From: a virus | Taxonomy: Duplodnaviria > Caudoviricetes | Strand: one strand, 5' to 3' | DNA: 64,000 bases | IMG/VR virus record: IMGVR_UViG_3300014208_000006 | Location: 1,557-65,556 of that record | Shown: in pieces, positions 1 through 64,000 of the stretch | Position numbering within the stretch: position 1 is the first letter of the stretch | Layout: each line of letters opens with the position of its first letter | Notes under the pieces: generated by a model | What the model saw: the letters and a program-made list of their open reading frames with translations, nothing else | The model's database searches: none | Told to the model about the DNA's origin: nothing | Translations under genes and position numbers: made by a program

Positions 1-421
1 CTATCTGCGAATTCAGGGCATCGGCCTTGGCGCTGGCATCGGCGTATAGCTTGCGTGCCTCGTCGGCCCGGCCCTGGGCGAAGAGGGTTTCCCGCTCGGC
101 GGCGGCGGCACGATCCTCGGGCGACACGGCCACGCTGCCGAGCAGCCGCAGGCTGAAGGTGATCTCGGCCTCGATGATGATCTGCTGGGGGGATTTCGGG
201 GCGGCCTTGTTCTGCCGGTCAACGACCTCCATGGAGGCGGCCAGCTTGGAATCGCGCTCCGCTTGCGCCTTCGCGACGGCGGCCGCAGCCTGGGCGGCTT
301 CATCGACGGCAACGACGACCGGGGCCAGCACCGTGGGATTGGCCGGGGGCGTAACGGGCTGCTGCGTCTTGCACGACGCCAAGAGCAGCAAGCAGGCGAG
401 AATGAGGCGCGGGGCTTTCAT
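1..421 (-). CDS. Lipoprotein with coiled coil (spanin-like candidate), truncated by window edge
   Basis: Not in ORF track; read manually from ATG 421: MKAPRLILACLLLLASC (lipobox), then Pro-rich linker and helical A/E/K-rich region; open to position 1; ATGA overlap with upstream gene. Confidence 0.6.
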   Translation of the reverse strand, partial: MKAPRLILACLLLLASCKTQQPVTPPANPTVLAPVVVAVDEAAQAAAAVAKAQAERDSKLAASMEVVDRQNKAAPKSPQQIIIEAEITFSLRLLGSVAVSPEDRAAAAERETLFAQGRADEARKLYADASAKADALNSQI

Positions 422-954
422 GGCTTTACGGGCGCCCATACAAATTGAACGTTCTTGCCAGTGGCGCGTGCCACGTAGTTGTCGGGCGTCACCCAAGGGC
501 GGTCAGCCTTCGGGTTGGTCTCGGGGTTGTCCCCCTGCGCAATCCAGTTGCCGGCCTGCTTGGCAACGAGGCGGTGCAGGGTGAACTTGCCGGTGCCGCG
601 AAGGTAGTCCCAGAACACAACAATATCGCCCTGCTTCAGTTGGTCGAAGGTCACGCCGATTTCGATTTCAGCAAGCCCGGCCTCGGGGAGAGTCGGCAGC
701 ATGGACTTGCCCGTATAGGGAATCCATGCGGCAAGCGTCGGCTTCGGGGTGGTGGTCGGAATCTCCCGCTTGGAGCAACCGAACGCCACGGCCAGAATCA
801 GCACCGCAAGCGCCACGCTGATGACCACGCGGGCGATCAGCTTGTTGTCGCGGTTGAACATCAGCCAGCGGCTTGCGCGCTTCATCCACGGAAAAGCGTC
901 GCGTGGAACGAGCCACCCGAGCACGAATCCGAGGATGAAGGCGGCTGCGGTCAT
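418..954 (-). CDS. S26 family signal peptidase I-like protease (Ser-His, SipW/Sec11 type)
   Basis: GKSMLPTL (catalytic Ser box), LKQGDIVVF, LHRLV (His general base), QGDN..D; N-terminal hydrophobic segments; start taken at MTAAAF. Confidence 0.75.
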   Translation of the reverse strand: MTAAAFILGFVLGWLVPRDAFPWMKRASRWLMFNRDNKLIARVVISVALAVLILAVAFGCSKREIPTTTPKPTLAAWIPYTGKSMLPTLPEAGLAEIEIGVTFDQLKQGDIVVFWDYLRGTGKFTLHRLVAKQAGNWIAQGDNPETNPKADRPWVTPDNYVARATGKNVQFVWAPVKP

Positions 955-961
955 GGCCTGC

Positions 962-1363
962 TCAGTCGGCCCGCTCGTAGAAGCCATCCAGCTCGAAGAT
1001 GGTAACGAGCGCCAAATCCTCCTCGCTGAGCAGTGGATCACCCACGGCGGTGACGACGTGAAACGGGTTCAGGTGTTCCGTGTCGGAAGGCAGGTAGTAG
1101 GCCGGGGTATTCTCGGCGGTGGCCGCGACGGTCCACTTGCGCGACACATAGGGATGCACGGACTGCTCCATGAGCGTCGTGTTGTGCTCGATGCAGTATT
1201 CCGTTGGCACGGCCTGAGGGTCAGCCGGGTCGGCGTTCTGCATGACCTGGCCCCATGTCCAGCCGTAGCCGCCATCGCAGAGCTTGACGAAAACGCCGAG
1301 GCGCTTTGTGAGGTGAATAAGTTGATCGAGATTGTTGGACTTAAACCATGTGACGTTTGACAT
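962..1363 (-). CDS. Hypothetical protein
   Basis: 133-aa ORF co-oriented in late operon. Confidence 0.6.
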   Translation of the reverse strand: MSNVTWFKSNNLDQLIHLTKRLGVFVKLCDGGYGWTWGQVMQNADPADPQAVPTEYCIEHNTTLMEQSVHPYVSRKWTVAATAENTPAYYLPSDTEHLNPFHVVTAVGDPLLSEEDLALVTIFELDGFYERAD

Positions 1364-1399
1364 GTTGGTATCGGGTTGAGGGTTGAGCGTGGAAATAGG

Positions 1400-2770
1400 T
1401 TAAGCGGCCATCGGAATGCGCATCCGGCGCATCATGTCACGGGCCACGCGCTGCTGCGCGATTTCGTCGTGATTTGAAGGGTAGGCGAGGATTTCGGAGA
1501 CGGTGATGTTGGCGTAATTGCTGCCGACTCCACGGGCCCCCAGTGTGATGCCGTTGGGGGCAAGCGTCCCAGCGTTTCCAGTAACAGCAGTCCCGCGATT
1601 GACTCGATTAGAGGACGCCGCGCCGTTGAATACCGTTGAGACAATGCCATTTGTTGCGACGGCCAATCCTGCGTTTTCACCTGTCTGTGAGCCGGCGTAT
1701 ATGCGAAGCGCAGGCGTTGTTGCGCCCTGCCGCAGAATCATGGCGGCATCAGTTCCGCCATCATAGATCGTATCGTCAACTGTCCACGTCACCTGACTCC
1801 CCACAAAGTAAACCGTCACCGGCTGCCCCAGCGCAAACGCCGGGGACTTGGAATAATCGTTCGCCCCGTCGTAAGTGAAGCGTCCCGGACCATTCGCCGT
1901 CGGAGCCGTGTAGACCGACATCTTGGTTGACGTAAACTGCGCGAGGTCACGGGCACCTGCGATGCGTGCGCCGGTATCGCCAGTGGAGTTGATCGTGACG
2001 GTGGCGGCGTTGGCGCTGCGCTCCGTGACCGTGCCGGCCAGCTTGGCGGCTACGGATGGGTCGAAGTCGAAGGCCAGCGTTCCGTCGATGCCGTTGTAAA
2101 TTTGGGCGCGGTAGATGTTGCCATCGCAAAAGTCGCTTGTTCCCGCGAAACTTGCTCCAACGTTAATGGTGGCACTAGAGCTAAAAATACTGGTTGCTGC
2201 GCCCCCGGTTACGGTAGTGCCCAACTGCGTCCAAGTTAGTCCGTCGTCGGATGTATAGAAGTTTACTTCATATACCCCGCCTCCGTTTGAAACATTGAGA
2301 GTGGCCCTAATGGTTTTTCTGCTGTTTGCCGCAAGTCCAACCGCAACGGTGCTATTGCCCGTAATAACGGTGCCTGAAGTTCCAAGTGTGCTCCACCCAA
2401 TAGAAATACCACCAGTGACATTAGAGAACAGTCGGTAGCTTCTTTGGTCGCCCGTGCCAGTGTATTTTCCAACGAAAACCTGCACGCTCCCGCTTGACCA
2501 ATTCTTGAGCGCAACATCGGCCCGCAAATCAATATCCCCGGTAATATCTAATGCCTCCGAATGAGGCGCACTCGCATAATTCCCCGCCACCCCATTCAGG
2601 CACAGCACGTTCACCGCGCTGTTGCCGGATTTGTCGTATTGGAGAATGGCGCGATTGCTTCCGTCAATAGTCGCATCCTCCGGCCTCGCCTCATAGTGCG
2701 CGGCGGGAAAGCGGAAGACGGGCGCCCTCCACTCGCGGCGGCTATAAACGGCGAATTGAGCTGCGTTCAT
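1400..2770 (-). CDS. Tail/receptor-binding protein with LamG/concanavalin-like domains
   Basis: LNGVAGNYASAP, FDFDP, YDGANDY, ITLGARG..SEILAY LamG-type strands; Asp-box SDDGLTW; true start MNAAQF at 2770 (the track's 5' extension overlaps other genes). Confidence 0.7.
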   Translation of the reverse strand: MNAAQFAVYSRREWRAPVFRFPAAHYEARPEDATIDGSNRAILQYDKSGNSAVNVLCLNGVAGNYASAPHSEALDITGDIDLRADVALKNWSSGSVQVFVGKYTGTGDQRSYRLFSNVTGGISIGWSTLGTSGTVITGNSTVAVGLAANSRKTIRATLNVSNGGGVYEVNFYTSDDGLTWTQLGTTVTGGAATSIFSSSATINVGASFAGTSDFCDGNIYRAQIYNGIDGTLAFDFDPSVAAKLAGTVTERSANAATVTINSTGDTGARIAGARDLAQFTSTKMSVYTAPTANGPGRFTYDGANDYSKSPAFALGQPVTVYFVGSQVTWTVDDTIYDGGTDAAMILRQGATTPALRIYAGSQTGENAGLAVATNGIVSTVFNGAASSNRVNRGTAVTGNAGTLAPNGITLGARGVGSNYANITVSEILAYPSNHDEIAQQRVARDMMRRMRIPMAA

Positions 2771-2775
2771 GGCGC

Positions 2776-3483
2776 TTAGGAGGCCGCCGAGAAGTTGAAG
2801 AGCACCTCGATGTCGCCGGCATCGGCCAGGTTGATGCCGTCGGCGAGCAGCACCCAGCCGGCCCAGAGCGAGGTCGTGGCAGCAGACTTGAGCAGGCGGC
2901 CGGCATACGGGATATCGGCCACGGCTTGCGTGCCGGTCGTGATGTAGTCCGCGGCGCTCACATCGATGCGGGCGATAATCTTGGAGCGGTCGGTGCTGAA
3001 CACGGCAGCGGCGTTGTCGGTGAGCGTGGCCACCGCAGGATCGGAGTCGAAGATGTAGATGTAGCCGCTCGGCTTCTGGTTGGAGTTGTCGGTGATGAGC
3101 AGGTTTTCCAGACGGCTCGCACCGCCGGCCACACGCACGGCATTGGCGAGGACGATCTTGCCGCCGAGAGAGTCGCCCGTCGAGTAGTTGGGCGTGGCGC
3201 TGGCGGTGAGGGTGACGCGCACGGGAAGCGAGGCCCCGACGGTCACGACCGCCGCGCCGTCGGATGTCAGGAACGCCGTGATTTTGGCGAGCAGGCGCTT
3301 GACCAGGGCGATGAGCGAGAACGTGCCGGTGTCGGTCGTGGCCGCGGTGTCGGCTTTGGCGCCGATGCCCGCTGAGATTGAACCGGCTGTGCCGCCGAGC
3401 GCCGTCAGAATGTCCTGCCCGGTCTGCTCGTTGATGGGCTCGCGTGAGAGCCGGGTGGTGGTGAGGGAAGAGGGAACGGGCAT
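2776..3483 (-). CDS. Putative virion structural protein
   Basis: 235-aa A/T/G-rich beta-type protein among structural genes. Confidence 0.55.
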   Translation of the reverse strand: MPVPSSLTTTRLSREPINEQTGQDILTALGGTAGSISAGIGAKADTAATTDTGTFSLIALVKRLLAKITAFLTSDGAAVVTVGASLPVRVTLTASATPNYSTGDSLGGKIVLANAVRVAGGASRLENLLITDNSNQKPSGYIYIFDSDPAVATLTDNAAAVFSTDRSKIIARIDVSAADYITTGTQAVADIPYAGRLLKSAATTSLWAGWVLLADGINLADAGDIEVLFNFSAAS

Positions 3484-3505
3484 GGTGAAGTGAGGTTAAG
3501 GGTTG

Positions 3506-3530
3506 GCTCCCGGTTTGCTGTCCCGGGAGC
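3506..3530 (-). terminator. Stem-loop (possible terminator/attenuator)
   Basis: GCTCCCGG-9nt-CCGGGAGC in intergenic gap; weak U tract. Confidence 0.35.
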
Positions 3531-3548
3531 GGAAACCAGCTTTGGCGG

Positions 3549-4709
3549 TTAGGCGGCGGCGCCGGCCTTGGCAGCCATGTCGAACACCGTCCAAGTATCA
3601 GCCGCCGTGCAGACGCAGATGACGCCCTTGCTAGCCGCAATCGCGCAACCGGCATCGGCGACTCCGCCGTTGATCGTGCCACCGGCCGCGGCGAACAGGT
3701 TGCAGGCCGTGCCGGACGTGTTGATGATCTGGATGACCTGCCCGGCAACGCCCGTCAGGAGCTTGACGCCCTTGGTGGCGCCGTCGGAACTGACCAGTGC
3801 GAAGTTGACCGCACCGATAGCCGCGGCACCCGCAACACCGCCACCCGCGCCAGTGGCAGCAACCGGAGTCGCCACGAGGCTCGAGCGTTGCACCCCGGAG
3901 ATGATCGGGCTGGCGAGGGTCTTGTTGGAAAGCGTCTGGGCGAGGGTGATGAACGCATACGTGTCGTTTACGTTCGCGAAGTCGGGGATCGTCAGGGTAG
4001 CCGTGCCGACGGTCTGCGCGGCCATGGATTCGGTCACGAGATAGGCGGAGGCATCGGCCACCGTGCGCTTGAGCCCGCCAGAGGTCTTGCCGAGCACCTG
4101 AACATAGCCGGTATTGGTCTTGCCGGTTGCCGTCGAGACAAACGGGGTGGCAGCATCAGCGGTGACTGATCCGAGTGTCGCGGCGCCATCGGCGTCGAGC
4201 GTGCCGGTGACAGAGGCATTGCCGCCTACCGTCAAGTCGTTCGTCACCGCCAGCGAGTCAGCCGATGCGCCAGGATAGAACGCCTTCCAGCCGATCGCCG
4301 CGCTAATGTAGCGCAGAACCACGCGGCCGTATTCGGTCGAGAGCGTCAGGTCGGACGTGCCGGAGTTGATCTTGAGACCATTGCGTCCCGCCGTGACGTT
4401 GTTGGTGTCCCATGTGCCGGCGGGATCGAAAAGCTCGATTTCATCACCAGCCTCGGCGACGGCCGGGAGCGTGATGGTCAGCGCGCCCGCGGTCGTGTTG
4501 ACGCCGAGGATGTCGCCGGAAACAGCCGTGTAGGCCGCGGCCTTGAGCACGAAACCGCCGTTGTCAGCGACGAGCTCGCCATCGGCATTGAACTTGAGGA
4601 CGCCGTTGACGAGTTTCGGCAAGTAGCGAATGGCGTCGAAACGCCGAATGAGGGTCTTGAGGACGAGGGCGCCCATTGACGATCTCTTGGAGAGTGCGGA
4701 TGTTGACAT
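3549..4709 (-). CDS. Tail fibre/virion appendage protein
   Basis: AYTAVSGDILGVNTTAGALTITLPA..GDEI..D..GTW..NNVT..RNG.KING repeat typical of phage fibre proteins. Confidence 0.6.
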   Translation of the reverse strand: MSTSALSKRSSMGALVLKTLIRRFDAIRYLPKLVNGVLKFNADGELVADNGGFVLKAAAYTAVSGDILGVNTTAGALTITLPAVAEAGDEIELFDPAGTWDTNNVTAGRNGLKINSGTSDLTLSTEYGRVVLRYISAAIGWKAFYPGASADSLAVTNDLTVGGNASVTGTLDADGAATLGSVTADAATPFVSTATGKTNTGYVQVLGKTSGGLKRTVADASAYLVTESMAAQTVGTATLTIPDFANVNDTYAFITLAQTLSNKTLASPIISGVQRSSLVATPVAATGAGGGVAGAAAIGAVNFALVSSDGATKGVKLLTGVAGQVIQIINTSGTACNLFAAAGGTINGGVADAGCAIAASKGVICVCTAADTWTVFDMAAKAGAAA

Positions 4710-4747
4710 GTTATTTTCGGGTTGAGTGGTGGAATCAGATGCGTGCC

Positions 4748-4785
4748 GAAGATGGCAGAATTAGGATGGTCCGGGCGGTTGCATT
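4748..4785 (-). promoter_or_regulatory. Late promoter motif copy A
   Basis: AATGCAACCGCC followed by CATCTT (-10-like) at motif positions 32-37. Confidence 0.5.
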
Positions 4786-5076
4786 TCAGGCCTTTCCCGT
4801 CCGCTCGCGTTCCTTCTCCGCTCGGTTCACTTCACCCTCGAGGGAAGTCAGGAGCGTTTTCAAAATCTTCTCGGGGGTGTGGTTCTCGACCAGGAACTGC
4901 CGGGCCCGGACGAGCAGCTCGCGTTCACCTGTCGGCGTCTCGGGGTTAAATATCTTGGCGTCGATGGACTGCCCCATGACTTCCTTCTGCCTGGCGCAGT
5001 AGACGGGCCACCCGGGGTTATGCTCGAGGCTGTTCAGGGCCATCAGGCGCCCCTTGGGGTTGGTTTCTTCAGACAT
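4786..5076 (-). CDS. Hypothetical protein downstream of portal
   Basis: MSEETNPK... 96 aa, overlaps portal stop. Confidence 0.6.
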   Translation of the reverse strand: MSEETNPKGRLMALNSLEHNPGWPVYCARQKEVMGQSIDAKIFNPETPTGERELLVRARQFLVENHTPEKILKTLLTSLEGEVNRAEKERERTGKA

Positions 5077-7135
5077 TGGCGGTTGCGGTTGCGGCTGGGG
5101 TTGGCTGGGCAAAAGGCACCACGGCGCCACCTTCGGCAGGAGCGGCAGGCTGCCCGCCCTCCCCTCCTTCCTGTTTCTCGGTGGCCGGGGCGGCAGCCGG
5201 CGGCATGGGCATGCCCGGAGTGACCGGAACCATCGTCATCTGCCCAGTAAGCGGATCCACGGCAGGCATCATCGGCGGCGGCAGCAACGTCTCCACGTCG
5301 TCATGCCCGAGCAGGAACAGGATGCTTTTCATCACCGGCCTGACAATGGCCTGGAACTGCGGCGGATAGCTGATGTATTCCTTGATCGTCTGCAGGGTGA
5401 GCTGCTGTTCCTGCAGCTTCTGCGTGGAATTGTCCTTCGAGATGATCAGCCGGGCATTCACCATCATGTCCTTGACGGACTGCTCGGTGATGAAGCCCAT
5501 CTGCGTCGTGTCGCCTTCGAGGTAGGTGTAAACCTCCTCCGGGTTCATCGTCGCCAGGGCGATCTGCACGAGCTTTGTCAGGTGGTCCTCCAGCCCCCGG
5601 GTGACTCTGCGGGTCCAGCGTTTCGAAAGCTTGCTGGCCTCCTTGAGCGAAGCCTCCTGCCCGCCCAGCGTGGTGTTCTGCGGAACGTCCGAGTAGTCGC
5701 CGCGGGCGATATTCGAAATTCCGAGCCAGAAATAGACCCATGCAATCGCCTTGTCGATCATCTCGTCCGTGTCGGAGTCGGCATTCGGGATGACGAAAGC
5801 CTGCAGCCAGTCCTGCATCGTCTTGCCGTGCTCGAGGGTGACGACTTCGAACGGCTGCATGTCGAGGAACGACTTCCGCTCAACGATGGCGTCCGGGTTC
5901 TGGCCGAGAATGGGGTTCGCGTTGATGGAGTTGCGGAACGACTTCCGGTTCCATTGCTTGTCGATATACTCCTGGAATGGAGCCATCATCTCGGGCATCG
6001 ACGGGCCCCACCAGAATTTCTTGTGCTTGCAGACCGCCGTGACCGTGTAGGGGTGGCGACCGTGCGGCGTGACCTTCTTCTGGAATTCGTAGTCGATCAG
6101 GGTTTCGCTCTTCGGCTCCCACCAGACGACGACGCGCTGCGGGGTGCCCCAGCCGAGAATATCGCGCTCAACCCAGCACTCCACGATCCCGAAGGATGCG
6201 CTGTCCATGTCGAACGCCTTCGCCTCCTTGGCGATCTTCTTGCGGGAGTCCTGCGTCTTGCGGCCGGCGCCGGCGTTGCGGACATTCGACTCAAAATCCT
6301 TCCACTTCATCCATTCGCGATCGAGAAAGCGGGCCTTCACCCAATGCGCGGGCTTGTCGTAGAACTCGGCGATACAGTCCGCCTCGTCCGGAGAGCGCAG
6401 GTCGGTGGGGATCAGGATGCAGTCACTGTCAACCTCCCGCGACTTCGGGCCTGAGTAGAAGATGTCCTTGAAGCGAACCGGCTTTTTGAGCGGCGCGAAG
6501 TAGTATTTCTGCGGGTCCGTCGGATCCAGCGTCAGGGTCGGATCGGCCTCGAGCGCCATGACCGGGCCGGAAATCGGGTCAACTACCTCGATGAACTTGT
6601 CCCGCCCCTCGATGACATAGCCGTGTTCGAGGATGAGCACCGGCTCCTGGTCCTTGGCTGCGTGTAGCACGCTGACATCGTGCTCCTCCCACATGTCGAA
6701 GTCCTCGTCGTAGATGGCCTTGAGGAATTGCGCGCGGTGCCGGAAAAGCGAATGGTTGGACTCGAGCAGGTCGTCCCGGACCTTGCCCTGCTTGAACAGC
6801 TTGTAGTTGGCAAAGCGGTCGAGTCCGCGGGCGGTGTCCTGGTCGGCCGGACCCTCGGGCCCGAAGTTGCACATTGGCGAGCGGCCATAAACCTCCTCCT
6901 CGGTCCGCGCGCTGAAATGGTCAACGACGGTGGACGTGAGGGGGATCGGCATATTAGATTCGGCGAATATGCCTCCCTGCTTGGCGCGCTCGGCCTTGGA
7001 ATTCTCGTAGTCTTTGTCCGAAACCTTGTCCGCCTCGATGCGCTCACGGTTGTCCTGCTTCAATTCAACCAGCCGAGTTTTCAGCCAGAGCTTGAACTTA
7101 GCCTCGTGCTCCTGTGTTAGCCGCAGATGTCGCAT
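5069..7135 (-). CDS. Portal protein (podovirus-type head-tail connector)
   Basis: 688 aa; WVERD..GWG, GRHPY, WWGPSMPEMM.PFQEYID..WN...INANP, LGISNIARG, TTLGG motifs typical of portals. Confidence 0.8.
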   Translation of the reverse strand: MRHLRLTQEHEAKFKLWLKTRLVELKQDNRERIEADKVSDKDYENSKAERAKQGGIFAESNMPIPLTSTVVDHFSARTEEEVYGRSPMCNFGPEGPADQDTARGLDRFANYKLFKQGKVRDDLLESNHSLFRHRAQFLKAIYDEDFDMWEEHDVSVLHAAKDQEPVLILEHGYVIEGRDKFIEVVDPISGPVMALEADPTLTLDPTDPQKYYFAPLKKPVRFKDIFYSGPKSREVDSDCILIPTDLRSPDEADCIAEFYDKPAHWVKARFLDREWMKWKDFESNVRNAGAGRKTQDSRKKIAKEAKAFDMDSASFGIVECWVERDILGWGTPQRVVVWWEPKSETLIDYEFQKKVTPHGRHPYTVTAVCKHKKFWWGPSMPEMMAPFQEYIDKQWNRKSFRNSINANPILGQNPDAIVERKSFLDMQPFEVVTLEHGKTMQDWLQAFVIPNADSDTDEMIDKAIAWVYFWLGISNIARGDYSDVPQNTTLGGQEASLKEASKLSKRWTRRVTRGLEDHLTKLVQIALATMNPEEVYTYLEGDTTQMGFITEQSVKDMMVNARLIISKDNSTQKLQEQQLTLQTIKEYISYPPQFQAIVRPVMKSILFLLGHDDVETLLPPPMMPAVDPLTGQMTMVPVTPGMPMPPAAAPATEKQEGGEGGQPAAPAEGGAVVPFAQPTPAATATANV

Positions 7136-7142
7136 TTACGGC

Positions 7143-7180
7143 ATCCTGCCCAATCCTAGCCCGTTTTGGGCGGTTGCATT
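7143..7180 (-). promoter_or_regulatory. Late promoter motif copy B (portal, leaderless)
   Basis: AATGCAACCGCC, CAGGAT at positions 33-38, portal ATG 7 nt further. Confidence 0.55.
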
Positions 7181-7709
7181 ACCGCGTGGATGGGTGCTCT
7201 CCGTAAAGCTTTATCTCCATGCCCCTACGCCAAGAAACTACTGCCGCGAGGTAGATAGATGTCCATTCATACCTAGCGCCGTCCTTTTCGATCTGCGCTT
7301 TATACCTCAACGCCCCGCGGTTTCTGGTGGCAACAACCCCATACGGCAGGTGTTTGTATATCGTCCCGCGCTTAACCCCCTGATTGAACACATTCAGGGA
7401 TCGTGAAGCCGCCCGGAGATTATTCGCGCGGTTGTTGGTTTTGTTTGTATCTCGGTGATCAACCTCGTCGGGCATCTCGCCCGTGTGGAGGAAATAGGCA
7501 ATTCGGTGGACGAGCATGTTGTAAAACCTGCCATTAACAGTCAGACCCGCCTGAAGGTATCCGCTGGTCTTCATGCTCACCACGGGGCCCGGCTTCCCGA
7601 ATCTCCCGGAGGTAGCCACAATACGGCGAACCACGCCCGTATCTGGGTTGTAATCGAAGCAGCGCCTAATTTCGGTCTGCAGTTCTACCGGCCAAGTAAT
7701 TGCTTTCAT
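7179..7709 (-). CDS. HNH homing endonuclease
   Basis: FDYNPDTG, HRIAYFLHTG..VDHRD.NKTNNRANNLRAA. Confidence 0.85.
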   Translation of the reverse strand: MKAITWPVELQTEIRRCFDYNPDTGVVRRIVATSGRFGKPGPVVSMKTSGYLQAGLTVNGRFYNMLVHRIAYFLHTGEMPDEVDHRDTNKTNNRANNLRAASRSLNVFNQGVKRGTIYKHLPYGVVATRNRGALRYKAQIEKDGARYEWTSIYLAAVVSWRRGMEIKLYGEHPSTR

Positions 7710-7712
7710 GGT

Positions 7713-7949
7713 TCAAAAACTCGGCCTTGGGGTGTGGCGTGTGTCAACATAGTGCGCAATCATGCTCAAAGCCGCCGGCGCCATTTCTTCAAACGACCCC
7801 CACCCTTCGACCTCGCCGCAGACGGCCTGGATGATGAATTCTTCTTCGCTGGCCCGGACAGATGAGGCCATGAGCTTGATCTGGCGAAGCTGTGCCCGCG
7901 TGAAACGAACGATTACCGGTTGGAGTGGTGAGGATTTAGGATTATTCAT
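7713..7949 (-). CDS. Small DNA-binding protein (ribbon-helix-helix-like)
   Basis: VIVRFTRAQLRQIK..AS...SEEEFIIQAV pattern; divergent from XRE gene. Confidence 0.5.
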   Translation of the reverse strand: MNNPKSSPLQPVIVRFTRAQLRQIKLMASSVRASEEEFIIQAVCGEVEGWGSFEEMAPAALSMIAHYVDTRHTPRPSF

Positions 7950-8047
7950 ATGTGCTAGACCTAGTTATTCTTCTATGTTGGAACGTCAAGTCTTTTGCTA
8001 CACATTTTGTTTGACCCTAGCTATTTCGCTATCTAGGAAAGAAACCT
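7950..8047. promoter_or_regulatory. AT-rich divergent promoter region of moron
   Basis: TTGACC-17-TAGGAA on + and TTGACG-16-TAACTA on -; several CTAG palindromes. Confidence 0.35.
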
Positions 8048-8281
8048 ATGCAGGCAACAATGACCCCAAATCTCGTGAGTGCAGCCCGTAGCCTTCTCGG
8101 TTTATCTCAGGACGATCTCGCCAAACTCTCAGGCGTCAGCCGGGCCTCCATATCGAACTTCGAGCGGTCGGCCAGTGGTCTGATTGCACAGAACCGAAAG
8201 GCCGTGATCTCAAGCCTGGAAGCCGCGGGTATTGAATTCATCGAGGGAGGGGTGCGGCTTAAGCCGAAGGGGAAGAAGTGA
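8048..8281 (+). CDS. XRE-family HTH regulator
   Basis: AARSLLGLSQDDLAKLSGVSRASISNFER..LEAAGIEFI. Confidence 0.85.
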   Translation: MQATMTPNLVSAARSLLGLSQDDLAKLSGVSRASISNFERSASGLIAQNRKAVISSLEAAGIEFIEGGVRLKPKGKK

Positions 8282-8988
8282 AACGTATCCTGCTATTTTC
8301 TGCGCTGATTTCTGTCTGCTTGGCTCAGTCTGGTTCTGTTGCGGAATCCAACGAAAGAATCCGTCTTGATTTTGAGCAAAGGATGCGAGAGCGGGAGCAG
8401 TATCGCAGGGATTCCGAACGAAGGATTGAAGAGATTAAGCAGAGGGAAAAACTCCGCCGAGCGAACGAGCAATCGAGTGCGGCGCGAGAACAGGCACAGC
8501 AGGCGCAGGCTTCCGCTGACGAAGCGAACGTTCGGCTCGAACAGCTTGAATCGCGACTGGATGCGCAGGCGCGTCGCATGAATGAGTCCATTCCGCTTGA
8601 AACCTATCCCGGTGTCCTTGCCCGTCGCCTGCAAGACGGCGGAGTCTCGGCCTCGATCAATGGCTCTGCCATGCGTTTTGATAATCCCTCTGCCTACAAC
8701 CAGTATGTAGCCGGATTGGAGGCTGACCGAAAGCAACGCGCGGCCGAAGACGAACGCCGGCGTGTCGAGTATGAGAATGGCGTTAACGCGGCACGAGACC
8801 GCGCGTTCAAGAAATACCCTGTGTTCGCCGACGACAACAGCCTTGAGCGTCTAGCTCTTGATTCCTACGTCACCCGCTTTCTCAACAACGAGGCGAACAA
8901 ACCATACTTTCAGGATTCAAGCTGGCCGGAGAAAATCGCGGACCAATTCGCCGAAGCTTATCGGATCGGTCCGAATGGGCGGAAATAG
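8278..8988 (+). CDS. Sec-signal protein with coiled coil and a C-terminal scaffold-paralogous domain
   Basis: MKRILLFSALISVCLAQS signal; C-terminal 62 aa match 63320-63505 at 36/62 identities, ungapped. Confidence 0.75.
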   Translation: MKRILLFSALISVCLAQSGSVAESNERIRLDFEQRMREREQYRRDSERRIEEIKQREKLRRANEQSSAAREQAQQAQASADEANVRLEQLESRLDAQARRMNESIPLETYPGVLARRLQDGGVSASINGSAMRFDNPSAYNQYVAGLEADRKQRAAEDERRRVEYENGVNAARDRAFKKYPVFADDNSLERLALDSYVTRFLNNEANKPYFQDSSWPEKIADQFAEAYRIGPNGRK

Positions 8989-19710: not shown

Positions 19711-19748
19711 ACACTACGGTTTCACGGGGTCATTCAGGCGGTTGCATT
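19711..19748 (-). promoter_or_regulatory. Late promoter motif copy C (leaderless)
   Basis: AATGCAACCGCC, TAGTGT at 33-38, ATG 6 nt further. Confidence 0.6.
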
Positions 19749-21571
19749 TAGCCGACGTTCGTGCGCCTGAAGCCGTCGGGTGCGAGATAATGGCTGTCCC
19801 GCTGAAACCGCCTCATGTCGATGGCCTGTGGACCCCCCAGCCGATACTCCGTGCAGGCACCAAGATTGTAGTTCGCGATCGCCGCGCTCATCACATGGTC
19901 ATCGTGCTTGCTCGGAGCCGCCTTGCACTCCCCGCTGTCCGTGATGATGAAGCTTTTGTGCTCGGCGATGATCTCGGGCGAATAGATGGTCAGTTCCTGC
20001 TGCCTGATCTTCGGGGCGAGCTCGTCTATGATCCACTTCTTCGTCAGCTTGTCGGTCATCCACCCGTAGGCGGAAAGCCTCTCCTCCTCGGACACCTGTT
20101 TGCGGCGGTTGACGTGCGCCTCCCGCCTGAAAATGTTGCACCCCAGCTTCTCAAGCGCCTTGACGACGGCCAGACCTGAGTTGTTGACCTCGGGGATGAC
20201 GAGGCAGTTGCCGTAATAGGCTGCCATCGCGGCCACGATCTCAGCCAGGATGTCCGTGTCTTCCCTGGAGTGATGAAGCGCGACGCATGCCGGCTTCTGC
20301 CAGACGCCAGCCTTGTCCGTGTAACCCGCGCGCCAGACCTGCGCGGAATGCCAGTCCGGATCCGCGGTCGTCCCGCCGATTTGCTGGTCCCTCCCTGTGC
20401 AGGTGTCCACGGCGATGAGGTATTTGCAGCCGAACCGCGGCTCCTCCCAGCGAATAACACTTCCACGCTCGTCCGGTATCCATGTCGAAACCCCGCGCCG
20501 GCCTTGCTGGACGAGATTGCCGCACTGGCGGTGGTCGTTCGCCTTGGCGAATCCGAGCATGTCAGCCAGGGCTTCCTCATCGAACCGCATCCGGCTCGAG
20601 GACAGGAACGCGCCCTCCGCGCTGCTCGGGTATTCCTGCCGGAACTTGCCCACGTCGCCCTTGTAGTCGGTGTTGATCTTCTTCCTCCGCCAGTGCAGTT
20701 GCTCGAGGCTGACGCCGTAGAGCTTCTGTTCCGTCACCTCGTCAGGAGTCATCGACTTCCTGAAAACGTGCTTCTGGTCTTCGCTCTCGAAATGCGCCGT
20801 CGCATCCTCGAATTCGAACCACGCGGCGAATACCTTGTGCCAGTCGTTTTCCGCCCACCACGTATCATGGAACCAGCCGGAGGCCCCGTTCGCGGTAGAG
20901 GTTGCAAACCCGAGGGAATGCTTGTGCTGCTTGTAGAACGCGCCAAGCACGGCGGTCGTCGGGTCCTTGCTGCTCGAACTCGGGAAGTAGGCCACTTCGT
21001 CCATGTGCAGGACTTGGACGGTTCCGGAGCGGCCGGCATTCGTGCTGCCGGCGGTCTCCTTCCACCACTTTGACCCGCTGGCCAGCGTGATCTCGTCGGC
21101 CAGGTCGCCGCCCACCGCGAAATTCTTGCCCGGCTCCGAGTCGCCGTAGGGGAACATGTCGCCCTTCGCGTAGCGCCGGAACATCTCGAACACCTTGTCG
21201 CTCGTGCTCTGCACGTCGCCCATGAGCGCCCCGTTGAGATTCGGAAAGCGGCGCATATGAAAATACGCAATGGCCTCGGCGATCGTGCTGGCCCCCTTCT
21301 GCCGGGGCTTGAGGATCATGATGAGGCACGGCTTGCCGGCGATCTGGCAGCGGCGATAGTGCTCAACCACCCGAAGCTGCAGCTTGTTCGGCTTCAAACA
21401 TGGCTGAGGAGTGCCATCGATCCCCTTGAACGTGGCGAAGTTGGCGCACCACATTTCAAAGTCAGAGAACATCAGCCGCGCCAGTTCCTCGGCGGTGATC
21501 TTCTCCATGTCCACCAGGGCAGGATGGGTCTCCCCGGTGTGAAATATCGGATTAACTACATGGGGCTCCAT
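19748..21571 (-). CDS. terL: Terminase large subunit
   Basis: Q motif NKLQ, Walker A KPRQKGAST, Walker B LHMDEVAYF, STANG, nuclease IAVDTCTG..D and KHDDHVMS. Confidence 0.92.
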   Translation of the reverse strand: MEPHVVNPIFHTGETHPALVDMEKITAEELARLMFSDFEMWCANFATFKGIDGTPQPCLKPNKLQLRVVEHYRRCQIAGKPCLIMILKPRQKGASTIAEAIAYFHMRRFPNLNGALMGDVQSTSDKVFEMFRRYAKGDMFPYGDSEPGKNFAVGGDLADEITLASGSKWWKETAGSTNAGRSGTVQVLHMDEVAYFPSSSSKDPTTAVLGAFYKQHKHSLGFATSTANGASGWFHDTWWAENDWHKVFAAWFEFEDATAHFESEDQKHVFRKSMTPDEVTEQKLYGVSLEQLHWRRKKINTDYKGDVGKFRQEYPSSAEGAFLSSSRMRFDEEALADMLGFAKANDHRQCGNLVQQGRRGVSTWIPDERGSVIRWEEPRFGCKYLIAVDTCTGRDQQIGGTTADPDWHSAQVWRAGYTDKAGVWQKPACVALHHSREDTDILAEIVAAMAAYYGNCLVIPEVNNSGLAVVKALEKLGCNIFRREAHVNRRKQVSEEERLSAYGWMTDKLTKKWIIDELAPKIRQQELTIYSPEIIAEHKSFIITDSGECKAAPSKHDDHVMSAAIANYNLGACTEYRLGGPQAIDMRRFQRDSHYLAPDGFRRTNVG

Positions 21572-21578
21572 CCCGGCA

Positions 21579-21616
21579 ACGCTACCAGCCGGGCAGCGCG
21601 GCCGGACGGTTGCATT
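21579..21616 (-). promoter_or_regulatory. Late promoter motif copy D (terL, leaderless)
   Basis: AATGCAACCGTC, TAGCGT at 33-38, ATG 7 nt further. Confidence 0.6.
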
Positions 21617-21908
21617 ACCGCTTCTTCTTCGGCCACCACTTCACTTGCGACTTTTTGACCGGCAGGGGTTCCCCCGCCTTCTTGCACAGGCGGATGAACC
21701 TCCGTTCGACAAAGTTGGGTGCGCCGTAGGTGAGCACCATCTCGACCCGCTTTGCTCGTGCGTCAGGTTTCATCCGGCGTGTGGCGCGGACAACAAGCTT
21801 CTCGTTGACATAGACCGTGGCCTTGCGGGCGCCCCAGCCCATCGTGGATTGAAAAACCTGAACGACACCGCGTTCAAGCTGCGTAATCTCTTTTCGTGTA
21901 AGGATCAT
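21615..21908 (-). CDS. Basic hypothetical protein
   Basis: 97 aa, K/R-rich. Confidence 0.65.
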   Translation of the reverse strand: MILTRKEITQLERGVVQVFQSTMGWGARKATVYVNEKLVVRATRRMKPDARAKRVEMVLTYGAPNFVERRFIRLCKKAGEPLPVKKSQVKWWPKKKR

Positions 21909-21941
21909 ACGGGCACCATACGCGCACGGGCACCATACGCG
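21909..21941. repeat. 16-bp direct repeat
   Basis: ACGGGCACCATACGCG at 21909-21924 and 21926-21941. Confidence 0.8.
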
Positions 21942-21952
21942 GCGGTTGCATT
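21915..21952 (-). promoter_or_regulatory. Late promoter motif copy E (leaderless)
   Basis: AATGCAACCGCC, TATGGT at 33-38, ATG 6 nt further. Confidence 0.6.
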
Positions 21953-22280
21953 ACTCCGTATTCTGCCAAATCCGCCTCGGCGCGCGAACGATCGTCACAT
22001 TCTCGGCAATGAGCGGATACAGCCGCTGTCTCAGCATGTTCATCGTCGCCGGGTTGTTACCGCGCTTCCGGCAGCACTCGATCAGCCGCGGCATCAGCCA
22101 TTCGCACGAATCGAAATCGACAAAGTAGCACAGCCTCTCTCTGCCGTCGGGCAGGATGGTTGTATACGGCGTCTCGTCCACCACCGGCACGCGCGGAGCC
22201 GTGAACAACTCCACCCACCAAGCTGTCCGCTGGTCGCCCGGGGGCAGGACGGCTACGAGGGACTGGGGTTCTGGGGTCAT
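21951..22280 (-). CDS. Hypothetical protein
   Basis: MTPEPQ start overlaps upstream stop. Confidence 0.6.
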   Translation of the reverse strand: MTPEPQSLVAVLPPGDQRTAWWVELFTAPRVPVVDETPYTTILPDGRERLCYFVDFDSCEWLMPRLIECCRKRGNNPATMNMLRQRLYPLIAENVTIVRAPRRIWQNTE

Positions 22281-22579
22281 GGGTGGGCATGGTCTTTCGG
22301 CCAGTGGGCAACTTCGTCGCAACAGATGAACGTGAGTTTCTTACCTTCGGTCTTGGCGACAGACACCACGGACTTGTCGCGTGAGCCCGGTTTCGCCAGG
22401 TCAATGCCAATCAGGTAGGGTTTGTCCTCGTGCGATACCTTGATCACGGCGTCGGTTTTGCCGCGGGCCTTCATTCTCCGCAGCGCGCGTTCCACGATCA
22501 CAATCTGCCATGGCTGCAGCTTCAGCGGCTTGCCCGGGCGGGATGCCACTTTCTCTATGAACTGTGTGAAAGTGCTCAT
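22277..22579 (-). CDS. 100-aa protein made of terminase-like motifs
   Basis: KLQPWQ, ARGKT, YLIGIDLAKPGSRDKS, FICCDEVAHWP. Confidence 0.6.
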   Translation of the reverse strand: MSTFTQFIEKVASRPGKPLKLQPWQIVIVERALRRMKARGKTDAVIKVSHEDKPYLIGIDLAKPGSRDKSVVSVAKTEGKKLTFICCDEVAHWPKDHAHP

Positions 22580-22806
22580 TGCCAGACATGGAGGTTTTGG
22601 CCGTTGAAGCCGCGTTGCCACTCGCGGTAGAACCACCCGGTATTGTCGCCAGGCGTGCTCACAAATATCATGCGCCCGGATCTCTCCGAGTCCGGCAAGC
22701 CCGGGTCAATCGCCACAACGTATTTCGGCGCAGCCTCCGCCTTCACCACGGCAGCCACCGCGGCCGGAGTCACCAGCAAGGCTTTGAAGAATGTCCGGCG
22801 GTTCAT
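22576..22806 (-). CDS. Small Tat-signal protein
   Basis: MNRRTFFK twin-arginine motif, hydrophobic stretch, AEA cleavage-like site. Confidence 0.65.
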   Translation of the reverse strand: MNRRTFFKALLVTPAAVAAVVKAEAAPKYVVAIDPGLPDSERSGRMIFVSTPGDNTGWFYREWQRGFNGQNLHVWQ

Positions 22807-22807
22807 G

Positions 22808-23008
22808 TCAGTAAGCCTTGAAGTCGTCGGCGGCGCCCCTCGTTGCCGGGATCCACACGCCGGCCTCGGGAACGTGAACTTCCACCCGCTTGCTCAGGCG
22901 ATGGCGCCGCGCTTCACGGCCGCGCGTCCCGATCTTCCCGTATTCCCACGGCCAGGTCAGCGCGATCTTCAGCAGCTTGTCGAGGTATGTGATCATGGTG
23001 AGTGTCAT
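22808..23008 (-). CDS. Hypothetical protein
   Basis: 66 aa in tightly packed operon. Confidence 0.55.
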   Translation of the reverse strand: MTLTMITYLDKLLKIALTWPWEYGKIGTRGREARRHRLSKRVEVHVPEAGVWIPATRGAADDFKAY

Positions 23009-23274
23009 TTCGCGGTTATCCCAGACTTCGGTCCCCGTTCGACCAGTATGCCACGGAAATACAGGTCAGGCGGGAATGCCCCGCGCGCCTTTTCGTCGCC
23101 GGTCCGGACGGCGATCATGCCCTTTCGCTCCATGTCCATCCACCACTCGCGGAACTCATTTACCTCTTCCGGGCCGAGTCCGATGCTCCGAGGCTTCACA
23201 CCGTGCTCCATGATGAAAGCCTGCTCGGCCTCGATCATGCGGATGTCAATGGGGTCGCGGTGACGGGTTTTCAT
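23005..23274 (-). CDS. Hypothetical protein
   Basis: 89 aa, overlapping start/stop. Confidence 0.6.
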   Translation of the reverse strand: MKTRHRDPIDIRMIEAEQAFIMEHGVKPRSIGLGPEEVNEFREWWMDMERKGMIAVRTGDEKARGAFPPDLYFRGILVERGPKSGITAK

Positions 23275-23603
23275 GGGAGGAAGAGGACGGCCATATTCGA
23301 CACACAGTTCTCGCAGAGATGCGTCGCGTATTCCCCGCCCGTCACGTCAATGGCGACAACGCGCGGAACGTCCTCGTGGCAGTGTGAGCAATTCAGGCGC
23401 GTCCAGCTTGTGTTCGGTATGACGGCATCAACCTGCTCAGGCGTCGGAGTTGAACCCAGGGCGAGCAATTTCTTGTGGATGCCCTCGTGGTCGATGGGGT
23501 TTAGCCGGCGGATGTTTCTCCCGAACGGCGACAGGTAGGCGAGCCACCATCTGCCGGCAGCACCTGCAGCGAGGTCGTGACGGGTGATGAGTTTCATGCT
23601 CAT
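23271..23603 (-). CDS. Zn-finger hypothetical protein
   Basis: CSHC...CENC. Confidence 0.6.
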   Translation of the reverse strand: MSMKLITRHDLAAGAAGRWWLAYLSPFGRNIRRLNPIDHEGIHKKLLALGSTPTPEQVDAVIPNTSWTRLNCSHCHEDVPRVVAIDVTGGEYATHLCENCVSNMAVLFLP

Positions 23604-24094
23604 GGTAGAATCTCCTGGCGTTCCCACTTCCCTGTTCCCTTGTCCTCCCACACGAGGAAGAACCTCACCCATGGATGAACCCGCGCCGCTACCTTCAGGT
23701 TCTCGAAGCCACCGCGGAACGCCTTCGGTCCCTTGACCTCGTAGGCGATTGCCGGCCGAAACCTCGTCTCGTCCTTGACGCTCGGCAGCACCGCCGGCAG
23801 GAAGAAATCCGGTTTATACCAGTGCCCGCGCGCCAGCTCGAGCCGCACGGCCTGAATCAGGATCGTCTCGCCCACGTAGTCCACCTTCAGCTTCGTCTCG
23901 TAGAACCGCGTCTCGAGCTTGTTCATCAACGGCGAAGCTGACTGCCGCAGCCGCTTGCCCTCCTTCGTCACCGCATGGCGAGTCACCAATGATTCCTTCG
24001 ATGGCATCTCTGATGGTCCGCTGAACAGGTCCGGATTGAGCTTCCGCACCGCCTCGCTCGTCGGCAGCGCCTTGATGTCAGTCAGGCGGGTCAT
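23600..24094 (-). CDS. PD-(D/E)xK endonuclease (DUF1064-like, possible junction resolvase)
   Basis: WYKPDFF...AYEVKG..LKVAA. Confidence 0.7.
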   Translation of the reverse strand: MTRLTDIKALPTSEAVRKLNPDLFSGPSEMPSKESLVTRHAVTKEGKRLRQSASPLMNKLETRFYETKLKVDYVGETILIQAVRLELARGHWYKPDFFLPAVLPSVKDETRFRPAIAYEVKGPKAFRGGFENLKVAARVHPWVRFFLVWEDKGTGKWERQEILP

Positions 24095-24267
24095 GGGATG
24101 AAAAGCCGGACCAAGATCGCCGTGGCGCAAATTATGATTACAACCACGGAGACTGCTCTTGCCAGGTCAAGGGCCCATCGCTTTCCGAATGCGCCGGCGA
24201 TGAGGCAGCCAAACGCGAACGCGAGGAACAGATTATTGATGTCGTTGATGATGGTCGGTGTGCTCAT
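24091..24267 (-). CDS. Small two-TM membrane protein
   Basis: 58 aa, two hydrophobic helices. Confidence 0.55.
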   Translation of the reverse strand: MSTPTIINDINNLFLAFAFGCLIAGAFGKRWALDLARAVSVVVIIICATAILVRLFIP

Positions 24268-24428
24268 TGTGAAATAACCAGCGTCAGCGCCACCGTCGCG
24301 GCAATGAACCCGATCCACATGGCGTAGCTGACCACCTTCCTGACGGTCACGTGCTTCTGCTCCAGGCCAACCGCGCAGCCGACGATGAAGGCAAAGCACA
24401 TGAGGATGATTGTTTGGGCGATGTTCAT
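24264..24428 (-). CDS. Small two-TM membrane protein
   Basis: Not in track; MNIAQTIILMCFAFIVGCAVG...MWIGFIAATVALTLVISQ, 54 aa, overlaps both neighbours. Confidence 0.5.
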   Translation of the reverse strand: MNIAQTIILMCFAFIVGCAVGLEQKHVTVRKVVSYAMWIGFIAATVALTLVISQ

Positions 24429-24685
24429 GGGTTTGTGCGTTTCTCGATTTCAGTTGCGGGCACTTCCGGGTGTTCGATCTTCGGCCCCCACAGGTAGAAC
24501 GCGAAGCCGTCCCGGTTGATGAGTTTGCCCTCGATGATGTCCATCACCTGCTCGACGCGCAGGAAAGGCGGCTCGCCCGTCACCTGCACGACATAGCGGT
24601 AATGGTTGTCGCTCCCGTAGCTGCGAGCGAAGTAGAGCCCGCGCTCCTTGGGCTCGTAGTTGGTTTTGGAGTAGGCGGAGGTCAT
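24425..24685 (-). CDS. Hypothetical protein
   Basis: MTSAYSK start. Confidence 0.55.
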   Translation of the reverse strand: MTSAYSKTNYEPKERGLYFARSYGSDNHYRYVVQVTGEPPFLRVEQVMDIIEGKLINRDGFAFYLWGPKIEHPEVPATEIEKRTNP

Positions 24686-24689
24686 GGGG

Positions 24690-25448
24690 TTAAATTCCCG
24701 GCCCGTGCTCACCTTCGATGGCGAGCGGGTCACTGATCTTTGTGCGAAGCCCTTGGATTTCTTCCAGCATCAGACGTTCGCGCTCACTCGCCGGGGCAAC
24801 GCTTGCGCGGATAATAGCCGCTTGGTTCGCCTGCTCCTCGCGCGCCGTCTTCAGCGTGTCCCGCAGCTCCTTGATCCGCCGGATAACCTCGTCGGCAACC
24901 TCGTCCTCGCGAAACAGCTTCCCGCTGCACGGGTCATTGTAGGACCAGCGGCCTTCCGGCAGATTTTCAGACGCCAGCGACATATCCGGTCCGATCCCGA
25001 ACTCCTTGGCGATAGCCTCGATCTCCTGCCAGTGGTCGGATTGGGCAGTGAGCGCGTTTTTCAGGCGGATGACTTCGCTTTCCGCCGCCCGCTTCTGCCG
25101 CATCTGGTCGTCCGCCGACCGGTTCGCGATCAAAAGCGCGGCCTTCGCGCCCTCAATCTCGTGCAGCGCCCCGCCCAGGATCTCCGCCATCGCCGCGTTG
25201 TCGATCAGCAGCGGGCGGTTCAAGCCACACAGGCGACCGCCCTCGATTTCCGGCAAGGTGACGACCTCCTTCAAGCCGGTGATCTTCAGGTTATTCTTCC
25301 CCGCCTGGTTGTTCGCCAGCACGAGACACGGGACGTTCTTCGCGCCTTCCAGCATGGCCGTCGTGTGTCCGACCTGCCGGTTGATCTGGAAGTAGCGGAA
25401 CAGGGCTTCGAGTTGTGCGATGAAGTTGCTCATGGTCGTAGGCTTCAA
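24690..25448 (-). CDS. Degenerate P-loop domain plus coiled coil
   Basis: RQVGHTT (Walker A-like), LLIDNA (Walker B-like). Confidence 0.55.
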   Translation of the reverse strand: MKPTTMSNFIAQLEALFRYFQINRQVGHTTAMLEGAKNVPCLVLANNQAGKNNLKITGLKEVVTLPEIEGGRLCGLNRPLLIDNAAMAEILGGALHEIEGAKAALLIANRSADDQMRQKRAAESEVIRLKNALTAQSDHWQEIEAIAKEFGIGPDMSLASENLPEGRWSYNDPCSGKLFREDEVADEVIRRIKELRDTLKTAREEQANQAAIIRASVAPASERERLMLEEIQGLRTKISDPLAIEGEHGPGI

Positions 25449-25699
25449 ATGAGCTTCATGATGCTCCGCTTCTGCCCGGCCGACTGCCCGAAGGCACCGG
25501 CGTTCCGCCCGCGGTGCTTGCCGCCGCGATACCGTGAGGGCGCCCGATACGGCCCGCCGATCGCATGCAGCTTCTTGCCGATGGCCGGCGCCGTGGCGTC
25601 AGACTTCAACTCATTGCCGACATTCGCGCCGAGTCCCATGGCCGCGAGCATGGTGGAGACGACGCCGAGGCGTCTTGGATTTTTCGTGATGGGTGTCAT
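25445..25699 (-). CDS. Hypothetical protein
   Basis: 84 aa. Confidence 0.5.
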   Translation of the reverse strand: MTPITKNPRRLGVVSTMLAAMGLGANVGNELKSDATAPAIGKKLHAIGGPYRAPSRYRGGKHRGRNAGAFGQSAGQKRSIMKLI

Positions 25700-25721
25700 T
25701 TCGATTTTGGTTGGGGGTTGG

Positions 25722-26012
25722 TTACGCTTCCGTGCGCTCGGTCATGGACTCCAGTTGGTGCCGCAAGCCGGCGAGCCTCCAGCACTGCGTCCGGAGTTGG
25801 TCGGCCACGCTGACAAGCGACTCCATGGGTTCGGCCTTATCGCCGTTTGCGGGCGTCGGCGGAATGCTGCGCAGGACGGGCTGAATGCACTCGGAATGCA
25901 GCGACAGCGCCTTGTCGAGCTGGTCGATCTCGTCACGGAGCGCATTGAGCATCCCCTGGACTTGGGTTTGCGGACGGGGCGCGGAAGGCTGGCAGGCTTG
26001 GTTCGTTTTCAT
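25722..26012 (-). CDS. Hypothetical coiled-coil protein
   Basis: 96 aa. Confidence 0.6.
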   Translation of the reverse strand: MKTNQACQPSAPRPQTQVQGMLNALRDEIDQLDKALSLHSECIQPVLRSIPPTPANGDKAEPMESLVSVADQLRTQCWRLAGLRHQLESMTERTEA

Positions 26013-26218
26013 GTATTTGTTTTGGTTATGGGTTTCTGATCAAAGTCGCGCGTCTTGTAGGTCCGCACCGGAGGCTTCCGGGTGAACGGGATTCGGAACT
26101 GCCGCTCGTTCGCAGCGAAATGCTGCTCGCACAGGTTCGTGCAGCTCGGCGCGTGATGGCCGACCGCGACCTGATTGCAGGTGTGCCAGTCACAGCGGAT
26201 TTGGGCGGGGGCGGTCAT
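26009..26218 (-). CDS. Small Cys/His protein
   Basis: C..HTC...C..LCEQH. Confidence 0.5.
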   Translation of the reverse strand: MTAPAQIRCDWHTCNQVAVGHHAPSCTNLCEQHFAANERQFRIPFTRKPPVRTYKTRDFDQKPITKTNT

Positions 26219-26700
26219 GGCTGTTCGTCCTCAGTCCCCAGTGTCGCCCGATTCCTGGTCGGGAACGTGTAGTGCCTGATGCTCGTGCCTTCCGGTTTTG
26301 TCCTCCCGATGCGCCGAAGCGTCGAAAGGAGTATCCGAATCTCCTGACGGGCGTCCGTGGCCTCGAAATACTCCGACTCCTTGACCATCTTGACGCGCTC
26401 GCCGTTGAATTCCAGCAGGCCCCACCCGGGAGGCAGCTTTCCCACGCTCACCAGACCGACCGGCGTGAGGAAATACCGATGGCACCCGATACCGCGCGCA
26501 CTGTCTCGCCGGAACGGCTTTTGTCTGTCGGAATAGAAGTCGGACAGCCCGGCCTTGCATTCCACGAGGATTGAGTGTGTGCCCTGCCAGCCCAGCGCGT
26601 CGGGTTCCTCGCCGGTCGTGGTGATCTCGGTAACGACGACCGCGCATTTCTTTTGCAGCCAGAGTGAGGCCGCGGATACGAGTTCTGCGTGAGTGCTCAT
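26215..26700 (-). CDS. PD-(D/E)xK nuclease-like protein (MmcB-like)
   Basis: EEPDALGW..SILVECKAGLSDFYSD.QKPFR..GIG..RYFLTP. Confidence 0.7.
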   Translation of the reverse strand: MSTHAELVSAASLWLQKKCAVVVTEITTTGEEPDALGWQGTHSILVECKAGLSDFYSDRQKPFRRDSARGIGCHRYFLTPVGLVSVGKLPPGWGLLEFNGERVKMVKESEYFEATDARQEIRILLSTLRRIGRTKPEGTSIRHYTFPTRNRATLGTEDEQP

Positions 26701-26906
26701 GTCCGTCTGTCCTCCTGCAGCCCCAGGTCGAAGCAGTGTCCGCCCGCGCTCGGCCGTCCACCACCCCGCCAAGGCGCCTGCTGCGTCTTCCATTGATGTT
26801 CCTTCTCCGCCTTCGCATACCCCTTCCGGCACTCAACCGTGCAGTAGAGCGCATGCGGACTCCGCGACTCGAACGGCTTCAGGCAATGGGCGCAGAAGAG
26901 TTTCAT
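26697..26906 (-). CDS. Zn-ribbon protein
   Basis: CAHC.KPF...YCTVECR. Confidence 0.55.
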   Translation of the reverse strand: MKLFCAHCLKPFESRSPHALYCTVECRKGYAKAEKEHQWKTQQAPWRGGGRPSAGGHCFDLGLQEDRRT

Positions 26907-27496
26907 GGGGTTTTCCTCTTCAGCCTGAACGGAACTCGCGGGGCCCACTCCTTCCACGGCTTCTCCTCCCTGATCATCGCCCGCGCCTCTATCCCGGGAT
27001 TGTGCGCCACGACATAGGCCCAGGTCTCCGGGTGCATCTTCAACACCGGGTATTCCACCGTTTTCTTGTAAGCCTCCATGTTTGCCACCGCGCCAGCGCC
27101 CATGAGAAGCATCTGCTGAAACACCAGAGGATGCGGCCGATAATTCTCCGCCCGGGCCCGCCACTTCCTCCGAATCCTCCGCTTCTTCGACCGCGGCCGC
27201 CGAAAATACTGCATCAGCGTCTCGTCCAGGATCAGGAAGAATTTGCCGGAATTTTGGTCCGGATTTTTTTGCGCAATATTTCCGGCGGGGACTCCCATCG
27301 CCGCGTCCCTCATCGAATCCAAAAAGCGAATCGTCTCAGCGTTCGGCCTGGGCATCACCATCTCCTGCAGCCTATCCACCACCGCGAACGCCTTCGGGAA
27401 AACGATCTCAGGATTTTCACTCGGAATTTTTTTGCCCAAATCGTTCCTTTGGGACTCCGGTTCGGAAATGGGTTTCGGATTTTCCATGGTGTTCAT
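26903..27496 (-). CDS. Hypothetical protein
   Basis: 197 aa with basic RSKKRRIRRKWR segment. Confidence 0.55.
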   Translation of the reverse strand: MNTMENPKPISEPESQRNDLGKKIPSENPEIVFPKAFAVVDRLQEMVMPRPNAETIRFLDSMRDAAMGVPAGNIAQKNPDQNSGKFFLILDETLMQYFRRPRSKKRRIRRKWRARAENYRPHPLVFQQMLLMGAGAVANMEAYKKTVEYPVLKMHPETWAYVVAHNPGIEARAMIREEKPWKEWAPRVPFRLKRKTP

Positions 27497-28143
27497 TTGC
27501 TTTGCGCCTCCGGGAAATTCAGCCGCGCGAACTCGCCATGGTGCTTCAGGGCAAGCGCGTCGTAGGCACGGGCGGCTTCCTCTTCTGTGCGAAAACGACC
27601 GTGGCGAATTCGTTTACCGCCATGGCTCATGTTCACTTCCCATCTGTTATTCTGCTGATTCCAGTGGACGCCTTTGAATCGGTTTTTGCTGCGCGTGTTT
27701 TTTACCCGGTTCGCACCGTTCTGGCTCTTTGTCGCAATCCGCAGATTCCCGCGCCAGTTGTGCAGGCGATTCCTGTCCTCGTGATCCGTCTCCAACCCCT
27801 GCGGTGTCCGAAGTATCAATCGGTGCATCACCGCTGGCTTACCACCAATCATCGCCTGAGCGTAACCGTCCTTGTTCACCCGCCAGGTGTAGCCCAGCAC
27901 CAACATCGCGTCCCCTTGACTCACGAAAATCGTTTCGGATTTTTTGGTCAGAATTTCCACGCATGGGACCCCGTTTTCAAAATGGGTCTCGGAAATTTTT
28001 GCGGAATTTTTTTTGTAGGGTCCTCCTGACGGAATGGGGGTGTGAGAAAGAGGGAGGAGGGGAGTCCCACAATCTCGCACGCACACTCCCGCGCTACGGG
28101 GTGACGAAATAAGGGCTGGGGGGGCTATCGGCGCGGGATTCAT
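27493..28143 (-). CDS. HNH-AP2 homing endonuclease (true start probably near 27990)
   Basis: MHRLIL..TDHEDRNRLHNWRGNLRIAT plus FKGVHW..RW..HGRFRTEEEAARAYD..HGEFARLNF (AP2). Confidence 0.88.
   Translation of the reverse strand: MNPAPIAPPALISSPRSAGVCVRDCGTPLLPLSHTPIPSGGPYKKNSAKISETHFENGVPCVEILTKKSETIFVSQGDAMLVLGYTWRVNKDGYAQAMIGGKPAVMHRLILRTPQGLETDHEDRNRLHNWRGNLRIATKSQNGANRVKNTRSKNRFKGVHWNQQNNRWEVNMSHGGKRIRHGRFRTEEEAARAYDALALKHHGEFARLNFPEAQSK
27960..28140. other. Candidate packaging (pac/cos) region
   Basis: G/C runs next to A/T tracts (GGAAATTTTTGCGGAATTTTTTTTG, GGGGGGG), downstream of terS; inference only. Confidence 0.3.
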
Positions 28144-28427
28144 GGTGTGAACGCGGGATCGGCGTCGAAAGCAGGGTCATCGTGCGTTCCAGGCTGCGTT
28201 TGGGCCGTGTTCTCGGGCTCTTGAGTGGCCTTCGGCTCCTTGATCTTCACCGATCCTGAGAAAAACTTGCTTCCATCGCTCTTCTTCGTGCGGATCCACG
28301 CCGCCAGCTCGTAGGTCCGGCCCCCGATGGTCGCCTCTCCCCGGAAATCCGGCCACTTCGGGTTCGCGCCGGGCTTCGACTTCGACTTGTTGCGCGAAAG
28401 GATGAAACTGTCTCGGTCGGTTGACAT
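28140..28427 (-). CDS. DUF736-like single-stranded DNA-binding protein
   Basis: NPKWPDFRGEATIGG..YELAAWIR..SKFFSGSVK; acidic tail DDPAFDADPAF. Confidence 0.65.
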   Translation of the reverse strand: MSTDRDSFILSRNKSKSKPGANPKWPDFRGEATIGGRTYELAAWIRTKKSDGSKFFSGSVKIKEPKATQEPENTAQTQPGTHDDPAFDADPAFTP

Positions 28428-28477
28428 GTTTTTGCCTAAGTGCGGTATCTGTAGAGTGATAACCTTCTGACTGTTAC

Positions 28478-28900
28478 TCAGGAGGTTTGGGCGGGTTCGC
28501 TCGTAACCGCTTGGACTTCGATGGCTTGCGAGTATTTGAGTGCTTCGAGCACTTTGGCGGCAATATCCGGGTTCCGGCCCAGCAATCTGCCGAGGTCGGT
28601 CAGGCTTTGCGTCGCCGATCCGGGCTTGGTCGTGTCCACCTCGATCATCTGGCGAGGCTTGCCGTGGCGATACTCGAGGAGTTTGACGGCGGCGGCGAGT
28701 TGGACGGCGTTATCCGTGCGTTCCTCGTAGATTGGCGAGCCGCCAGGCGTCCGGGACGTGCCTCGGACCACGACTTGGGCCTCAAGTAGCGCCTCGAGCT
28801 TGGCGAGGGCCTTGGCGGCGAGCGGTTCGGACACCACGAGGGCGTCAACGCGGGCAACTACGGTGCTGAGTGCTTCTTTTCCCATGCTCGACATCCCCAC
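28478..28900 (-). CDS. terS: Terminase small subunit (probable)
   Basis: A..L.ALLEA..DN.VQL.AA..LL.Y.HGKPRQ.IEV pattern; heads the late minus-strand unit. Confidence 0.55.
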   Translation of the reverse strand: MGMSSMGKEALSTVVARVDALVVSEPLAAKALAKLEALLEAQVVVRGTSRTPGGSPIYEERTDNAVQLAAAVKLLEYRHGKPRQMIEVDTTKPGSATQSLTDLGRLLGRNPDIAAKVLEALKYSQAIEVQAVTSEPAQTS

Positions 28901-29200
28901 CCTGCGTCTTCGGGCAGGAGCGGGGACAGAATCGGCGGGCGCGTCAGCATGCCCTCCTTGTCTGTTCGCAGTTCTGCCAAGTCAACAATAAATGGAACGT
29001 GAGGCCGGAAGGAAGCGAAGCGGGTTACAAAGCCTGAATTGTGAATAAGCTCGACATGACCTGTAAAAACCTCCTTTAGAATCCTCCGAAAGCAAAGTGT
29101 TGATGAAAGTAACCGGGTCACAACATTTCAACTCATACGTTCTCCGGGGAGGCGGGAGACGAGGGAACGGGGTGATGAAGTGAGCGATGTGGCGACGAAG

Positions 29201-29227
29201 TGAGCGTGTGAGCGTGTGAGCGTGTGA
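29201..29227. repeat. 8-bp tandem repeat
   Basis: (TGAGCGTG)x3 TGA in the divergent intergenic region. Confidence 0.8.
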
Positions 29228-29518
29228 TTCTGCCTCTGGGCGTGACTGGGCGCGGCCTGATCGTGTGGCGCGTGATTCTCGGGGAAAGCTGCGGCGAAAC
29301 GTCGAATATCGAGCGCCAGAGGGTGTTAAAAGTGGTGAATCTGGGCGGAAAGTGAAGATTTCTGGGAATGCGGAAGGATGTGGGGATGTGATGATTGTGA
29401 ACGCTGAATGGCGGTTGTTCGCTGTGCTGCTTATTTCGTGCTTGCAGTATATAAGAACGCGGGGCAGGTTTGTTGTCAGACGGGGCAATCACGCCCGGTC
29501 GAAACAAGGAACGACGAA

Positions 29519-29890
29519 ATGAAACTCTTGGCCAACAATGTGACAGTCACCCCAGCGTTCGGAGCGTTTTTCGTGGAGGCGCGCTGTATCTCGAAAGGAG
29601 GCGACGCGACGCTTCAAAGCCGCAATGATTACCGCTCGATCGCCGATGCGTGGGTTGCCGTGCTGAAAATCTACGCCGCTGGCAACATGATCGACGAGGC
29701 GGAATTCGTGTGCCTCACATCGCGTGAACTGAGCGAAGAGCAGGCGGAGGTTTTCCACGGACCTCTCACGGATGCCCAGCATGAGCGCCAATGCCGGATT
29801 GCAGACATGGCGGACGAACAGGGCGGCGGGTATGTCAACCGGGCGCGCGAGATTCACGGCGAACGCTATATTGAAAGGGAGAGCGAGTGA
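29519..29890 (+). CDS. Early hypothetical protein
   Basis: CAAGGA RBS then MKLLANN. Confidence 0.65.
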   Translation: MKLLANNVTVTPAFGAFFVEARCISKGGDATLQSRNDYRSIADAWVAVLKIYAAGNMIDEAEFVCLTSRELSEEQAEVFHGPLTDAQHERQCRIADMADEQGGGYVNRAREIHGERYIERESE

Positions 29891-29971
29891 ATGTTGTTCC
29901 CCGCTTCTCGGCGCGAGCCGGGCGGCGGTGATCTGCAATCACGCAGAACTCAACTCAACAAGGAGACGACA

Positions 29972-31003
29972 ATGACGACGACGAAACAGGGCAGCGAACA
30001 TCAACGCGACAGGCTTGCCCACGAGTTCACGCGCATCTTGCGGGACGAATGGCTTGGCGCCCACAACTGGGCCGAGATGGTGAAGGCGAACGCGGCGGAG
30101 ACGGAAATCGGCATCTGCCACTCGCATGACTACTGCGACGCGAACATGGCGATGCTCGAAGCCTTCAAGATCGTGCACGGGCGCGAGTGCGAGACGAACG
30201 ATGATGCCGACGCGCTGCTCTGGACGGACGCATGGAACGAGGCCAAGCGCATCTGGCAGGCTGGACCGACGCCCACGCCCACGCCCACAGGCCGCACGGA
30301 TGCCGAGATTGCGACGGTGCGCGAAGCGTGCGCGTATGCGGTCGAGTGCCTGAACGCGCTGGGCTTTGTGGCGACGCACGAGCATCAGGACACGATCAAC
30401 TGGCCGCTGGCGGATGGTCGGCGCAATCTGATGGCCGGCACGGTTGACGGCGTGTGGGGCTATGACGTGGTGGAGTCGCACGGTGATGTGCTGGCGGATG
30501 AGGGGGCCGACAAATACGCCCTGCCCCTGTGCGCAACGGGCCCGATGGTGGCCAAGTGGCTTTACGAGGCGTGGCAGCGGCTGAATGCGGCGGCGGTGAT
30601 GAGCCTTGCCCAGCTTTGCACACAGTATCGCTTCCACGAGACGGACACGGGCGGCGGCTGCACGGCGCTCAAGCAGGAGGGCGAAGTCTTCCATTGGCTG
30701 CTGACGGAGACGGATGACCCGAGCGCGCCGGACGTGGTTGGCGCGCAGTGCTGCCTGTCTCTCTACCGCAACGATCAGGACCACAGTGACGCGCAGGTGA
30801 CGTTCATCTGCCCGGACGTGGAGAGCGCGATGAAGATGGCCGGCTGGTTCGAGGAGTCGCAGTCGAACGCGGGCAACGCCTCGCAGGGCATCGCCATGCA
30901 GGCGGCAAGCAAGCTCGTCGCTTTCGCGAATCGCAACACGCGCATCAACCTGACGGGCGACTTGGCCGAGGCCGTGAGGCTGGCGCGGCTGACGGTTGGC
31001 TGA
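29972..31003 (+). CDS. Early mosaic multi-domain hypothetical protein
   Basis: AAGGAG RBS; CHSHDYCDANM, PT linker, TGGGCTAL modules. Confidence 0.7.
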   Translation: MTTTKQGSEHQRDRLAHEFTRILRDEWLGAHNWAEMVKANAAETEIGICHSHDYCDANMAMLEAFKIVHGRECETNDDADALLWTDAWNEAKRIWQAGPTPTPTPTGRTDAEIATVREACAYAVECLNALGFVATHEHQDTINWPLADGRRNLMAGTVDGVWGYDVVESHGDVLADEGADKYALPLCATGPMVAKWLYEAWQRLNAAAVMSLAQLCTQYRFHETDTGGGCTALKQEGEVFHWLLTETDDPSAPDVVGAQCCLSLYRNDQDHSDAQVTFICPDVESAMKMAGWFEESQSNAGNASQGIAMQAASKLVAFANRNTRINLTGDLAEAVRLARLTVG

Positions 31004-31059
31004 AGTCGAAACGGCCCTCGTGCCGTCGGGCGGATTGGCATGCCGTCCCTGATGAGACT
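31004..31059 (+). ncRNA. Hammerhead ribozyme, type II
   Basis: AGTC-GAAA-CGGC(cctcgt)GCCG-TC|-GGGCGG(attggcatg)CCGTCC-CTGATGA-GACT; predicted cleavage after C31027. Confidence 0.9.
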
Positions 31060-31088
31060 GCCACAACCAACAACAAAGGAAAACGACG

Positions 31089-31625
31089 ATGAAACTGACA
31101 AGCGATGAACTGAAGCAGGCGCGTGAATGGCTGAAAGACTGCCAATGGCGAGACCTTGAGGCCGGAGACGTTGACGACATGCCTGACGAGACCGTTGAAC
31201 GTGGCGTCGCCAAGCACTACGATGGGGGGCTCGCCGAATTCAGGAAGAACTGCTCTCACCGCGCGCAGCCGGTTGCTGCGCATACGCCAGCAATCGAAAT
31301 TTATACCCACGCCCTTGGGGCGTCCGTCATCGAAAGAACGGGCCATTACAGCAAGGTCATCCAAGACTTCCGTTCGCTTGAGGAGGCGAACGCATTTGTT
31401 CTTGGTTATCGAATGGCCGGGCAAACCCGCGCCTGCAACTCGCACGCGGCGCTGGTCGAGGCGCTGGCCCTGCTTGTCTCGTTCGATGACAAACAGGGCA
31501 TGGCCGACCATATCCGCGAACGCTCCGGCAACAACGAGGACGCGCAGACCCCGGAAGAAACAATTTACCTGCACGGCATGTCGGCAGCCCGCGCCGCCCT
31601 CGCGCTCGCCAAGGAGGCCCCATGA
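31089..31625 (+). CDS. Early hypothetical protein
   Basis: AAAGGA RBS; AREWLKDCQW..ERGVAKHYDGG. Confidence 0.7.
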   Translation: MKLTSDELKQAREWLKDCQWRDLEAGDVDDMPDETVERGVAKHYDGGLAEFRKNCSHRAQPVAAHTPAIEIYTHALGASVIERTGHYSKVIQDFRSLEEANAFVLGYRMAGQTRACNSHAALVEALALLVSFDDKQGMADHIRERSGNNEDAQTPEETIYLHGMSAARAALALAKEAP

Positions 31626-31882
31626 GCGCCACCCTCGCCTTCTCCGTCGCATGGGACACCCGGCACGCGCGCGCAACGGCCACCACTCCCATCAACGGCC
31701 AGCACTACCGCATTTCCCGCGAATGGGGGACGGCCTTGGTGCAGTGCCTGAATTCGCGCCTTGCCCAATTCCGGGTGATCGAGCACTCCCCGGCCCCGGG
31801 CTTCGAGGACCTGACGGGCTGGCTCGTTCACCTTAACGCCGACCTGCAGGCGAGTCTGCGGGCCTGCCCTGCCCCGCTGTGA
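31622..31882 (+). CDS. Early hypothetical protein
   Basis: ATGA overlap. Confidence 0.6.
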   Translation: MSATLAFSVAWDTRHARATATTPINGQHYRISREWGTALVQCLNSRLAQFRVIEHSPAPGFEDLTGWLVHLNADLQASLRACPAPL

Positions 31883-31983
31883 GCACCCCGAAGGCCAAGG
31901 CCAAGCGGCTGGGGATCCTCGCACTGGAGGGCTTGTTCCTCGTCGGGCTGGCCCTCTGCGGGCTTCTCATGCTGGCCCTTTGA
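31879..31983 (+). CDS. 34-aa membrane peptide
   Basis: GTGA overlap; STPKAKAKRLGILALEGLFLVGLALCGLLMLAL. Confidence 0.5.
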   Translation: MSTPKAKAKRLGILALEGLFLVGLALCGLLMLAL

Positions 31984-31988
31984 TTCTC

Positions 31989-32052
31989 GTCGAAACCCGG
32001 GCGCCTGTGGCTCGGGTCTGCGGGCAGGTGGCTCCTCCCGCACTGAAGAGAC
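31989..32052 (+). ncRNA. Hammerhead ribozyme, type II
   Basis: GTC-GAAA-CCCGGGC(gcctgtg)GCTCGGG-TC|-TGCGGG(caggtggctcct)CCCGCA-CTGAAGA-GAC; predicted cleavage after C32018. Confidence 0.88.
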
Positions 32053-32083
32053 AAGCCAACTCAACCAACAAGGACATCACCAC

Positions 32084-33436
32084 ATGAATACGACGACAAC
32101 CACCACCACAACGACAACGCTCAAGAAATGGGAAGCCGGTCAGGGACTCGGCCCCCGCATGCTCAAGCAGTTCAACGACGCCATCAACAAGGCTTCCTTC
32201 AACGCGCGCGGCGTCTGCACGCTCACCGGCATCATCGGCAAGCCCGAGACGGAATCAGGCCGGGATTGCGTCATGGTCTCGCTGTTCGGCGGATCCTCGA
32301 ATCCCGCCTACGAGCCCAAGCTGGCGGAAATCCAGGCGAAGCACGGCAGCATCGTGACCGCAGCCAACTACAAGGGGCTGGTCGATGACCTGCTCGCGCT
32401 GGCCTCGTGGCTGCATCATAACCCCATCATCAAGGACGAGCGCGTGACGCAGGAGGCGCATGACGCCAAGGAGGCCAATTACGCGCAGGCGATGGCCGAG
32501 CGTAAGCGCAAGGACGAGGAGCACGATGCGGCCAAGGCCATCATCGCGGGCGAACTGCGGGCGAAATACCCGTGGGCGGTTGGCCGGCGCTCCGGCGAGA
32601 ACCTGAAAACTCTGCTGGGCCAGACCTTCCCCGGGATCGTCTTCTCGGTCCGCTCGGACTCGAACTCCCTGACGGTCTCATGGGAGAATGGCCCGGCTGA
32701 TGGCGAGGTCTCCAATATCGGGGACCAGTTCCGCGCCGGCCGCTTCGACGGCATGACGGACGGCTATGACTACGACAACAGCGCGCGGACGCGGGCTTGG
32801 TCGGAAGTCATGGGAACGGTGCGCTATGTGTCCTACAATCGCGCGGTCGATCGCCAGCCGGTCATTGACGGCCTGAAGGCCAGCATCACCGATTGGGACG
32901 CCGACGGCCATCACTCCGTTTCGCAGGTCGCCTATCGCCTCATCGGCAAGTCCAGCTTCCCGGCTGGCGCGGTCCTGACGGGAGTGGAACGGCTGCCCGG
33001 CGACGGCTGCGGCCAGATGGAAGACTGGTTCAAGATCACCTACACCACCCCCGGGCCCTCTTATTCCGCTCCTGCCCCCGCCCCGGTCACGAACTCCGCC
33101 GGCATCACCGTTTCGCGCAACATCGAGAAAGGCGGCGTCGAGATCCGGTTCCCGAGCAAACCCGAGGCCAGCATGATCGAGCGCGTGAAGTCGCAGGGCT
33201 TCCGCTGGTCACGCTTCTCTGGCTGCTGGTGGGCCAAGGCGACGGACGGCAAGGTTGCCTTCGCCTACAGCCTGGCGGGGCAGGAAGCGCCCAAGAACGG
33301 GCAGGAACAGGCCAATTCCGAGCAGTCCGAGCAGGTTCGGGACCCGGGCGAGGACGCGGCGGACCGTCATTCCGAGGCCATGGGCGCCGAGGAGGTCACG
33401 GAACGCCTCATGGAAATGGACGCCTTCACCCGCTGA
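32084..33436 (+). CDS. Polyvalent-protein-associated (LPD29-like) protein
   Basis: LK..L..TFPG..FSVRS..WENGP..F.GMTDGYDY (LPD29-like) plus C-terminal EIRFPSKP..GFRW domain. Confidence 0.7.
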   Translation: MNTTTTTTTTTTLKKWEAGQGLGPRMLKQFNDAINKASFNARGVCTLTGIIGKPETESGRDCVMVSLFGGSSNPAYEPKLAEIQAKHGSIVTAANYKGLVDDLLALASWLHHNPIIKDERVTQEAHDAKEANYAQAMAERKRKDEEHDAAKAIIAGELRAKYPWAVGRRSGENLKTLLGQTFPGIVFSVRSDSNSLTVSWENGPADGEVSNIGDQFRAGRFDGMTDGYDYDNSARTRAWSEVMGTVRYVSYNRAVDRQPVIDGLKASITDWDADGHHSVSQVAYRLIGKSSFPAGAVLTGVERLPGDGCGQMEDWFKITYTTPGPSYSAPAPAPVTNSAGITVSRNIEKGGVEIRFPSKPEASMIERVKSQGFRWSRFSGCWWAKATDGKVAFAYSLAGQEAPKNGQEQANSEQSEQVRDPGEDAADRHSEAMGAEEVTERLMEMDAFTR

Positions 33437-33438
33437 CA

Positions 33439-33489
33439 GGCCGAAACCCCTTCGGGGGTCTGCTGGTAGCTGCCAGCACTGACGAGGCC
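33439..33489 (+). ncRNA. Hammerhead ribozyme, type II
   Basis: GGCC-GAAA-CCCC(ttcg)GGGG-TC|-TGCTGG(tagctg)CCAGCA-CTGACGA-GGCC; predicted cleavage after C33460. Confidence 0.9.
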
Positions 33490-33527
33490 AGACGACTCGA
33501 ATCCAACAAGAAAGGACGACACCCACC

Positions 33528-33926
33528 ATGCCCGCACCCAAAACACCCGCCCAAACAATCGGCCCATGGCTGAAAGCCAACGGCATGCACCTTGGCGGAC
33601 TCACCGGCCAAGACTGGCCCGCCCTCAAGGCTGCCGCTGAGATCATGGGACTCTACGCCAAGTGTGATCAGCGCGCCGAGACTCACGTCCTGTCCGCTTT
33701 CGCCGGCGTGGTCATGGCGATGCAGCCCAGCATGCGGCATCTGGCCTATCATGCCATTGCTCACGCTCTGGACTGGCACAACCGCGCCGAGCTTTGGCAT
33801 CGCGCCGGCCTGCCGCGTCTGGAGCACATTCCGCGCTGCTTGAATGGCCCGGCAACGGAAGTTCTCAACCAAACCCTGAACGCCGAGATCGAGAAGCGTG
33901 ACAGCAACCCCCCGTTCTCGCCATGA
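33528..33926 (+). CDS. Early hypothetical protein
   Basis: AAAGGA RBS; 132 aa. Confidence 0.65.
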   Translation: MPAPKTPAQTIGPWLKANGMHLGGLTGQDWPALKAAAEIMGLYAKCDQRAETHVLSAFAGVVMAMQPSMRHLAYHAIAHALDWHNRAELWHRAGLPRLEHIPRCLNGPATEVLNQTLNAEIEKRDSNPPFSP

Positions 33927-34312
33927 ACCGCGGACTACTCCTCTACCACTCCGGCGCCGTCAACGCCTGCCTGGACCTGTTCGAGCTGCGCGTGTGGGAA
34001 TCCGGCGTGCCGCATCCGACCGTGCCAAAGGTTGCGCCCAAAGCCGAGGACGCGATCCGCTCCTTCAACCCCCACGCGCAAAACATCACTTGGTTGTCCG
34101 GTCCTGCCGCAACTCGCAAACTCGCCAAGGCGGTCGGCCTCGAGTTCCGCAAGCGCGCTCCTGGCGGCGGCCGCAAGAAGGCGGAACCCGGTCACAAGGT
34201 CGTTTACGTGCCGGTCTGGATGACGCCGGCCGGGCTCATTCGCCTGGACTTCCTGCGCGGCAAGCGAGCTCGCGGCGCGTTCATCGAGGCGCACCTTGCG
34301 CTGATGAAATAA
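33923..34312 (+). CDS. Early hypothetical protein (possible DNA-binding C-terminus)
   Basis: RAPGGGRKK..V.VPVWMTP..SRGAFIE, RHH-like end. Confidence 0.6.
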   Translation: MNRGLLLYHSGAVNACLDLFELRVWESGVPHPTVPKVAPKAEDAIRSFNPHAQNITWLSGPAATRKLAKAVGLEFRKRAPGGGRKKAEPGHKVVYVPVWMTPAGLIRLDFLRGKRARGAFIEAHLALMK

Positions 34313-34337
34313 CACTTGGGCCAAGTCAGATGCTACA

Positions 34338-34370
34338 AAGCCCCGTTGGCCTCGTGCTGGCGGGGCTTTC
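34338..34370. terminator. Bidirectional intrinsic terminator
   Basis: AAAGCCCCG-15nt-CGGGGCTTT between convergent units. Confidence 0.7.
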
Positions 34371-34517
34371 TGCTGCCCGTAAAGCAAGAGCCCCCGGACA
34401 CTGCAAGCAGCACCCGAGGGCTCCAACAAGGAGGGCGACGAAACCCTCACTAAGCGGTCGGAAGTGTCATAGCCTGGCGCGGCATGGTCAAGCGCGGATC
34501 ACTATGTTCATTGCGGC

Positions 34518-34853
34518 TCATGTCCGTCCTCCGGTGATGGCGGCGAGGACGGCGCGGGCAACGCTGGTTGCCGTCTTCTCTTGCTGGTGAGAACGATACT
34601 CCCACGACTCGCCAAATACGTCCCGGTAGCAAGCCTTCGTGGCAATCCCCACCCGCTCCTCCTCCGTCATATTCCAGAACTTGGCGATCTTGCGGGCCTG
34701 CTGGGCGGTCCTGCACGGGATGCACACAACAGGGTTCTCGTAGAAATCGTTCTTGTCTTGGCGCATCCCGGCGAACGGGTTGATGCAGCCGGTGTGATAC
34801 ATCACTCTGGCCCGTGGCATCCGGGGCGCGGTCGGTTTCGTGGGGGTCTTCAT
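34518..34853 (-). CDS. Hypothetical protein
   Basis: MKTPTK start. Confidence 0.55.
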   Translation of the reverse strand: MKTPTKPTAPRMPRARVMYHTGCINPFAGMRQDKNDFYENPVVCIPCRTAQQARKIAKFWNMTEEERVGIATKACYRDVFGESWEYRSHQQEKTATSVARAVLAAITGGRT

Positions 34854-34863
34854 GGGGTGGGCG

Positions 34864-35124
34864 TTACCATCTGAAGGTTCGGATTGCGCCCGGAGTTGGG
34901 CCCTTGTGCATGGAGGCGAAATCGCCACAGTTGATGCAGAACGATGGGTCGTCCTCGCTTACCTTAAAGTTGCTACATGCCCGCGTTTGGGCAGGTTTAG
35001 GAGCGGGGCAACGCTTGTAAATATCGGAAGCAAGAATTGATATTTCCGTCTGTTTTTCCGATGCCGGAAGCGCCTCTATCAAATGGCAGAGCTTCAACAT
35101 TTCTTCTTTGCGTGACGCGCTCAT
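34864..35124 (-). CDS. Hypothetical Zn-binding protein
   Basis: C..F..FCINCG..H. Confidence 0.5.
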   Translation of the reverse strand: MSASRKEEMLKLCHLIEALPASEKQTEISILASDIYKRCPAPKPAQTRACSNFKVSEDDPSFCINCGDFASMHKGPTPGAIRTFRW

Positions 35125-35384
35125 CCCCTTGCCCTCCCCTCGTTGGCGGCGGGCGACTTGGTGGTGGGGCGGGTGATACCGATGGCGGCGAGTTGCTTCC
35201 TTACTTCCTCATGACTCAGCATCCCTTGAGCAAACCACATCTGCTCCACCATCCGGTCATAGCAGCCAGCGTCGGCGGGGAGAACATGGAACTTGTCGCC
35301 CTGTCTCGTGCAGAAACCGACGTAGAGAAGTTGGCCGCTGTCTGCGATGGCTTTCCGCGCCTTCACTTTCTTGCTCTTGCTCAT
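35121..35384 (-). CDS. Hypothetical protein
   Basis: MSKSKK start. Confidence 0.55.
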   Translation of the reverse strand: MSKSKKVKARKAIADSGQLLYVGFCTRQGDKFHVLPADAGCYDRMVEQMWFAQGMLSHEEVRKQLAAIGITRPTTKSPAANEGRARG

Positions 35385-35902
35385 ACGTCCTCCTTCCGCT
35401 CGGTGGCGAGGCGGGCGCGGGCGCAATTAACCAACTCAATCATAGCGTCGTTAAGAGCACACACCTGCTCGTGATCGTAATTGGACATATTCAGTTCGGG
35501 CGAGTCCTCGGCTATCCTTTGAACTGTCTCCAGCAACCCCCGCATCGCGGTGAGTTCGGCCTCCGCCTCCCGCAGCTTGTCGGCGTAGGCGGCGGAGGTG
35601 ATTGAGAGGGCCGTATCCGTTTCGTCCAGCATCCCGTTTATGTCGGCGGGCGTCAGTTCGTTGTCGCCGTGAACGTAGGAGGTCAGCGGGTTGCGGATTT
35701 CACCCAAATGCTCCTTCAACCGCGCAATCACGCCATCCCGTGCGGCCAGTTGGTCGGTCAGGTCGCGGAGTTGGGCGCGGAGGGCGTCTAGCTCGGCACA
35801 CAGTTGCTCGACGCACTCCGTCTCGTGCGTCTGCTTGAGGTAGTGCAGACCCTTGTTTTTGGCCGCAAGTTGTTCGCGTAATTCTTCAATGCGTGTTTTC
35901 AT
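35381..35902 (-). CDS. Coiled-coil hypothetical protein
   Basis: 173 aa heptad-rich. Confidence 0.6.
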   Translation of the reverse strand: MKTRIEELREQLAAKNKGLHYLKQTHETECVEQLCAELDALRAQLRDLTDQLAARDGVIARLKEHLGEIRNPLTSYVHGDNELTPADINGMLDETDTALSITSAAYADKLREAEAELTAMRGLLETVQRIAEDSPELNMSNYDHEQVCALNDAMIELVNCARARLATERKEDV

Positions 35903-36492
35903 CGTTCTAGGTTTCCTTTATGTGACGCCTGTTCGTAGGCGCGTTCGGACATTTCGCTGAGTCCGGTTTTAAGCATGGCGGAAATAGGTTTGCCGCCAGA
36001 AGGCCCAAGGCGCAGGTCAGTGATGACCTTGCACGCCTCGTCCCGTTCCGCCCGCGCCTCGGCCAGTTGGGCAATCAGCGCCTTGGCCGCAGCCACATTG
36101 TCACCTATCGCGCTGCTGTGCGATTGTAGCGCCTGCATCATCTGCCGCCCATACTCGCTGGATATTCCGGCCCGCGCCTCGGCCAGTTCCCGCTCAAGCT
36201 GGCGGGCGAAGTTGCTGGTGACAAACATTCCGCCCTCGTCAGGCGATTGCTTGGGCGTGGTAGCAATGAAGAACTCGGCCTTGTCTGTCCTCGGCGTCCC
36301 CGTCGCTGCCGGCTGCTCGGGCTGGGCGGTCGGCGCGGTGGGCTGCGGCGCGTGACGGGCGATGATGGCAATCCAGTAGGCGTCCCTGGCTTCCTCTGTC
36401 CACAGGCCGTCAGGCCCGATAAGGTGCGGCTTAAGTGCCGCGTTAAGTTCTACGGCCCATTGCGGTGCCGGCGTGTCGGGTTGGGTGCTCAT
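35899..36492 (-). CDS. Hypothetical protein (TPRTD..FARQLERE family)
   Basis: TPRTD and FARQLERELAEAR motifs common in phage early genes. Confidence 0.6.
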   Translation of the reverse strand: MSTQPDTPAPQWAVELNAALKPHLIGPDGLWTEEARDAYWIAIIARHAPQPTAPTAQPEQPAATGTPRTDKAEFFIATTPKQSPDEGGMFVTSNFARQLERELAEARAGISSEYGRQMMQALQSHSSAIGDNVAAAKALIAQLAEARAERDEACKVITDLRLGPSGGKPISAMLKTGLSEMSERAYEQASHKGNLER

Positions 36493-36496
36493 AGTG

Positions 36497-37264
36497 TCAG
36501 GGGTTGAATTTCACTTCAAAATGCGCGTCCTCGAACAGCCGGCGGGCAAAGGCATCACCCATGCGTTCTGTCCACCAGGCCCTGTCCTTGTTGGTCGTCG
36601 TGATGCACGGCCGGTGATCGCGGTAAATCCAGTCGTAGAACGCGAACAGCGCGGACGGCTGGGACGGGAATGACCAGTTGATCTTGTCGATGTCGTCCAC
36701 CATCAGCACGTCCAGCCGGGAATACTTCCGCCAGAATGCCTCAGCCATGTTCGCCTGTTCGTATTCCTCGAGGTCGCTCACCAGCTTCTTGACCGGCCAC
36801 CATGCGAATTCGCGGCCATCATTCACGAACAGCCGGCCAAGCACCGACCACGCGGCGCCGGTCTTGCGCGATCCGTGCTCACCGAACAGGACGGGCCCGC
36901 GGAAGCTGCCATTCCAGGCGGTTGCTCGATCGTAGGCTGCCGGATACTTCAGCTTCGTGCGGTCAACCTTCTGCATGAATTCGACCGGGCAGAGCTGGCG
37001 GAAGCGGGCCATGCGCTGGCCTTCGGGCGTGAGGTCGTAGGGTAACGGCGGGGCTTCCTCGGGCAGGCTTTCCCGGGCGATCTTGAGCACGTCCTCCCAT
37101 TCGGTGCCAACGTGACGGGCAGACCGCTTGTTGGCGCGCTCCGCATCCAGGCGCTTCCACTTGGCGATGTCGGCTGCGCGCTCCTCGGGGGTCATGATGT
37201 CGGCAGCGATGGCCGCGGCGGGCTTCGCGGGAGCCAGAGGGGTGAAATCGGGGTCGGAGCTCAT
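36497..37264 (-). CDS. DnaC/IstB-like AAA+ helicase loader
   Basis: GEHGSRKT Walker A, LMVDDIDK Walker B, PCITTTN, RRL; follows rep gene. Confidence 0.8.
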   Translation of the reverse strand: MSSDPDFTPLAPAKPAAAIAADIMTPEERAADIAKWKRLDAERANKRSARHVGTEWEDVLKIARESLPEEAPPLPYDLTPEGQRMARFRQLCPVEFMQKVDRTKLKYPAAYDRATAWNGSFRGPVLFGEHGSRKTGAAWSVLGRLFVNDGREFAWWPVKKLVSDLEEYEQANMAEAFWRKYSRLDVLMVDDIDKINWSFPSQPSALFAFYDWIYRDHRPCITTTNKDRAWWTERMGDAFARRLFEDAHFEVKFNP

Positions 37265-38313
37265 GCGAAGGGGGCTTTGTAGATTTTGGCACCAGTGTCC
37301 GCGGTCGTCCGAACCCACGTAGTCGGGTCGTCGTCGTAGTTGCCTTTGTTGAACCATGTCGCGGGATGCGGAATAAACCTCTCATCACCAGCCGGCCAAA
37401 GCGCAACTGCGGCGGCGTAGGCTTGGACGCGTCCTAACAGCCACGCGTGATCCCTAGGAGGCTCTTCGAACGACAGAGAGGAGAGCGCCTTGGCGATGGC
37501 CTTCAACGCTTCTTTCCGGCCCTGCTTGCGGGGATAGGCTTGGTAGATTGCTTCCTCTTTAGAAACAGAAGGAAGAGCAGATTCAGATACAGAGCAGAGG
37601 TGTCCTAAATCGGTCACAGATTGTTGTGACAAATAAGTGACCTTGTTTTCAGAGCAGACCAACCCCTTCTGAAGGAATTCCAAAGTCATCCCAGCTTCTT
37701 CTGGCAACCTATTGGTCTTTGTCTGGTTACACTTTCTGCAAGCTGTAGCCAGGTTCTCTATATTATGCCCGCCACCTCTGGTTACAGGGACGATGTGGTC
37801 GATGGAGAGTAATGCCCTCCTCGTGTTCCTCTCGCGCATGACAGTGCTGCTTTTGTTGCAGTAAACGCAGGTGTATCTGTCTCGTTCGAACACCGCGCGC
37901 CGCGTCGGTCTTGGAAGATTGTCACGCGAATCTGTGACAGGATTATTCTCGCGCGAAATCCGCTTTCGGAGTGCAGCGTCAGCCCGGTTTTTGGCTGTGA
38001 TCCCGTTGTGCTTTCCTGCGTTAACAAATACAAGCGTTTGCCCGTCTTGGCGTAGCCACTCCACTTCGGCTAATGCCTCAGCAAACCCGGATATACCGAC
38101 GATCCCGTCCAGAAACGACGGTTGCATGGCTCCAAGTTCAAGACGGGCATCGCCGTCGTCGTCGAAATCGCTCACGTTGTCGTCAAGCCACTCCATTACG
38201 AGCATCAGCGCGCCAGCCGCCTGAATTGGCGGCACCATTAGGCGTGCAGCAAGCTGTAGGACCTCGGGTTTACGAGTGAGGCCCTTCTCCCATTTGATCC
38301 AGAAGCCGCTCAT
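37261..38313 (-). CDS. Replication initiator (O-like) with inserted HNH domain
   Basis: WIKW..L..KPEV N-terminus; YQAYPRKQGRK..FIPHPATWFN C-terminus; internal VFERD..CVYC..IDHIVP..GG...NL..ACRKCN.K. Confidence 0.75.
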   Translation of the reverse strand: MSGFWIKWEKGLTRKPEVLQLAARLMVPPIQAAGALMLVMEWLDDNVSDFDDDGDARLELGAMQPSFLDGIVGISGFAEALAEVEWLRQDGQTLVFVNAGKHNGITAKNRADAALRKRISRENNPVTDSRDNLPRPTRRAVFERDRYTCVYCNKSSTVMRERNTRRALLSIDHIVPVTRGGGHNIENLATACRKCNQTKTNRLPEEAGMTLEFLQKGLVCSENKVTYLSQQSVTDLGHLCSVSESALPSVSKEEAIYQAYPRKQGRKEALKAIAKALSSLSFEEPPRDHAWLLGRVQAYAAAVALWPAGDERFIPHPATWFNKGNYDDDPTTWVRTTADTGAKIYKAPFA

Positions 38314-39557
38314 GGTGTGTTCGTCGTTCCTTGTTGCTCGGTAAGGTTTGTTCGCTGTTCTGCGTTCGGTAAAGACAAAACGTTCACCGGCCTTGCCAGC
38401 GCAGCCCGGATCTCGTCCTCGGCGCCAGGCTGGCGTATCAGCTTGAACGTGGCGGGCCCGCGCGCGGCAGCACCGGCAGCGACCAGCAACGCCTCGACCT
38501 TGGCCGGAGCGACGGTCTTTGGGCATCCTGTGGCCTGCTGGTAGGCTTCGGCGAGGTCCTTCATGGTGAAGCCGGCTGCAGCCTCGATGGCCTCCCTGGG
38601 CACGCCAGCGGCGGTCAGAGCGGCAAACGCCTTGGCCGGGTCATGGATGTCCAACCTGCCCTTTTCGTTCTGCTTCGTGAAGCCGAGGGGGGTGTTGCCT
38701 TGGTCAGCGCAGACCGTGCAGGCGTAGTCCACGCTCTTGGCCCACGGCTCGAGGTAAGCCTTCCACAGCCACTTCATCGCCCCGAGGAGCACCGGATCGG
38801 CGCCGGCCGCGGTCGCGCTCATGGTCGGCAACCGCATCCCCCATTCGTCTTCGCGCTTGGCGAGCACCACGTCCACCTTGGCATTCAGGGCCTCGCAGTA
38901 GGTCGCGCGCTGGCACCAGCCGCAATAGCTGCAGACCTTGGGCTGGCGGTCCGGGCTATGGCGCTTCGCCAAGATGCGGTAAGCGATGGTCTCGACGGTC
39001 TTTCGGTCCATCGGGAAGAAACGCTTCCGCCGCAGCCGGCCGTAAAAGAGCGCGTTGGTGATCCGGGCGTAGCCTTCCTGCTCCATGATCGGCAGGTCGT
39101 AGCCGGCGAGCTGGGGCACATAGTTGCGCTCGTCGCCAAACTTGGCATCGCAGATGAACGGGCCAAAGCGCACGTCCAGGGTGCCGAAGTAGAGCTCATC
39201 GAAGCCGGAGGGCGAGAACATGGTCACGCGCTGCTCAACGCGGATCTCGTCGGCGCCGTAGCCCATTGAGGCGGCGTATTCCACGATCGCCTCAGCGGTC
39301 CAGCGAACATCCTGCTCCTCCTTGACGGACAGGCCGGCAAAGGCGTCAGGCTGGCCGGTCAGGGCCTTGGCAAGCCCACCGTGCTGCGCTTGGCCGCGGC
39401 CCTTGGCGTCGGAGCCGTGCTTTTCGCCGGCGGCTTCGTCCAGGGATTCGATGTCAGCCTCTTCGATGTCCTTCTCGGACTCGAAGCAGGGGCATTCGGC
39501 GATGGCGGGCCATTGGGAAGGACCGTCGGGGTGATGGGCGGTGGGGGCGATGTTCAT
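38310..39557 (-). CDS. DUF2800-like Cas4/RecB-type exonuclease
   Basis: AHH..GPS.W..C, FGTLD..DAKFG, CGWC..C. Confidence 0.7.
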   Translation of the reverse strand: MNIAPTAHHPDGPSQWPAIAECPCFESEKDIEEADIESLDEAAGEKHGSDAKGRGQAQHGGLAKALTGQPDAFAGLSVKEEQDVRWTAEAIVEYAASMGYGADEIRVEQRVTMFSPSGFDELYFGTLDVRFGPFICDAKFGDERNYVPQLAGYDLPIMEQEGYARITNALFYGRLRRKRFFPMDRKTVETIAYRILAKRHSPDRQPKVCSYCGWCQRATYCEALNAKVDVVLAKREDEWGMRLPTMSATAAGADPVLLGAMKWLWKAYLEPWAKSVDYACTVCADQGNTPLGFTKQNEKGRLDIHDPAKAFAALTAAGVPREAIEAAAGFTMKDLAEAYQQATGCPKTVAPAKVEALLVAAGAAARGPATFKLIRQPGAEDEIRAALARPVNVLSLPNAEQRTNLTEQQGTTNTP

Positions 39558-40183
39558 GTGGGAAAGTTAAGTTGTCCGCGCGATTCAATAATGATGTCGG
39601 ACGCGACCTCATTGCCCCACGCGCTCCAGCCTTCACGGCGGCGGCGGGCGAATAGCTCGAGGTATGGTCCGGGCGTGACCGTCTCGACCATCTCCATAAA
39701 GGCGGATGGCTTTCGGCTGTGCGCGGGTGCGCCATTCACGTATTCGCGTTTCCACGGGAACCATGTGCCCTTGATCCGCTGCTTGGCCTTCAGCGATCCC
39801 CGGCGCGCGAAGAGGATATATTCTGTCGAGATTCCATACGTGCCACCAAGACCTCCGCCCATCGGCTTCTTCGCCCATGTCAGCAGCGTGCTCGGCTCAA
39901 AGCCCCATGCGCGGACCACGGTGTAGGCGGCTTCCACGTAGCGGTTGATCGTCCAAAGGTAGAGGTGTGCATCGTCGGCGGCGATCTCGCGGATGTTCAG
40001 GGCGGCGATTTCTTCGACGCTCATCGTCGGATAGGCGAGCTTACGTGTGGGCAGGCTTTCGCGCCGCCAGTTCCATTTCTTCATGCCGGTCTTCCCGTCG
40101 GCATAACCGCCACCGTTCGGACCTGCTTTAACAGGCCAAGGCGGATCGGCGACGATGCAAGCAAAGCGATTCATCTCACCCAT
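39554..40183 (-). CDS. MT-A70 family N6-adenine methyltransferase
   Basis: IVADPPW, LYLWT, HSRKP, YLELFARR..GW..WGNE. Confidence 0.9.
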   Translation of the reverse strand: MGEMNRFACIVADPPWPVKAGPNGGGYADGKTGMKKWNWRRESLPTRKLAYPTMSVEEIAALNIREIAADDAHLYLWTINRYVEAAYTVVRAWGFEPSTLLTWAKKPMGGGLGGTYGISTEYILFARRGSLKAKQRIKGTWFPWKREYVNGAPAHSRKPSAFMEMVETVTPGPYLELFARRRREGWSAWGNEVASDIIIESRGQLNFPT

Positions 40184-40388
40184 TCTCCTTCACCCGACTT
40201 TTGATCCGCTCGACCGCCGCATTGAGCTGGGAGAAGCGGAGCCCGTTCTCGGCGGCGAGCTGCTTGAACAGGCCCCACGGACGTTTGCCGGGGTGCATGA
40301 GGTATTCGAGGGCGACCAGGTGCGTCTTCTCGCAGCGCGGACGGCCACCGACGGACCGGGACGAGTTGTTGAGGGCGTGGAAGCTCAT
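40176..40388 (-). CDS. Small HTH-like protein
   Basis: 70 aa; KQLAAENGL.FSQL. Confidence 0.5.
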   Translation of the reverse strand: MSFHALNNSSRSVGGRPRCEKTHLVALEYLMHPGKRPWGLFKQLAAENGLRFSQLNAAVERIKSRVKENG

Positions 40389-41014
40389 GGCAGGACCCTC
40401 CTGAACTCGACGCGCCAGACCCAGGGATTGACCTGCCAGCCGTAGCCGCGGGATTCGTTGATGGAGTTCCAGAGCGGAATCCAGTATTCGCTTTGCAAAA
40501 CCTTCTGCTCGCCGCCAACGATTTGAGGAGGGCAGGCACCCTCGGCGATAATATCGAGCGCACCGATGCCCTGCACGCGCTCCGCTCTCACGCTGACGAT
40601 CTCGAACACCGGCATGAGCGGCCGCAGGTGATTCGGCAGGAAGCGGCCCGGGCGGGATTTGCCTGCCCAGTCTGGTTTCGGCGTGCCAAGGCCGGCGTGC
40701 CAGATAGCCGGCGCGGCCATGCCTGGCTTCGGAAGGTCGAGCGGCTTCCGGTCATCCCATTGCTTTCCGACCGCCCACGTCGTCAGCAGGCAGCGGCGTT
40801 CGCCCACAACGTAGTCACATTTTCGCTCACCCCAAACACAGCGGGTTTCTCCACTGCCAGTAACTACCCGCCACATTCCTGCCGTCTCGGACGGCTCAAA
40901 TTGTTGGTCATCGGTAGACAATGGCGGCTTCGGCACGATGACCCTCCTCGTTTGCGTCTTGCGACCAGAGCATGCGGCTACCGCCATCCCGGCTACGAAT
41001 AAAAGTCCCTTCAT
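40385..41014 (-). CDS. ASCH/PUA-like phage protein
   Basis: GRKTQTRR, SVRAERVQ.I, W..IN..GW..NPWVW.VEF. Confidence 0.7.
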   Translation of the reverse strand: MKGLLFVAGMAVAACSGRKTQTRRVIVPKPPLSTDDQQFEPSETAGMWRVVTGSGETRCVWGERKCDYVVGERRCLLTTWAVGKQWDDRKPLDLPKPGMAAPAIWHAGLGTPKPDWAGKSRPGRFLPNHLRPLMPVFEIVSVRAERVQGIGALDIIAEGACPPQIVGGEQKVLQSEYWIPLWNSINESRGYGWQVNPWVWRVEFRRVLP

Positions 41015-41316
41015 TTCCGTGGCGGGTTCTTGGCGAGGAAGTCGCGCAGGGGTTTCATGGACACAGGGACCGGCGACTCGATGAACGCCGACGCCAGCCG
41101 GTGAAGCTGGGTGTAGCGCGTGAAGATCGTTTCGCGCGGGAACTCGGGCACAGGCAGACCGGCAAATCGGCACATCTCGTTGTGACTGGTGATGCCGTAG
41201 CCAAGCGGACCATTGAGGCCGACGAACAGGACGTGATCGGTGATGGCCTGGCGGACGGCTGCCGGCGTGGGCGCGATGCCCATGCGGTGAAGGATGTTGG
41301 CGGCGCGGGCGGTCAT
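41011..41316 (-). CDS. Hypothetical protein
   Basis: MTARAA start, overlaps both neighbours. Confidence 0.55.
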   Translation of the reverse strand: MTARAANILHRMGIAPTPAAVRQAITDHVLFVGLNGPLGYGITSHNEMCRFAGLPVPEFPRETIFTRYTQLHRLASAFIESPVPVSMKPLRDFLAKNPPRK

Positions 41317-41864
41317 GTGAGCTTTTCGTATGCGAGCAGGCGGTCTAGTTCGGCCATGGCCTGTTCGCGGGTGATGTCGCGTCCCTCGTATTTCTTGGCG
41401 TAGAAGCCCGCGACGTATGGCTTGAACCAGTCCGAGTGCTCGAGCATGTAGGGCTGGTCGGGGTTGACCTTGCCCTGAATCTGCAAGTGGCAGCGTTGAC
41501 ATAGGGCGAGGAGGTTCCACCAGAGGCAGTTCGCCTTGTTGCCGTCCAGATGGTGAACGGTGCCGATGCGCCATTGGGCCACGACGCGATAACGAGGCTT
41601 CGCTAACATGCCGCCCTCGATCAAGGCAGGAATCGTGAGGTTGTTTTCGACTTCCAGCACGTCGCCACCTTCGAACTCGATACCAACGGGCTTTCCGTGG
41701 CGGCATTGATTGTCGCACGGCGTCCACTCGCCCTTGCCGTGCTCGCCTTTGCGATAGGGATGTCCGCAGCGGATGCAGCGATGCCCTGCAGCGGCCCATG
41801 CGGTGTCACTGCTGGTTTTCCAGTCGGGCGGGTATTCCCCGGTTATGTTGAGGACGCGCGGCAT
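41313..41864 (-). CDS. HNH-fold protein
   Basis: YPPDW..AGHRCIRCG..TVHHLDGNKANC..NL.ALCQRCHL. Confidence 0.75.
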   Translation of the reverse strand: MPRVLNITGEYPPDWKTSSDTAWAAAGHRCIRCGHPYRKGEHGKGEWTPCDNQCRHGKPVGIEFEGGDVLEVENNLTIPALIEGGMLAKPRYRVVAQWRIGTVHHLDGNKANCLWWNLLALCQRCHLQIQGKVNPDQPYMLEHSDWFKPYVAGFYAKKYEGRDITREQAMAELDRLLAYEKLT

Positions 41865-41865
41865 G

Positions 41866-42519
41866 TTACTTCCCCCTCGCATTCACCAGCGGTTGCAGCG
41901 CCTTCACCAGCGAGGTCCGGGCCTGGCGCACGAGCGAAGCCTGATCATCGGCGATCCCGTCCAGCTTCAGGTGTTCAAGGGCATCCTGCGCGCTGTCCAG
42001 ATGCGCAAAGGCATCCTCGGCGCCCTGCATGATGAGCCGTAGCTTCGTGGCGATCTGGTCAGCCGCTTCCCCGTAGGGTTGGCCTTGCGCGGGCTTCATG
42101 CCGGCCGCTTCCATGATGTGCGCCATGTGGTAGGCCAGAAGATCCTCCCGGGATACGCCGCGGTTGAGCAGGACGCCGACGGCTTTCGCGTCCCACAGTT
42201 CGATCATGCCCGGCTCGATGCGGCAGGTGATGTCCAGGACCCTGCCAACGTGCTTCTCGCACCAGCCGACGATTTCAATCCGGATGGCGTCGGCGCGGTC
42301 GTAGTCCTCCTTGGGCGAACCGTTGTCCAGGTCCTCCTCCTTGGCGACGCGCGGGGTGACGATCTTGACCGTCTTGCCCTCTTCCAGCCACTTGCGAACG
42401 CGGGATAGCATGGCGGGGACGGGTTCGCCGATCCGGCCGTCAATGCTGAGTTGGGCGAGCGTGCCATCGAGGGCGACGGCGATGTAAGGGGCAGGTTCGT
42501 CTGCGGGGGTGCGGGTCAT
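41866..42519 (-). CDS. HAD-superfamily phosphatase homolog, apparently inactive
   Basis: IAVALDGTLA (motif I D>A), IGEPVP.M..RV..WL.EG..V.I.T.RV, MIELWDAKAV. Confidence 0.65.
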   Translation of the reverse strand: MTRTPADEPAPYIAVALDGTLAQLSIDGRIGEPVPAMLSRVRKWLEEGKTVKIVTPRVAKEEDLDNGSPKEDYDRADAIRIEIVGWCEKHVGRVLDITCRIEPGMIELWDAKAVGVLLNRGVSREDLLAYHMAHIMEAAGMKPAQGQPYGEAADQIATKLRLIMQGAEDAFAHLDSAQDALEHLKLDGIADDQASLVRQARTSLVKALQPLVNARGK

Positions 42520-42526
42520 TGGGAAA

Positions 42527-43213
42527 TCAGTTGAGTTGAAGAGCGGCCTTGACGGAGCGCGCCACATAGCGGCCAAGCGACAGCGGCACGCCGTTGCCGA
42601 GACAGTGGACGGCGAAGGCCCGGCCAGCCTTGTATTGCATCAGGCGTTCGCCGACTTCCTCGGCGCCCTGCAGCCTGGCGTATTCCATCACCGACAGGTC
42701 GCCCGGCAGAAACCCCTTGTCCCGGCAGTATTGCGAATCGCTGCTGCCGCGCTTGTAGGTGCTCGCCATGACGCTGTGCGAGAACTCGCCGGTAGCCTTC
42801 CCGCCCGGTTCCCATATCATCATCGGCCACGTCCAGAAGGCGCGCGTCCGCATCGTGTGCCCGCCGCAGTCGCAGTCCCGCAGCACACAATGGAACCAGT
42901 CGGGCGGGATGTCCGCATGTCCGACCACCCCGCGCACATTCTCCATCACGGAGAACTTCGGCTGCGCCTCGCGGTGGATCCGCAAGAATTCCGGTATCAG
43001 GTCTACTGCATCCGTGCCGTTGATCTCCGAGGCATTGCTGTGAACCTGACACGGCGGACCGCCAATGATGCCGTCGAAGATTCCGGCTGGCACATGGAAA
43101 CGCCGTATATCCCCCCCCCATAGCAGGTCAGGCCCGCGAACGACCGTGAAGCCTTCTTCCTCGAAGGCACGATCGAGCAGGCCAATCCCCGGGAATGTGG
43201 AGAGGACGAGCAT
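42527..43213 (-). CDS. C5-cytosine DNA methyltransferase
   Basis: LSTFPGIG, GGPPCQ, MENV, TMRTRAF, LGNGV. Confidence 0.88.
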   Translation of the reverse strand: MLVLSTFPGIGLLDRAFEEEGFTVVRGPDLLWGGDIRRFHVPAGIFDGIIGGPPCQVHSNASEINGTDAVDLIPEFLRIHREAQPKFSVMENVRGVVGHADIPPDWFHCVLRDCDCGGHTMRTRAFWTWPMMIWEPGGKATGEFSHSVMASTYKRGSSDSQYCRDKGFLPGDLSVMEYARLQGAEEVGERLMQYKAGRAFAVHCLGNGVPLSLGRYVARSVKAALQLN

Positions 43214-43216
43214 TTG

Positions 43217-43579
43217 CTAATTGGCTTTCCCGTCCGGCTCCGGCTTCCGCAGGTTGACGATCGGCGGCAGGCTGCCCGACGGGACGCCCTGCGGGTGCAT
43301 CGCCATCATCTTCTTGGTGTAGAGTTCGCGCGCGGCCGTCGGCAGGTCCTTGGCCCGCGTGAGCGTGAGCTTGACCCGCGGCTCCGTGCGGCCCGGACGC
43401 TGCTCGGACAGGAACACCGTCTCGATGAGCACGTTTTGCCCGAGGGCGATCTTGAGCCGGTCCTTGAGGGTGAGTTTGCAGGCGACGACGCCGAACGTCG
43501 TGTAGCGGATAGGCGGCATCACTTCACGGTCAGTGCCACCGGCGGGGACTTTGCTGGGCTGGATGTTTTTGTTGGACAT
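43217..43579 (-). CDS. Hypothetical protein
   Basis: MSNKNI start. Confidence 0.55.
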   Translation of the reverse strand: MSNKNIQPSKVPAGGTDREVMPPIRYTTFGVVACKLTLKDRLKIALGQNVLIETVFLSEQRPGRTEPRVKLTLTRAKDLPTAARELYTKKMMAMHPQGVPSGSLPPIVNLRKPEPDGKAN

Positions 43580-43590
43580 GGTAAAACGGG

Positions 43591-43806
43591 TTACTGGCGA
43601 TGGTCGGTGGCTCTCTCGTATTCCTCGGCTGCGGCCTGGCTGAGTGCGGCAGCGTCGATTTCGTCGGAGAGCGTCGGGTTGAGTTCGAAGAGTTCGAGGC
43701 GCGTCAGGCGCATGGTTTCGCTGATGATGACGGTGTAGCCGTGGACGGCATGGTGGAGGGAGTCGTATTCGATCTCCTCGAAATAGAATGGGCGGGCGTC
43801 CTTCAC
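43591..43806 (-). CDS. Acidic hypothetical protein
   Basis: 71 aa. Confidence 0.5.
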   Translation of the reverse strand: MKDARPFYFEEIEYDSLHHAVHGYTVIISETMRLTRLELFELNPTLSDEIDAAALSQAAAEEYERATDHRQ

Positions 43807-43937
43807 CGGGGCGAAAACGCGAGGTAGCAGAGCGCCAGCAGGCCGGTGACAACGGCGGCAAGCACAAGCAGACAGAGGAGCGCAAAGCGCACCTTGGCCC
43901 GTTTGCCTGTCTCGCCGCCGTTGTCCCGGTTGCCCAT
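43803..43937 (-). CDS. Small single-TM protein
   Basis: MGNRDN..KVRFALLCLLVLAAVVTGLLALCYLAF; not in track. Confidence 0.45.
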   Translation of the reverse strand: MGNRDNGGETGKRAKVRFALLCLLVLAAVVTGLLALCYLAFSPR

Positions 43938-43950
43938 TGGGGTTAGGGTG

Positions 43951-44814
43951 TTAGCGGATCTGCGGCGGCGGGGTGACGGAACCGGTGCCGAGCATCACGG
44001 GGACGCCGGTATCGGTTTCGATCTGCGCCGCGATGGCGTTGAACGCGGCCTCGATGACCTTGAACGGCCGGTCGAGAACGTAGTGGAACGCCACTTTGCC
44101 GCTGTCGCTGATGCGGAAACGGAGGCGTGCGGTGATGTCCACGGACTCTTGTCCGACAAACGGCGTGAGCCGGACGATCATGCGGCCCGGGAACTCGGCC
44201 TTCTCCTCGCGACGGCCGGTGGTCTCGGCGATCGTCTCGGTGTATTCGAACTCGATGGCGCCGGTCCGCAGGTTCTTCCCGCTCTTGAACGTCACGTTCC
44301 GCTTGCCCTCGAGGAACTGCACCATGTCGAGCAGGGCGCCCGCGTCGGGCTGCACGAGATCCTGCGCGTTGTCCTCGATGAACTCGGCGAACTGCTCCTG
44401 GTTGAACGGGCTGTTGTTCTTGGCGATCCAGCGCGTCCACTCGGGCGTCGCGGCGAGGTTGAGCTTGCAGATGTGCTCGCCCCAGTGAGCCGCGACGGGC
44501 GTGGCCGCATCCTGCTTGTCGTGGTAGTCGAGGATGGCCTTGAACGAGCCGCCGGTCTCGGTCGCGACGCCAAAGGCGACGGTCTGCGCCGTGATCTTGA
44601 AGCGGTTCAGGTAGTCGATGAACGACTGGTGCTCGTAGAGCTCAACCACGGCGCGCGGGCGCTTCGGGTTGGCGTCGAGCAGTTCGTTCTCGAGGTTGAC
44701 GACACTGCCGCTGGGGAACACGGCCACACCGGAACGGGCGACGTTCAGGGTGGGCTGGTTGAGTTTGGCGCAAAGTTCGGCGACGGTCTGCGCTTCGGAC
44801 TTGATGGTATCCAT
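43951..44814 (-). CDS. DUF2303 (YfdQ-like) protein
   Basis: AILDYH..W.EH, QEQFAEFIEDN..D, V.FKSG.NL..G..F.Y.E, ARLRFRI. Confidence 0.8.
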   Translation of the reverse strand: MDTIKSEAQTVAELCAKLNQPTLNVARSGVAVFPSGSVVNLENELLDANPKRPRAVVELYEHQSFIDYLNRFKITAQTVAFGVATETGGSFKAILDYHDKQDAATPVAAHWGEHICKLNLAATPEWTRWIAKNNSPFNQEQFAEFIEDNAQDLVQPDAGALLDMVQFLEGKRNVTFKSGKNLRTGAIEFEYTETIAETTGRREEKAEFPGRMIVRLTPFVGQESVDITARLRFRISDSGKVAFHYVLDRPFKVIEAAFNAIAAQIETDTGVPVMLGTGSVTPPPQIR

Positions 44815-44838
44815 ATCGGTATTGGCTGAGGTTGTGGT

Positions 44839-45261
44839 TTACTGGGAAACGGCCTTGGGCGCCGCGGTGGAGGCTTCGGCCTTCGGCTCGTCGCGGACGT
44901 TGACCAGCGTGAGCTTCATTTCGGCCTGGCCGGGGTGCCGGCGCGTGAGGTTGCTATCCTCGTCGGCGAAGAAGGTTTCGCCCTTCGCCTTGGGCTTCGG
45001 CGAGGCCACAGAGATGTCGGGAACGACCTTCAGGAGCGGCACGTCGCCGACGCCGGAGCCGTTGGGCACGATCTCGAGCGTGATGGTCAGCTTGCCCTTG
45101 AGCTGCTGTTTCTGGACCTTGCTGGTGAGTTCGCGCAGGGCGTCGTCAGCGGAGACAAGGAAGGAACCGCCTTTGAGAGCGGCCAACGTGGAGACGAAGA
45201 CGCCGGAAGATACGGCGACGGGGGAGGGAGATTTGGGCTCCGTGGTCTTGGCTTGATTCAT
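44839..45261 (-). CDS. DUF2303-associated phage protein
   Basis: L.GG..L..V...KGKLTITLEI..P..FF.D..NL.R..P.Q, the usual upstream partner. Confidence 0.7.
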   Translation of the reverse strand: MNQAKTTEPKSPSPVAVSSGVFVSTLAALKGGSFLVSADDALRELTSKVQKQQLKGKLTITLEIVPNGSGVGDVPLLKVVPDISVASPKPKAKGETFFADEDSNLTRRHPGQAEMKLTLVNVRDEPKAEASTAAPKAVSQ

Positions 45262-45291
45262 GGTGATGAATTGCGGGTTGAGGGTGATTAC

Positions 45292-45459
45292 TTACCGGCG
45301 CCCCTGCCCCCGACTGGCCTTCCAGAGGGCGAATATCTTCGCGCCGCTGGCGTTCGTCAGGGACTGGCCCGGAGGATTGGCTTCGAGGTCAGAGACGATC
45401 CTCGCCACCTTGGCCTTCGAGCCCTTGGGAATCCGGTTTTCGCGGAGGAGGGATTTCAT
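45292..45459 (-). CDS. Small basic protein
   Basis: MKSLLRENRIPKG..., 55 aa; not in track. Confidence 0.4.
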   Translation of the reverse strand: MKSLLRENRIPKGSKAKVARIVSDLEANPPGQSLTNASGAKIFALWKASRGQGRR

Positions 45460-45462
45460 CGG

Positions 45463-46452
45463 TTACTTTCCCGCCGGGGTGATGGCCGCGAGGAAGTCCT
45501 TCGGCTTTCCGAGGATCTTCTCCGCCATGCTGGCGCGGACATCGAGGTAGGAGCCGCCGGCCGGGATGGCGCCCTTGCCGAGCAGCCAGGCGTTCGCGTG
45601 CTCGACGTGCTGGGGATCCAGCAGTTCCTTGAGCAGCGTCTTCTGGTCTTCGGTCGCGCCGGCGGGCTGCTGCTGGGTGGCGGTGCCGGACGCCGGGGTG
45701 GTCTGGATGTCGATGACGGGGGCGTCGGTGGTGTCGCCCTCGGTTACGCAAGTGCCAGTGATGCGCTCGTAGACCCGGGCTTTGAGTTTCCGCTTCGCCT
45801 TACCAATCGCGCCGTCGGCACCCATGCCTTTGTTCATCCGAATGGAGAACTGGGCATTCTCGATCTTGCCGACGATGCCCTTCCACTTCCACGAGGCGGA
45901 GGCGGTCACGATGGCCTCGGAATCGCTGACGATCCGCGGCACCGAATAGGTGTCCTTAAAGTCAGTGAAGAACCCCTTGCGGCCAAGGCGGGACAGCGCG
46001 CCCTCAAAACCTTCGCGGGTGATGTATCCGCGCCCAGCAATGATGTTCATTTCATTGCCGACGACCTTAAACCCTTTCAACACGGCCTCGATGAAGGCGT
46101 CGCGGACGACCTCGACCGGATAGCCTCCGGTGGAGTCTTTATCTGTCCGAAAACCTAATGGGGTTCCCTGCAGGGCCATGATGGGAGCCATCACTTCGTG
46201 GGTGAGCATGGCCTTGAGTTGGTTGATCGCGTCCGCGAGCATGATAGCGGACTCAAACTGGCCCTTGTTCTCGGTGAGGAGCGCCAGGCTGTTGTTGTCA
46301 GCAAACTGATCCAGCTCGGCGATCTTCGGGAGAAGCTTCGCCAAGGATGCGCTGAGGGATGACGGCTTGACGACGGCTGGCGCCTGCATGCCGGTGGACG
46401 AAAGCAGGTCGGACTGGGCCGACTCGTGCGCGGGAGGGTTATGTTTGCTCAT
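45463..46452 (-). CDS. Putative RecT/Redbeta-like single-strand annealing protein
   Basis: IIAGRGYITREGF core; position near exonuclease and AAA genes; inference. Confidence 0.5.
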   Translation of the reverse strand: MSKHNPPAHESAQSDLLSSTGMQAPAVVKPSSLSASLAKLLPKIAELDQFADNNSLALLTENKGQFESAIMLADAINQLKAMLTHEVMAPIMALQGTPLGFRTDKDSTGGYPVEVVRDAFIEAVLKGFKVVGNEMNIIAGRGYITREGFEGALSRLGRKGFFTDFKDTYSVPRIVSDSEAIVTASASWKWKGIVGKIENAQFSIRMNKGMGADGAIGKAKRKLKARVYERITGTCVTEGDTTDAPVIDIQTTPASGTATQQQPAGATEDQKTLLKELLDPQHVEHANAWLLGKGAIPAGGSYLDVRASMAEKILGKPKDFLAAITPAGK

Positions 46453-46488
46453 GGGATTATTTCGCAGTTTGGGTTACGGTTACGGGAC

Positions 46489-46594
46489 AAAAAAAGGAGC
46501 CTCAGCCGCGCGCCGCTTTTGCGGTGCGAGCATTGTTGCCGACTTGCCCGCCGGGGCTTGAAGGCGTTTTGCCGGAAGAGTTCCCGGCTGAGGC
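46489..46594 (-). ncRNA. Candidate multi-stem structured RNA ending in a U tract
   Basis: GCCTCAGCC...GGCTGAGGC closing stem, internal hairpins, then CCTTTTTTT. Confidence 0.4.
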
Positions 46595-46963
46595 AGAGTG
46601 TTTGCGCTTCGTCTCGTCGCCCAGGGTGCGCCAGTGCGCGAGGAACGCCGACGGCTTGATGCAAAGCCGGCCATGTCTGACGATCACATCCAGCTTCACG
46701 TCCGGATCGTCGCGCCATTGAACAAAGCGCGACTTGCTCGCCCACGGCTTGAAGAGTTCGACGGGCGAGTATTCGTCACTGAGCAGCGACAGCACGAGCG
46801 AGAGTCCGGCCCGCTGCACGCGCTGGCCTTCCTCCATGAGCACGTCCACGAGCTTGCGGGCATCCTCGCCTACCTCGGAGCCGGCTCCTTGAATGAAGGA
46901 TTCAGCCTGCTTGAGGGCGGCAAGCGCGCGGGTGCGGTCGGGTGCTGTGACGATGCTGGGCAT
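46502..46963 (-). CDS. Hypothetical protein, possible excisionase-like winged helix
   Basis: SKSRFVQW..IVRHGRLCIKPSAF. Confidence 0.45.
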   Translation of the reverse strand: MPSIVTAPDRTRALAALKQAESFIQGAGSEVGEDARKLVDVLMEEGQRVQRAGLSLVLSLLSDEYSPVELFKPWASKSRFVQWRDDPDVKLDVIVRHGRLCIKPSAFLAHWRTLGDETKRKHSASAGNSSGKTPSSPGGQVGNNARTAKAARG

Positions 46964-46965
46964 GG

Positions 46966-48336
46966 TCAGGCGAGCGTGAACTCGTTGGGCTTGGCGGTCT
47001 CGGGCTTGGCGTGCGCGTCGTGCGAGAGGACGTTTTCGGCGGGGGCCTCGGCTTTACCCGCAACCTCGCCGTTCTCGATGATGATCGAGCAGGCGTCATC
47101 CTTTCCGACGCGCTCAACGAACACCTGCAGATTGTGCTCGGCGGCGAGTTCGGCCAGAAGCGTCATGCTTTTCGCGTCCAGCAGTGAGCCGTCGCGGACG
47201 ATCATCACACGGAGCTTCGGATTGAGCGCGGCCGACATTGCGACGGAGATGCGCAGTTGCTGGGCGCCGGAAGCCTGGGCGAAGGGGATGCCCTGATAGG
47301 TCACGCCGTTCTCGTCAAAGCTGAGGCCAGCGATCGGGAACTTGGCAGAGGAGAGCACCGACTCCTTGTTCTTGTCGATGGCCTCGATCTTGAGCGTGAG
47401 GTCCGCGGCCTTGGCCTGATGGCCCTTGAGTGCGGTAATGGCGTCCTCGCGGAGCGTGTTCTCGTGAACCTGCTTGTTGGTCACGGCGGCGCCGGCCAGC
47501 TTGGCGCGGATCGGGGCCTCGTCGGTGGGCTTGAACTCGTAATCGGCGGCAATGGCTGCGTCGTGTTCTGCGGCAACCGCCTTTTCCATGGCTTCCTGCG
47601 GGGCGATCATTTCGCGCGTCTGGCGAAGACGCTCCTCTAGGTCCAAAATCTCGCGGCGAATCATGGCGGTCTTCTGCCGTTGGTCTTTCAACGAGGACGC
47701 CTTGGCGCTGATCTTCTCCGTAAGGTCGTGCTTGGTCGCATTATGCTTCTGCGCCGCCTCAAGTTCGGCCATCACGTCCGCCGTGCTAACCTCGAAAGCG
47801 GGGGCGTCCTTGTGAAACGGCATCTGTTCAACGCGAGCGGAGACCTGCGCGACGGTCCGGTTGACGAGGGTGCGCTCATCATAGAGGGCCTTGCGGCTGC
47901 TGTCCTGCGCGCTGAAGTCGATGCCGACCAGCTTGCGGAGCGCCGCGGCCTGCTTGGTCGCGTCCAGGCGGGTGAAGGCCAGCGGGTCGAACATGAGCTT
48001 GCCGGTCAGCGCGTCCAGCATGGCCTGCGGACTGGGGTAGCGGGCGCCGTCCTTGTTCTCCACGACGAGGGCCGTGCCGCCGGCTGCCGTAAAGGTCCGC
48101 TTGATGATCAGGCCGTTGTCGAGTTCGGCGATGATCTTGGCGTTCTTCTGGCCCTTGCGGACGGGCATCACCGGGATCTCGTCGCCGCCGCCGAAAGCCA
48201 TGGCGATGGAGTCGAGCACGGAGGTTTTGCCTGCCGCATTGTCGCCAGCGATGACGACGACGTTGCCCTGCGGGGTGATGGTGACGGCGGTCAAACGCTT
48301 GATGTTCTCGGCCTGTAATGCGATGATCTTGGTCAT
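46966..48336 (-). CDS. SMC/RecN-like ABC-type ATPase
   Basis: L.AENIKR, GDNAAGKTSVLD, coiled coil, SGAQ signature, IVRDGSLLD. Confidence 0.85.
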   Translation of the reverse strand: MTKIIALQAENIKRLTAVTITPQGNVVVIAGDNAAGKTSVLDSIAMAFGGGDEIPVMPVRKGQKNAKIIAELDNGLIIKRTFTAAGGTALVVENKDGARYPSPQAMLDALTGKLMFDPLAFTRLDATKQAAALRKLVGIDFSAQDSSRKALYDERTLVNRTVAQVSARVEQMPFHKDAPAFEVSTADVMAELEAAQKHNATKHDLTEKISAKASSLKDQRQKTAMIRREILDLEERLRQTREMIAPQEAMEKAVAAEHDAAIAADYEFKPTDEAPIRAKLAGAAVTNKQVHENTLREDAITALKGHQAKAADLTLKIEAIDKNKESVLSSAKFPIAGLSFDENGVTYQGIPFAQASGAQQLRISVAMSAALNPKLRVMIVRDGSLLDAKSMTLLAELAAEHNLQVFVERVGKDDACSIIIENGEVAGKAEAPAENVLSHDAHAKPETAKPNEFTLA

Positions 48337-48677
48337 TTTGATTCGGGGTTGAGTTGCCAAAGTGTCTTCGGGCTGCCGTTGCTGCTCTCCACGGAGCGAT
48401 AGCCCACGGCGACAATGATGCCCTCACGCTTGCACCGCATGGCGATCGAGCCCCACGCGCGATCATCCGGGGCCTTCTCGACCGAGACGCCAAGGCGAAC
48501 ATCCTCGGTGGTGAACTGGCGCGTGCTGCCCGTGGTCTTCGCGTAGGCGACAAAGGCATCGTAGGCGGCTTTCACCCAGCCAGGGTTACGACGTTCGGCC
48601 GCATCCGCACAGGCTTGGGCAGCCATCACGCCGCGCTTTTGCGCCACCTTCAACGGGAGTTCGGTTTGGGTGGTCAT
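48333..48677 (-). CDS. Hypothetical winged-helix protein
   Basis: FTTEDVR..RAWG..A..G.I..VGY. Confidence 0.6.
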   Translation of the reverse strand: MTTQTELPLKVAQKRGVMAAQACADAAERRNPGWVKAAYDAFVAYAKTTGSTRQFTTEDVRLGVSVEKAPDDRAWGSIAMRCKREGIIVAVGYRSVESSNGSPKTLWQLNPESK

Positions 48678-48790
48678 GCGGTTCTACGAATGAAGCAGAC
48701 GAGCATTGAGCCAAAGAGCCGGTAGCACCGTTTACCGTCGTAGGTCGCATAGGCGCTCTTGCGCCACCAGAAATCGAGGATGCGGCTCAC
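48674..48790 (-). CDS. Small hypothetical protein
   Basis: GTG start overlapping upstream stop. Confidence 0.35.
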   Translation of the reverse strand: MSRILDFWWRKSAYATYDGKRCYRLFGSMLVCFIRRTA

Positions 48791-48993
48791 GACATCACCT
48801 CGCGTTTCATCTCTTCCTTGTGGGTCTCGAGATAAGCGAGCATGTGGACGCCGGCCTTGCGGGTCTCGGCGGAAAGCTTTTGCGCAGCGTGCAATCGGCA
48901 CATCGTCCGCATGTGGTCGAACATCTCGTTGAACGCGGCCTCGCGGATTATCGCCGGGGGGAGAGCGGGGATATTGAGGGCGGGGGCTTTCAT
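48787..48993 (-). CDS. Hypothetical protein
   Basis: 68 aa. Confidence 0.55.
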   Translation of the reverse strand: MKAPALNIPALPPAIIREAAFNEMFDHMRTMCRLHAAQKLSAETRKAGVHMLAYLETHKEEMKREVMS

Positions 48994-49175
48994 TTGCTGC
49001 CCTCGATGCGGTAGCGGATCACCGCTTCCTTGATTTCGTCGTCCTTCCGGTGGCGCGCGAAAAACTCTTCGAGTGCGAGCTTCACCATATCAGGCTGCTT
49101 GAGTCCGGTGCGCCGGCTGATTGAGGTAAGTTTCTTCTGCAGCGCACCTAAGCGAACAGATGTCGGGGTTGGCAT
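48990..49175 (-). CDS. RHH regulator (Cro-like role)
   Basis: TSVRL..KKL..ISRRTGLKQPDMVKLALEEFF. Confidence 0.65.
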   Translation of the reverse strand: MPTPTSVRLGALQKKLTSISRRTGLKQPDMVKLALEEFFARHRKDDEIKEAVIRYRIEGSK

Positions 49176-49200
49176 GACCCGCAGCAAAAGCTTATTGAAA

Positions 49201-49285
49201 ACTACAGTCAACTACCATCTACTACTTCTGACTACGCAGGTAGGTAATGACCCTATACTGAAATGCTTTACATACTGTTTGTAGT
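49201..49285. promoter_or_regulatory. Operator array: four ACTAC boxes at exact 10-bp pitch plus an inverted GTAGT
   Basis: ACTAC at 49201, 49211, 49221, 49231; GTAGT at 49281; TATACT -10-like hexamer at 49254. Confidence 0.65.
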
Positions 49286-49303
49286 TGTTATCTGTTTTGG
49301 TAG

Positions 49304-49624
49304 ATGAAGTCGAAGATTCCACGCAGCGTAAGGCTTACTGAGACAACCGAAACCCGGCTGTCCGGCCTGTTCAAGGAGTGCGCCGGCTTGGCCTTCCCCG
49401 AGATACTTAATATCGCCGTGGATGATTTTATCGACCGCTGGAATGCTGGCGAAAGACCTGTCTGGACTCCAAACGGCATGCGCCTTCGCGTGCTCAGGGA
49501 GAGCGAAAACGTCGATTCCCGGAAAGAATCAGACACCAGAAAGGACAGGTCTTTAGATCCCCCTAAACGGGGGACGCGCAAATCCGGCATCGGGCCAGAT
49601 GTTGCTTTTCGACGCTCCGCCTGA
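49304..49624 (+). CDS. RHH regulator (repressor-like)
   Basis: RSVRLTETTETRL..F..LAFPEILNIAVDDFIDRW; divergent from 49175. Confidence 0.65.
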   Translation: MKSKIPRSVRLTETTETRLSGLFKECAGLAFPEILNIAVDDFIDRWNAGERPVWTPNGMRLRVLRESENVDSRKESDTRKDRSLDPPKRGTRKSGIGPDVAFRRSA

Positions 49625-49681
49625 AAAGCAGTCTTTGCCGGAAGAACAGCACAAGGCGGACATCCTGTTATTCCCAGACCT

Positions 49682-49816
49682 GTGGACGATAGACCAGAAG
49701 AACCCCCGCGTGAAGTAGAGCGCCAGCGCGACGAACTGAAGGCTGCGCTGGTCGGCCTGCTGATCGCCGCGACCGTCGGACCGTTTATTTACTGGCTGAT
49801 GGACGCTTTGCGGTAG
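49682..49816 (+). CDS. Small single-TM protein
   Basis: DDRPEE..ALVGLLIAATVGPFIYWLM; GTG start; not in track. Confidence 0.35.
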   Translation: MDDRPEEPPREVERQRDELKAALVGLLIAATVGPFIYWLMDALR

Positions 49817-50276
49817 CGGCCTGCAACTCCTGCTCTTTCTTCACGCGCCGGGCCCAGGTGTGGAGATGATCGACCATCTGCGCGAAGTCCTCGTTGAGCT
49901 CATAGGCTTCCGCGATAGCCTCCATTTTCCTCCGCTGCGGTTCACTCCAAGGGGCCTGGCCGTCGGTGATCGAGAAAGGCGATTCGCCCTTCTGCATGTG
50001 CAGGATCATCGGCCGATACTTCATCGGCGTCATGTCATGCAGGAATGCCACGATCAGGTCACACTGCTCCCGCGGATCGTCGCTGATGGCCTCGGCGATG
50101 GCCTGCAGCTTGTCGTGCTCGATGTAGGTCCACAGGCCCTGCTTCCAGCGGGTGAACTGCGATGCCGGGGTGTTCTTGAGGCTCTTCACGAGCTGGCGGA
50201 CCGGGATACCCTTCTGCTCGAGCTTGGCGGCACACAGCGCGCCGAAGCTGATCTTCGCGGATGACATTTGGGGCAT
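49785..50276 (-). CDS. XRE/cI-like HTH repressor
   Basis: FG..L.QKG..VRQL..L..SQFTRWKQG..L..IAEAI. Confidence 0.7.
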   Translation of the reverse strand: MPQMSSAKISFGALCAAKLEQKGIPVRQLVKSLKNTPASQFTRWKQGLWTYIEHDKLQAIAEAISDDPREQCDLIVAFLHDMTPMKYRPMILHMQKGESPFSITDGQAPWSEPQRRKMEAIAEAYELNEDFAQMVDHLHTWARRVKKEQELQAATAKRPSASK

Positions 50277-50334
50277 GCCCCACCTATGAAACCTATTTTG
50301 CGAATGTCCACCCCGAATGCCGGACCACCTAAAT

Positions 50335-50661
50335 TCAGGTGGTTCGCAGCGCCGGTGTCCTTCCCAGCCTACCCGGGGCGTTCCTGAGCCCGAGCGGACG
50401 CAGCCGGCGGTCAACCGATTCCCTCGAAACACAGAGCACCGCGGCGATGAACGCTGACTTGTGGCGCCGGATCGCCATGCCGATGATCAGAGACTCGAGA
50501 CCGGTCATGCGTTCGCGCACCCTCGTAGCCTCGTCGCCCGTCGGATAGTGGCCGGCACGGAACCGGTCTCCCTCCTCCGGGCTGGGCTTGCTCCAGTCTC
50601 CGGCCCAGGATGACGGATCCCCGAGGCGGTCGCGGTAAAGGCTGCGGTCGAGGGTCAGCAT
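50335..50661 (-). CDS. HTH protein (LuxR-like C-terminus; possible activator)
   Basis: KSAFIAAVLCVSRESVDRRLR. Confidence 0.5.
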   Translation of the reverse strand: MLTLDRSLYRDRLGDPSSWAGDWSKPSPEEGDRFRAGHYPTGDEATRVRERMTGLESLIIGMAIRRHKSAFIAAVLCVSRESVDRRLRPLGLRNAPGRLGRTPALRTT

Positions 50662-50942
50662 TGGGCTGTGCGGGTGAGCGGCGCCGGCAGGAAGTCGGGC
50701 ACCGAAGTTATCTGCACCGACCTCCGGGCCGGATCGAAGTTGAAATGCACGTCGGCCTTCAGGTGAATCTCGGTCCCGCCGGCCTCGATCGCGTAGCCGC
50801 GCAGACGGTAGTATTCCATCGCGACCATTCGGCGGAACTGCTCAACCGCGGCATCGACAAACAATTTCTCCGAGGTTCGGATCTCGTCGGCCAGGCTCTC
50901 CTGAGTCTGACCCTCCTGCGCGGGTGAAGTGGATTTCGACAT
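50655..50942 (-). CDS. Hypothetical protein
   Basis: MSKSTS start. Confidence 0.55.
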   Translation of the reverse strand: MSKSTSPAQEGQTQESLADEIRTSEKLFVDAAVEQFRRMVAMEYYRLRGYAIEAGGTEIHLKADVHFNFDPARRSVQITSVPDFLPAPLTRTAQC

Positions 50943-50999
50943 TCGGCGTTGCCTAAGTTTAGCTATCTTGCGAATTCTGCTTTCCAAGCTAAAAAGCAA

Positions 51000-51033
51000 A
51001 ACCCTCTCGGAAGTTGCGCTTCGCGAGAGGGTT
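51000..51033 (-). terminator. Terminator downstream of attP tRNA fragment
   Basis: AACCCTCTCG-GAAG..CTTC-G-CGAGAGGGTT hairpin followed by a T-rich tail on the minus strand. Confidence 0.7.
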
Positions 51034-51038
51034 AAAAG

Positions 51039-51085
51039 TGGTGCGGGCATAGGGAGTCGAACCCCAAACCTCCAGATTCGTAGTC
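51039..51085 (-). mobile_element. attP core = 3' half of tRNA-Arg(ACG)
   Basis: GACTACGAATCTGGAGGTTTGGGGTTCGACTCCCTATGCCCGCACCA: anticodon loop, T arm and CCA, but no 5' half; 160 bp upstream of integrase. Confidence 0.85.
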
Positions 51086-51244
51086 AGCAAAACTGGCAAC
51101 ACATAGCGCCACACTTAGGAGCGCCACGGGCTATCACCCTAAACGGTGTTCGCTATATAGCGCTATACGCTTTTCGGTTTGCAATGTTCTTGCCTAAGTG
51201 ACGTTTTGAGGATTTGCCTAAGTTTTGCCCAAGGAGACGACGAT

Positions 51245-52519
51245 ATGCACGATGAATCCACCCAGTTCCTGACCCGAAATCTCAGCGTGTCCGTGTGGCG
51301 CGCACCCTTCGCCGACAAGACCGGCGCACAGTGCTGGGGCAATCAGTGGTATTGCCGGAAGATGGTCGCCGGGAAGTCCGTCCGGTTCCCGCTCGGCACC
51401 AATAAGCGCACCGCCGAGAAGCTGGCCGAAGAGATTACCGCGTTCCTGTCGATCCCGACCAACACCCTCGACATGGCGTTGGCGAAATACAACCCGCGCC
51501 GCGCCGCGCGCAACAACCACGTCGCGACGTTCACGGACATTGTGACCACTTACGAGAGCGCGCTGGGCATCATCGGCCGGAAGGGCAAGCCGGTCAGCGC
51601 GTCCAGCTTCAAGGGCTACAAATCGTTTCTGGCGTCCCTGCTCCGCAAGGTGGAGTCCTACCGGACCGGCAAGCCATTCGTGTCCTTCTTCGGAAAGAGC
51701 AACGTCGATTACTCGCCCTGGTTCGATCAGCCGACCGACATCCTTACGACGAAGTTCGCGATGGACTTCAAACTGGCGTCGATCCCGCAGGACGACGATG
51801 CCGACGAGGACGACATCCTGACGGCCAAGATCACCGCGGACACGACACTGCGCAATGCCCGCGCCTTCTTCTCCAAGATGGCTGTGCGCTACTACAAGGA
51901 GGTTGGGCTGAAGCTGCCGGACCTGAGCGGCTTCATGTCCGAGCCGGATTTCGGGGCGAAGCGCTACTTTGAGCTGCTTCCGGCTGAAGTGATCGTTGCC
52001 GTGATGCGCGCCTCGATCGAACTCAGGATTGCCGACGTGGACACCTACCGGGCGTTCCTGCTCTGCATGCACTGCGGGTTCCGCCGGGCCGAGGCAATCG
52101 CGTTCAAGCCCCATTGGCTCCGGCAGGACGACCGGCCCATGATTCACATTGTCGCCGGCGGAGACTTCAAGCCGAAGCACGGGCACAGCCGCAAGATCGT
52201 CATCGAGCAATGGGTGTTCGACCTGCTCAAGGAGCTCGGACCGGTGAAGGACACGGCATCGCTCGACAGGCTGAACGAATGGATGAAGGACTTGATCCCC
52301 GCGGAGTTTGCGGTCAGCAAGGCCGTGCATGAGATGCGCAAGCTCTTCATCAGCTTCAAGGCCAAGACCGAGGGCATCCATGCCGCGGCGAACCAGGCCG
52401 GGCATCGCGACGTGAAGGTGACGACTCAACACTATGCCGATTCGATGATGAGCGAGCGCCTACTTCCGCTCTGGAAGCAGCCGACGGAATCTGCTATCTT
52501 ACAATTCAAAATCGCATGA
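51245..52519 (+). CDS. int: Tyrosine integrase
   Basis: CGFRRAEA (R), KPKHG (K), HEMRK (HxxR), AGH..VTTQHY (H, Y). Confidence 0.9.
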   Translation: MHDESTQFLTRNLSVSVWRAPFADKTGAQCWGNQWYCRKMVAGKSVRFPLGTNKRTAEKLAEEITAFLSIPTNTLDMALAKYNPRRAARNNHVATFTDIVTTYESALGIIGRKGKPVSASSFKGYKSFLASLLRKVESYRTGKPFVSFFGKSNVDYSPWFDQPTDILTTKFAMDFKLASIPQDDDADEDDILTAKITADTTLRNARAFFSKMAVRYYKEVGLKLPDLSGFMSEPDFGAKRYFELLPAEVIVAVMRASIELRIADVDTYRAFLLCMHCGFRRAEAIAFKPHWLRQDDRPMIHIVAGGDFKPKHGHSRKIVIEQWVFDLLKELGPVKDTASLDRLNEWMKDLIPAEFAVSKAVHEMRKLFISFKAKTEGIHAAANQAGHRDVKVTTQHYADSMMSERLLPLWKQPTESAILQFKIA

Positions 52520-52815
52520 ACCGCCGCACATTCATCATCTCCTCGTTCATGTTCGGTCTGCTGCTGGCTGTCGGCGTGAAGCCGAAGCATGTTCCTGAGC
52601 GCCAAAGGCCGGCATCTGTATGGATCAACAACTGCGTATTTTCGTTTGACCGCGGCGCAACATGGACGGACGTGGTGCCGCCGAACGGGACTCCGATTGA
52701 GCGGATATACTCACCGAGAGGAACCTACGTTGAGCAGACCAATCCCATGCACATGCCGTCGCTGCACGCCAAGCTGATCGGGCCGAACCGTGTCGAGTGG
52801 CACGCCTCATTATGA
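52516..52815 (+). CDS. Small Tat-signal protein with Asp-box
   Basis: MNRRTFII, hydrophobic core, SFDRGATW; translationally coupled to int. Confidence 0.65.
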   Translation: MNRRTFIISSFMFGLLLAVGVKPKHVPERQRPASVWINNCVFSFDRGATWTDVVPPNGTPIERIYSPRGTYVEQTNPMHMPSLHAKLIGPNRVEWHASL

Positions 52816-53099
52816 ACCGCCGCACCTTCCTCTCCCGCCTGCTGGTCGGCCTGCTCGCCGCTCCGGTTATCGCCAAGGTTATCAGCGAGCCGAAGCCGGT
52901 GGGGCTATACTTCGATGGCGTGAACGACTATATGCGCTGCAAGCCGTTTAAGCTGGATGGCCAGCAGACGGTGCGCTTCGTTCCCGGCGTCAGCGGCAAC
53001 TACGCCAGCGCGCCGGATTCTGCCATGCTCACCATCACGGGCGACCATGAGTGGTTCTTCGACGGCAAGACGCTGCGCCACATCGCCCGGTCCTGCTGA
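52812..53099 (+). CDS. Small Tat-signal protein with LamG tail-derived motifs
   Basis: MNRRTFLS; FDGVNDY and GVSGNYASAPDS..TITGD. Confidence 0.7.
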   Translation: MNRRTFLSRLLVGLLAAPVIAKVISEPKPVGLYFDGVNDYMRCKPFKLDGQQTVRFVPGVSGNYASAPDSAMLTITGDHEWFFDGKTLRHIARSC

Positions 53100-53122
53100 T
53101 ATTGCGGTGAATAGCCTGGCAT

Positions 53123-53148
53123 AAAAAGGCCCCGACCGTGGCCGGGGC
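53123..53148 (-). terminator. Intrinsic terminator ending the late operon
   Basis: GCCCCG-8nt-CGGGGC followed by TTTTT on the minus strand. Confidence 0.7.
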
Positions 53149-53177
53149 TCGCTCCGCTTGGAGGCGCTTTGCTGCCG

Positions 53178-53432
53178 TTACTCGGTCGGCGTCAGATCGA
53201 CATAGAACTTCTGGCCCGGGACGAATTGCCCGAAGAGGGCAGGATTCGTTATCTCCAGCTTCATGTCGCCTGATGGGGTCCAGCGCGCGAAGGAATTATC
53301 CTCCGATTCGCCGTTCGGGCCGAATGGCTGCTTGCCGCACACGCAGGAGAACTTGACCGTCTCCGAGTAGCGACTTTGAGCCGGATCGTATGGAACGACC
53401 GTCTGAACCTGCATCTTTGCTCTGGTTGTCAT
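53178..53432 (-). CDS. Conserved small phage protein
   Basis: RAKM..EDN.FA.WTPSG..L.ITNP..F.PG..FYVDLTP. Confidence 0.7.
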   Translation of the reverse strand: MTTRAKMQVQTVVPYDPAQSRYSETVKFSCVCGKQPFGPNGESEDNSFARWTPSGDMKLEITNPALFGQFVPGQKFYVDLTPTE

Positions 53433-53472
53433 TTTGGTTTGTTTCTCCGGCAACGTTATGCCGCCGGAAAGT

Positions 53473-55257
53473 CTAATCCGCCCCGCCCGAGGCATATCCG
53501 ATCTTCGCATCCGAAATCAGCAGCCGCCCGGAGTTGAACACCACGGCGACGACGCGGATCCGGACCTTGTAGCCAAATAGATTGAGCGGCACCCGGAACG
53601 TGTCGTCATGCGCGCCATGGATGAGCCCCTTCCACTTGCCCGAGGTCCGGCCGGAGTCGGTTTCAGCGTAAACACCCACGTAGGCCCGGCTGCCACGCTC
53701 GAAGGAGAACTTGGCCTCGAGGAAGTTTTTGAAAACGCCGGGGGCGCCGATGTCCGTCCATGGGAATTCAAACCGCGCCAGATATGCGTTGTTGAAGAAC
53801 TGGGTGGGCGTGTAGCTGGCCGGCGTCAGCGTGGCCAGTGGGCCCAGCGGCGTCGCCAAGCCTACCGTATCGGCTCCCACGGTCTCTAGCGCGGTCGTCA
53901 GCACCCCATCGGAGTCAACCACCAAGGAAACGAAAGGAACGCCGGCAACAGGGGTTGGCGTGGCGACACCAATCGCGTAAGCAGCCCCCAGCGCCGTCCC
54001 CTTGGCTTCGAGGTCTTCCGCCTCTTGCTCGCCAATGTCCGCCAGGTCAGCGTAAAGGCACTCCCCGGCCTCGGTGATGACCGCGAGCATGCCGGCGCCC
54101 AAGGAACTGATCAGCGTGCTCACAATGGCCGCAGGATAGCGAATAGGGCCTGCCACGGTCCGAGTGCGCTCGTTGTAGACCCACAGCGCCGGCCGCTCGT
54201 CCAGGGAATTCGGGATGAACATCCAGAAAAGCCGGTTCTCTCGGTCGTAAAGGGTATGATAGCCGCTGGTCAGGATCGGACGCTTTGCCAGCTTGTTCCA
54301 GACGCCGGCGCCCTGCTCGGTGGCAATGTCGATCGCCCGACTCCCGCGCTTCTCGAACGGACCGGACCGGACGGCCTGATCCTGGTAAACCTCCAAGTCC
54401 CGCCCAAGGTAGAACGCGGCATCCCCCTGCAGGTCTTCCCCGCAGCAATGGGGGTTGATGGCACTGGCGTTGGCCGCGCTGGAGCTTTGCTGGCACTTCC
54501 AACCGTCAGCCGAGCCGTCCACGCCGTAAAGGTTCACCGGCTTGTCGTCGGTATGAACCGTGACGTATTGCTGAAAGACGGACAGGCTGGTGATGCGGGC
54601 TGCTTTGCCGCAGGGTGCCACGTCGATGTAGGAAATGGAGAGCGAGCGCACGCCGTCCACGAAGGTCTCGCCGGCATTGGGCGGATCGGAGATCCAGACG
54701 CGCATCGGGAGAGCCGCATTGCCGGCGGCGAAGATCGAGCGGTTGACGTGCTGGCGGAATACCGTGCAGGGCGGGATGCGGACGCGGGAGATGGTGTTGG
54801 GGCTGGCTGGCGTTGAAGCCGGACCAAAGACGGCCAAGCTGCCACCGGCGCCGCCAGACCACACAAGGTTGTCATTCCCGGTCACGCCGTTGCCCAAGAT
54901 GATGCGGCCGGCGATGGGCGAGGCAAACCACTCAGCGTCCGGGTCCTTGTCGCGGTAGACGGTCCCGGTGGTGGCCGTGATGACGACGCTGCCGGTGCTG
55001 TCGAGGTCGGCGTTGCTCGAGCTGCCACCGACGTAGAAGAAGCCGCGGCATGTGTGGTCCTGCAATGACCAGCAAACGAGAAAGGTATGGCCGTTCTTGG
55101 CGACCTTGACGAAGTGGGCCTTGGCTGCGTCGGCGCCGGAGAGCGCGGTCTCGATGTCGGAGCCGATGGCGGATTTGCCCCAGAGAAGTTTCCAGTTGGG
55201 ACCGGCACAGAGGGCGCCCTGGGGGTATGGGATGAGGTCGCAGATGCGCAACACGGT
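53473..55257 (-). CDS. Tail nozzle/DNA stabilization protein (beta-propeller type)
   Basis: ~594 aa, repeated beta-blade motifs, last large gene after head-tail genes; AGGA-GTG start. Confidence 0.6.
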   Translation of the reverse strand, partial: TVLRICDLIPYPQGALCAGPNWKLLWGKSAIGSDIETALSGADAAKAHFVKVAKNGHTFLVCWSLQDHTCRGFFYVGGSSSNADLDSTGSVVITATTGTVYRDKDPDAEWFASPIAGRIILGNGVTGNDNLVWSGGAGGSLAVFGPASTPASPNTISRVRIPPCTVFRQHVNRSIFAAGNAALPMRVWISDPPNAGETFVDGVRSLSISYIDVAPCGKAARITSLSVFQQYVTVHTDDKPVNLYGVDGSADGWKCQQSSSAANASAINPHCCGEDLQGDAAFYLGRDLEVYQDQAVRSGPFEKRGSRAIDIATEQGAGVWNKLAKRPILTSGYHTLYDRENRLFWMFIPNSLDERPALWVYNERTRTVAGPIRYPAAIVSTLISSLGAGMLAVITEAGECLYADLADIGEQEAEDLEAKGTALGAAYAIGVATPTPVAGVPFVSLVVDSDGVLTTALETVGADTVGLATPLGPLATLTPASYTPTQFFNNAYLARFEFPWTDIGAPGVFKNFLEAKFSFERGSRAYVGVYAETDSGRTSGKWKGLIHGAHDDTFRVPLNLFGYKVRIRVVAVVFNSGRLLISDAKIGYASGGAD

Positions 55258-55331
55258 CCTATCTTGATCCGTGGAGTTCTCGCGTGTTTCTACCGGCCTG
55301 AACGAAGATATGGGAAAGTATTCGATGTGTC

Positions 55332-55369
55332 ATGCTACCGAGCAAAAGACACGGTTCGGCGGTTGCATT
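55332..55369 (-). promoter_or_regulatory. Late promoter motif copy F
   Basis: AATGCAACCGCC, TAGCAT at 33-38. Confidence 0.55.
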
Positions 55370-55452
55370 TGCCTTGCCGTTCGTCATTCAGCGCACTTGG
55401 CTAAACAGCGAAAAGCCGCCCGTATTCAGCGAGCGGCCTTTCTACACCAGCC

Positions 55453-56148
55453 ATGAAAACACTCACGGAAGATGCTCCCGCCATTGCTACACCTGCCATC
55501 GCCCAGGTCAATCCTGACCTGCTTCAACTCACCGACGCCGAGGCCGCGCGCTTCTGGGCGAAGGTGGACAAGAACGGGCCTGTGCCGGCGCATAGACCGG
55601 AACTGGGACCGTGCTGGGTTTGGACGGGCGCAAAGGATAAGGATGGGTATGGCAGTTTTTGGCGGCGCTGCGGTCAGATCCGGGCGCACAGGACATCCTT
55701 CGTCACGTCCTGTGGTCCAATAGATGGCAGTGCGCTTGTCTTGCACCACTGCGACAACCCATCGTGCGTAAACCCCCTTCATCTTTTCCATGGCACGCAT
55801 GCCGATAATATGGCGGACAAGGTCGCGAAGGGGCGATCTCCCACGGGCGACAAGAACGGAAGTAGGACCCACCCCGAGTGTCTTTTGCGCGGGGACGACC
55901 ATCCGTTTCGCAAACGCCCTGAGCTTATTCGGCGCGGCAATGCCCACTGGGCGCGTATTTCACCTGAAAAACATGCAAGAGGCGAACGCCTTTCAAATTC
56001 CATACTAACCGATAACGCCGTTCGGGAGATCAGGCGTCGCTACACTCCGCGCGCGGTAACCCAGCAAATGCTCGCCGATGAGTTTGGTGTCGAACGATCA
56101 CTCATAAGCCTGGTCGTCCTTCGCAAAGCGTGGAAGCATATCGCCTAA
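55453..56148 (+). CDS. HNH homing endonuclease (antisense to late operon)
   Basis: RFWAKVDK..CWVWTGA..GYG..AHR..VLHHCDNPSCVNPLHLF.GT.ADNMAD. Confidence 0.9.
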   Translation: MKTLTEDAPAIATPAIAQVNPDLLQLTDAEAARFWAKVDKNGPVPAHRPELGPCWVWTGAKDKDGYGSFWRRCGQIRAHRTSFVTSCGPIDGSALVLHHCDNPSCVNPLHLFHGTHADNMADKVAKGRSPTGDKNGSRTHPECLLRGDDHPFRKRPELIRRGNAHWARISPEKHARGERLSNSILTDNAVREIRRRYTPRAVTQQMLADEFGVERSLISLVVLRKAWKHIA

Positions 56149-56161
56149 TCCGAACTCCCTC

Positions 56162-56198
56162 ATCCTACACGTCCGGCTGGCTGGTCGGCGGTTGCATT
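56162..56198 (-). promoter_or_regulatory. Late promoter motif copy G (fires antisense into HNH)
   Basis: AATGCAACCGCC, TAGGAT at 32-37. Confidence 0.5.
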
Positions 56199-56371
56199 TG
56201 GGGCGGAGTGAACGGCATCAGGCGGTTCAGGGCAGCCTGTCGCTTCTTGCAGCCGCCGCAGGGCTTGATGCCGACGGCCTTGGTGGCGCTGGCGATCACG
56301 TCGCCGAGGCCGCGCCATGGCTGGCCATTGGCGGGAACAATTGGGCCAACGGTTATTTTTTCGTTTTTCAT
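56165..56371 (-). CDS. Small CxxC protein
   Basis: GLGDVIA..VGIKPCGGCKKRQAALN. Confidence 0.6.
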   Translation of the reverse strand: MKNEKITVGPIVPANGQPWRGLGDVIASATKAVGIKPCGGCKKRQAALNRLMPFTPPQMQPPTSQPDV

Positions 56372-56829
56372 ACAACCTCCACGATTTCACAGCGGTCAAC
56401 CGTCCATCCCAAAGCGCAAGTTGCGCTTGGTCCCGCCGTCCATGAAGTGGTTTCTTCGCACGCGGTGGCCGTAAATGCCCAATTCACTGACGTTTCAGAT
56501 GCGTCAGAACCGATAAAATAAACCGTAAGAGAGTATTCGTGCCCAATCTGGAGGCATGTGGCGTTTCCCCGAACCTCCATTGAGATGCAGACATCGCCAC
56601 AGCAATCCCCTAGCTCGGGTTCCCAGCATGAACAGTTATAAGCGCATAATCCATCGTCTATCGGAACATCTATGCACACGCAGTCTTCCCCGAATCCCTC
56701 CTGGTAGTTTTCATTCCCTGTTCTGTGGCACTCGAACGTGCATGCCGGTTCGCATATGGGACACCCGCAGCACGGCAAGCACGTCGCCGCGATGCTGAAC
56801 CCGGCGTATGATGTCCAGTTTACGCTCAT
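56368..56829 (-). CDS. Cys-rich protein
   Basis: 19 Cys in 153 aa. Confidence 0.55.
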   Translation of the reverse strand: MSVNWTSYAGFSIAATCLPCCGCPICEPACTFECHRTGNENYQEGFGEDCVCIDVPIDDGLCAYNCSCWEPELGDCCGDVCISMEVRGNATCLQIGHEYSLTVYFIGSDASETSVNWAFTATACEETTSWTAGPSATCALGWTVDRCEIVEVV

Positions 56830-57440
56830 GCCACAAAGAAGTAGTAGATTCCGGGTGTGGTGGTCGGGTCGGCCGAGTCCCGCCCACATGCCGCGAACTC
56901 CTGACTGAACATCAGGGTCGGATTTATAGCGGTGATAACACTGCTGGCTACCGTCACCGTTCCGATCAAGTAATACGCATGTGTGTCGCTGTCCGTCGTG
57001 ACGCCCGTGGTATTGCTGCTGATGGTCGCTGCGGTCACATCGCCGGCCGCATCAATCGTGGCGTCAATGAAGATATACCAGGTGCCATTGGTGCCGGACA
57101 CGGTGATGTCAGTGGCCACGGTGGTTGGGACGATGCCGCCAACCGTGCCATACTTGACGTTGACCTTTGTAGTCGGGTCGGTCGCTGATTCTTGAAGGTA
57201 GAGCGGGGGGATTATACCGCCTCCGCCTCCGCCTGCCGCTTCGGTTTTCAGACGGTCAATACTGCGATCGAATCCGTCGAATCGGAGTTCCGGGACCGGC
57301 GTGAAGGGCGGTCGCGCAGCCGGAGCGGATGAAAGCGCCCCCAGCGTGCTGCGAAGATTCTCCTGCGTGCTGTTCTGCGCGGCGCGGACTTTCTCCCACG
57401 GCATCAGGTCACGCTTGGCGGGTTTTTGGGCGTCTGGCAT
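56826..57440 (-). CDS. Putative virion protein
   Basis: 204 aa, T-rich beta C-terminus. Confidence 0.6.
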   Translation of the reverse strand: MPDAQKPAKRDLMPWEKVRAAQNSTQENLRSTLGALSSAPAARPPFTPVPELRFDGFDRSIDRLKTEAAGGGGGGIIPPLYLQESATDPTTKVNVKYGTVGGIVPTTVATDITVSGTNGTWYIFIDATIDAAGDVTAATISSNTTGVTTDSDTHAYYLIGTVTVASSVITAINPTLMFSQEFAACGRDSADPTTTPGIYYFFVA

Positions 57441-59866
57441 CAGGGGAAGGTGTAGCTGGTCTTGGTAATCCGATAGATCACCGTGCCGTCCGTGGCGGTC
57501 AGATACGGCTCGTTATCTACGTGCAGCAGTTTGGTCTCTGCCGATGGCCGCGAGGTTGGCGAAGACGATGTGATGACGGCGGACCACGTATCGCAGAGCA
57601 CGCCGTTGTAATTGCTGGCCGAGCCGCTGATGCTCGTTGCGTCCCCGAGGTATCCGCCAAGGGCCGACTGCCTGGTCTGGGCAATGCCGGTATCCGTCGG
57701 AACCCACGTCTCGATCAGCCCCGCGTAGTAGGACACTCCGTAGGGCGCGGTCGTATCCTGCGTGGCGCTGTAGCTGACTTCCACGCTGGCGAGCAGGGTC
57801 ATCTGCGTGGGCGGCAAAAGCGTGAGCTGGTTGCTCGTGAATGAGGCAAGGCCGGGCCGGTGCCATGGAATCGTCTGCCGGCGGGTCTGCGTTGCCGGGG
57901 GCTTCTTGTAGACCGCCGTGTTGACGTAGTATCCGCTGTGTGGACGCTGCTCCAGGCTGATGAGGTAGGCCGTGCCGGTGCCAGGATAGGCTGGCGTGGT
58001 GGCAGCCACGTTGTAGTCGGTGACGTGATACAGGAGCGCGCCGTCGGGCTCTCCTCGGGTCTCGATGCCGGCCTGCCCGTCGCCCTCGGCCCAGCGGTAG
58101 TCGTAGACGGAGAAGCCTTCAGTCAGCCGCACAGAGGAGTCGAACAGCGTCACCGTGCCGCCAATCGTGGCCGTGGGGGTTGTCGGCGCGCTGCCGAGCT
58201 TGATGCGGTGATAGATCACCAAAGCGCCGCTGGCGCTGATTTGCGACTCGTCCAGCACCTGCCCGACGCCCTTGGCCCATACCGTCGTCCAGATGCGGTG
58301 CCCGTCGGCGTCCTGGTAGGTGCGGCCGATCTCGACCGATCCGAGCAGGCTGGCGGGCTGCACCGCGGCTGCTGGGGCGACTAGGTGGCGGATCGTGGTC
58401 CGGGTGATGCCGGTCGTGCCCTGGTCGTCGGACTGCGAGTAGTCGATGTCCCGGCTGATTTCCCCGTCCCCCTTGGCGTAGCTGGCCGACCAGATCATGT
58501 GGCCGTCGGCCTCCTGATAGCTCGGCCCACCCACCAGCGTATAGCCAGCGGGCGTGCTGATTGGGTTCGTGGCGCTCGGCGCCGTCAGGTGCCGGATGGC
58601 GATGCGCAGGAGGGCGCCGTTGTTGTCGCTGCTTGGATCGTAGCTGATTTGGCCCGTGCCCTTGGCGAACACCGCCCGCCATACCTCATGCCCGTCGCGC
58701 TCCTGATTGGAAATGCTGGTGCGCACGTAGCCCAAGAGCGTCGCCACCGGGTCGGCCGCGCCGGGTGCGGTCAGGTGCGTGATCGTGGCCAGAAGCAGCG
58801 CGCCGTTGTTGCGAGTGTCGTCATCGCGGGAGATTTGGCCGTCTCCCTTGGCGAAGCTGTATGCGTAAACGACATGACCGGACTCCTGCCGGGTTTGCTC
58901 CCGGGTGAGGGTGTAGCCGACCGGCGTTGATGGCGCAGTCCCCAGCGCGGTAATCGTCCGCAGCAGCAGCGCGCCGTTGTTCTGGGTGTCGTCGGACTGC
59001 AGGACGGTGCCGGTGCCCTTGGCGAACACGGCAGACCAAAGCTCGTGCCCGTCGCGCTCGGCGTTCGTGACCGCGATTTTCACGTAACCGGCGACGCTTC
59101 CCCAAGTCGGTTCGGCGGCGCCCGGTGCGGTCAGGTAGTCGATGTCGAGGCGCGATATGCCCACGGAGCCGTCTTCGGTTGTCCCGCCTTGGCTTCGATC
59201 TGTCCGCCGGCTGATCTCGCCGTTGCCCTTGGCAAAGCGGTAGGTGTAGGTCTCCACTCCGAGAGGGCCCTTCACGTCCTGGTCAACCAGAGTATAGCCG
59301 ACTGGCGTTGACGGAACCTCGTTGAAGTGAACCAGCGTCCGAATGAGCAGCGCGCCGTTGTTCTGCGTCGAATCCGACTGCGAGAGCTGGCCGGCTGAAA
59401 TGTAGGTCTCCACGATCTCGGCGCCTACTCCCTGCTTGTTGATCTTTACGTCGTTGCAGGCTTGGCTGCTGATGACATCGCCGATCGCCGCGGCCAGACC
59501 TTCCGCTTCCGAGGCCAGCGCCACGTAGCGCCGCACGAAGCCGTAACGACCATCCTCGAGCTTGAAATGTTGGTCCTCGCCTACGCTGACCTTTGAACCC
59601 GCGGTGAACTCCTGGTAGACCTCCGTTAGCCGCAACACCCAGGCGCTCGGCGTCGCTGCCACCTGATCCATGCCTCGTTTGACCAGCAAGGCGGTCGTGA
59701 ACTCTGCATCGGCGGTCCCGTATGCAAGGAACACCTTGGTCTCGATATTCGCCTGCTGGGTGCCCTGCCCGTTGACGTTGTAGAGCCGGGTGATCGTCCG
59801 CAGTCCGTTGAACGCCTTGTCAACGGCCGGCGTGCCAAGCTGGGTAAGGTATTCTCGGTCAGCCAT
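57440..59866 (-). CDS. Repeat-containing virion protein
   Basis: ~50-aa repeats with A(K/E)GxG (7x) and NNGALL (4x). Confidence 0.7.
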   Translation of the reverse strand: MADREYLTQLGTPAVDKAFNGLRTITRLYNVNGQGTQQANIETKVFLAYGTADAEFTTALLVKRGMDQVAATPSAWVLRLTEVYQEFTAGSKVSVGEDQHFKLEDGRYGFVRRYVALASEAEGLAAAIGDVISSQACNDVKINKQGVGAEIVETYISAGQLSQSDSTQNNGALLIRTLVHFNEVPSTPVGYTLVDQDVKGPLGVETYTYRFAKGNGEISRRTDRSQGGTTEDGSVGISRLDIDYLTAPGAAEPTWGSVAGYVKIAVTNAERDGHELWSAVFAKGTGTVLQSDDTQNNGALLLRTITALGTAPSTPVGYTLTREQTRQESGHVVYAYSFAKGDGQISRDDDTRNNGALLLATITHLTAPGAADPVATLLGYVRTSISNQERDGHEVWRAVFAKGTGQISYDPSSDNNGALLRIAIRHLTAPSATNPISTPAGYTLVGGPSYQEADGHMIWSASYAKGDGEISRDIDYSQSDDQGTTGITRTTIRHLVAPAAAVQPASLLGSVEIGRTYQDADGHRIWTTVWAKGVGQVLDESQISASGALVIYHRIKLGSAPTTPTATIGGTVTLFDSSVRLTEGFSVYDYRWAEGDGQAGIETRGEPDGALLYHVTDYNVAATTPAYPGTGTAYLISLEQRPHSGYYVNTAVYKKPPATQTRRQTIPWHRPGLASFTSNQLTLLPPTQMTLLASVEVSYSATQDTTAPYGVSYYAGLIETWVPTDTGIAQTRQSALGGYLGDATSISGSASNYNGVLCDTWSAVITSSSPTSRPSAETKLLHVDNEPYLTATDGTVIYRITKTSYTFP

Positions 59867-59875
59867 GGTGAGTGA

Positions 59876-60820
59876 TTACCAGTTCCGCGGCAGCCGGACC
59901 GCACACCCGGTATCTTTCTGCACGCGACGCATGGATTTGAGCTGATTGCGGGCATCCTCAGCGGCCTTCATGAGCAGTTGCACGTTCCCCGAGTAGCGTC
60001 GGCCAGTCGTGTTCATCGCCAGTTTCTCGCGCGCGATGGGAAGCAGGATGTTGTCCACGGCCTGCCCGGGCACGTCTGGCACGTCGGTCCCGGTGGTTAC
60101 TGCCGACGGGATGGTGTTTGCCCGGACCTCGAGCGAATACTTGCTCTCAGGCAGCGGCCAGACGTGGAAGCGGTTGCCCAGCGCAAAGGTCGGCGCGACG
60201 CTCGCCTGGTCGATGAAGTAATACCGCGGATCGCCAACGTCGTAGTAGGCGGACTGGCGGAAGGCGTTGCGGGTGGTCGCGAAGGGCTGGCGCCCGTTGG
60301 TCGGGTAGAAGTCCCAGGCTGGTTCCGTCCGCAACCGGAGTTCGAAGTCCGGATCTGGCAGCGGGCCAAGCAGACCGACCCCAAGCAGATTCGGGATGCC
60401 GGCCAGACGCACGATGTTCCACGGCAGGACAATCGCGTTGTGGTAGACGGTCGCCGCGTAGTCCCCGGAGTCGCCGTCCCAGACGTTCAGGAGTGCGCTG
60501 GTCGATGCGTAGCGATAGAATTTCTCGCCGATCTTGACGAAGGAGCCGATGTAGGTCGCGTTGAAGGCGTAGCCGACCACCGTCGCGCTTCCCGCCGTCA
60601 GCGTCAGGGTGGTGCTCACCGGGGCCAGGATGATCGCGGGATGATGCTTCTCGGGGTAGAACGGCTTGGTTCCGTCTACGGGCACGTAGCAATCGAACAG
60701 CGCGGCGTTGATGTAGGTGTCGATGTCCGTCTGGTCCTGCGTTGGCAGGTCCGAGAACGTCTCGTAGCCCCACATTGAGCAGAGGGCTGTCCGTAGCTGG
60801 GCGAGTGTCTTTTGTGCCAT
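59876..60820 (-). CDS. Head-tail adaptor (tail tubular A-like)
   Basis: TLAQLR..I..YINAAL..GDPRYY..VWPLP..YSL pattern; downstream of MCP. Confidence 0.65.
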   Translation of the reverse strand: MAQKTLAQLRTALCSMWGYETFSDLPTQDQTDIDTYINAALFDCYVPVDGTKPFYPEKHHPAIILAPVSTTLTLTAGSATVVGYAFNATYIGSFVKIGEKFYRYASTSALLNVWDGDSGDYAATVYHNAIVLPWNIVRLAGIPNLLGVGLLGPLPDPDFELRLRTEPAWDFYPTNGRQPFATTRNAFRQSAYYDVGDPRYYFIDQASVAPTFALGNRFHVWPLPESKYSLEVRANTIPSAVTTGTDVPDVPGQAVDNILLPIAREKLAMNTTGRRYSGNVQLLMKAAEDARNQLKSMRRVQKDTGCAVRLPRNW

Positions 60821-60909
60821 GGTGGTTGAAATAGACCCCGCGCCGCCCTCCTACCACAGACCGGGCCTACCCCTAAGCCCGTCCAGCGGTTGAGCGGCGC
60901 GGAGAGTGG

Positions 60910-61413
60910 TCATGCGGGAGGGGTTTCGGCATGCGGTTTGGGTTTGGCCTGGCGCGGCTTTCGGGCCTTCGCCGGCACGGAATTGAGTGCGGCCGCAGCG
61001 CCCTTGTCGTAGGCGGCAATCAGCCGGTTGACGGTTTCCTCGGAGTCGTCCTCGGTCACGATCACCCCGCGGAACAGCGCCATCTCCACGAGCTTGTCAG
61101 GCAGGGGCGGTTTGGGGGCTTCCACCGGAATCGTCACGGTCTCCACGATGGATTGCGCGAGGTCGGAGGAGGTAACGGCGAGGTTGTCGGGATTCACCGG
61201 CTTGGCCTCGATCGCCACCGGCACGAACACGTAGGCTGTGCTCCGGCGCATCGTCTTGAACAGGTCGTCCACGTCGGCCTGCTTGGTCGGCATGTAGGTG
61301 TAGGCCCGCAACTTGGCGTCCCACTTGAAGCCGTAGAGCATCCCGGAGGCACCGTTCACACGGAGCAGCGCGCGGGATCTGGACTCGTTGAGGATCTTGA
61401 GGAAGAAGGTCAT
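60910..61413 (-). CDS. Hypothetical protein downstream of MCP
   Basis: 167 aa. Confidence 0.6.
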   Translation of the reverse strand: MTFFLKILNESRSRALLRVNGASGMLYGFKWDAKLRAYTYMPTKQADVDDLFKTMRRSTAYVFVPVAIEAKPVNPDNLAVTSSDLAQSIVETVTIPVEAPKPPLPDKLVEMALFRGVIVTEDDSEETVNRLIAAYDKGAAAALNSVPAKARKPRQAKPKPHAETPPA

Positions 61414-61448
61414 GGGGATTCGGGTTGTGGTAGGATCGCACTTTAGGG

Positions 61449-61483
61449 AAAAGCCCCGGACGGAGTGCGGACCGCCCGGGGCT
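61449..61483 (-). terminator. Terminator after major capsid gene
   Basis: AGCCCCGG...CCGGGGCT followed by TTT. Confidence 0.65.
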
Positions 61484-61511
61484 GAGTTTTTCCTATCTGG
61501 TGGCTGCGGGC

Positions 61512-63020
61512 TTAGACGGCCGCGCGAATGTCAACCAGTTCCAGTTCCGGGTAATCCAGAGCGCCCTCGATGAGGAGGTAGTTCGGATACCGGCCCAGCG
61601 TGTCCTCAGCCGGCGAGTAGCCGACGATGGACTGAATGCCCTGCGCGTTGATGTGAGCCCGGCCGGAGGTCTTCGACTGGAAATCGTCGGCCCATTCGAT
61701 CGGGTCAGCCTCGAGCGCGCCCTTGCCCTTGAACAGCGCCTCGGCGCCCATCATCAGGCCGTAGGCAATCGGAACACCCCAGCGGTTGCAGGGGATGATC
61801 ATCGAGCCCGAGGGGTGCGCGTTGCTGTATTTGCCGGCCGCGGTCAGGATGGTCTTCTGCGTGTAGCCGACTTCATCCAACTCGCGGGTGACGACCGCCA
61901 GCTTGTTGCCGTTGTTCTGGGCGGCGGCATAGCTGATGACCTCATACTTGCCGCGGTCCGCACCGCTGACGTTGTAGATGATCGCGTAGTAGGTGTTGTT
62001 GTCGGTCGGCGCGGTCTCCGTTTCGTAGGTCTTCCAGTAGAAGCCGCGGAAGTAGGAGAAGAAGTCATACAGGCTGACATCGGTGAGGGACGCCGCAGTG
62101 TTCCAGGCGCCGCCGCCGGTGACTTCCGTGGCAGCGCCGTTCGCGAGCGCAACGCCAAGGTAGGCGATGGGGGCGAGCGGGGAACCCTGACGGTTCGGGC
62201 CGGAGTCAAACACGAGGTCGTGACCGAAGATCACGTTGTTCTTCCACACCGGGAGGCTGCCGGTCCACCAGTAGGCGCTTTCGCCGCGGGGCTGGTTGTT
62301 GTTCACCGCCTCGCGGAACGCCTGCTCGGAGTCGAGCGGGTCGAGGAACTTCTGCGGGGCGAAGACCAGGAACTGTGGGAGCTTCTGACCGGCCTTGCTG
62401 GTGTCGTATTTCATCGCCGTGGCACCGAGGCCGACAAGCTGATTGCGACCCTGGGTGATGACCGACGTGTTGAACGTGTCGTCCATCGTGATGTCGGTCA
62501 CGGTCGCTCCGCCGCCGATGCGCAGCACGTTGGGTTCGCTCGTGGCGAACAGAGCCTTGTCGCGCAGCACGAACTGGGAGTCGTCGCATTGCGTGCGGAC
62601 CCACCAATCGCGGCAGATGCCGAACAGGAACTCGTCGCGGTTCTTGTCCGCGTTGCCAGGCTGCGAGAAGTAGGCGATGAGCTGTTCCTCGGAGAGCGCA
62701 AAGCGGCGCAGGTCAACGGTCACGGGGAACGTGCCGTAGCGGACCTTTCCGGTCTTGCTCTTGAGTTCAGCCGAGCCCATCACGCCGCGACCGCGAACCG
62801 GGGCGTAGGTGCTGAAATGCACCACCTGCCCACCCAGCTTGCTCGTGTCGGTTTTCTCCACGATGGGCATGCCACTGCCCTCGGGACCGGTAAAATCCTT
62901 CAGGGGATTCATGTCCGAGGCGTCGGCTTTGACGCCTTCGGACCAAATCTCCATCTGGAGTTTGGGGTCGGCCGCTACCATGAGCGCCAACGTTTGGATT
63001 TCAGAGAGATCAAATGCCAT
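61512..63020 (-). CDS. Major capsid protein (N4 gp56-like)
   Basis: 502 aa; KTDTSK..G..V.FS..G.G..G..L; long strongly GC3-biased gene followed by terminator. Confidence 0.75.
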   Translation of the reverse strand: MAFDLSEIQTLALMVAADPKLQMEIWSEGVKADASDMNPLKDFTGPEGSGMPIVEKTDTSKLGGQVVHFSTYAPVRGRGVMGSAELKSKTGKVRYGTFPVTVDLRRFALSEEQLIAYFSQPGNADKNRDEFLFGICRDWWVRTQCDDSQFVLRDKALFATSEPNVLRIGGGATVTDITMDDTFNTSVITQGRNQLVGLGATAMKYDTSKAGQKLPQFLVFAPQKFLDPLDSEQAFREAVNNNQPRGESAYWWTGSLPVWKNNVIFGHDLVFDSGPNRQGSPLAPIAYLGVALANGAATEVTGGGAWNTAASLTDVSLYDFFSYFRGFYWKTYETETAPTDNNTYYAIIYNVSGADRGKYEVISYAAAQNNGNKLAVVTRELDEVGYTQKTILTAAGKYSNAHPSGSMIIPCNRWGVPIAYGLMMGAEALFKGKGALEADPIEWADDFQSKTSGRAHINAQGIQSIVGYSPAEDTLGRYPNYLLIEGALDYPELELVDIRAAV

Positions 63021-63055
63021 GTTAGTAGGCGGTTGTTACCGCGTTGAATGCCGTG

Positions 63056-64000
63056 TTACCGGCGGGCGCCCGTTGAAGGTTTGAGAGACGCAATGATCGC
63101 CTTTCGGGCAGAGGGATCGCTGCGGACCGTTTCGAGAATGCTCTCGCGGGTCATGGGTCTCGGCGCGGAGGGCGTGCGCCCGTCGGCTCCGGTTAAGAGT
63201 TTTGCGCCCGTCGGGACCGCGCTGACTTGCACGGGGGCGGGCTTGGTGATCGCCACGGGGCGCGCGGGAGCGGCGGGCACAACCGGGACGGCCGGGGCAG
63301 CGCCCTCGGTCTTCGGCTTGATGCCATACTGCTTCGCGAAATCGCGGGCGAATCGGTCCGGCCAGGACGGATCCTGAAACTCGGACTTGCGCGCTGGATC
63401 GTTGAGGGCCTTCGTCACGGCGGCGTCGAGCGCAAGACGCTCCATGCCGTTCTCGTTGGCGAAGACAGGGAACTCGGCAAAAACACGGTCACGCGCGGCG
63501 TTGACCTTGCCGGTATAGTCGCCCTGCACGGCCTGATCACGATTGCGAAGGTAGCCCTTCTTCTCGTGACTCAGCAGCGATAGGTCGGCTTGGAGCTGTC
63601 CGATTTCCACAGTAAGACCGGCCACCTTGTCCGAGTCCATGTCGGCCGAAGCCGTTTTGAGCGCGGCGGTGAGTTCGGTCAGCTTGGTCTGCCCAGCAGT
63701 CAGACTGGTCTCGTATTCGGCAAGCTGCGGGTCCACGGCGGGCACGGCTGGCGTCGCGGGGGCAGCGGGTGCCACGGCGGGGCTGGAAGTGCCTTTGTAG
63801 AGCTCGGCGGCCTGGGCGAGCGAGATGCCCTTGCTTTTCGCCAGCACGGCAATCGCGTAGTCCTCACCGTGGAAGCGGATCCTGCCACCGTCCTTGCCTT
63901 CGCCTGCCTCGGGCTGGACCTCGGGGTTTGCACCCTCGGGATTCGGCTGGGCGGCTTCGGGCGTGGTAGCGGCCGGAGTCGATTCGGGGGACGCCGGCGC
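63056..64000 (-). CDS. Capsid scaffolding protein (5'-truncated)
   Basis: Frame open from window edge (315 codons); A/P-rich linkers and coiled coil; immediately upstream of MCP. Confidence 0.6.
   Translation of the reverse strand, partial: APASPESTPAATTPEAAQPNPEGANPEVQPEAGEGKDGGRIRFHGEDYAIAVLAKSKGISLAQAAELYKGTSSPAVAPAAPATPAVPAVDPQLAEYETSLTAGQTKLTELTAALKTASADMDSDKVAGLTVEIGQLQADLSLLSHEKKGYLRNRDQAVQGDYTGKVNAARDRVFAEFPVFANENGMERLALDAAVTKALNDPARKSEFQDPSWPDRFARDFAKQYGIKPKTEGAAPAVPVVPAAPARPVAITKPAPVQVSAVPTGAKLLTGADGRTPSAPRPMTRESILETVRSDPSARKAIIASLKPSTGARR

Follow-up and report, generated by a model that had tools for sequence, protein, structure and literature searches.

A moron of a temperate Verrucomicrobiota podophage encodes a predicted exported protein that shares a domain with the phage's putative capsid scaffold

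Results

The phage and the locus

The window is a stretch of 64,000 nucleotides that makes up nearly all of a 65,556-bp virus contig. The contig has 123-bp terminal repeats, so it represents a complete phage genome. The gene described here lies on the plus strand between two late genes that are encoded on the minus strand, a giant gene and then the portal gene. The genes and regions of this slot are the following.

5069-7135, minus strand: portal protein (SU10 type), the other flank of the slot (Pfam SU10_portal, 3.9e-14; phrog_1216)
7179-7709, minus strand: HNH endonuclease (Pfam HNH_3, 2e-12; phrog_99, 1e-32)
7713-7949, minus strand: 78-aa ORF, which with the endonuclease gene forms the remainder of the low-GC insert (7179-7949, GC 0.54-0.55)
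7950-8047, no strand: AT-rich intergenic stretch from which the 78-aa ORF and the XRE gene diverge, the presumed control region of the cassette
8048-8281, plus strand: 77-aa XRE-family helix-turn-helix gene (Pfam HTH_3, 3.3e-7), translationally coupled to the exported gene
8278-8988, plus strand: gene for the exported 236-aa protein, with a GTG start (supported by the ORF, full-length homologues and an AF2 model)
8989-18432, minus strand: 3147-aa polyvalent internal-virion (ejected) protein (phrog_6651 'internal virion protein', phrog_11358 and others)

Elsewhere the window contains the following genes that bear on the identity of the phage.

51179-52519, plus strand: integrase (phrog_1 integrase, 4e-15)
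61512-63020, minus strand: major capsid protein of the N4-gp56 / DUF4043 type (Pfam Phage_capsid_3, phrog_334)

The capsid protein also gives a profile match to a solved capsid protein (8h89_A, E 2.4e-13). The phage additionally encodes a large terminase subunit, and a 422-aa protein neighbours the giant protein. The presence of an integrase indicates that the phage is temperate. A 58%-identical integrase is found at the end of a related prophage (L094), where it adjoins bacterial genes, and another prophage (L003) ends at a tRNA-Phe gene beside fabF. The host genes beside one relative are 89% identical to those of Oleiharenicola (Opitutaceae), and the source names of capsid homologues include Synoicihabitans and Planctomycetota. 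The phage is a temperate podophage of Opitutaceae (Verrucomicrobiota) with an N4-gp56-type capsid protein.

The exported gene is a moron, an accessory insert in a variable slot of the late operon. In prophage G278 the giant gene stops at 15262 and the portal match begins at 15323, which leaves an empty gap of about 60 bp between the two. A related phage contig diverges from the window at 7187, and in the P0006 phage, a relative of about 66 kb, the same slot between giant and portal genes holds a single, different antisense gene of 182 aa. Together these observations identify the cassette as an insertion into a variable slot. The insert (7179-8988, 1.8 kb) carries the XRE and exported genes on the plus strand and the 78-aa ORF and HNH endonuclease on the minus strand. 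It has a GC content of 0.54-0.57 and a GC3 of 0.58-0.64, compared with a GC3 of 0.77-0.85 in the core genes. For the exported ORF itself GC is 0.55 and GC3 is 0.58, and the capsid and scaffold-type genes again have a GC3 of 0.77-0.85. The original prediction had described the gene as a moron, lying in an AT-richer cassette on the opposite strand behind an XRE regulator, and all of these points are borne out. As it also proposed, the gene may be expressed in the lysogen. Four sequencing runs labelled RNA-Seq that contain the phage are probably DNA.

Morons were reportedly defined for lambdoid phages by Hendrix and colleagues. Like the lambdoid morons, the cassette is extra DNA between genes that are adjacent in a relative, it differs in composition, it is oppositely oriented and it has its own regulator gene. 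Unlike them, it carries cargo related to the phage's own morphogenesis gene and has no recognisable promoter or terminator. A scan restricted to promoters of the sigma-70 type found none for the cassette, and terminator-like sites occurred at chance level. The stop codons of the exported gene and the convergent giant gene abut, which leaves no room for a terminator between them. Among the related phages, L093 has an Acyl_transf_3 gene on the opposite strand, a moron of the conversion type.

The exported gene and its product

Comparison with homologues indicates that the exported gene is real. Its GTG start and the stop codon of the XRE gene overlap within the sequence GTGA, and a Shine-Dalgarno-like run (GGGGAAG) lies upstream. 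In public gene calls the ORF is truncated to 201 aa by the choice of Met36 as start (P0001), and the signal peptide is lost. Homologues P0002 and P0003 (43-55% identity) and a 297-aa protein from Opitutaceae (L104:9222-10115) align over the full length, and each of the three opens with a basic n-region, followed by a short hydrophobic core and then by an x-A↓Q motif (the arrow marks the predicted cleavage point). The features of the product upstream of the shared domain are listed here.

8278-8325, plus strand: predicted Sec signal peptide (residues 1-16; MKR n-region, 13-residue uncharged core, CLA↓QS motif)
8338-8589, plus strand: 84-residue charged helix (residues 21-104), a probable coiled coil or stalk (AF2, pLDDT >90)
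8614-8679, plus strand: small three-stranded beta unit (residues 113-134; AF2; motif also in P0002, P0003 and P0022)

The signal peptide was judged by inspection of sequence features. The x-A↓Q motif is found not only in P0002 and P0003 but also in P0005, P0015, P0021 and P0031, and the layout of basic n-region, core and small residues at -3 and -1 is present in at least eight homologous clusters. A core of 13 residues is too short to span a membrane, and the N-terminus is read as a predicted cleavable Sec signal peptide with a site of the signal peptidase I type. The Sec-type signal proposed originally is thus supported by its retention among homologues.

An exported protein of this kind might serve at the envelope in the phage's own lytic cycle, for example as a protein that times lysis or resembles a spanin. 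PHROGs give a weak match to an Rz-like spanin (E 0.0045) over residues 6-104, which comprise the hydrophobic N-terminus and the coiled coil. We regard such a role as very unlikely, because the short core followed by the A↓Q motif is not a membrane anchor and there is no conserved lipoprotein partner embedded in the gene or adjacent to it, its neighbours being the XRE gene and virion genes. Moreover, the gene runs against the late operon and related prophages lack it, and the late operon contains other membrane and lipoprotein candidates. An identity as an Rz-type i-spanin was rejected, as the protein has no predicted uncleaved transmembrane helix and no ORF with a lipobox lies inside or beside the gene or is conserved in L004. 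A 42-aa proline-rich ORF in the +1 frame (8582-8710) was considered as an embedded spanin partner and discarded; it lacks a signal peptide, and L004 has no counterpart of it.

The AF2 model of the exported protein has a mean pLDDT of 89.9. In sequence order it shows the 84-residue charged helix, then the three-stranded beta unit, then another long helix and finally three short ones. The beta unit is common only to the closest exported homologues. VIA-align matches to the 84-residue helix are generic coiled coils only. Searches with the full-length model against the PDB and BFVD (Foldseek) and with VIA-align wide gave no match below 1e-3, the lists being dominated by the long helix.

Sequence searches likewise connect the protein to no named family. 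Pfam, PHROGs, NCBIfam and PADLOC returned only coiled-coil noise for 20 exported members, and the family has no match among known exclusion or defence families. Neither the exported protein nor the capsid protein matches any of 50,697 cultured phage records (tblastn). Pattern scans with alignment A3 over IMG/VR and species genomes gave no confirmed relative, and a metagenome pattern scan recovered only a near-identical strain. ESM Atlas scores for the domain were at chance level, and nothing meaningful came from searching PDB sequences with profiles A1 and A4 or with the 422-aa protein.

The shared domain

The C-terminal part of the exported protein matches the product of the gene immediately upstream of the capsid gene. 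The two copies are located as follows.

8749-8973, plus strand: shared C-terminal domain of the exported protein (residues ~158-232; the end of the long helix, then three short helices)
63314-63538, minus strand: paralogous domain within the scaffold-type protein (BLASTP match)

BLASTP aligns residues 158-232 of the exported ORF (8278-8988, plus strand) to residues 155-229 of the ORF at 63056-64000 (minus strand) without gaps, with 39 identities in 75 positions and an E-value of 4e-24. Within this region the translations of 8782-8967 and 63320-63505 (minus strand), each of 62 aa, align gap-free with 36 identities. This core match was the starting point of the original prediction and is reproduced exactly; the best ungapped 62-mer obtained with shuffled versions of the partner protein (n=20) has 15 identities at most. 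Five of the seven codons of the VNAARDR motif differ synonymously between the two copies, again as first described. Over 83 aligned codons the DNA is 55% identical, and different codons encode 18 of the 39 residues that the two proteins have in common, which argues that the relationship is an old one at the protein level, in line with the old duplication that had been proposed. The C-terminal domain of the exported protein is thus a genuine, old paralogue of its counterpart in the scaffold-type protein.

The signature of the domain is aSrDR..(Y/F)P.(F/L)A....S..R.aLDaYV.......DP.R...F..P.WPE..A.EFA, in which aSrDR, (Y/F)P, aLDaYV, DP, WPE and EFA are conserved in both the exported and the scaffold-type groups. 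At E <= 0.01 the phage genome has only these two copies. A tblastn search for a second paralogy of exported residues 20-160 within the phage's own genome found none.

The scaffold-type protein

63056-64000, minus strand: scaffold-type protein gene (the C-terminal 314 of 429 aa; the gene continues across the end of the record)

The partner ORF leaves the window where the record ends, and the complete protein has 429 aa. A gene of this type lies directly upstream of the capsid gene in the window and in all relatives examined (L007, L093, L094, L105, L103 and the P0006 contig). The AF2 model of the protein (pLDDT 81) is all-helical and elongated. It starts with a small helical unit at the N-terminus, continues through a helical hairpin and the shared domain and, after a disordered Pro/Ala linker, ends in a basic helix-turn-helix. 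Many of its neighbours in BFVD are annotated as scaffolding proteins, all of them with E >1e-3. The shared domain is the most conserved part of these otherwise fast-evolving proteins.

From the conserved position, the helical model and the weak structural neighbours we consider that the 429-aa protein is probably the capsid scaffold. This part of the original prediction is favoured by gene position and by the model and does not extend to homology, as no match to a named scaffold family was found in Pfam, PHROG or PDB sequences, and the source annotations of ten scaffold-type clusters read only 'hypothetical protein'. P22 gp8, T7 gp9 and phi29 gp7 would be its functional analogues, although it has no detectable homology to named scaffolds. 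Its C-terminal basic helix-turn-helix is like the coat-binding end of P22 gp8, and we take the layout of the whole model to resemble that of gp8. To our knowledge no known scaffold has an exported paralogue. For phage N4 and N4-type phages no scaffold has yet been identified (PMC11445570).

The domain family

An exhaustive profile search of 1.84 billion protein representatives found the domain in 68 clusters. About 50 of these are scaffold-type (a few are fragments); the full-length proteins have 330-430 aa and contain the domain in the middle. The remaining clusters, about 18, have an N-terminal signal peptide or a membrane anchor flanked by K/R, and in these the domain is C-terminal and sometimes present in two or three tandem copies (P0024, P0041, L098-L100). 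The K/R residues precede the anchor, an arrangement that would likewise put the domain on the far side of the membrane from the cytoplasm. By its sequence, then, this is a rare, unnamed domain of about 70 residues with a sharp signature, and its fusion to an export signal recurs across the exported clusters.

All 18 exported-type clusters that appear full-length have the signal peptide or anchor. This bears on the suggestion that the protein acts in the cytoplasm, either poisoning the capsid assembly of rival phages as a dominant-negative inhibitor or masking a defence sensor as a decoy. In its favour, co-assembly of a scaffold-type domain with 50-65% identical scaffolds is conceivable in principle. 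Such a role is nevertheless highly improbable, since an export signal would be pointless in the cytoplasm and the exported protein has neither the C-terminal helix-turn-helix nor the N-terminal module of the scaffold.

Retention by hosts and gene neighbourhoods

Only six of 401 sampled Opitutaceae genomes contain the domain, each in one copy. Two of the six copies are scaffold-type proteins in prophages, one is L104, and three are exported forms with two domains that lie among housekeeping genes. The double-domain forms are found at the RsfS/NadD and the riboflavin synthase/UDG/LeuRS loci, with no phage genes nearby. Exported forms are thus also ordinary chromosomal genes in Opitutaceae, and these copies might serve a host function unrelated to phages. 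None of the six genomes has both domain forms, which implies that the exported gene is dispensable to the phage.

Three decayed prophages, at independent loci, retain the exported ORF intact. In L003 it lies beside a giant gene that is cut to 253 aa, followed by the end of the prophage at the tRNA gene. In L008 its neighbour is a 664-aa chimera that joins the 422-aa protein to the giant N-terminus and adjoins bacterial prfC and acetyltransferase genes. In L104 it lies beside a 117-aa portal stub, between genes for bacterial membrane proteins. That hosts keep the gene intact in these remnants suggests a protective role at the cell envelope. One further family member lies directly after a DarT gene, a neighbourhood that suggests defence, and another is in an element that bears an integrase.

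The exported gene is beside the giant gene or its homologues in the window, L004, L003 and L008. The L008 exported protein (P0005) has 17 of 18 residues in common with the neighbouring homologue of the giant N-terminus. This apparent second borrowing is not general: hhalign comparison of an alignment of giant N-termini with the exported and scaffold alignments gave probabilities below 1%, and BLASTP found no similarity between the window's exported protein and its own giant N-terminus.

Direction of reuse

In a tree of the domain the exported copy of the window groups with P0002 and P0003 (support 96), and the scaffold copy groups with other scaffolds. The nearest neighbours of the exported copy are therefore exported copies of other phages and not the scaffold of its own phage. 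The tree requires eight label changes, of which well-supported branches force only one, and is compatible with one or several origins and with reuse in either direction.

The domain could thus have originated in the host. The exported proteins could be a rare periplasmic family of Verrucomicrobiota, from which an ancestral phage captured the domain into its scaffold, the host gene being an occasional phage cargo. The stand-alone exported forms at different housekeeping loci of three Opitutaceae chromosomes fit this scenario. We consider it improbable, given that scaffold-type clusters outnumber exported ones (about 50 to about 18) and span phages of varied composition, that the domain is so rare among Opitutaceae genomes, and that several exported copies lie inside prophages or at their edges.

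The domain might also have been reused as a module with no mimicry involved. Scaffolding proteins commonly self-associate, and the domain, as a module for self-association or generic helical packing, may simply oligomerise an exported protein that makes no contact with virion proteins and serves the periplasm in another way, for instance by modifying the envelope or in lysogenic conversion. The tandem copies, the chromosomal copies among housekeeping genes and the occurrence of other opposite-strand conversion-type morons in related phages (Acyl_transf_3 in L093) are all in keeping with this. The conserved positions speak for something else: both forms keep a polar and aromatic signature (RDR, DP, WPE) that suggests a binding site rather than a packing core, and this is the best conserved part of proteins that otherwise evolve fast. 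Since the exported gene is in addition found repeatedly beside the genes of ejection proteins, we think that oligomerisation for an unrelated purpose is rather unlikely.

Discussion

The original prediction offered three functions for the exported protein: superinfection exclusion, a decoy for a defence sensor and dominant-negative inhibition of assembly. Superinfection exclusion fits best among these. Retention of the gene by hosts, its position beside the genes of ejection proteins and its features as a moron all favour this reading. Overall the original interpretation is partly supported.

We tentatively hypothesise, with somewhat less than even confidence, that the protein is a periplasmic prophage factor which directs a scaffold-type binding domain against the ejected proteins of superinfecting relatives. 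The P22 scaffold is needed for the loading of ejection proteins. The domain of the scaffold would bind a phage protein in the cytoplasm while procapsids assemble. The Sec signal peptide of the exported copy would be cleaved and the product released to the periplasm as a long charged helical stalk with a small helical head. The only partners of the scaffold that would later be met there are the ejected proteins, namely the 3147-aa giant protein and its 422-aa neighbour; the capsid protein, the portal and the scaffold itself would never pass through this compartment. As the ejected proteins alone would do so, an exported copy made by the lysogen could bind those of an injecting relative and stop the assembly of the conduit for DNA delivery, which would amount to superinfection exclusion.

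Both elements of this mechanism have counterparts. The SieA protein of P22 blocks a conduit built of ejection proteins (PMC10883804), and N4-like phages eject a giant protein together with a periplasmic tunnel protein (PMC11445570). Like SieA, the exported protein comes from a temperate podophage, is located in the envelope (here by prediction) and is dispensable for phage growth. It differs in that SieA is integral to the inner membrane and resembles no virion protein, whereas the exported protein is predicted to be soluble in the periplasm and has a paralogue of a morphogenesis domain. No sequence relation between the two was found.

Other prophage surface proteins, such as Ltp of Streptococcus phage TP-J34 and lipoproteins of the Llp/Cor type, stop DNA entry or mask receptors. 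These too have a signal peptide, but with a lipobox, whereas the exported protein has a predicted site of the signal peptidase I type. We know of no domain that they have in common with the assembly proteins of their own phages.

A broader scenario is possible, though we hold it to be doubtful. The domain may be the module by which the scaffold of this N4-related phage lineage recruits its cargo, redeployed repeatedly to the periplasm by phages and their Opitutaceae hosts, through the gain of a signal peptide or membrane anchor, as a trap for the ejected proteins of incoming relatives, and then domesticated as stand-alone chromosomal genes. Immunity would in that case be made from the phage's own assembly machinery.

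Whatever the function of the protein, the observation generalises to a family not described before, defined by a new domain of some 70 residues that has no name and two mutually exclusive deployments, one cytoplasmic and one periplasmic. The analysis also shows that public gene calls drop the signal peptide of the exported protein. If the proposed mechanism is correct, the protein would be the first exclusion factor to recognise its target through a paralogue of a head-assembly domain. This would pinpoint the part of the scaffold that recruits ejected proteins, and it would provide a candidate scaffold for the N4-type capsids, which as yet lack an identified one (PMC11445570). It would also offer an entry point to phage-host conflict in the Verrucomicrobiota, where this has hardly been studied experimentally.

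Exported-type proteins and their neighbours

In the decayed prophage locus L008 the gene for P0005, an exported-type member of the shared-domain family, has a neighbour encoding a protein of 664 amino acids:

L008:5906-6463, P0005 exported protein
L008:7074-9068, 664-aa neighbour

The sequence FRMTPGAHAIAN(D/E)ITRQS is common to these two adjoining L008 proteins, 17 of 18 residues matching. The 664-aa protein is a chimera: one part is homologous to the 422-aa protein of the window, another to the N-terminus of the giant internal-virion type protein. On its contig, the gene for another exported-type member, P0020 (389 aa), immediately follows a DarT gene and a gene for a 364-aa protein, and this position suggests a defence-island setting. 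The window's own exported gene is begun at Met36 in public gene calls (P0001, 201 aa), from which window 8278-8382 is missing; the signal peptide is therefore left out of P0001.

The giant protein

The giant protein (window 8989-18432(-), 3147 aa) and its homologs have an NPF motif close to both termini:

N-terminal motif, ...RNPF..., also seen in the decayed prophage locus L003
C-terminal motif, ...YNPFSVR, also present in the locus L004

Repeats related to this motif are found in L008. ARAGORN calls a tRNA-Met (CAT) within the coding sequence of the giant gene, at window 17694-17768(-).

Probable mobile genes and the late region

Two HNH endonucleases (phrog_99), each in a low-GC patch, are probably free-standing homing endonucleases:

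window 7179-7709 (-), HNH endonuclease
window 27493-28143 (-), HNH endonuclease

Two small genes adjoin one another:

window 418-954 (-), 178-aa protein of the late operon with weak Peptidase_S24/S26 matches (E about 1e-3)
window 962-1363 (-), 133-aa ORF

They may belong to an envelope or lysis module that would also include two membrane proteins, 358 aa and 122 aa long, whose genes lie upstream of that for the scaffold.

In the L103 prophage (G069:C65:38000-57999) the scaffold-capsid-p167-p314-p808 block is inverted and lies between the giant and portal genes; the late region is rearranged at the giant-portal junction, the moron's site in the window. A related phage of ~65 kb carries an antisense Acyl_transf_3 gene in its late region (L093:6840-7823(-)), which is a typical O-antigen conversion moron.

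Follow-up and report, generated by a model that had tools for sequence, protein, structure and literature searches.

Each of the three real gaps in a plus-strand gene cluster of a complete temperate phage genome carries a type II hammerhead ribozyme with an intact catalytic core, and the related copies in other phages preserve these structures through compensatory changes in their stems. We consider it very probable (about 0.85) that positions 29519-34312 form one transcription unit and that the hammerheads in its three gaps would self-cleave after C17. The operon transcript would then probably be cut into four messages. All positions refer to the window, i.e. the whole stretch of 64,000 nt that was analysed.

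Results

The phage and its plus-strand operon

The source phage is tailed and temperate, and its complete 65.5 kb genome contains portal, terminase, capsid protein and integrase genes; the DTR of the IMG/VR record do not define the physical genome ends. Assignment to the N4-like phages, suggested by an ORF of 3147 aa, was dropped, since this ORF resembles internal-virion and polyvalent families and an integrase is present. The plus-strand unit (29519-34312) contains eight genes, g1-g8, which are separated by only three non-overlapping gaps with one hammerhead (HH1, HH2 or HH3) in each. The features are as follows.

29436..29518, + strand: promoter-like block and 5' leader (CTTGCA, 18 nt, CAGGTT, a leader containing GGCAAT, and an AAGGA Shine-Dalgarno site)
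29519-29890, + strand: g1, ORF of 123 aa
29891-31003, + strand: g2, ORF of 370 aa; the g1 stop abuts the g2 start (TGAATG)
31004-31059 (entry 31004..31064), + strand: HH1, type II hammerhead, core CUGAUGA, predicted cut after C31027
31089..31983, + strand: g3 (178 aa), g4 (86 aa, ATGA overlap) and g5
31879-31983, + strand: g5, 34-aa hydrophobic peptide, GTGA overlap
31989-32052 (entry 31989..32058), + strand: HH2, type II hammerhead, core CUGAAGA, predicted cut after C32018
32084..33436, + strand: g6, 450 aa, with an LPD29 domain at residues 173-253 (PF18847, 1.9e-12)
33439-33489 (entry 33439..33501), + strand: HH3, compact type II hammerhead, core CUGACGA, predicted cut after C33460
33528..34312, + strand: g7 (132 aa) and g8 (129 aa, ATGA overlap), the last genes of the unit
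34337..34369, + strand: hairpin AAAGCCCCG ... CGGGGCUUU, read from the sequence, where the unit meets convergent minus-strand genes

The block at 29436..29518 was missed by a simple sigma-70 scan and can be aligned with the sequence 5' of the first plus-strand gene in three related loci (L034, L036 and L038); it may represent the promoter and leader of the operon. Together with the gene arrangement it points to co-transcription of g1-g8. The hairpin at 34337..34369 is absent from the terminator-scan list and is likely the transcript end of the unit.

Sequence searches of Pfam, PHROGs, NCBIfam and PDB gave no function for seven of the eight genes (g1-g5, g7 and g8). The N-terminal part of g2 resembles phrog_21393, whose function is unknown in PHROGs, and homologues of the g1-g2 block were found in L033, in L039 and as gene 57 of Rhodobacter phage RcSimone-Hastad. 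For the g3-g5 block, the sole family match was a weak one to phrog_24475, and a 34-aa gene is also called at the g5 position in L030 and L039. Homologues of g8 are present in L033, L037 and L039. Homologues of g6 range from 97 to 30% identity, and over its C-terminal 37 aa this protein shares 38% identity with residues 1396-1432 of the 3147-aa ORF, which suggests that a small C-terminal domain is common to g6 and the giant virion protein of the phage. The function of LPD29 was called "elusive" by the describers of the domain. The first-pass annotation had regarded the operon as early and directed against the host; an early timing is suggested only by the divergent control region, and the LPD29 domain is the only functional hint towards an anti-host role.

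Structure and placement of the three hammerheads

The three type II motifs with full cores that had been proposed from the first reading of the sequence were recovered to the base, and the GUC triplets end exactly at the predicted sites 31027, 32018 and 33460. All three share the strand order of stem II 3' strand, GAAA, stem III hairpin, UC, stem I hairpin, CUGANGA and stem II 5' strand; loops close stems I and III, and stem II opens to the flanks, as in the type II permutation. The core is complete in each (C3-U4-G5-A6-N7-G8-A9, G12-A13-A14, the A15.1-U16.1 pair, and H17 = C), and the pairs adjacent to it are all standard: 10.1-11.1 is G-C in 3/3, 1.1-2.1 is G-C, U-A and U-A in HH1, HH2 and HH3, and 15.1-16.1 is A-U.

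In HH1, stems II, III and I have 4, 4 and 6 bp, and a 5-bp pseudoknot can form between UGGCA (31036-31040) and UGCCA (31059-63). HH2 has a stem II of 3 bp, a stem III of 7 bp and a stem I of 6 bp with a 12-nt loop, and its 5-bp pseudoknot joins UGGCU (32029-33) with AGCCA (32054-58). HH3 combines a GGCC/GGCC stem II with a 4-bp stem III closed by a UUCG loop, a 7-bp stem I and a conserved 3' tail (AGACGACUCGAA); no pseudoknot of at least 4 bp between loop I and the tail was found, so HH3 may be slow at physiological Mg2+. By fold prediction, the hammerhead is the minimum-free-energy fold for HH1 and lies within 0.2 kcal/mol of it for HH3; the minimum-free-energy fold of HH2 lacks the 3-bp stem II.

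The hammerheads are spread across 2.5 kb, and all are intergenic and on the coding strand. They had been placed 0-5 nt after a stop codon and about 30-40 nt before the next start; in agreement, HH1, HH2 and HH3 begin 0, 5 and 2 nt past the TGA codons at 31001-03, 31981-83 and 33434-36, and the motif ends lie 29, 31 and 38 nt from the next ATG (31089, 32084 and 33528). With stem II as the open helix, the predicted cuts fall 24-35 nt 3' of the upstream stop codon. The location in the intergenic spacers of one plus-strand unit also supports the earlier proposal for processing, in that cuts there would divide the transcript with no need for host RNases.

Detection and chance expectation

The motifs were compared with the Rfam type II family RF02276, and a full-length match (model positions 1-66) was obtained for all three. 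This check had been suggested beforehand; the scores were 31.4 bits for HH1, 30 for HH2 and 30 for HH3, under the gathering score of 37 bits, which is a curation cut-off and no structural feature. The three were thus recovered by the Rfam scan only under E-value thresholds, with E of 0.002-0.005 in a 7 kb scan against all families and of 5e-6 to 1e-5 when only this family was run against the full 65.5 kb genome. At gathering thresholds, the Rfam scan of the window returned one tRNA and nothing else, and at E up to 5 it returned no other ribozyme of any Rfam family. A strict hammerhead descriptor run on both strands of the 64 kb matched HH1, HH2 and HH3 and no others; the chance expectation from 200 first-order Markov random sequences was a mean of 0.015 matches per 64 kb (Poisson probability of three or more, ~6e-7).

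Conservation and covariation in relatives

The main set of relatives consisted of loci found via the LPD29 gene (g6). Hammerheads occur at matching junctions in L030/31, L033, L034, L036, L037, L039 and L081, and four orthologous copies exceed the RF02276 gathering score. The positional orthologues of HH1, at L039:3870 (50.3 bits) and L037:3875 (39 bits), are both above the Rfam threshold; their stem sequences differ and complementarity is retained. The same applies to the orthologues of HH2 at L037:4909 (40.8 bits), L039:5907 (37.1) and L033:2659 (32.1), whose stems differ yet remain complementary with the loop/tail pairing kept. The loop I/tail pseudoknot is retained in every HH1- and HH2-type copy.

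In the HH3 group, which comprises eight orthologues and paralogues, compensatory changes affect 5 of the 7 stem I pairs. The formal pair count was limited to the 13 pairs of this group, since the MAFFT alignments were inconsistent with the structure in stem III and the pseudoknot; 100% of cells were paired, the score was reached by 0/500 shuffles, and slid controls were 24-46% paired. The remaining copies were tabulated by hammerhead numbering. The covariation that the first-pass annotation had read from the three copies in the window needs rewording: their stems do differ, but the difference among these three is no strict covariation, while orthologous copies do covary. The 11 invariant core nucleotides are intact in HH1-HH3 and in 16 related copies, with freely variable stems, a pattern expected only under selection for catalysis.

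The HH3-type tail AGAMGACUCGAA is also conserved while the stems vary, and a search of the core and of loops I and III gave no covarying partner for it. The compact, pseudoknot-free subtype of HH3 is present in at least 120 IMG/VR stretches, and about half of these hammerheads have a GUCAG tail complementary to the core CUGAC.

The cultured relative RcSimone-Hastad, which grows on R. capsulatus SB1003, has two unannotated type II hammerheads in a homologous gene cluster, one scoring 38.3 bits against RF02276, above the gathering score. Their predicted cuts follow L204:4251 and L204:4534, equivalent to positions 47801 and 47518 of MW677525.1 on the complementary strand. More distant LPD29 loci (248 kb, L040-L080; 41 loci from a search with a 9-sequence alignment, used because a 19-sequence g6 alignment was too divergent as a query) contained no credible hammerhead, so these genes do not require the ribozymes. 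Among 20 loci that have the N-terminal domain of g2 in common, none had an Rfam match at the gathering score, and the descriptor matched in L005 and L025 only. No match was obtained in a search of viral contigs with the single g6 protein or in the genome-contig scan of the g6 homologue search.

Plain hairpins at the same junctions

In some relatives, a long imperfect plain hairpin of ~20 bp occupies the same gene junction instead of a hammerhead (L032:212-262 and L034:516-566). These hairpins are unrelated to the hammerheads and are followed by the same C/A-rich leader. Replacement elements are located at L032:209-303, L034:509-606, L034:1307-1388, L081:962-1058 and L038:4374-4466. Rfam gave nothing at the replacement hairpin, and an exact-pattern search of viral contigs gave no match. 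Ribozymes and host-RNase (RNase III-type) sites might be interchangeable cassettes for which selection acts on the cutting between cistrons itself, or the replacement element might itself be an undescribed self-cleaving RNA; we regard both ideas as quite doubtful. Either would be new if true, and cassette exchange would provide a direct natural test of the purpose of bacterial and phage hammerheads.

Discussion

The sequences show the motifs, their placement and their conservation with compensatory changes, and from there we infer co-transcription, cleavage and an effect on stability. A transcript of ~4.9 kb would give four mRNAs, encoding g1-g2, g3-g4-g5, g6 (LPD29) alone, and g7-g8; the two internal products would span 31028-32018 (991 nt) and 32019-33460 (1442 nt). 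Hammerheads cut to give one product with a 2',3'-cyclic phosphate and one with a 5'-OH. The mRNA upstream of each cut would retain its stop codon and have the stem III hairpin, with the cyclic phosphate, as its 3' end. The mRNA downstream of the cut would carry the 5'-OH at the foot of the stem I hairpin; the core, by then spent, comes next, and after it an unstructured leader rich in C and A and the ribosome-binding site AAGGA. As a likely gain, the segments would decay and be translated separately, with no dependence on one another or on host RNase E or RNase III.

The alternative that survives best, although we regard it as unlikely, is that the ribozymes are real and cleave conditionally, with a ribosome at the stop codon or a competing fold of the 3' tail delaying or gating the cut; how much RNA stays polycistronic relative to the processed form would then depend on translation or physiology. 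Gating of folding by terminating ribosomes had been raised in the first-pass annotation and is speculation, and the abutment of stop codon and stem II, 0-5 nt here, is conserved in relatives (0-4 nt in nearly all orthologues). The weak stem II and competing minimum-free-energy fold of HH2, the lack in HH3 of the pseudoknot that confers fast cleavage, the constant tail of HH3 and the frequent GUCAG tail would all suit such control. However, the packing of stop codon and ribozyme may be mere genome compaction, no covarying tail partner was found, and the prophage triples tested previously cleaved efficiently during transcription (PMC3088659). Many hammerheads without the loop I/tail contact are also on record (Perreault et al., PMC3088659).

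It is very unlikely that the motifs are catalytically dead or irrelevant, in which case they would only shield 3' ends as hairpins between cistrons or offer sites to host RNases, and the core would persist by descent: plain hairpins at the same junctions and Rfam scores under threshold agree with this, but the invariant core nucleotides are intact in 3 + 16 copies amid changing stems. More improbable still is that the g3-g5 and g6 segments, each with a hammerhead on either side, are joined into circular or spliced RNAs, either by the ribozymes or by a ligase of the RtcB type; the ends produced by cleavage suit RtcB, but the sequence shows no feature, for example complementarity between segment termini, that would bring these ends together. 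Perreault et al. raised this possibility and sought such products, and none was found (PMC3088659). Chance matches in GC-rich DNA, to which the sub-threshold scores might be ascribed, are refuted by three matches against 0.015 expected, all intergenic and on the coding strand, and by the covariation among orthologues.

We thus favour self-cleavage of one transcript, for which there are both natural and engineered parallels. In the early polycistronic mRNA of T7, RNase III cuts between cistrons and leaves message-stabilising 3' hairpins; relatives of the present phage likewise have ~20 bp hairpins at these junctions. In T7 a host enzyme cuts and leaves a 5'-monophosphate, whereas here the RNA would cut itself and leave a 5'-OH. 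RiboJ, an engineered insulator based on a satellite-RNA hammerhead, likewise self-cleaves 5' of a ribosome-binding site, so that the message starts at a fixed 5'-OH end with a hairpin and its expression is uncoupled from the upstream sequence; the present elements occur naturally, in intercistronic positions.

Hammerhead clusters that flank phage genes have been known since 2011; one is a triple with demonstrated activity that surrounds ardA (Perreault et al., PMC3088659). The elements of RF02276 (PMC3088659) have the same core, the same permutation with an open stem II and the same phage intergenic context. HH1 and HH2 share their loop I/3'-tail pseudoknot (UGGC with GCCA), as in the Rfam consensus, whereas HH3 is a compact form in which stem II is invariably GGCC, loop I is small and the pseudoknot is lacking; all three score below that family's gathering score. 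The ardA triple of Agrobacterium tumefaciens likewise places three hammerheads of type II in ~2.5 kb of a single polycistronic unit, where they flank single genes or short blocks of variable identity (Perreault 2011, Figs 3, S2, S3). A triple arrangement of this kind cleaved in vitro and in E. coli (Perreault 2011, PMC3088659). In both clusters, one of the flanked genes comes from the repertoire that mobile elements use for establishment or anti-restriction, ardA in A. tumefaciens and LPD29 here. The genes otherwise differ, and activity is demonstrated for the A. tumefaciens triple, whereas the present hammerheads are known from sequence. Unlike that triple, the present one lies in a complete genome, and the ribozymes are therefore seen to occupy every real gap of the unit.

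In conclusion, the arrangement was already known in phages, and the present operon is a clean example of it and no discovery; knowledge of hammerheads is unchanged. Its worth lies in the complete genome, with a ribozyme in every real operon gap and covariation in orthologues. What the hammerhead class does biologically has yet to be established (Weinberg et al. 2019, PMC6765202). Since the cultured RcSimone-Hastad carries hammerheads in a homologous cluster, their function can be tested genetically on R. capsulatus SB1003, which is the practical value of the finding.

Results

The first-pass annotation had claimed three complete type II hammerheads on the plus strand of the window. The claim was borne out by the sequence itself, by matches to RF02276 (the Rfam type II hammerhead family) and by a strict descriptor.

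Type II hammerheads of the window
31004-31059, plus strand, HH1, cut predicted after C31027
31989-32052, plus strand, HH2, cut predicted after C32018
33439-33489, plus strand, HH3, cut predicted after C33460

All invariant core positions are intact and the core-adjacent pairs are standard, with stem II open and stems I and III capped. HH1-HH3 were not detected in the window by the Rfam scan at the gathering threshold (37 bits for RF02276). When the proposed Rfam check was run at E-value thresholds, all three gave end-to-end RF02276 matches (31.4, 30 and 30 bits), and nothing else in the window resembled any Rfam ribozyme family. The strict descriptor was purpose-written and run on both window strands and on 200 Markov-random sequences. 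It matched exactly HH1-HH3 and no other site in the window, while its chance rate was 0.015 per 64 kb; three matches, all intergenic and on the coding strand, are far beyond chance. The predicted minimum-free-energy fold of HH1 is the hammerhead secondary structure, the hammerhead fold of HH3 lies within 0.2 kcal/mol of the predicted minimum, and the 3-bp stem II of HH2 is absent from its predicted minimum-free-energy fold.

The hammerheads lie in a plus-strand island of eight genes (29519-34312), with minus-strand genes divergent on one side and convergent on the other.

Order of the plus-strand unit
g1, plus strand, 123 aa, first gene of the unit
g2, plus strand, 370 aa, between g1 and HH1
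g3 (178 aa), g4 (86 aa) and g5 (34-aa hydrophobic peptide), plus strand, between HH1 and HH2
g6, plus strand, 450 aa with an LPD29 domain, between HH2 and HH3
g7 (132 aa) and g8 (129 aa), plus strand, after HH3

All junctions without a ribozyme abut or overlap (TGAATG, ATGA, GTGA, ATGA), thus HH1-HH3 occupy every real gap of the unit. A C/A-rich leader with an AAGGA ribosome-binding site comes after every one of the three. The 80 bp 5' of g1 can be aligned with the first-gene upstream regions of three relatives and include a promoter-like pair, CTTGCR-N17/18-yAGGTT; a generic promoter scan found nothing on the plus strand of the unit. Since this upstream block is shared and a hairpin (34337-34369) closes the unit, the simplest reading is a single inferred transcript of about 4.9 kb. 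The divergent control region upstream (29180-29285) carries GTGAGCG repeats at 29180 and 29200-29223, the latter comprising three tandem GTGAGCGT units, together with two GTGATTCT copies; these repeats and copies may be operators or iterons.

The operon had also been called early and its genes anti-host, and neither description is supported. LPD29 in g6 is the one domain recognised in the eight genes; its describers placed it among the elusive-function domains that polyvalent proteins carry in phages and conjugative elements. The phage's own giant virion protein shares the C-terminal 37 aa of g6, which fits this polyvalent-protein vocabulary and proves nothing on timing. A small domain, VEIRF..KP....K..GFRW, occurs at g6 residues 352-388 (33137-33247) and at residues 1396-1432 of the giant virion/polyvalent protein (8989-18432, minus strand); its matches are phrog_19458, phrog_6744 and, weakly, ribosomal protein uS11 in the PDB (E 0.006).

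The window covers bases 1557-65556 of a 65,556-bp IMG/VR virus record that has direct terminal repeats and is rated complete. Its gene content is that of a tailed phage, with an SU10-type portal, HNH endonucleases, capsid protein, DNA methylases, SbcC-like ATPase, terminase, a 3147-aa internal-virion/polyvalent-type protein and a tyrosine integrase (51179-52516); the phage is therefore probably temperate. The open 3147-aa frame (8989-18432, minus strand) contains a tRNA-Met (CAT) in its 5' part (17694-17768, minus strand, 58.4 bits), so the true start of the giant protein is probably downstream of this tRNA.

The contigs of g6 homologues (97-43% identity) were traced. Equivalent junctions carry hammerheads in L030/31, L033, L034/35, L036, L037, L039 (within a 247-kb NCBI contig) and L081, and four of these hammerheads score above the Rfam threshold (50.3, 40.8, 39 and 37.1 bits). 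Gene content between ribozymes varies from relative to relative. More distant LPD29 loci had no hammerheads. In the HH3 group (n = 8 sequences) the 13 pairs counted are 100% paired, and both sides have changed in 5 of the 7 stem I pairs; the covariation score was reached by 0 of 500 shuffles, and slid controls were 24-46% paired. Stems I and III vary among HH1- and HH2-type copies, all of which keep a 4-6 bp pairing of loop I (UGGC) with the 3' tail (GCCA), the pseudoknot required for fast cleavage (Perreault et al. 2011, PMC3088659). Extra hammerheads lie at junctions absent from the window phage (L039:4496-4550; L081:190-250), the latter a core-adjacent variant with an additional A between core A9 and stem II.

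HH3-type copies form a compact subtype that lacks the pseudoknot. Its stem II is GGCC without exception, U-G and G-C close its small loop I, and its 3' tail, AGAMGACUCGAA, is conserved; a search for a partner of this tail found none. The subtype is widespread, at least 120 IMG/VR stretches matching the exact pattern. Among the matches listed, 80 loci were fetched (L084-L163), six with two hammerheads and four with three by the strict descriptor. About half of their 74 distinct compact hammerheads have a 3' tail starting GUCAG, the exact complement of core CUGAC, and this pairing may form a post-cleavage or off-state hairpin; most of the others carry a AGnnGnCUCGAA-like tail, as in HH3.

Where relatives lack a hammerhead at a junction that has one in the window phage, the junction carries a long imperfect hairpin lacking a U-tract, followed by the same C/A-rich leader.

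Replacement hairpins
L032:209-303, about 21 bp
L034:509-606, about 21 bp
L034:1307-1388
L081:962-1058
L038:4374-4466, z = -5.1

They are unrelated to the hammerheads (about 13-21 bp, z-scores -1.6 to -5.1) and matched no Rfam family. Processing sites of the RNase III type are one possible identity, and an RNA element not yet described is another.

Discussion

Type II hammerheads and their pseudoknot have been described, with cleavage both in vitro and in E. coli for the triple that surrounds ardA in A. tumefaciens, and the proposed role was to process long phage transcripts (Perreault et al. 2011, PMC3088659); a 2019 review still called their purpose unresolved (PMC6765202).

For the window phage, the best-supported reading is co- or post-transcriptional self-cleavage that would yield four mRNAs. 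In the type II permutation the cut would fall 24-35 nt beyond the stop codon, so the upstream message would retain its stop and have the stem III hairpin, bearing a cyclic phosphate, as its 3' end, and the 5'-OH of the downstream message would lie at the base of the hairpin formed by stem I. In E. coli, 5'-OH ends evade 5'-monophosphate-stimulated RNase E attack. In relatives, too, the stop codon abuts stem II; ribosome gating of hammerhead folding is a speculation.

Two type II hammerheads are present in a cultured relative, Rhodobacter phage RcSimone-Hastad (MW677525.1), which therefore provides an available experimental system. They follow immediately on the stop codons of genes 60 and 59 (L204:4229-4284 and 4510-4568), and one scores 38.3 bits, above the Rfam threshold. 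No hammerhead is among the 25 features listed for this stretch of MW677525.1. The same hammerhead sequences are found in L025, a locus that shares the N-terminal domain of g2.

The replacement hairpins recall the phage T7 early transcript, which carries RNase III sites. Such replacement of hammerheads by hairpins would be expected if the selected function is intercistronic processing or 3'-hairpin formation.

Follow-up and report, generated by a model that had tools for sequence, protein, structure and literature searches.

A probable type II hammerhead ribozyme between two cistrons of a plus-strand phage operon

The plus-strand operon and its three hammerhead motifs

The window analysed here is a stretch of 64,000 nucleotides, comprising bases 1557-65556 of a 65,556-bp IMG/VR virus record that has direct terminal repeats and is rated complete; according to this record the phage genome is complete at 65.6 kb. 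A gene map guided by third-position GC content (GC3) shows that minus-strand genes predominate, and that they are interrupted by a plus-strand island of about 5 kb, at roughly 29.1-34.4 kb, which is divergent from the minus-strand genes ending at 28900 and convergent with those from 34518. In gene order this island encodes proteins of 160 and 343 aa, followed by hammerhead motif HH1, proteins of 178, 86 and 34 aa, HH2, a protein of 450 aa, HH3, and proteins of 132 and 129 aa. Most of the genes that flank the hammerheads have no assigned function. The main features, all on the plus strand, are as follows.

29972-31003, plus strand: 343-aa gene, function unknown, with Shine-Dalgarno (SD) sequence AAGGAG; its TGA stop abuts HH1
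31064-31088, plus strand: leader downstream of HH1 with SD AAAGGA before ATG 31089; contains the motif CAACAA(A)GGA
31089-31983, plus strand: gene block between HH1 and HH2, encoding 178 aa (31089-31625), 86 aa (31622-31882) and a 34-aa hydrophobic peptide (31879-31983)
31988-32060, plus strand: HH2, with core CUGAAGA, 8-bp stem III, 6-bp stem I, stem II GUC/GAC and pseudoknot UGGCU:AGCCA
32084-33436, plus strand: 450-aa gene between HH2 and HH3, with an LPD29 domain and a C-terminal motif as in the giant virion protein
33439-33497, plus strand: HH3, with core CUGACGA, UUCG-capped stem III, stem II GGCC/GGCC and a short loop I
34340-34374, plus strand: terminator-like GC-rich hairpin of 11 bp followed by UUUCUGCU, read from the sequence and not called by a simple terminator scan

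The plus-strand operon probably ends at the hairpin 34340-34374, opposite the convergent genes of the minus strand. An earlier note on this DNA had placed a hammerhead directly behind a 343-aa gene, and that gene length holds when translation starts at ATG 29972 rather than at the first ATG (29891): an AAGGAG lies 8 nt 5' of 29972, and a public protein collection has an identical 343-aa sequence on record. The N-terminal domain of this protein matches phrog_21393.

The three hammerheads differ in sequence yet keep their helices, and all of them lie on the plus strand, bracketing blocks of genes. Their packing is tight, with 0, 5 and 2 nt between the upstream stop codon and the start of HH1, HH2 and HH3, respectively, and 29, 31 and 38 nt between the hammerhead end and the next start codon. 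Each hammerhead is separated from the next start by an A/C-rich leader carrying CAACAA(A)GGA; in the 25 nt that follow stem II of HH1 (31060-31084), A and C make up 88% of the bases. The leader motif CAACAA(A)GGA(G) occurs at 29956, 31071, 32066, 33504 and 34424 on the plus strand, before operon genes with or without a hammerhead; these are five of its plus-strand matches, grouped within 29.9-34.5 kb. Comparable leaders, rich in A and C and containing AAGGA, are found downstream of many IMG/VR type II hammerheads. The 81-nt spacer before ATG 29972 contains no fourth hammerhead: it has neither GAAA nor CUGANGA, and no model match.

LPD29, found in the 450-aa protein, is a 'polyvalent protein' domain. 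Residues 352-388 of this protein form a 37-aa motif, containing the words KP...GF.W, that recurs at residues 1148-1184 of the giant virion protein (8989-17688 on the minus strand; 3147 aa in full) with an E-value of 3e-6, and both proteins match PHROGs 19458 and 6744. The operon thus holds a free-standing copy of a domain from the presumed injected polyvalent protein.

Two further observations concern the surroundings of the operon. The divergent intergenic region (28901-29407) contains 3.5 tandem copies of GTGAGCGT at 29200-29227 (plus strand), with more GTGAGCG words upstream of them (region 29173-29227, plus strand) and many GTGA/GTGAT words up to 29400. These repeats separate the hammerhead operon from the minus-strand genes that diverge from it, and the region 29173-29227 may be an operator or a promoter control of the operon. 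Elsewhere, a tRNA-Met (CAT; 58.4 bits) at 17694-17768 on the minus strand lies on the same strand within the 3147-aa open reading frame (8989-18432, minus strand). This tRNA is exactly 75 nt long (25 codons), in frame and without a stop codon, and reading through it yields a P/A/S-rich linker. GC3 is coding-like beside the tRNA in the same frame (0.78 and 0.80), and 0.42 inside it. One possibility is a tRNA lying inside coding sequence, another that a tRNA has joined two genes in frame.

Anatomy and statistical support of HH1

We propose, with a probability of about 0.85, that positions 31004-31063 form a self-cleaving ribozyme, a hammerhead of type II, in the 85 nt that separate the 343-aa gene from the 178-aa gene of this plus-strand phage operon. 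Its elements, as read from the sequence, are listed here.

31004-31007, plus strand: stem II 5' strand AGUC, pairing with GACU; C31007 is C11.1
31008-31011, plus strand: core G12 A13 A14 and A15.1 (GAAA), aligned to the conserved GAAA of the Rfam family RF02276 and of our covariance model R1
31011-31026, plus strand: stem III hairpin ACGGC/GCCGU, 5 bp, loop CCUCGU
31027-31028, plus strand: predicted scissile bond C17/G1.1, triplet GUC, placed by the hammerhead consensus
31028-31048, plus strand: stem I hairpin GGGCGG/CCGUCC, 6 bp with one G-U, 9-nt loop I AUUGGCAUG
31036-31040, plus strand: pseudoknot, loop I strand UGGCA, pairing with 31059-31063
31049-31055, plus strand: core C3 U4 G5 A6 U7 G8 A9 (CUGAUGA), aligning to the RF02276 and R1 cores
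31056-31059, plus strand: stem II 3' strand GACU; G31056 is G10.1
31059-31063, plus strand: pseudoknot, 3'-tail strand UGCCA, pairing with loop I UGGCA

The order of elements is thus stem II 5' strand, GAAA, stem III hairpin, H17, stem I hairpin, CUGAUGA and stem II 3' strand. This is the type II permutation, with stems I and III each closed by a loop and stem II left open. The three helices surround a core with the G10.1-C11.1 pair (G31056-C31007) closing stem II. H17 is C31027, a non-G as the class requires, and C occupies this position in 155 of 161 viral type II hammerheads.

The earlier note had described most of these elements, and the hammerhead reading holds: core, three type II stems, pseudoknot, covariance-model matches and two sister copies all agree. 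The sequence bears out the TGA stop (31001-31003) directly before AGTC at 31004, the perfect 4-bp stem II AGTC/GACT (31004-07 with 31056-59) and the 6-bp stem I GGGCGG/CCGTCC (31028-33 with 31043-48). The CUGAUGA core at 31049-55 is canonical, as had been stated, and no core position deviates. The stem III pairing and the GTC triplet are likewise present, and the stem amounts to 5 bp when the A15.1-U16.1 pair (A31011 with U31026) is counted, its strands being A31011-C31015 and G31022-T31026. The cut predicted there after C31027 falls at the correct H17 position by the hammerhead consensus. What that first description lacked is the 5-bp pseudoknot, a hallmark of the class, which extends the element to 31063. 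U31059 is common to stem II and the pseudoknot, leaving four of the five pseudoknot pairs free of conflict.

At the Rfam gathering thresholds the window yields no hammerhead, a single tRNA being the only report, and the hammerheads surface only with E-value thresholds. RF02276 (Hammerhead_II) then matches 31004-31066 over the full model (positions 1-66) with 31.4 bits, as compared with a cut-off of 37 bits. The E-value of this match is 8e-5 locally, 0.02 for the whole window against 4227 families, and 4.9e-6 for the genome with this family alone. HH2 and HH3 score 30 bits each, so that all three copies fall under the Rfam cut-off. The 37 bits are a curation threshold and not a defining feature of type II.

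As an independent test, we derived a covariance model (R1) from 12 type II hammerheads that could be aligned without gaps, all of them on other IMG/VR contigs and none from the window. With filters off, R1 scored HH1 at 47.3 bits (E ~5e-11), HH2 at 42.9 and HH3 at 36.7, and the next-best match in the window at 12.3 bits (E 0.35). Among 152 matches in about 1 Mb of viral loci, HH1 ranks about mid-table by this model. We also searched with a descriptor consisting of CUGANGA, GAAA, G10.1-C11.1, a stem II of at least 3 bp and stems I and III of at least 4 bp. It found three sites in the window, all on the plus strand, and 0 in 300 dinucleotide-preserving shuffles, both strands searched. A chance origin is therefore excluded.

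Nested folding of HH1, by itself or with 106 nt of context, gives a minimum free energy (MFE) structure other than the hammerhead fold, which lies at -17.6 kcal/mol as compared with -18.8 kcal/mol for the MFE; the z-score in context is 0.45. For a pseudoknotted three-way junction such folding is uninformative, and we gave it no weight in either direction. Stem III does form in the MFE fold. This fold uses the pseudoknot helix, which excludes stem I in a nested structure. The word GGUUGGC (30994-31000, plus strand), with which the upstream coding sequence ends, repeats the UUGGC of loop I and pairs with the pseudoknot tail GCCA..AACC in the nested MFE folds; this pairing could compete with the pseudoknot, or may be due to chance.

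The hammerhead class in viral genomes and the relatives of the phage

In the published type II consensus, loop I pairs with the 3' tail adjoining stem II (Perreault et al. 2011, PMC3088659), and most members can form at least 4 such loop I/tail pairs (PMC3088659). We surveyed this pseudoknot in 161 descriptor matches, 158 of them viral and three from this window. In 65 of the 161, loop I and the tail can form at least 5 consecutive Watson-Crick pairs, where about 7 are expected when tails are swapped among the matches. HH1 has the commonest geometry of these pseudoknotted viral type II hammerheads: stem I is 6 bp long in 39 of the 65, and the pseudoknot starts 3-4 nt after G10.1 in 62 of the 65 and exactly 3 nt after it, as in HH1, in 29. 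The pseudoknot holds stems I and II parallel, and its disruption lowers the cleavage rate by 20- to >100-fold at 0.5 mM Mg2+ (PMC3088659). HH1 and HH2 differ here by a compensatory change from A-U to U-A (UGGCA:UGCCA as compared with UGGCU:AGCCA). In HH3, which has a short loop I, no pseudoknot is evident and no 5-bp loop I/tail run was found.

In a model-based alignment (A4) of 146 distinct viral hammerhead sequences, 97.8% of cells pair, as compared with 69.1% in shuffles. Covariation of the nested stems is partly circular, because both the descriptor and the model demand these stems. The pseudoknot helix is a less biased test, because the model cannot represent a pseudoknot and the descriptor did not require it; this helix is paired in 90.4% of cases in A4, with compensatory changes at 5 of 5 pairs, and it covaries in the seed alignment as well. 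A MAFFT alignment of the copies shifted HH1 by a few columns, and A4 was used in its place for counting pairs.

The position of HH1 between a stop codon and a start codon is also common in the class. We compared 157 viral type II hammerheads with random sites on the same strand, counting only open reading frames of 40 codons or more. Such a frame ended within the 30 nt upstream of 68% of the hammerheads, as opposed to 19% of random sites; for an SD and start within 70 nt downstream the figures were 78% and 9%, and for both together 54% and 1.4%. The median spacings among the 157 were 2 nt to the stop and 24.5 nt to the start (0 and 29 nt for HH1). The sequence context thus suggests that type II hammerheads form an integral part of translation-initiation regions. 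Long arrays of them occur in some viral contigs: IMGVR_UViG_3300008255_000242 (L090) has 8 model matches within 3.2 kb (8158-11325, plus strand), and long same-strand type II arrays were also found in L040 and L094 (6-7 each), as well as in L058 and L088.

Searches through the flanking proteins found no orthologous copy of HH1 at the same site. The 343/370-aa protein has distant relatives by its N-terminal domain in 26 IMG/VR records, and in two of these, type II hammerheads lie 0.85-1.7 kb upstream on the same strand, at a site that is not orthologous. No hammerhead was found in the two of these 26 records with a near full-length homologue (46% identity; loci L009 and L010), nor in a small IMG/VR fragment. 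For the 450-aa, 178-aa and 86-aa proteins we found no relatives in viral contigs. Genome and metagenome contigs gave nothing for the 343-aa protein, a protein atlas gave no usable match, and a DNA search of a phage collection returned one trivial 48-nt match.

Among the relatives found, the nearest is a prophage carried by a 205-kb contig from a metagenome-assembled genome of Lacunisphaera sp. (Verrucomicrobiota; L153, CBDFNB010000029.1, region 8653-20274). Its DnaC/IstB-like protein is 72% identical to that of the phage, its replication initiator 37-55% identical over two matched segments, and its homologue of the 86-aa operon protein 52% identical and in the corresponding orientation. The host of the phage is probably a Verrucomicrobiota relative of Lacunisphaera. 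A hammerhead scan of a 20.8-kb stretch of this prophage found no hammerhead, and the ~10 kb on the operon side contain no other Rfam ribozyme, so that the element is dispensable in the lineage. Taken together with the hammerhead-free records of near full-length homologues, this indicates from sequence comparison that hammerheads come and go within this operon type. Such turnover agrees with the published observation that the genes flanked by type II hammerheads are not constant among phages (PMC3088659). The prophage can help to name the host and offers a natural 'no-ribozyme' comparison.

These data bear on whether HH1 might be a relic or look-alike, hammerhead-shaped but with cleavage lost or too slow to matter, and with no role. 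Such a relic would fit the Rfam score below the gathering cut-off and a related prophage that manages without a hammerhead; it would also fit the double use of U31059 in stem II and the pseudoknot, and small changes in stem II length or pseudoknot register can cut the rate by orders of magnitude (PMC3088659). We nevertheless regard it as improbable, given that all core positions are intact, that helices and pseudoknot are complete, that the fold is shared by three copies of different sequence within the operon, and that the geometry is the commonest in the class, with chance excluded by the shuffles. The element is a genuine and probably active type II hammerhead.

Possible processing of the operon mRNA and comparison with known systems

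Hammerhead ribozymes cleave 3' of H17 by an internal transesterification that leaves a 2',3'-cyclic phosphate and a 5'-OH. If the operon is transcribed as one RNA, HH1 would cut between C31027 and G31028, and HH2 and HH3 are predicted to cut after C32018 and C33460, respectively. This would release internal RNAs of ~991 nt (31028-32018) and ~1442 nt (32019-33460), plus two end pieces. Owing to the type II permutation, the RNA of the 343-aa cistron would keep a 24-nt 3' UTR after its stop codon, ending in the stem III hairpin. The downstream RNA would begin with a 5'-OH at G31028 and the stem I hairpin, followed by the A/C-rich leader with its SD, in a 61-nt 5' UTR whose last part would be unstructured. 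Pseudoknotted type II hammerheads are known to cleave fast at physiological Mg2+ (PMC3088659).

The purpose that we favour, at about even odds, is that cleavage uncouples the stability and translation of neighbouring cistrons, making the hammerheads a natural 'insulator' or punctuation of a polycistronic mRNA. We favour it because, in E. coli, stem-loops at the 5' terminus stabilise mRNAs and RNase E acts preferentially on RNAs with a 5' monophosphate (review, PMC3997798). A 5'-OH can also expose an RNA to decay, as with the 5'-OH product of the glmS ribozyme, which RNase J1 degrades (PMC3997798), and the sign of the effect on expression would therefore depend on the RNases of the host.

A more novel reading, which we consider a long shot, takes the type II topology and its placement as the mechanism itself: cleavage would report upstream translation or be gated by it, and both products would end protectively in a hairpin. 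To our knowledge, only in the type II topology do both cleavage products of a hammerhead end in a hairpin (stem III on the new 3' end and stem I on the new 5' end). A terminating ribosome would melt the ribozyme, because the 5' strand of stem II abuts the upstream stop codon. If this were true, hammerheads would be translation-sensing mRNA punctuation, and not constitutive cutters.

We consider it very unlikely that the hammerhead-bounded segments (31028-32018 and 32019-33460) are joined by a host RtcB-type ligase into circular or re-ligated RNAs, or that they mark exchangeable gene cassettes. Same-sense hammerhead pairs do bracket gene blocks, the product ends are by established chemistry RtcB substrates, the genes between hammerheads vary among phages (PMC3088659, and the viral loci studied here), and eukaryotes have hammerhead-bounded circular RNAs (PMC5680766). 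However, the phage genome has no RtcB gene, and the tight packing of stop, hammerhead, SD and start is explained more simply by mRNA processing. An ordinary pair of intercistronic hairpins (a terminator, an attenuator, or an RNase III or protein-binding site) with chance hammerhead-like words is hardly credible: the spacer does hold two GC-rich hairpins, but neither is followed by a U-tract, the terminator scan was negative, the 11 core nucleotides, G10.1-C11.1 and the pseudoknot are all in register, and 300 shuffles gave 0 such sites.

The locus is a clean and compact test case, with three intact hammerheads of different sequence that would cut a ~5-kb operon into predictable pieces. Since all three copies lie below the Rfam annotation cut-off, routine pipelines will undercount such elements, which a model built from viral examples recovers easily.

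A functional analogy exists with synthetic insulators of the RiboJ type, reportedly introduced by Lou et al. 2012, in which a hammerhead just upstream of the ribosome-binding site is said to trim the upstream RNA context. RiboJ is an artificial construct, a type III (sTRSV) hammerhead to which a hairpin has been added. The likeness is in function only, in that a 5' hairpin and a defined leader are left behind; HH1, in contrast, is natural, type II and intercistronic, and its insulating effect would follow by analogy.

Within Rfam, HH1 matches RF02276 over its full length, sharing every conserved position of the core and the consensus pseudoknot words UGG...GCCA. It differs from the family in its score (31.4 as compared with the 37-bit cut-off), in a shorter stem III and in a loop I unlike the seed consensus; because the score lies under the gathering cut-off, routine annotation misses it.

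Type II hammerheads are also known from bacterial genomes. In Desulfovibrio vulgaris, three of them near phage-like genes cleave in vivo with the expected ends (cyPhyRNA-seq, PMC8782182). They resemble the present ones in class and in occurring as several copies per genome beside hypothetical or phage genes, but they lie at three separate loci, whereas the present three share a single operon in the genome of a free phage. What phage and prophage hammerheads do biologically is still listed as an open question (De la Pena et al. 2017, PMC6155905).

The closest parallel is the triple array at the ardA prophage of Agrobacterium tumefaciens (PMC3088659), which shares with our locus the type II permutation and the loop I/3'-tail pseudoknot, as well as three same-sense copies within ~2.5 kb that bracket one gene and a short block of a phage-derived operon. 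In both cases the bracketed genes look like establishment or counter-defence functions, being ardA in A. tumefaciens and the LPD29 'polyvalent-protein' domain gene here. The genes themselves are different, and so is the host lineage, the nearest relative here being a Verrucomicrobiota prophage. The A. tumefaciens copies cleave in vitro and in E. coli, whereas cleavage by HH1 is a prediction from sequence. Multiple type II hammerheads that flank prophage genes are on record, and triple arrays among them cut within ~2-kb transcripts both in vitro and in E. coli (PMC3088659); the arrays that we found in the viral contigs L090, L040 and L094 are far longer than the triple arrays of that 2011 description. 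Both the architecture and the prophage arrangement were thus already described in 2011 (PMC3088659), and HH1 is a further example and an ordinary member of its class.

Follow-up and report, generated by a model that had tools for sequence, protein, structure and literature searches.

The small gene P0002 (orf95) is located at 52812–53099 on the plus strand of the window, the 64,000-nucleotide stretch of phage DNA that was analysed, and is the third member of a gene chain that begins with a tyrosine integrase gene (51245–52519, plus strand; phrog_1 integrase, E 4e-15) and continues with orf99 (P0003; 52516–52815, plus strand). The integrase ATG at 51245 is preceded by AAGGAGA, and in the near-identical contig L002 the integrase is called as a 424-aa gene. 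The integrase stop codon overlaps the orf99 start codon as ATGA, and the same arrangement joins the orf99 stop to the P0002 start, so that int, orf99 and orf95 are chained for coupled translation; the link to the integrase that had been proposed as co-transcription is thus borne out as translational coupling. At a distance of 30 nt past the P0002 stop codon, a GC-rich hairpin with a T-run (53129–53148, minus strand) forms the terminator of the late block that converges from the other strand. Approximately 170 nt upstream of the integrase start, at 51039–51073 on the minus strand, the 3' end of a tRNA can be read from the sequence, with a T-arm (GGGGTTCGACTCCC), an acceptor strand and CCA. Neither ARAGORN nor Rfam reports this stretch, as is expected for a fragment, and the Rfam search over 50900–53200 returned nothing real. 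The stretch is a plausible attP core candidate, and its position just upstream of int would place int-orf99-orf95 at a prophage end once the phage is integrated.

The window corresponds to bases 1557–65556 of the source record, a single contig of 65,556 bp whose first 123 bp recur at its end. This terminal overlap shows the record to be the circular genome, about 65.4 kb long, of a phage from a metagenome, and rules out an integrated prophage; the description of the locus as a prophage end is therefore wrong for the record itself and reasonable for the integrated form only. Contigs almost identical to the record, 63 kb and 14 kb long, are present in other assemblies. The phage, which carries a tyrosine integrase, looks temperate, and its capsid protein found no match among cultured phages. 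Elsewhere in the genome, an HNH endonuclease gene is present at 55453–56148 (plus strand) within the minus-strand structural block, and ARAGORN calls a tRNA-Met at 17694–17768 (minus strand) inside a 3147-aa open reading frame (8989–18432, minus strand); the call may be false, or else this very long reading frame comprises more than one gene.

P0002 is a genuine gene under purifying selection. Its 95-codon frame, without an internal stop and ending in a stop codon, encodes a protein with the N-terminus MNRRTFLSRLLVGLLAAPVIA, and the GC3 of the frame (0.85) is typical of the genes of this genome (0.75–0.85). Comparison with its closest homologue, P0004 (87 aa, 73–78% identical), gives a dN/dS of 0.30 and a 9-codon indel that keeps the frame. 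Synonymous sites are saturated in comparisons with the other family members, among which the signal and the motifs described below persist. The genome-typical codons, the ATGA overlap and the dN/dS value together confirm that the reading frame is real, as previously supposed.

The first 21 residues of the mini-protein (52812–52874, plus strand) have the form of a twin-arginine-type signal peptide. NRRTFLS agrees with the consensus (S/T)-R-R-x-F-L-K and is followed by an h-region, LLVGLLAAPVIA, of 12 uncharged residues (mean Kyte-Doolittle 2.6) and then by Lys22, in keeping with the h- and c-regions of such signals, and V-I-A satisfies the -3/-1 rule. Every one of the eight family members starts with M-[NT]-R-R-x-F-[FL], and their signals have uncharged runs of 12–17 residues with a proline near the end and a basic residue after it. 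A run of this length could not form a stable membrane helix, and the 12 residues of P0002 are at the short end of the range for signal peptides. Among known Tat signals, including uncleaved Rieske/PetC anchors and those of small hitch-hiker subunits, the mini-protein matches in Z-R-R-x-F-[FL], the short h-region of moderate hydrophobicity and the basic residue, but it scores below the curated Tat thresholds of Pfam and NCBIfam: the TAT_signal models of the two collections (PF10518 and TIGR01409) do not match P0002 at E≤1, and the PetC anchor profile gives only a weak match (E 0.056). The proposal of a Tat signal is therefore upheld by the motif and its family-wide conservation and not by the profiles, all of which remain below threshold. 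The protein would be exported via Tat, or possibly Sec, with cleavage after VIA. The cargo known for Tat typically consists of cofactor enzymes or folded domains, whereas here it would be a 74-residue fragment.

Three open reading frames of the genome begin with MNRRTF, the others being orf99 and orf76 (22576–22806, minus strand). The 99-aa product of orf99, for which one homologue is known (72% identical), contains an Asp-box-like sequence, SFDRGATW; its likeness to the Asp-box of the tail protein is not significant, and hhalign of orf99 against the tail family gives a Prob of 0.4%. The orf76 product has a persuasive Tat-like signal (RRTFFK...AEA) that scores 20.0 bits with Pfam TAT_signal (E 6.4e-4) against a cut-off of 22.7, and we note that its body contains STPGDNTGWFYREW, whose resemblance to a terminase ATPase motif is weak (E 0.9 to the resident TerL). 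Neither orf99 nor orf76 could be traced to a resident virion protein as a fragment of it, the best intragenomic tblastn matches beyond the MNRRTF signal having E values of at least 0.07. PADLOC anti-phage profiles do not match P0002, orf99, orf76 or the partner reading frames.

The resident tail gene with which P0002 is to be compared lies at 1400–2770 on the minus strand and encodes a two-domain LamG-fold protein of 456 aa, likely a minor tail or fibre protein. The gene starts at MNAAQF; a longer reading frame (1400–3748) was considered as the tail gene and discarded because its upstream portion is non-coding. Sequence profiles of Pfam, NCBIfam and PDB do not match the protein, and its 13 relatives likewise lack a Pfam family. 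An AlphaFold2 model built with 14 relatives (pLDDT 75.6) has the two-sheet jelly-roll fold of about 180–200 residues, and Foldseek aligns it with the tandem pairs of neurexin LNS2-3 and laminin LG4-5 at E values of 1e-10 to 1e-8 and probability 1.0, in agreement with the earlier note, which had called it a LamG protein. The first domain shares 30–34% identity with actinophage proteins annotated as minor tail or tail fibre proteins, and the protein also matches phrog_5313. The fold match and this level of identity support the name LamG-fold minor tail protein, with membership of the LamG group assigned by fold only; a role in receptor binding is putative, drawn from the fold and the annotations of distant homologues.

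After the LamG gene follow genes for a 133-aa protein, a 207-aa protein and a 383-aa lipoprotein (window 418–1363 and genome 901–2052, both minus strand). The 207-aa protein has weak matches to S24/S26 peptidases (E 0.0015–0.003).

Both resemblances between the mini-protein and the tail gene that had been quoted are present. The first LamG-start-like motif, FDGVNDY...TVRFV (residues 34–57; 52911–52982, plus strand), is identical to the translation of tail positions 1802–1873 at 11 of 24 residues and 42 of 72 nucleotides. The second LamG-start motif, GVSGNYASAPDS...TGDHEWFFD (residues 59–84; 52986–53063, plus strand), covers the first three strands of the domain, and within it the segment GVSGNYASAPDSAMLTITGD is identical to tail positions 2534–2593 at 15 of 20 residues and 33 of 60 nucleotides. 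The best alignment within the genome is colinear over 53 residues with tail residues 27–79 (tblastn E 1.5e-5; pairwise E 2e-7), and profile-profile comparison (hhalign) of the mini-protein family with the start of the first LamG domain in the two-domain tail family gives a Prob of 96.5% (E 1e-9). By these alignments GVSGNYAS...TGD is the sole significant match to the resident tail protein, the match to the start of its second domain being marginal (tblastn E 0.026; family HMM domain score 1.0 bit).

The nucleotide sequences behind these matches are unlike one another. The same codon is used at just one of the 15 identical residues in the 2534–2593 match, where about 6.0 are expected from the codon usage of the genome (P approximately 0.004), such that the different codon choices already remarked upon are more marked than would be expected. 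This mismatch is explained by the composition of the tail gene, whose first LamG domain (codons 61–210) has a GC3 of 0.43–0.57 compared with 0.75–0.85 for the genome. The tail domain, probably a module acquired by recent exchange, is thus compositionally foreign and the mini-gene native. The longest DNA word common to the two genes is 12 nt, out of register, and is within the null expectation (mean 10.6 nt; 18% of random segments share at least 12 nt); there are no shufflon-type repeats and no extended DNA identity with the tail gene beyond it. Taken with the codon result, this rules out recent intragenomic copying and makes a reservoir for homologous recombination very unlikely. The suggestion that the mini-gene serves tail-fibre shuffling is accordingly disfavoured. 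A donor cassette for tail-fibre diversification, used through the adjacent tyrosine recombinase or by homologous exchange, would account for the position of the mini-gene beside a recombinase gene and for the protein motifs common to mini-gene and tail gene, but it is highly improbable given the short shared word and the single shared codon; moreover, other family members have no recombinase neighbour, and the scheme leaves the conserved signal peptide without a function.

The broader set of LamG-like proteins provides a different context for the order of the two motifs. An exhaustive HMM search recovered 156 proteins at E≤1e-3, most of them 400–2900 aa in length. In the long proteins PGVSGNYAS-PDSAAL-ITGD recurs three to seven times and opens each LamG-like repeat, and the final domain opens with LYFDG-NDY-K; the first motif of the mini-protein is identical at 13–15 of 27 residues to the starts of C-terminal LamG-type domains in other phages. 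Internal junctions of many of these proteins read WLFGTDDYMEV, then about a dozen residues, then LPGVSGNYAS, and the mini-protein is colinear with them, as with residues 804–857 of P0007 (47% identity over 57 aa, E 2e-12). The two segments are therefore reversed with respect to the resident two-domain gene, as had been noticed, but their order is native to the inter-domain junctions of multi-LamG proteins and no stitching is needed to produce it. Phage LamG/concanavalin-A-like tail proteins, among them gp16 of the Curtobacterium phage Teagster, gp25 of the Arthrobacter phage Shoya and the multi-domain metagenomic proteins P0005–P0007, are homologous to mini-protein residues 29–84 but differ from it in having no export signal. 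These alignments indicate that the body of the mini-protein (about 74 aa, strand-rich) is a homologue of an inter-domain junction together with the first three LamG strands. The mini-protein cannot itself be a LamG domain, since the part that aligns amounts to about 55 of a domain's 180–200 residues.

When 149 long LamG-like proteins are ranked by BLOSUM score for their likeness to the mini-protein, the resident tail protein comes at rank 112 with the second motif and at rank 53 with the first, and the mini-protein lies near the family consensus. These ranks, the divergent codons and the native motif order elsewhere speak against the view that P0002 was stitched from the phage's own tail gene. 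As judged from these comparisons, the mini-protein belongs to an old and separate lineage and is not a patchwork recently assembled from the resident tail gene. Co-variation with the cognate tail protein can be followed only in the two genomes that hold both genes, the window and the contig carrying the L008 mini-gene; it is absent in the former and mixed in the latter, where the ranks are 27, 14, 133 and 4 of 149.

P0002 is one of a family of eight full-length loci (P0002, P0004, P0008, P0009, P0013, P0049, P0050 and the L008 mini-gene) and one partial copy (L009), with members of 80–113 aa. The common core of the family consists of the signal and YF-G--DY-K--FK-DG, and in six of the eight full-length members the GVSGNYAS motif is present as well; P0050 continues instead with what appears to be a LamG closing strand. 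A scan of IMG/VR for relatives of the mini-protein found one locus, L008, whose 86-aa mini-gene is on a 191-kb contig, and a scan of metagenomes found only the partial copy L009. Cultured phages yielded no relative of the mini-protein by tblastn, nor did reference bacterial genomes, in which a single LamG locus (L010) was found with no mini-gene within 20 kb. Pfam, NCBIfam and PHROGs hold no family for the mini-protein, and we found no description of a phage Tat mini-protein or a tail-fragment decoy in the literature; an undescribed small gene family is well supported. Structure prediction is poor: the AlphaFold2 model of P0002 from a seven-row family alignment has a pLDDT of 55, and an ESM Atlas model (confidence 0.42 on a scale of 0 to 1) gives structural matches with TM below 0.5 and no usable features.

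The genomic settings of the family vary. Only in this phage is the mini-gene coupled to int, and the other members are not beside recombinases. The mini-gene precedes a helicase gene in L001, the contig of P0004, and a family-25 glycosyltransferase gene at another locus, and in L005 it is the last gene of an early-gene block. In L004, L006 and L008, which are related contigs, it closes a two- to three-gene plus-strand cassette amid minus-strand late genes, at 1–2 kb from the LamG tail genes; in L008 and L006 the distance between these genes and the cassette is about 1 kb. Genes syntenic to those for the 133-aa, 207-aa and 383-aa proteins flank this cassette; the window shares the late block (LamG protein, 133-aa protein, S24/S26-like peptidase and 383-aa lipoprotein) but lacks the cassette there. 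With these variable accessory positions the mini-gene behaves as a moron would that accompanies phages with LamG tails. We also note that the right end of L001 (1150–1492) switches to low-GC repetitive sequence, and that L001 may be a chimeric assembly.

The family data also bear on the prospect that P0002 is a decaying leftover, in which a piece from the 5' end or from a junction of a multi-LamG gene became fused to a signal-like start and the LamG-like part is idle and merely tolerated. Colinearity of the mature region with internal junctions of long LamG proteins is consistent with such an origin, as are the ragged C-termini and indels in the family alignment, the resemblance of P0050 to a deletion product that joins the first and last strands, and the poor structure prediction. 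This is nonetheless an unlikely account of a gene with a dN/dS of 0.30 and genome-typical codon usage, whose eight full-length loci retain frame, size class, signal and motifs at identities down to 38%.

Very probably, then, P0002 is a selected gene with an export-type signal and a LamG-start body that belongs to an old family of its own. The best explanation as a whole, to which we assign a probability of about 0.4, is that its product is an accessory protein with Tat-type export and a role in the envelope. Some 55 residues are too few for a LamG sandwich, yet the LamG-start residues are conserved in the mini-protein as they are in full domains, and the protein thus probably acts via a partner. 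The most plausible scenario is that the mature piece would bind, in the cell envelope, either an envelope component or, by strand pairing, the LamG-type tail protein of a related phage on its arrival, and that the outcome would be exclusion or envelope modification during expression of the int operon. This mechanism of an envelope partner or of exclusion is rather doubtful as a specific proposal; exclusion of related phages would be the most economical guess, and receptor masking or superinfection exclusion is possible.

A more specific version, in which the exported fragment reproduces the region of the cognate LamG protein that contacts the receptor and occupies this receptor from the periplasm or surface, had been put forward in the earlier note. 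The significant likeness to the start of the resident first LamG domain, the export-type signal and the location of the gene in a lysogeny-side operon would all suit such a mimic. The parts that are shared, however, are structural opening strands common to at least 140 LamG-like proteins and not a variable specificity region; the resident tail protein is among the less similar matches and the L008 ranks are mixed; a periplasmic protein would not meet surface receptors; and a LamG binding face could not be built from so short a fragment. A receptor mimic is consequently improbable, and neither the patchwork of the phage's own tail nor cognate receptor mimicry holds up.

Interaction with a LamG domain can be imagined without receptor mimicry. 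The strands may dock on a LamG domain in the cytoplasm and block assembly of a competitor's tail, or they may carry a LamG protein that lacks a signal through Tat by co-export. Such a partnership, which we regard as quite unlikely, would explain why LamG-start residues are kept in a fragment unable to fold alone and would fit the mini-gene's closeness to LamG tail genes in L004, L006 and L008; in the window, however, about 14 kb separate the mini-gene from the LamG gene, and the two belong to different operons. The Tat system is able to export pre-formed complexes, which is also in favour of co-export. Inhibition of tail assembly by prophages does exist, and the Tai genes of prophages and satellites are mobile-element accessory genes that act against the tail proteins of other phages (PMC11364771). 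Tai is cytoplasmic and without an export signal, and its likeness to the mini-protein is a conceptual analogy only. Similarly unlikely is an exported strand fragment that would act as a Tat hitch-hiking adaptor or envelope decoy docking onto LamG-type tail proteins, or as a binder of their envelope ligand.

The preferred reading, that of an exported accessory protein acting in the envelope, has counterparts among well-known phage proteins. Llp of T5, Cor of phi80 and N15, and Sp and Imm of T4 are small, non-essential proteins that are exported or membrane-bound. Their genes lie apart from the virion modules and are expressed early or during lysogeny, and the proteins work in the envelope. The mini-protein would be of the same type, a small accessory envelope protein, but has no sequence similarity to any of them. 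Llp and Cor are lipoproteins with a lipobox; P0002 has no L-x-x-C, and its first cysteine is residue 43. To our knowledge, none of the four derives from a tail-protein domain.

If the family is functional, it would illustrate how a very small conserved segment of a tail lectin domain, joined to an export signal, is put to further use by phages as an accessory envelope protein. It would also be among the few proposed phage-encoded Tat substrates and a compact candidate for a new mechanism of superinfection exclusion or envelope modification. Should the docking or ligand-binding reading be true, related phages would be blocked or lectin domains placed in the envelope, and the family would represent a new class of tail-derived exclusion factor.
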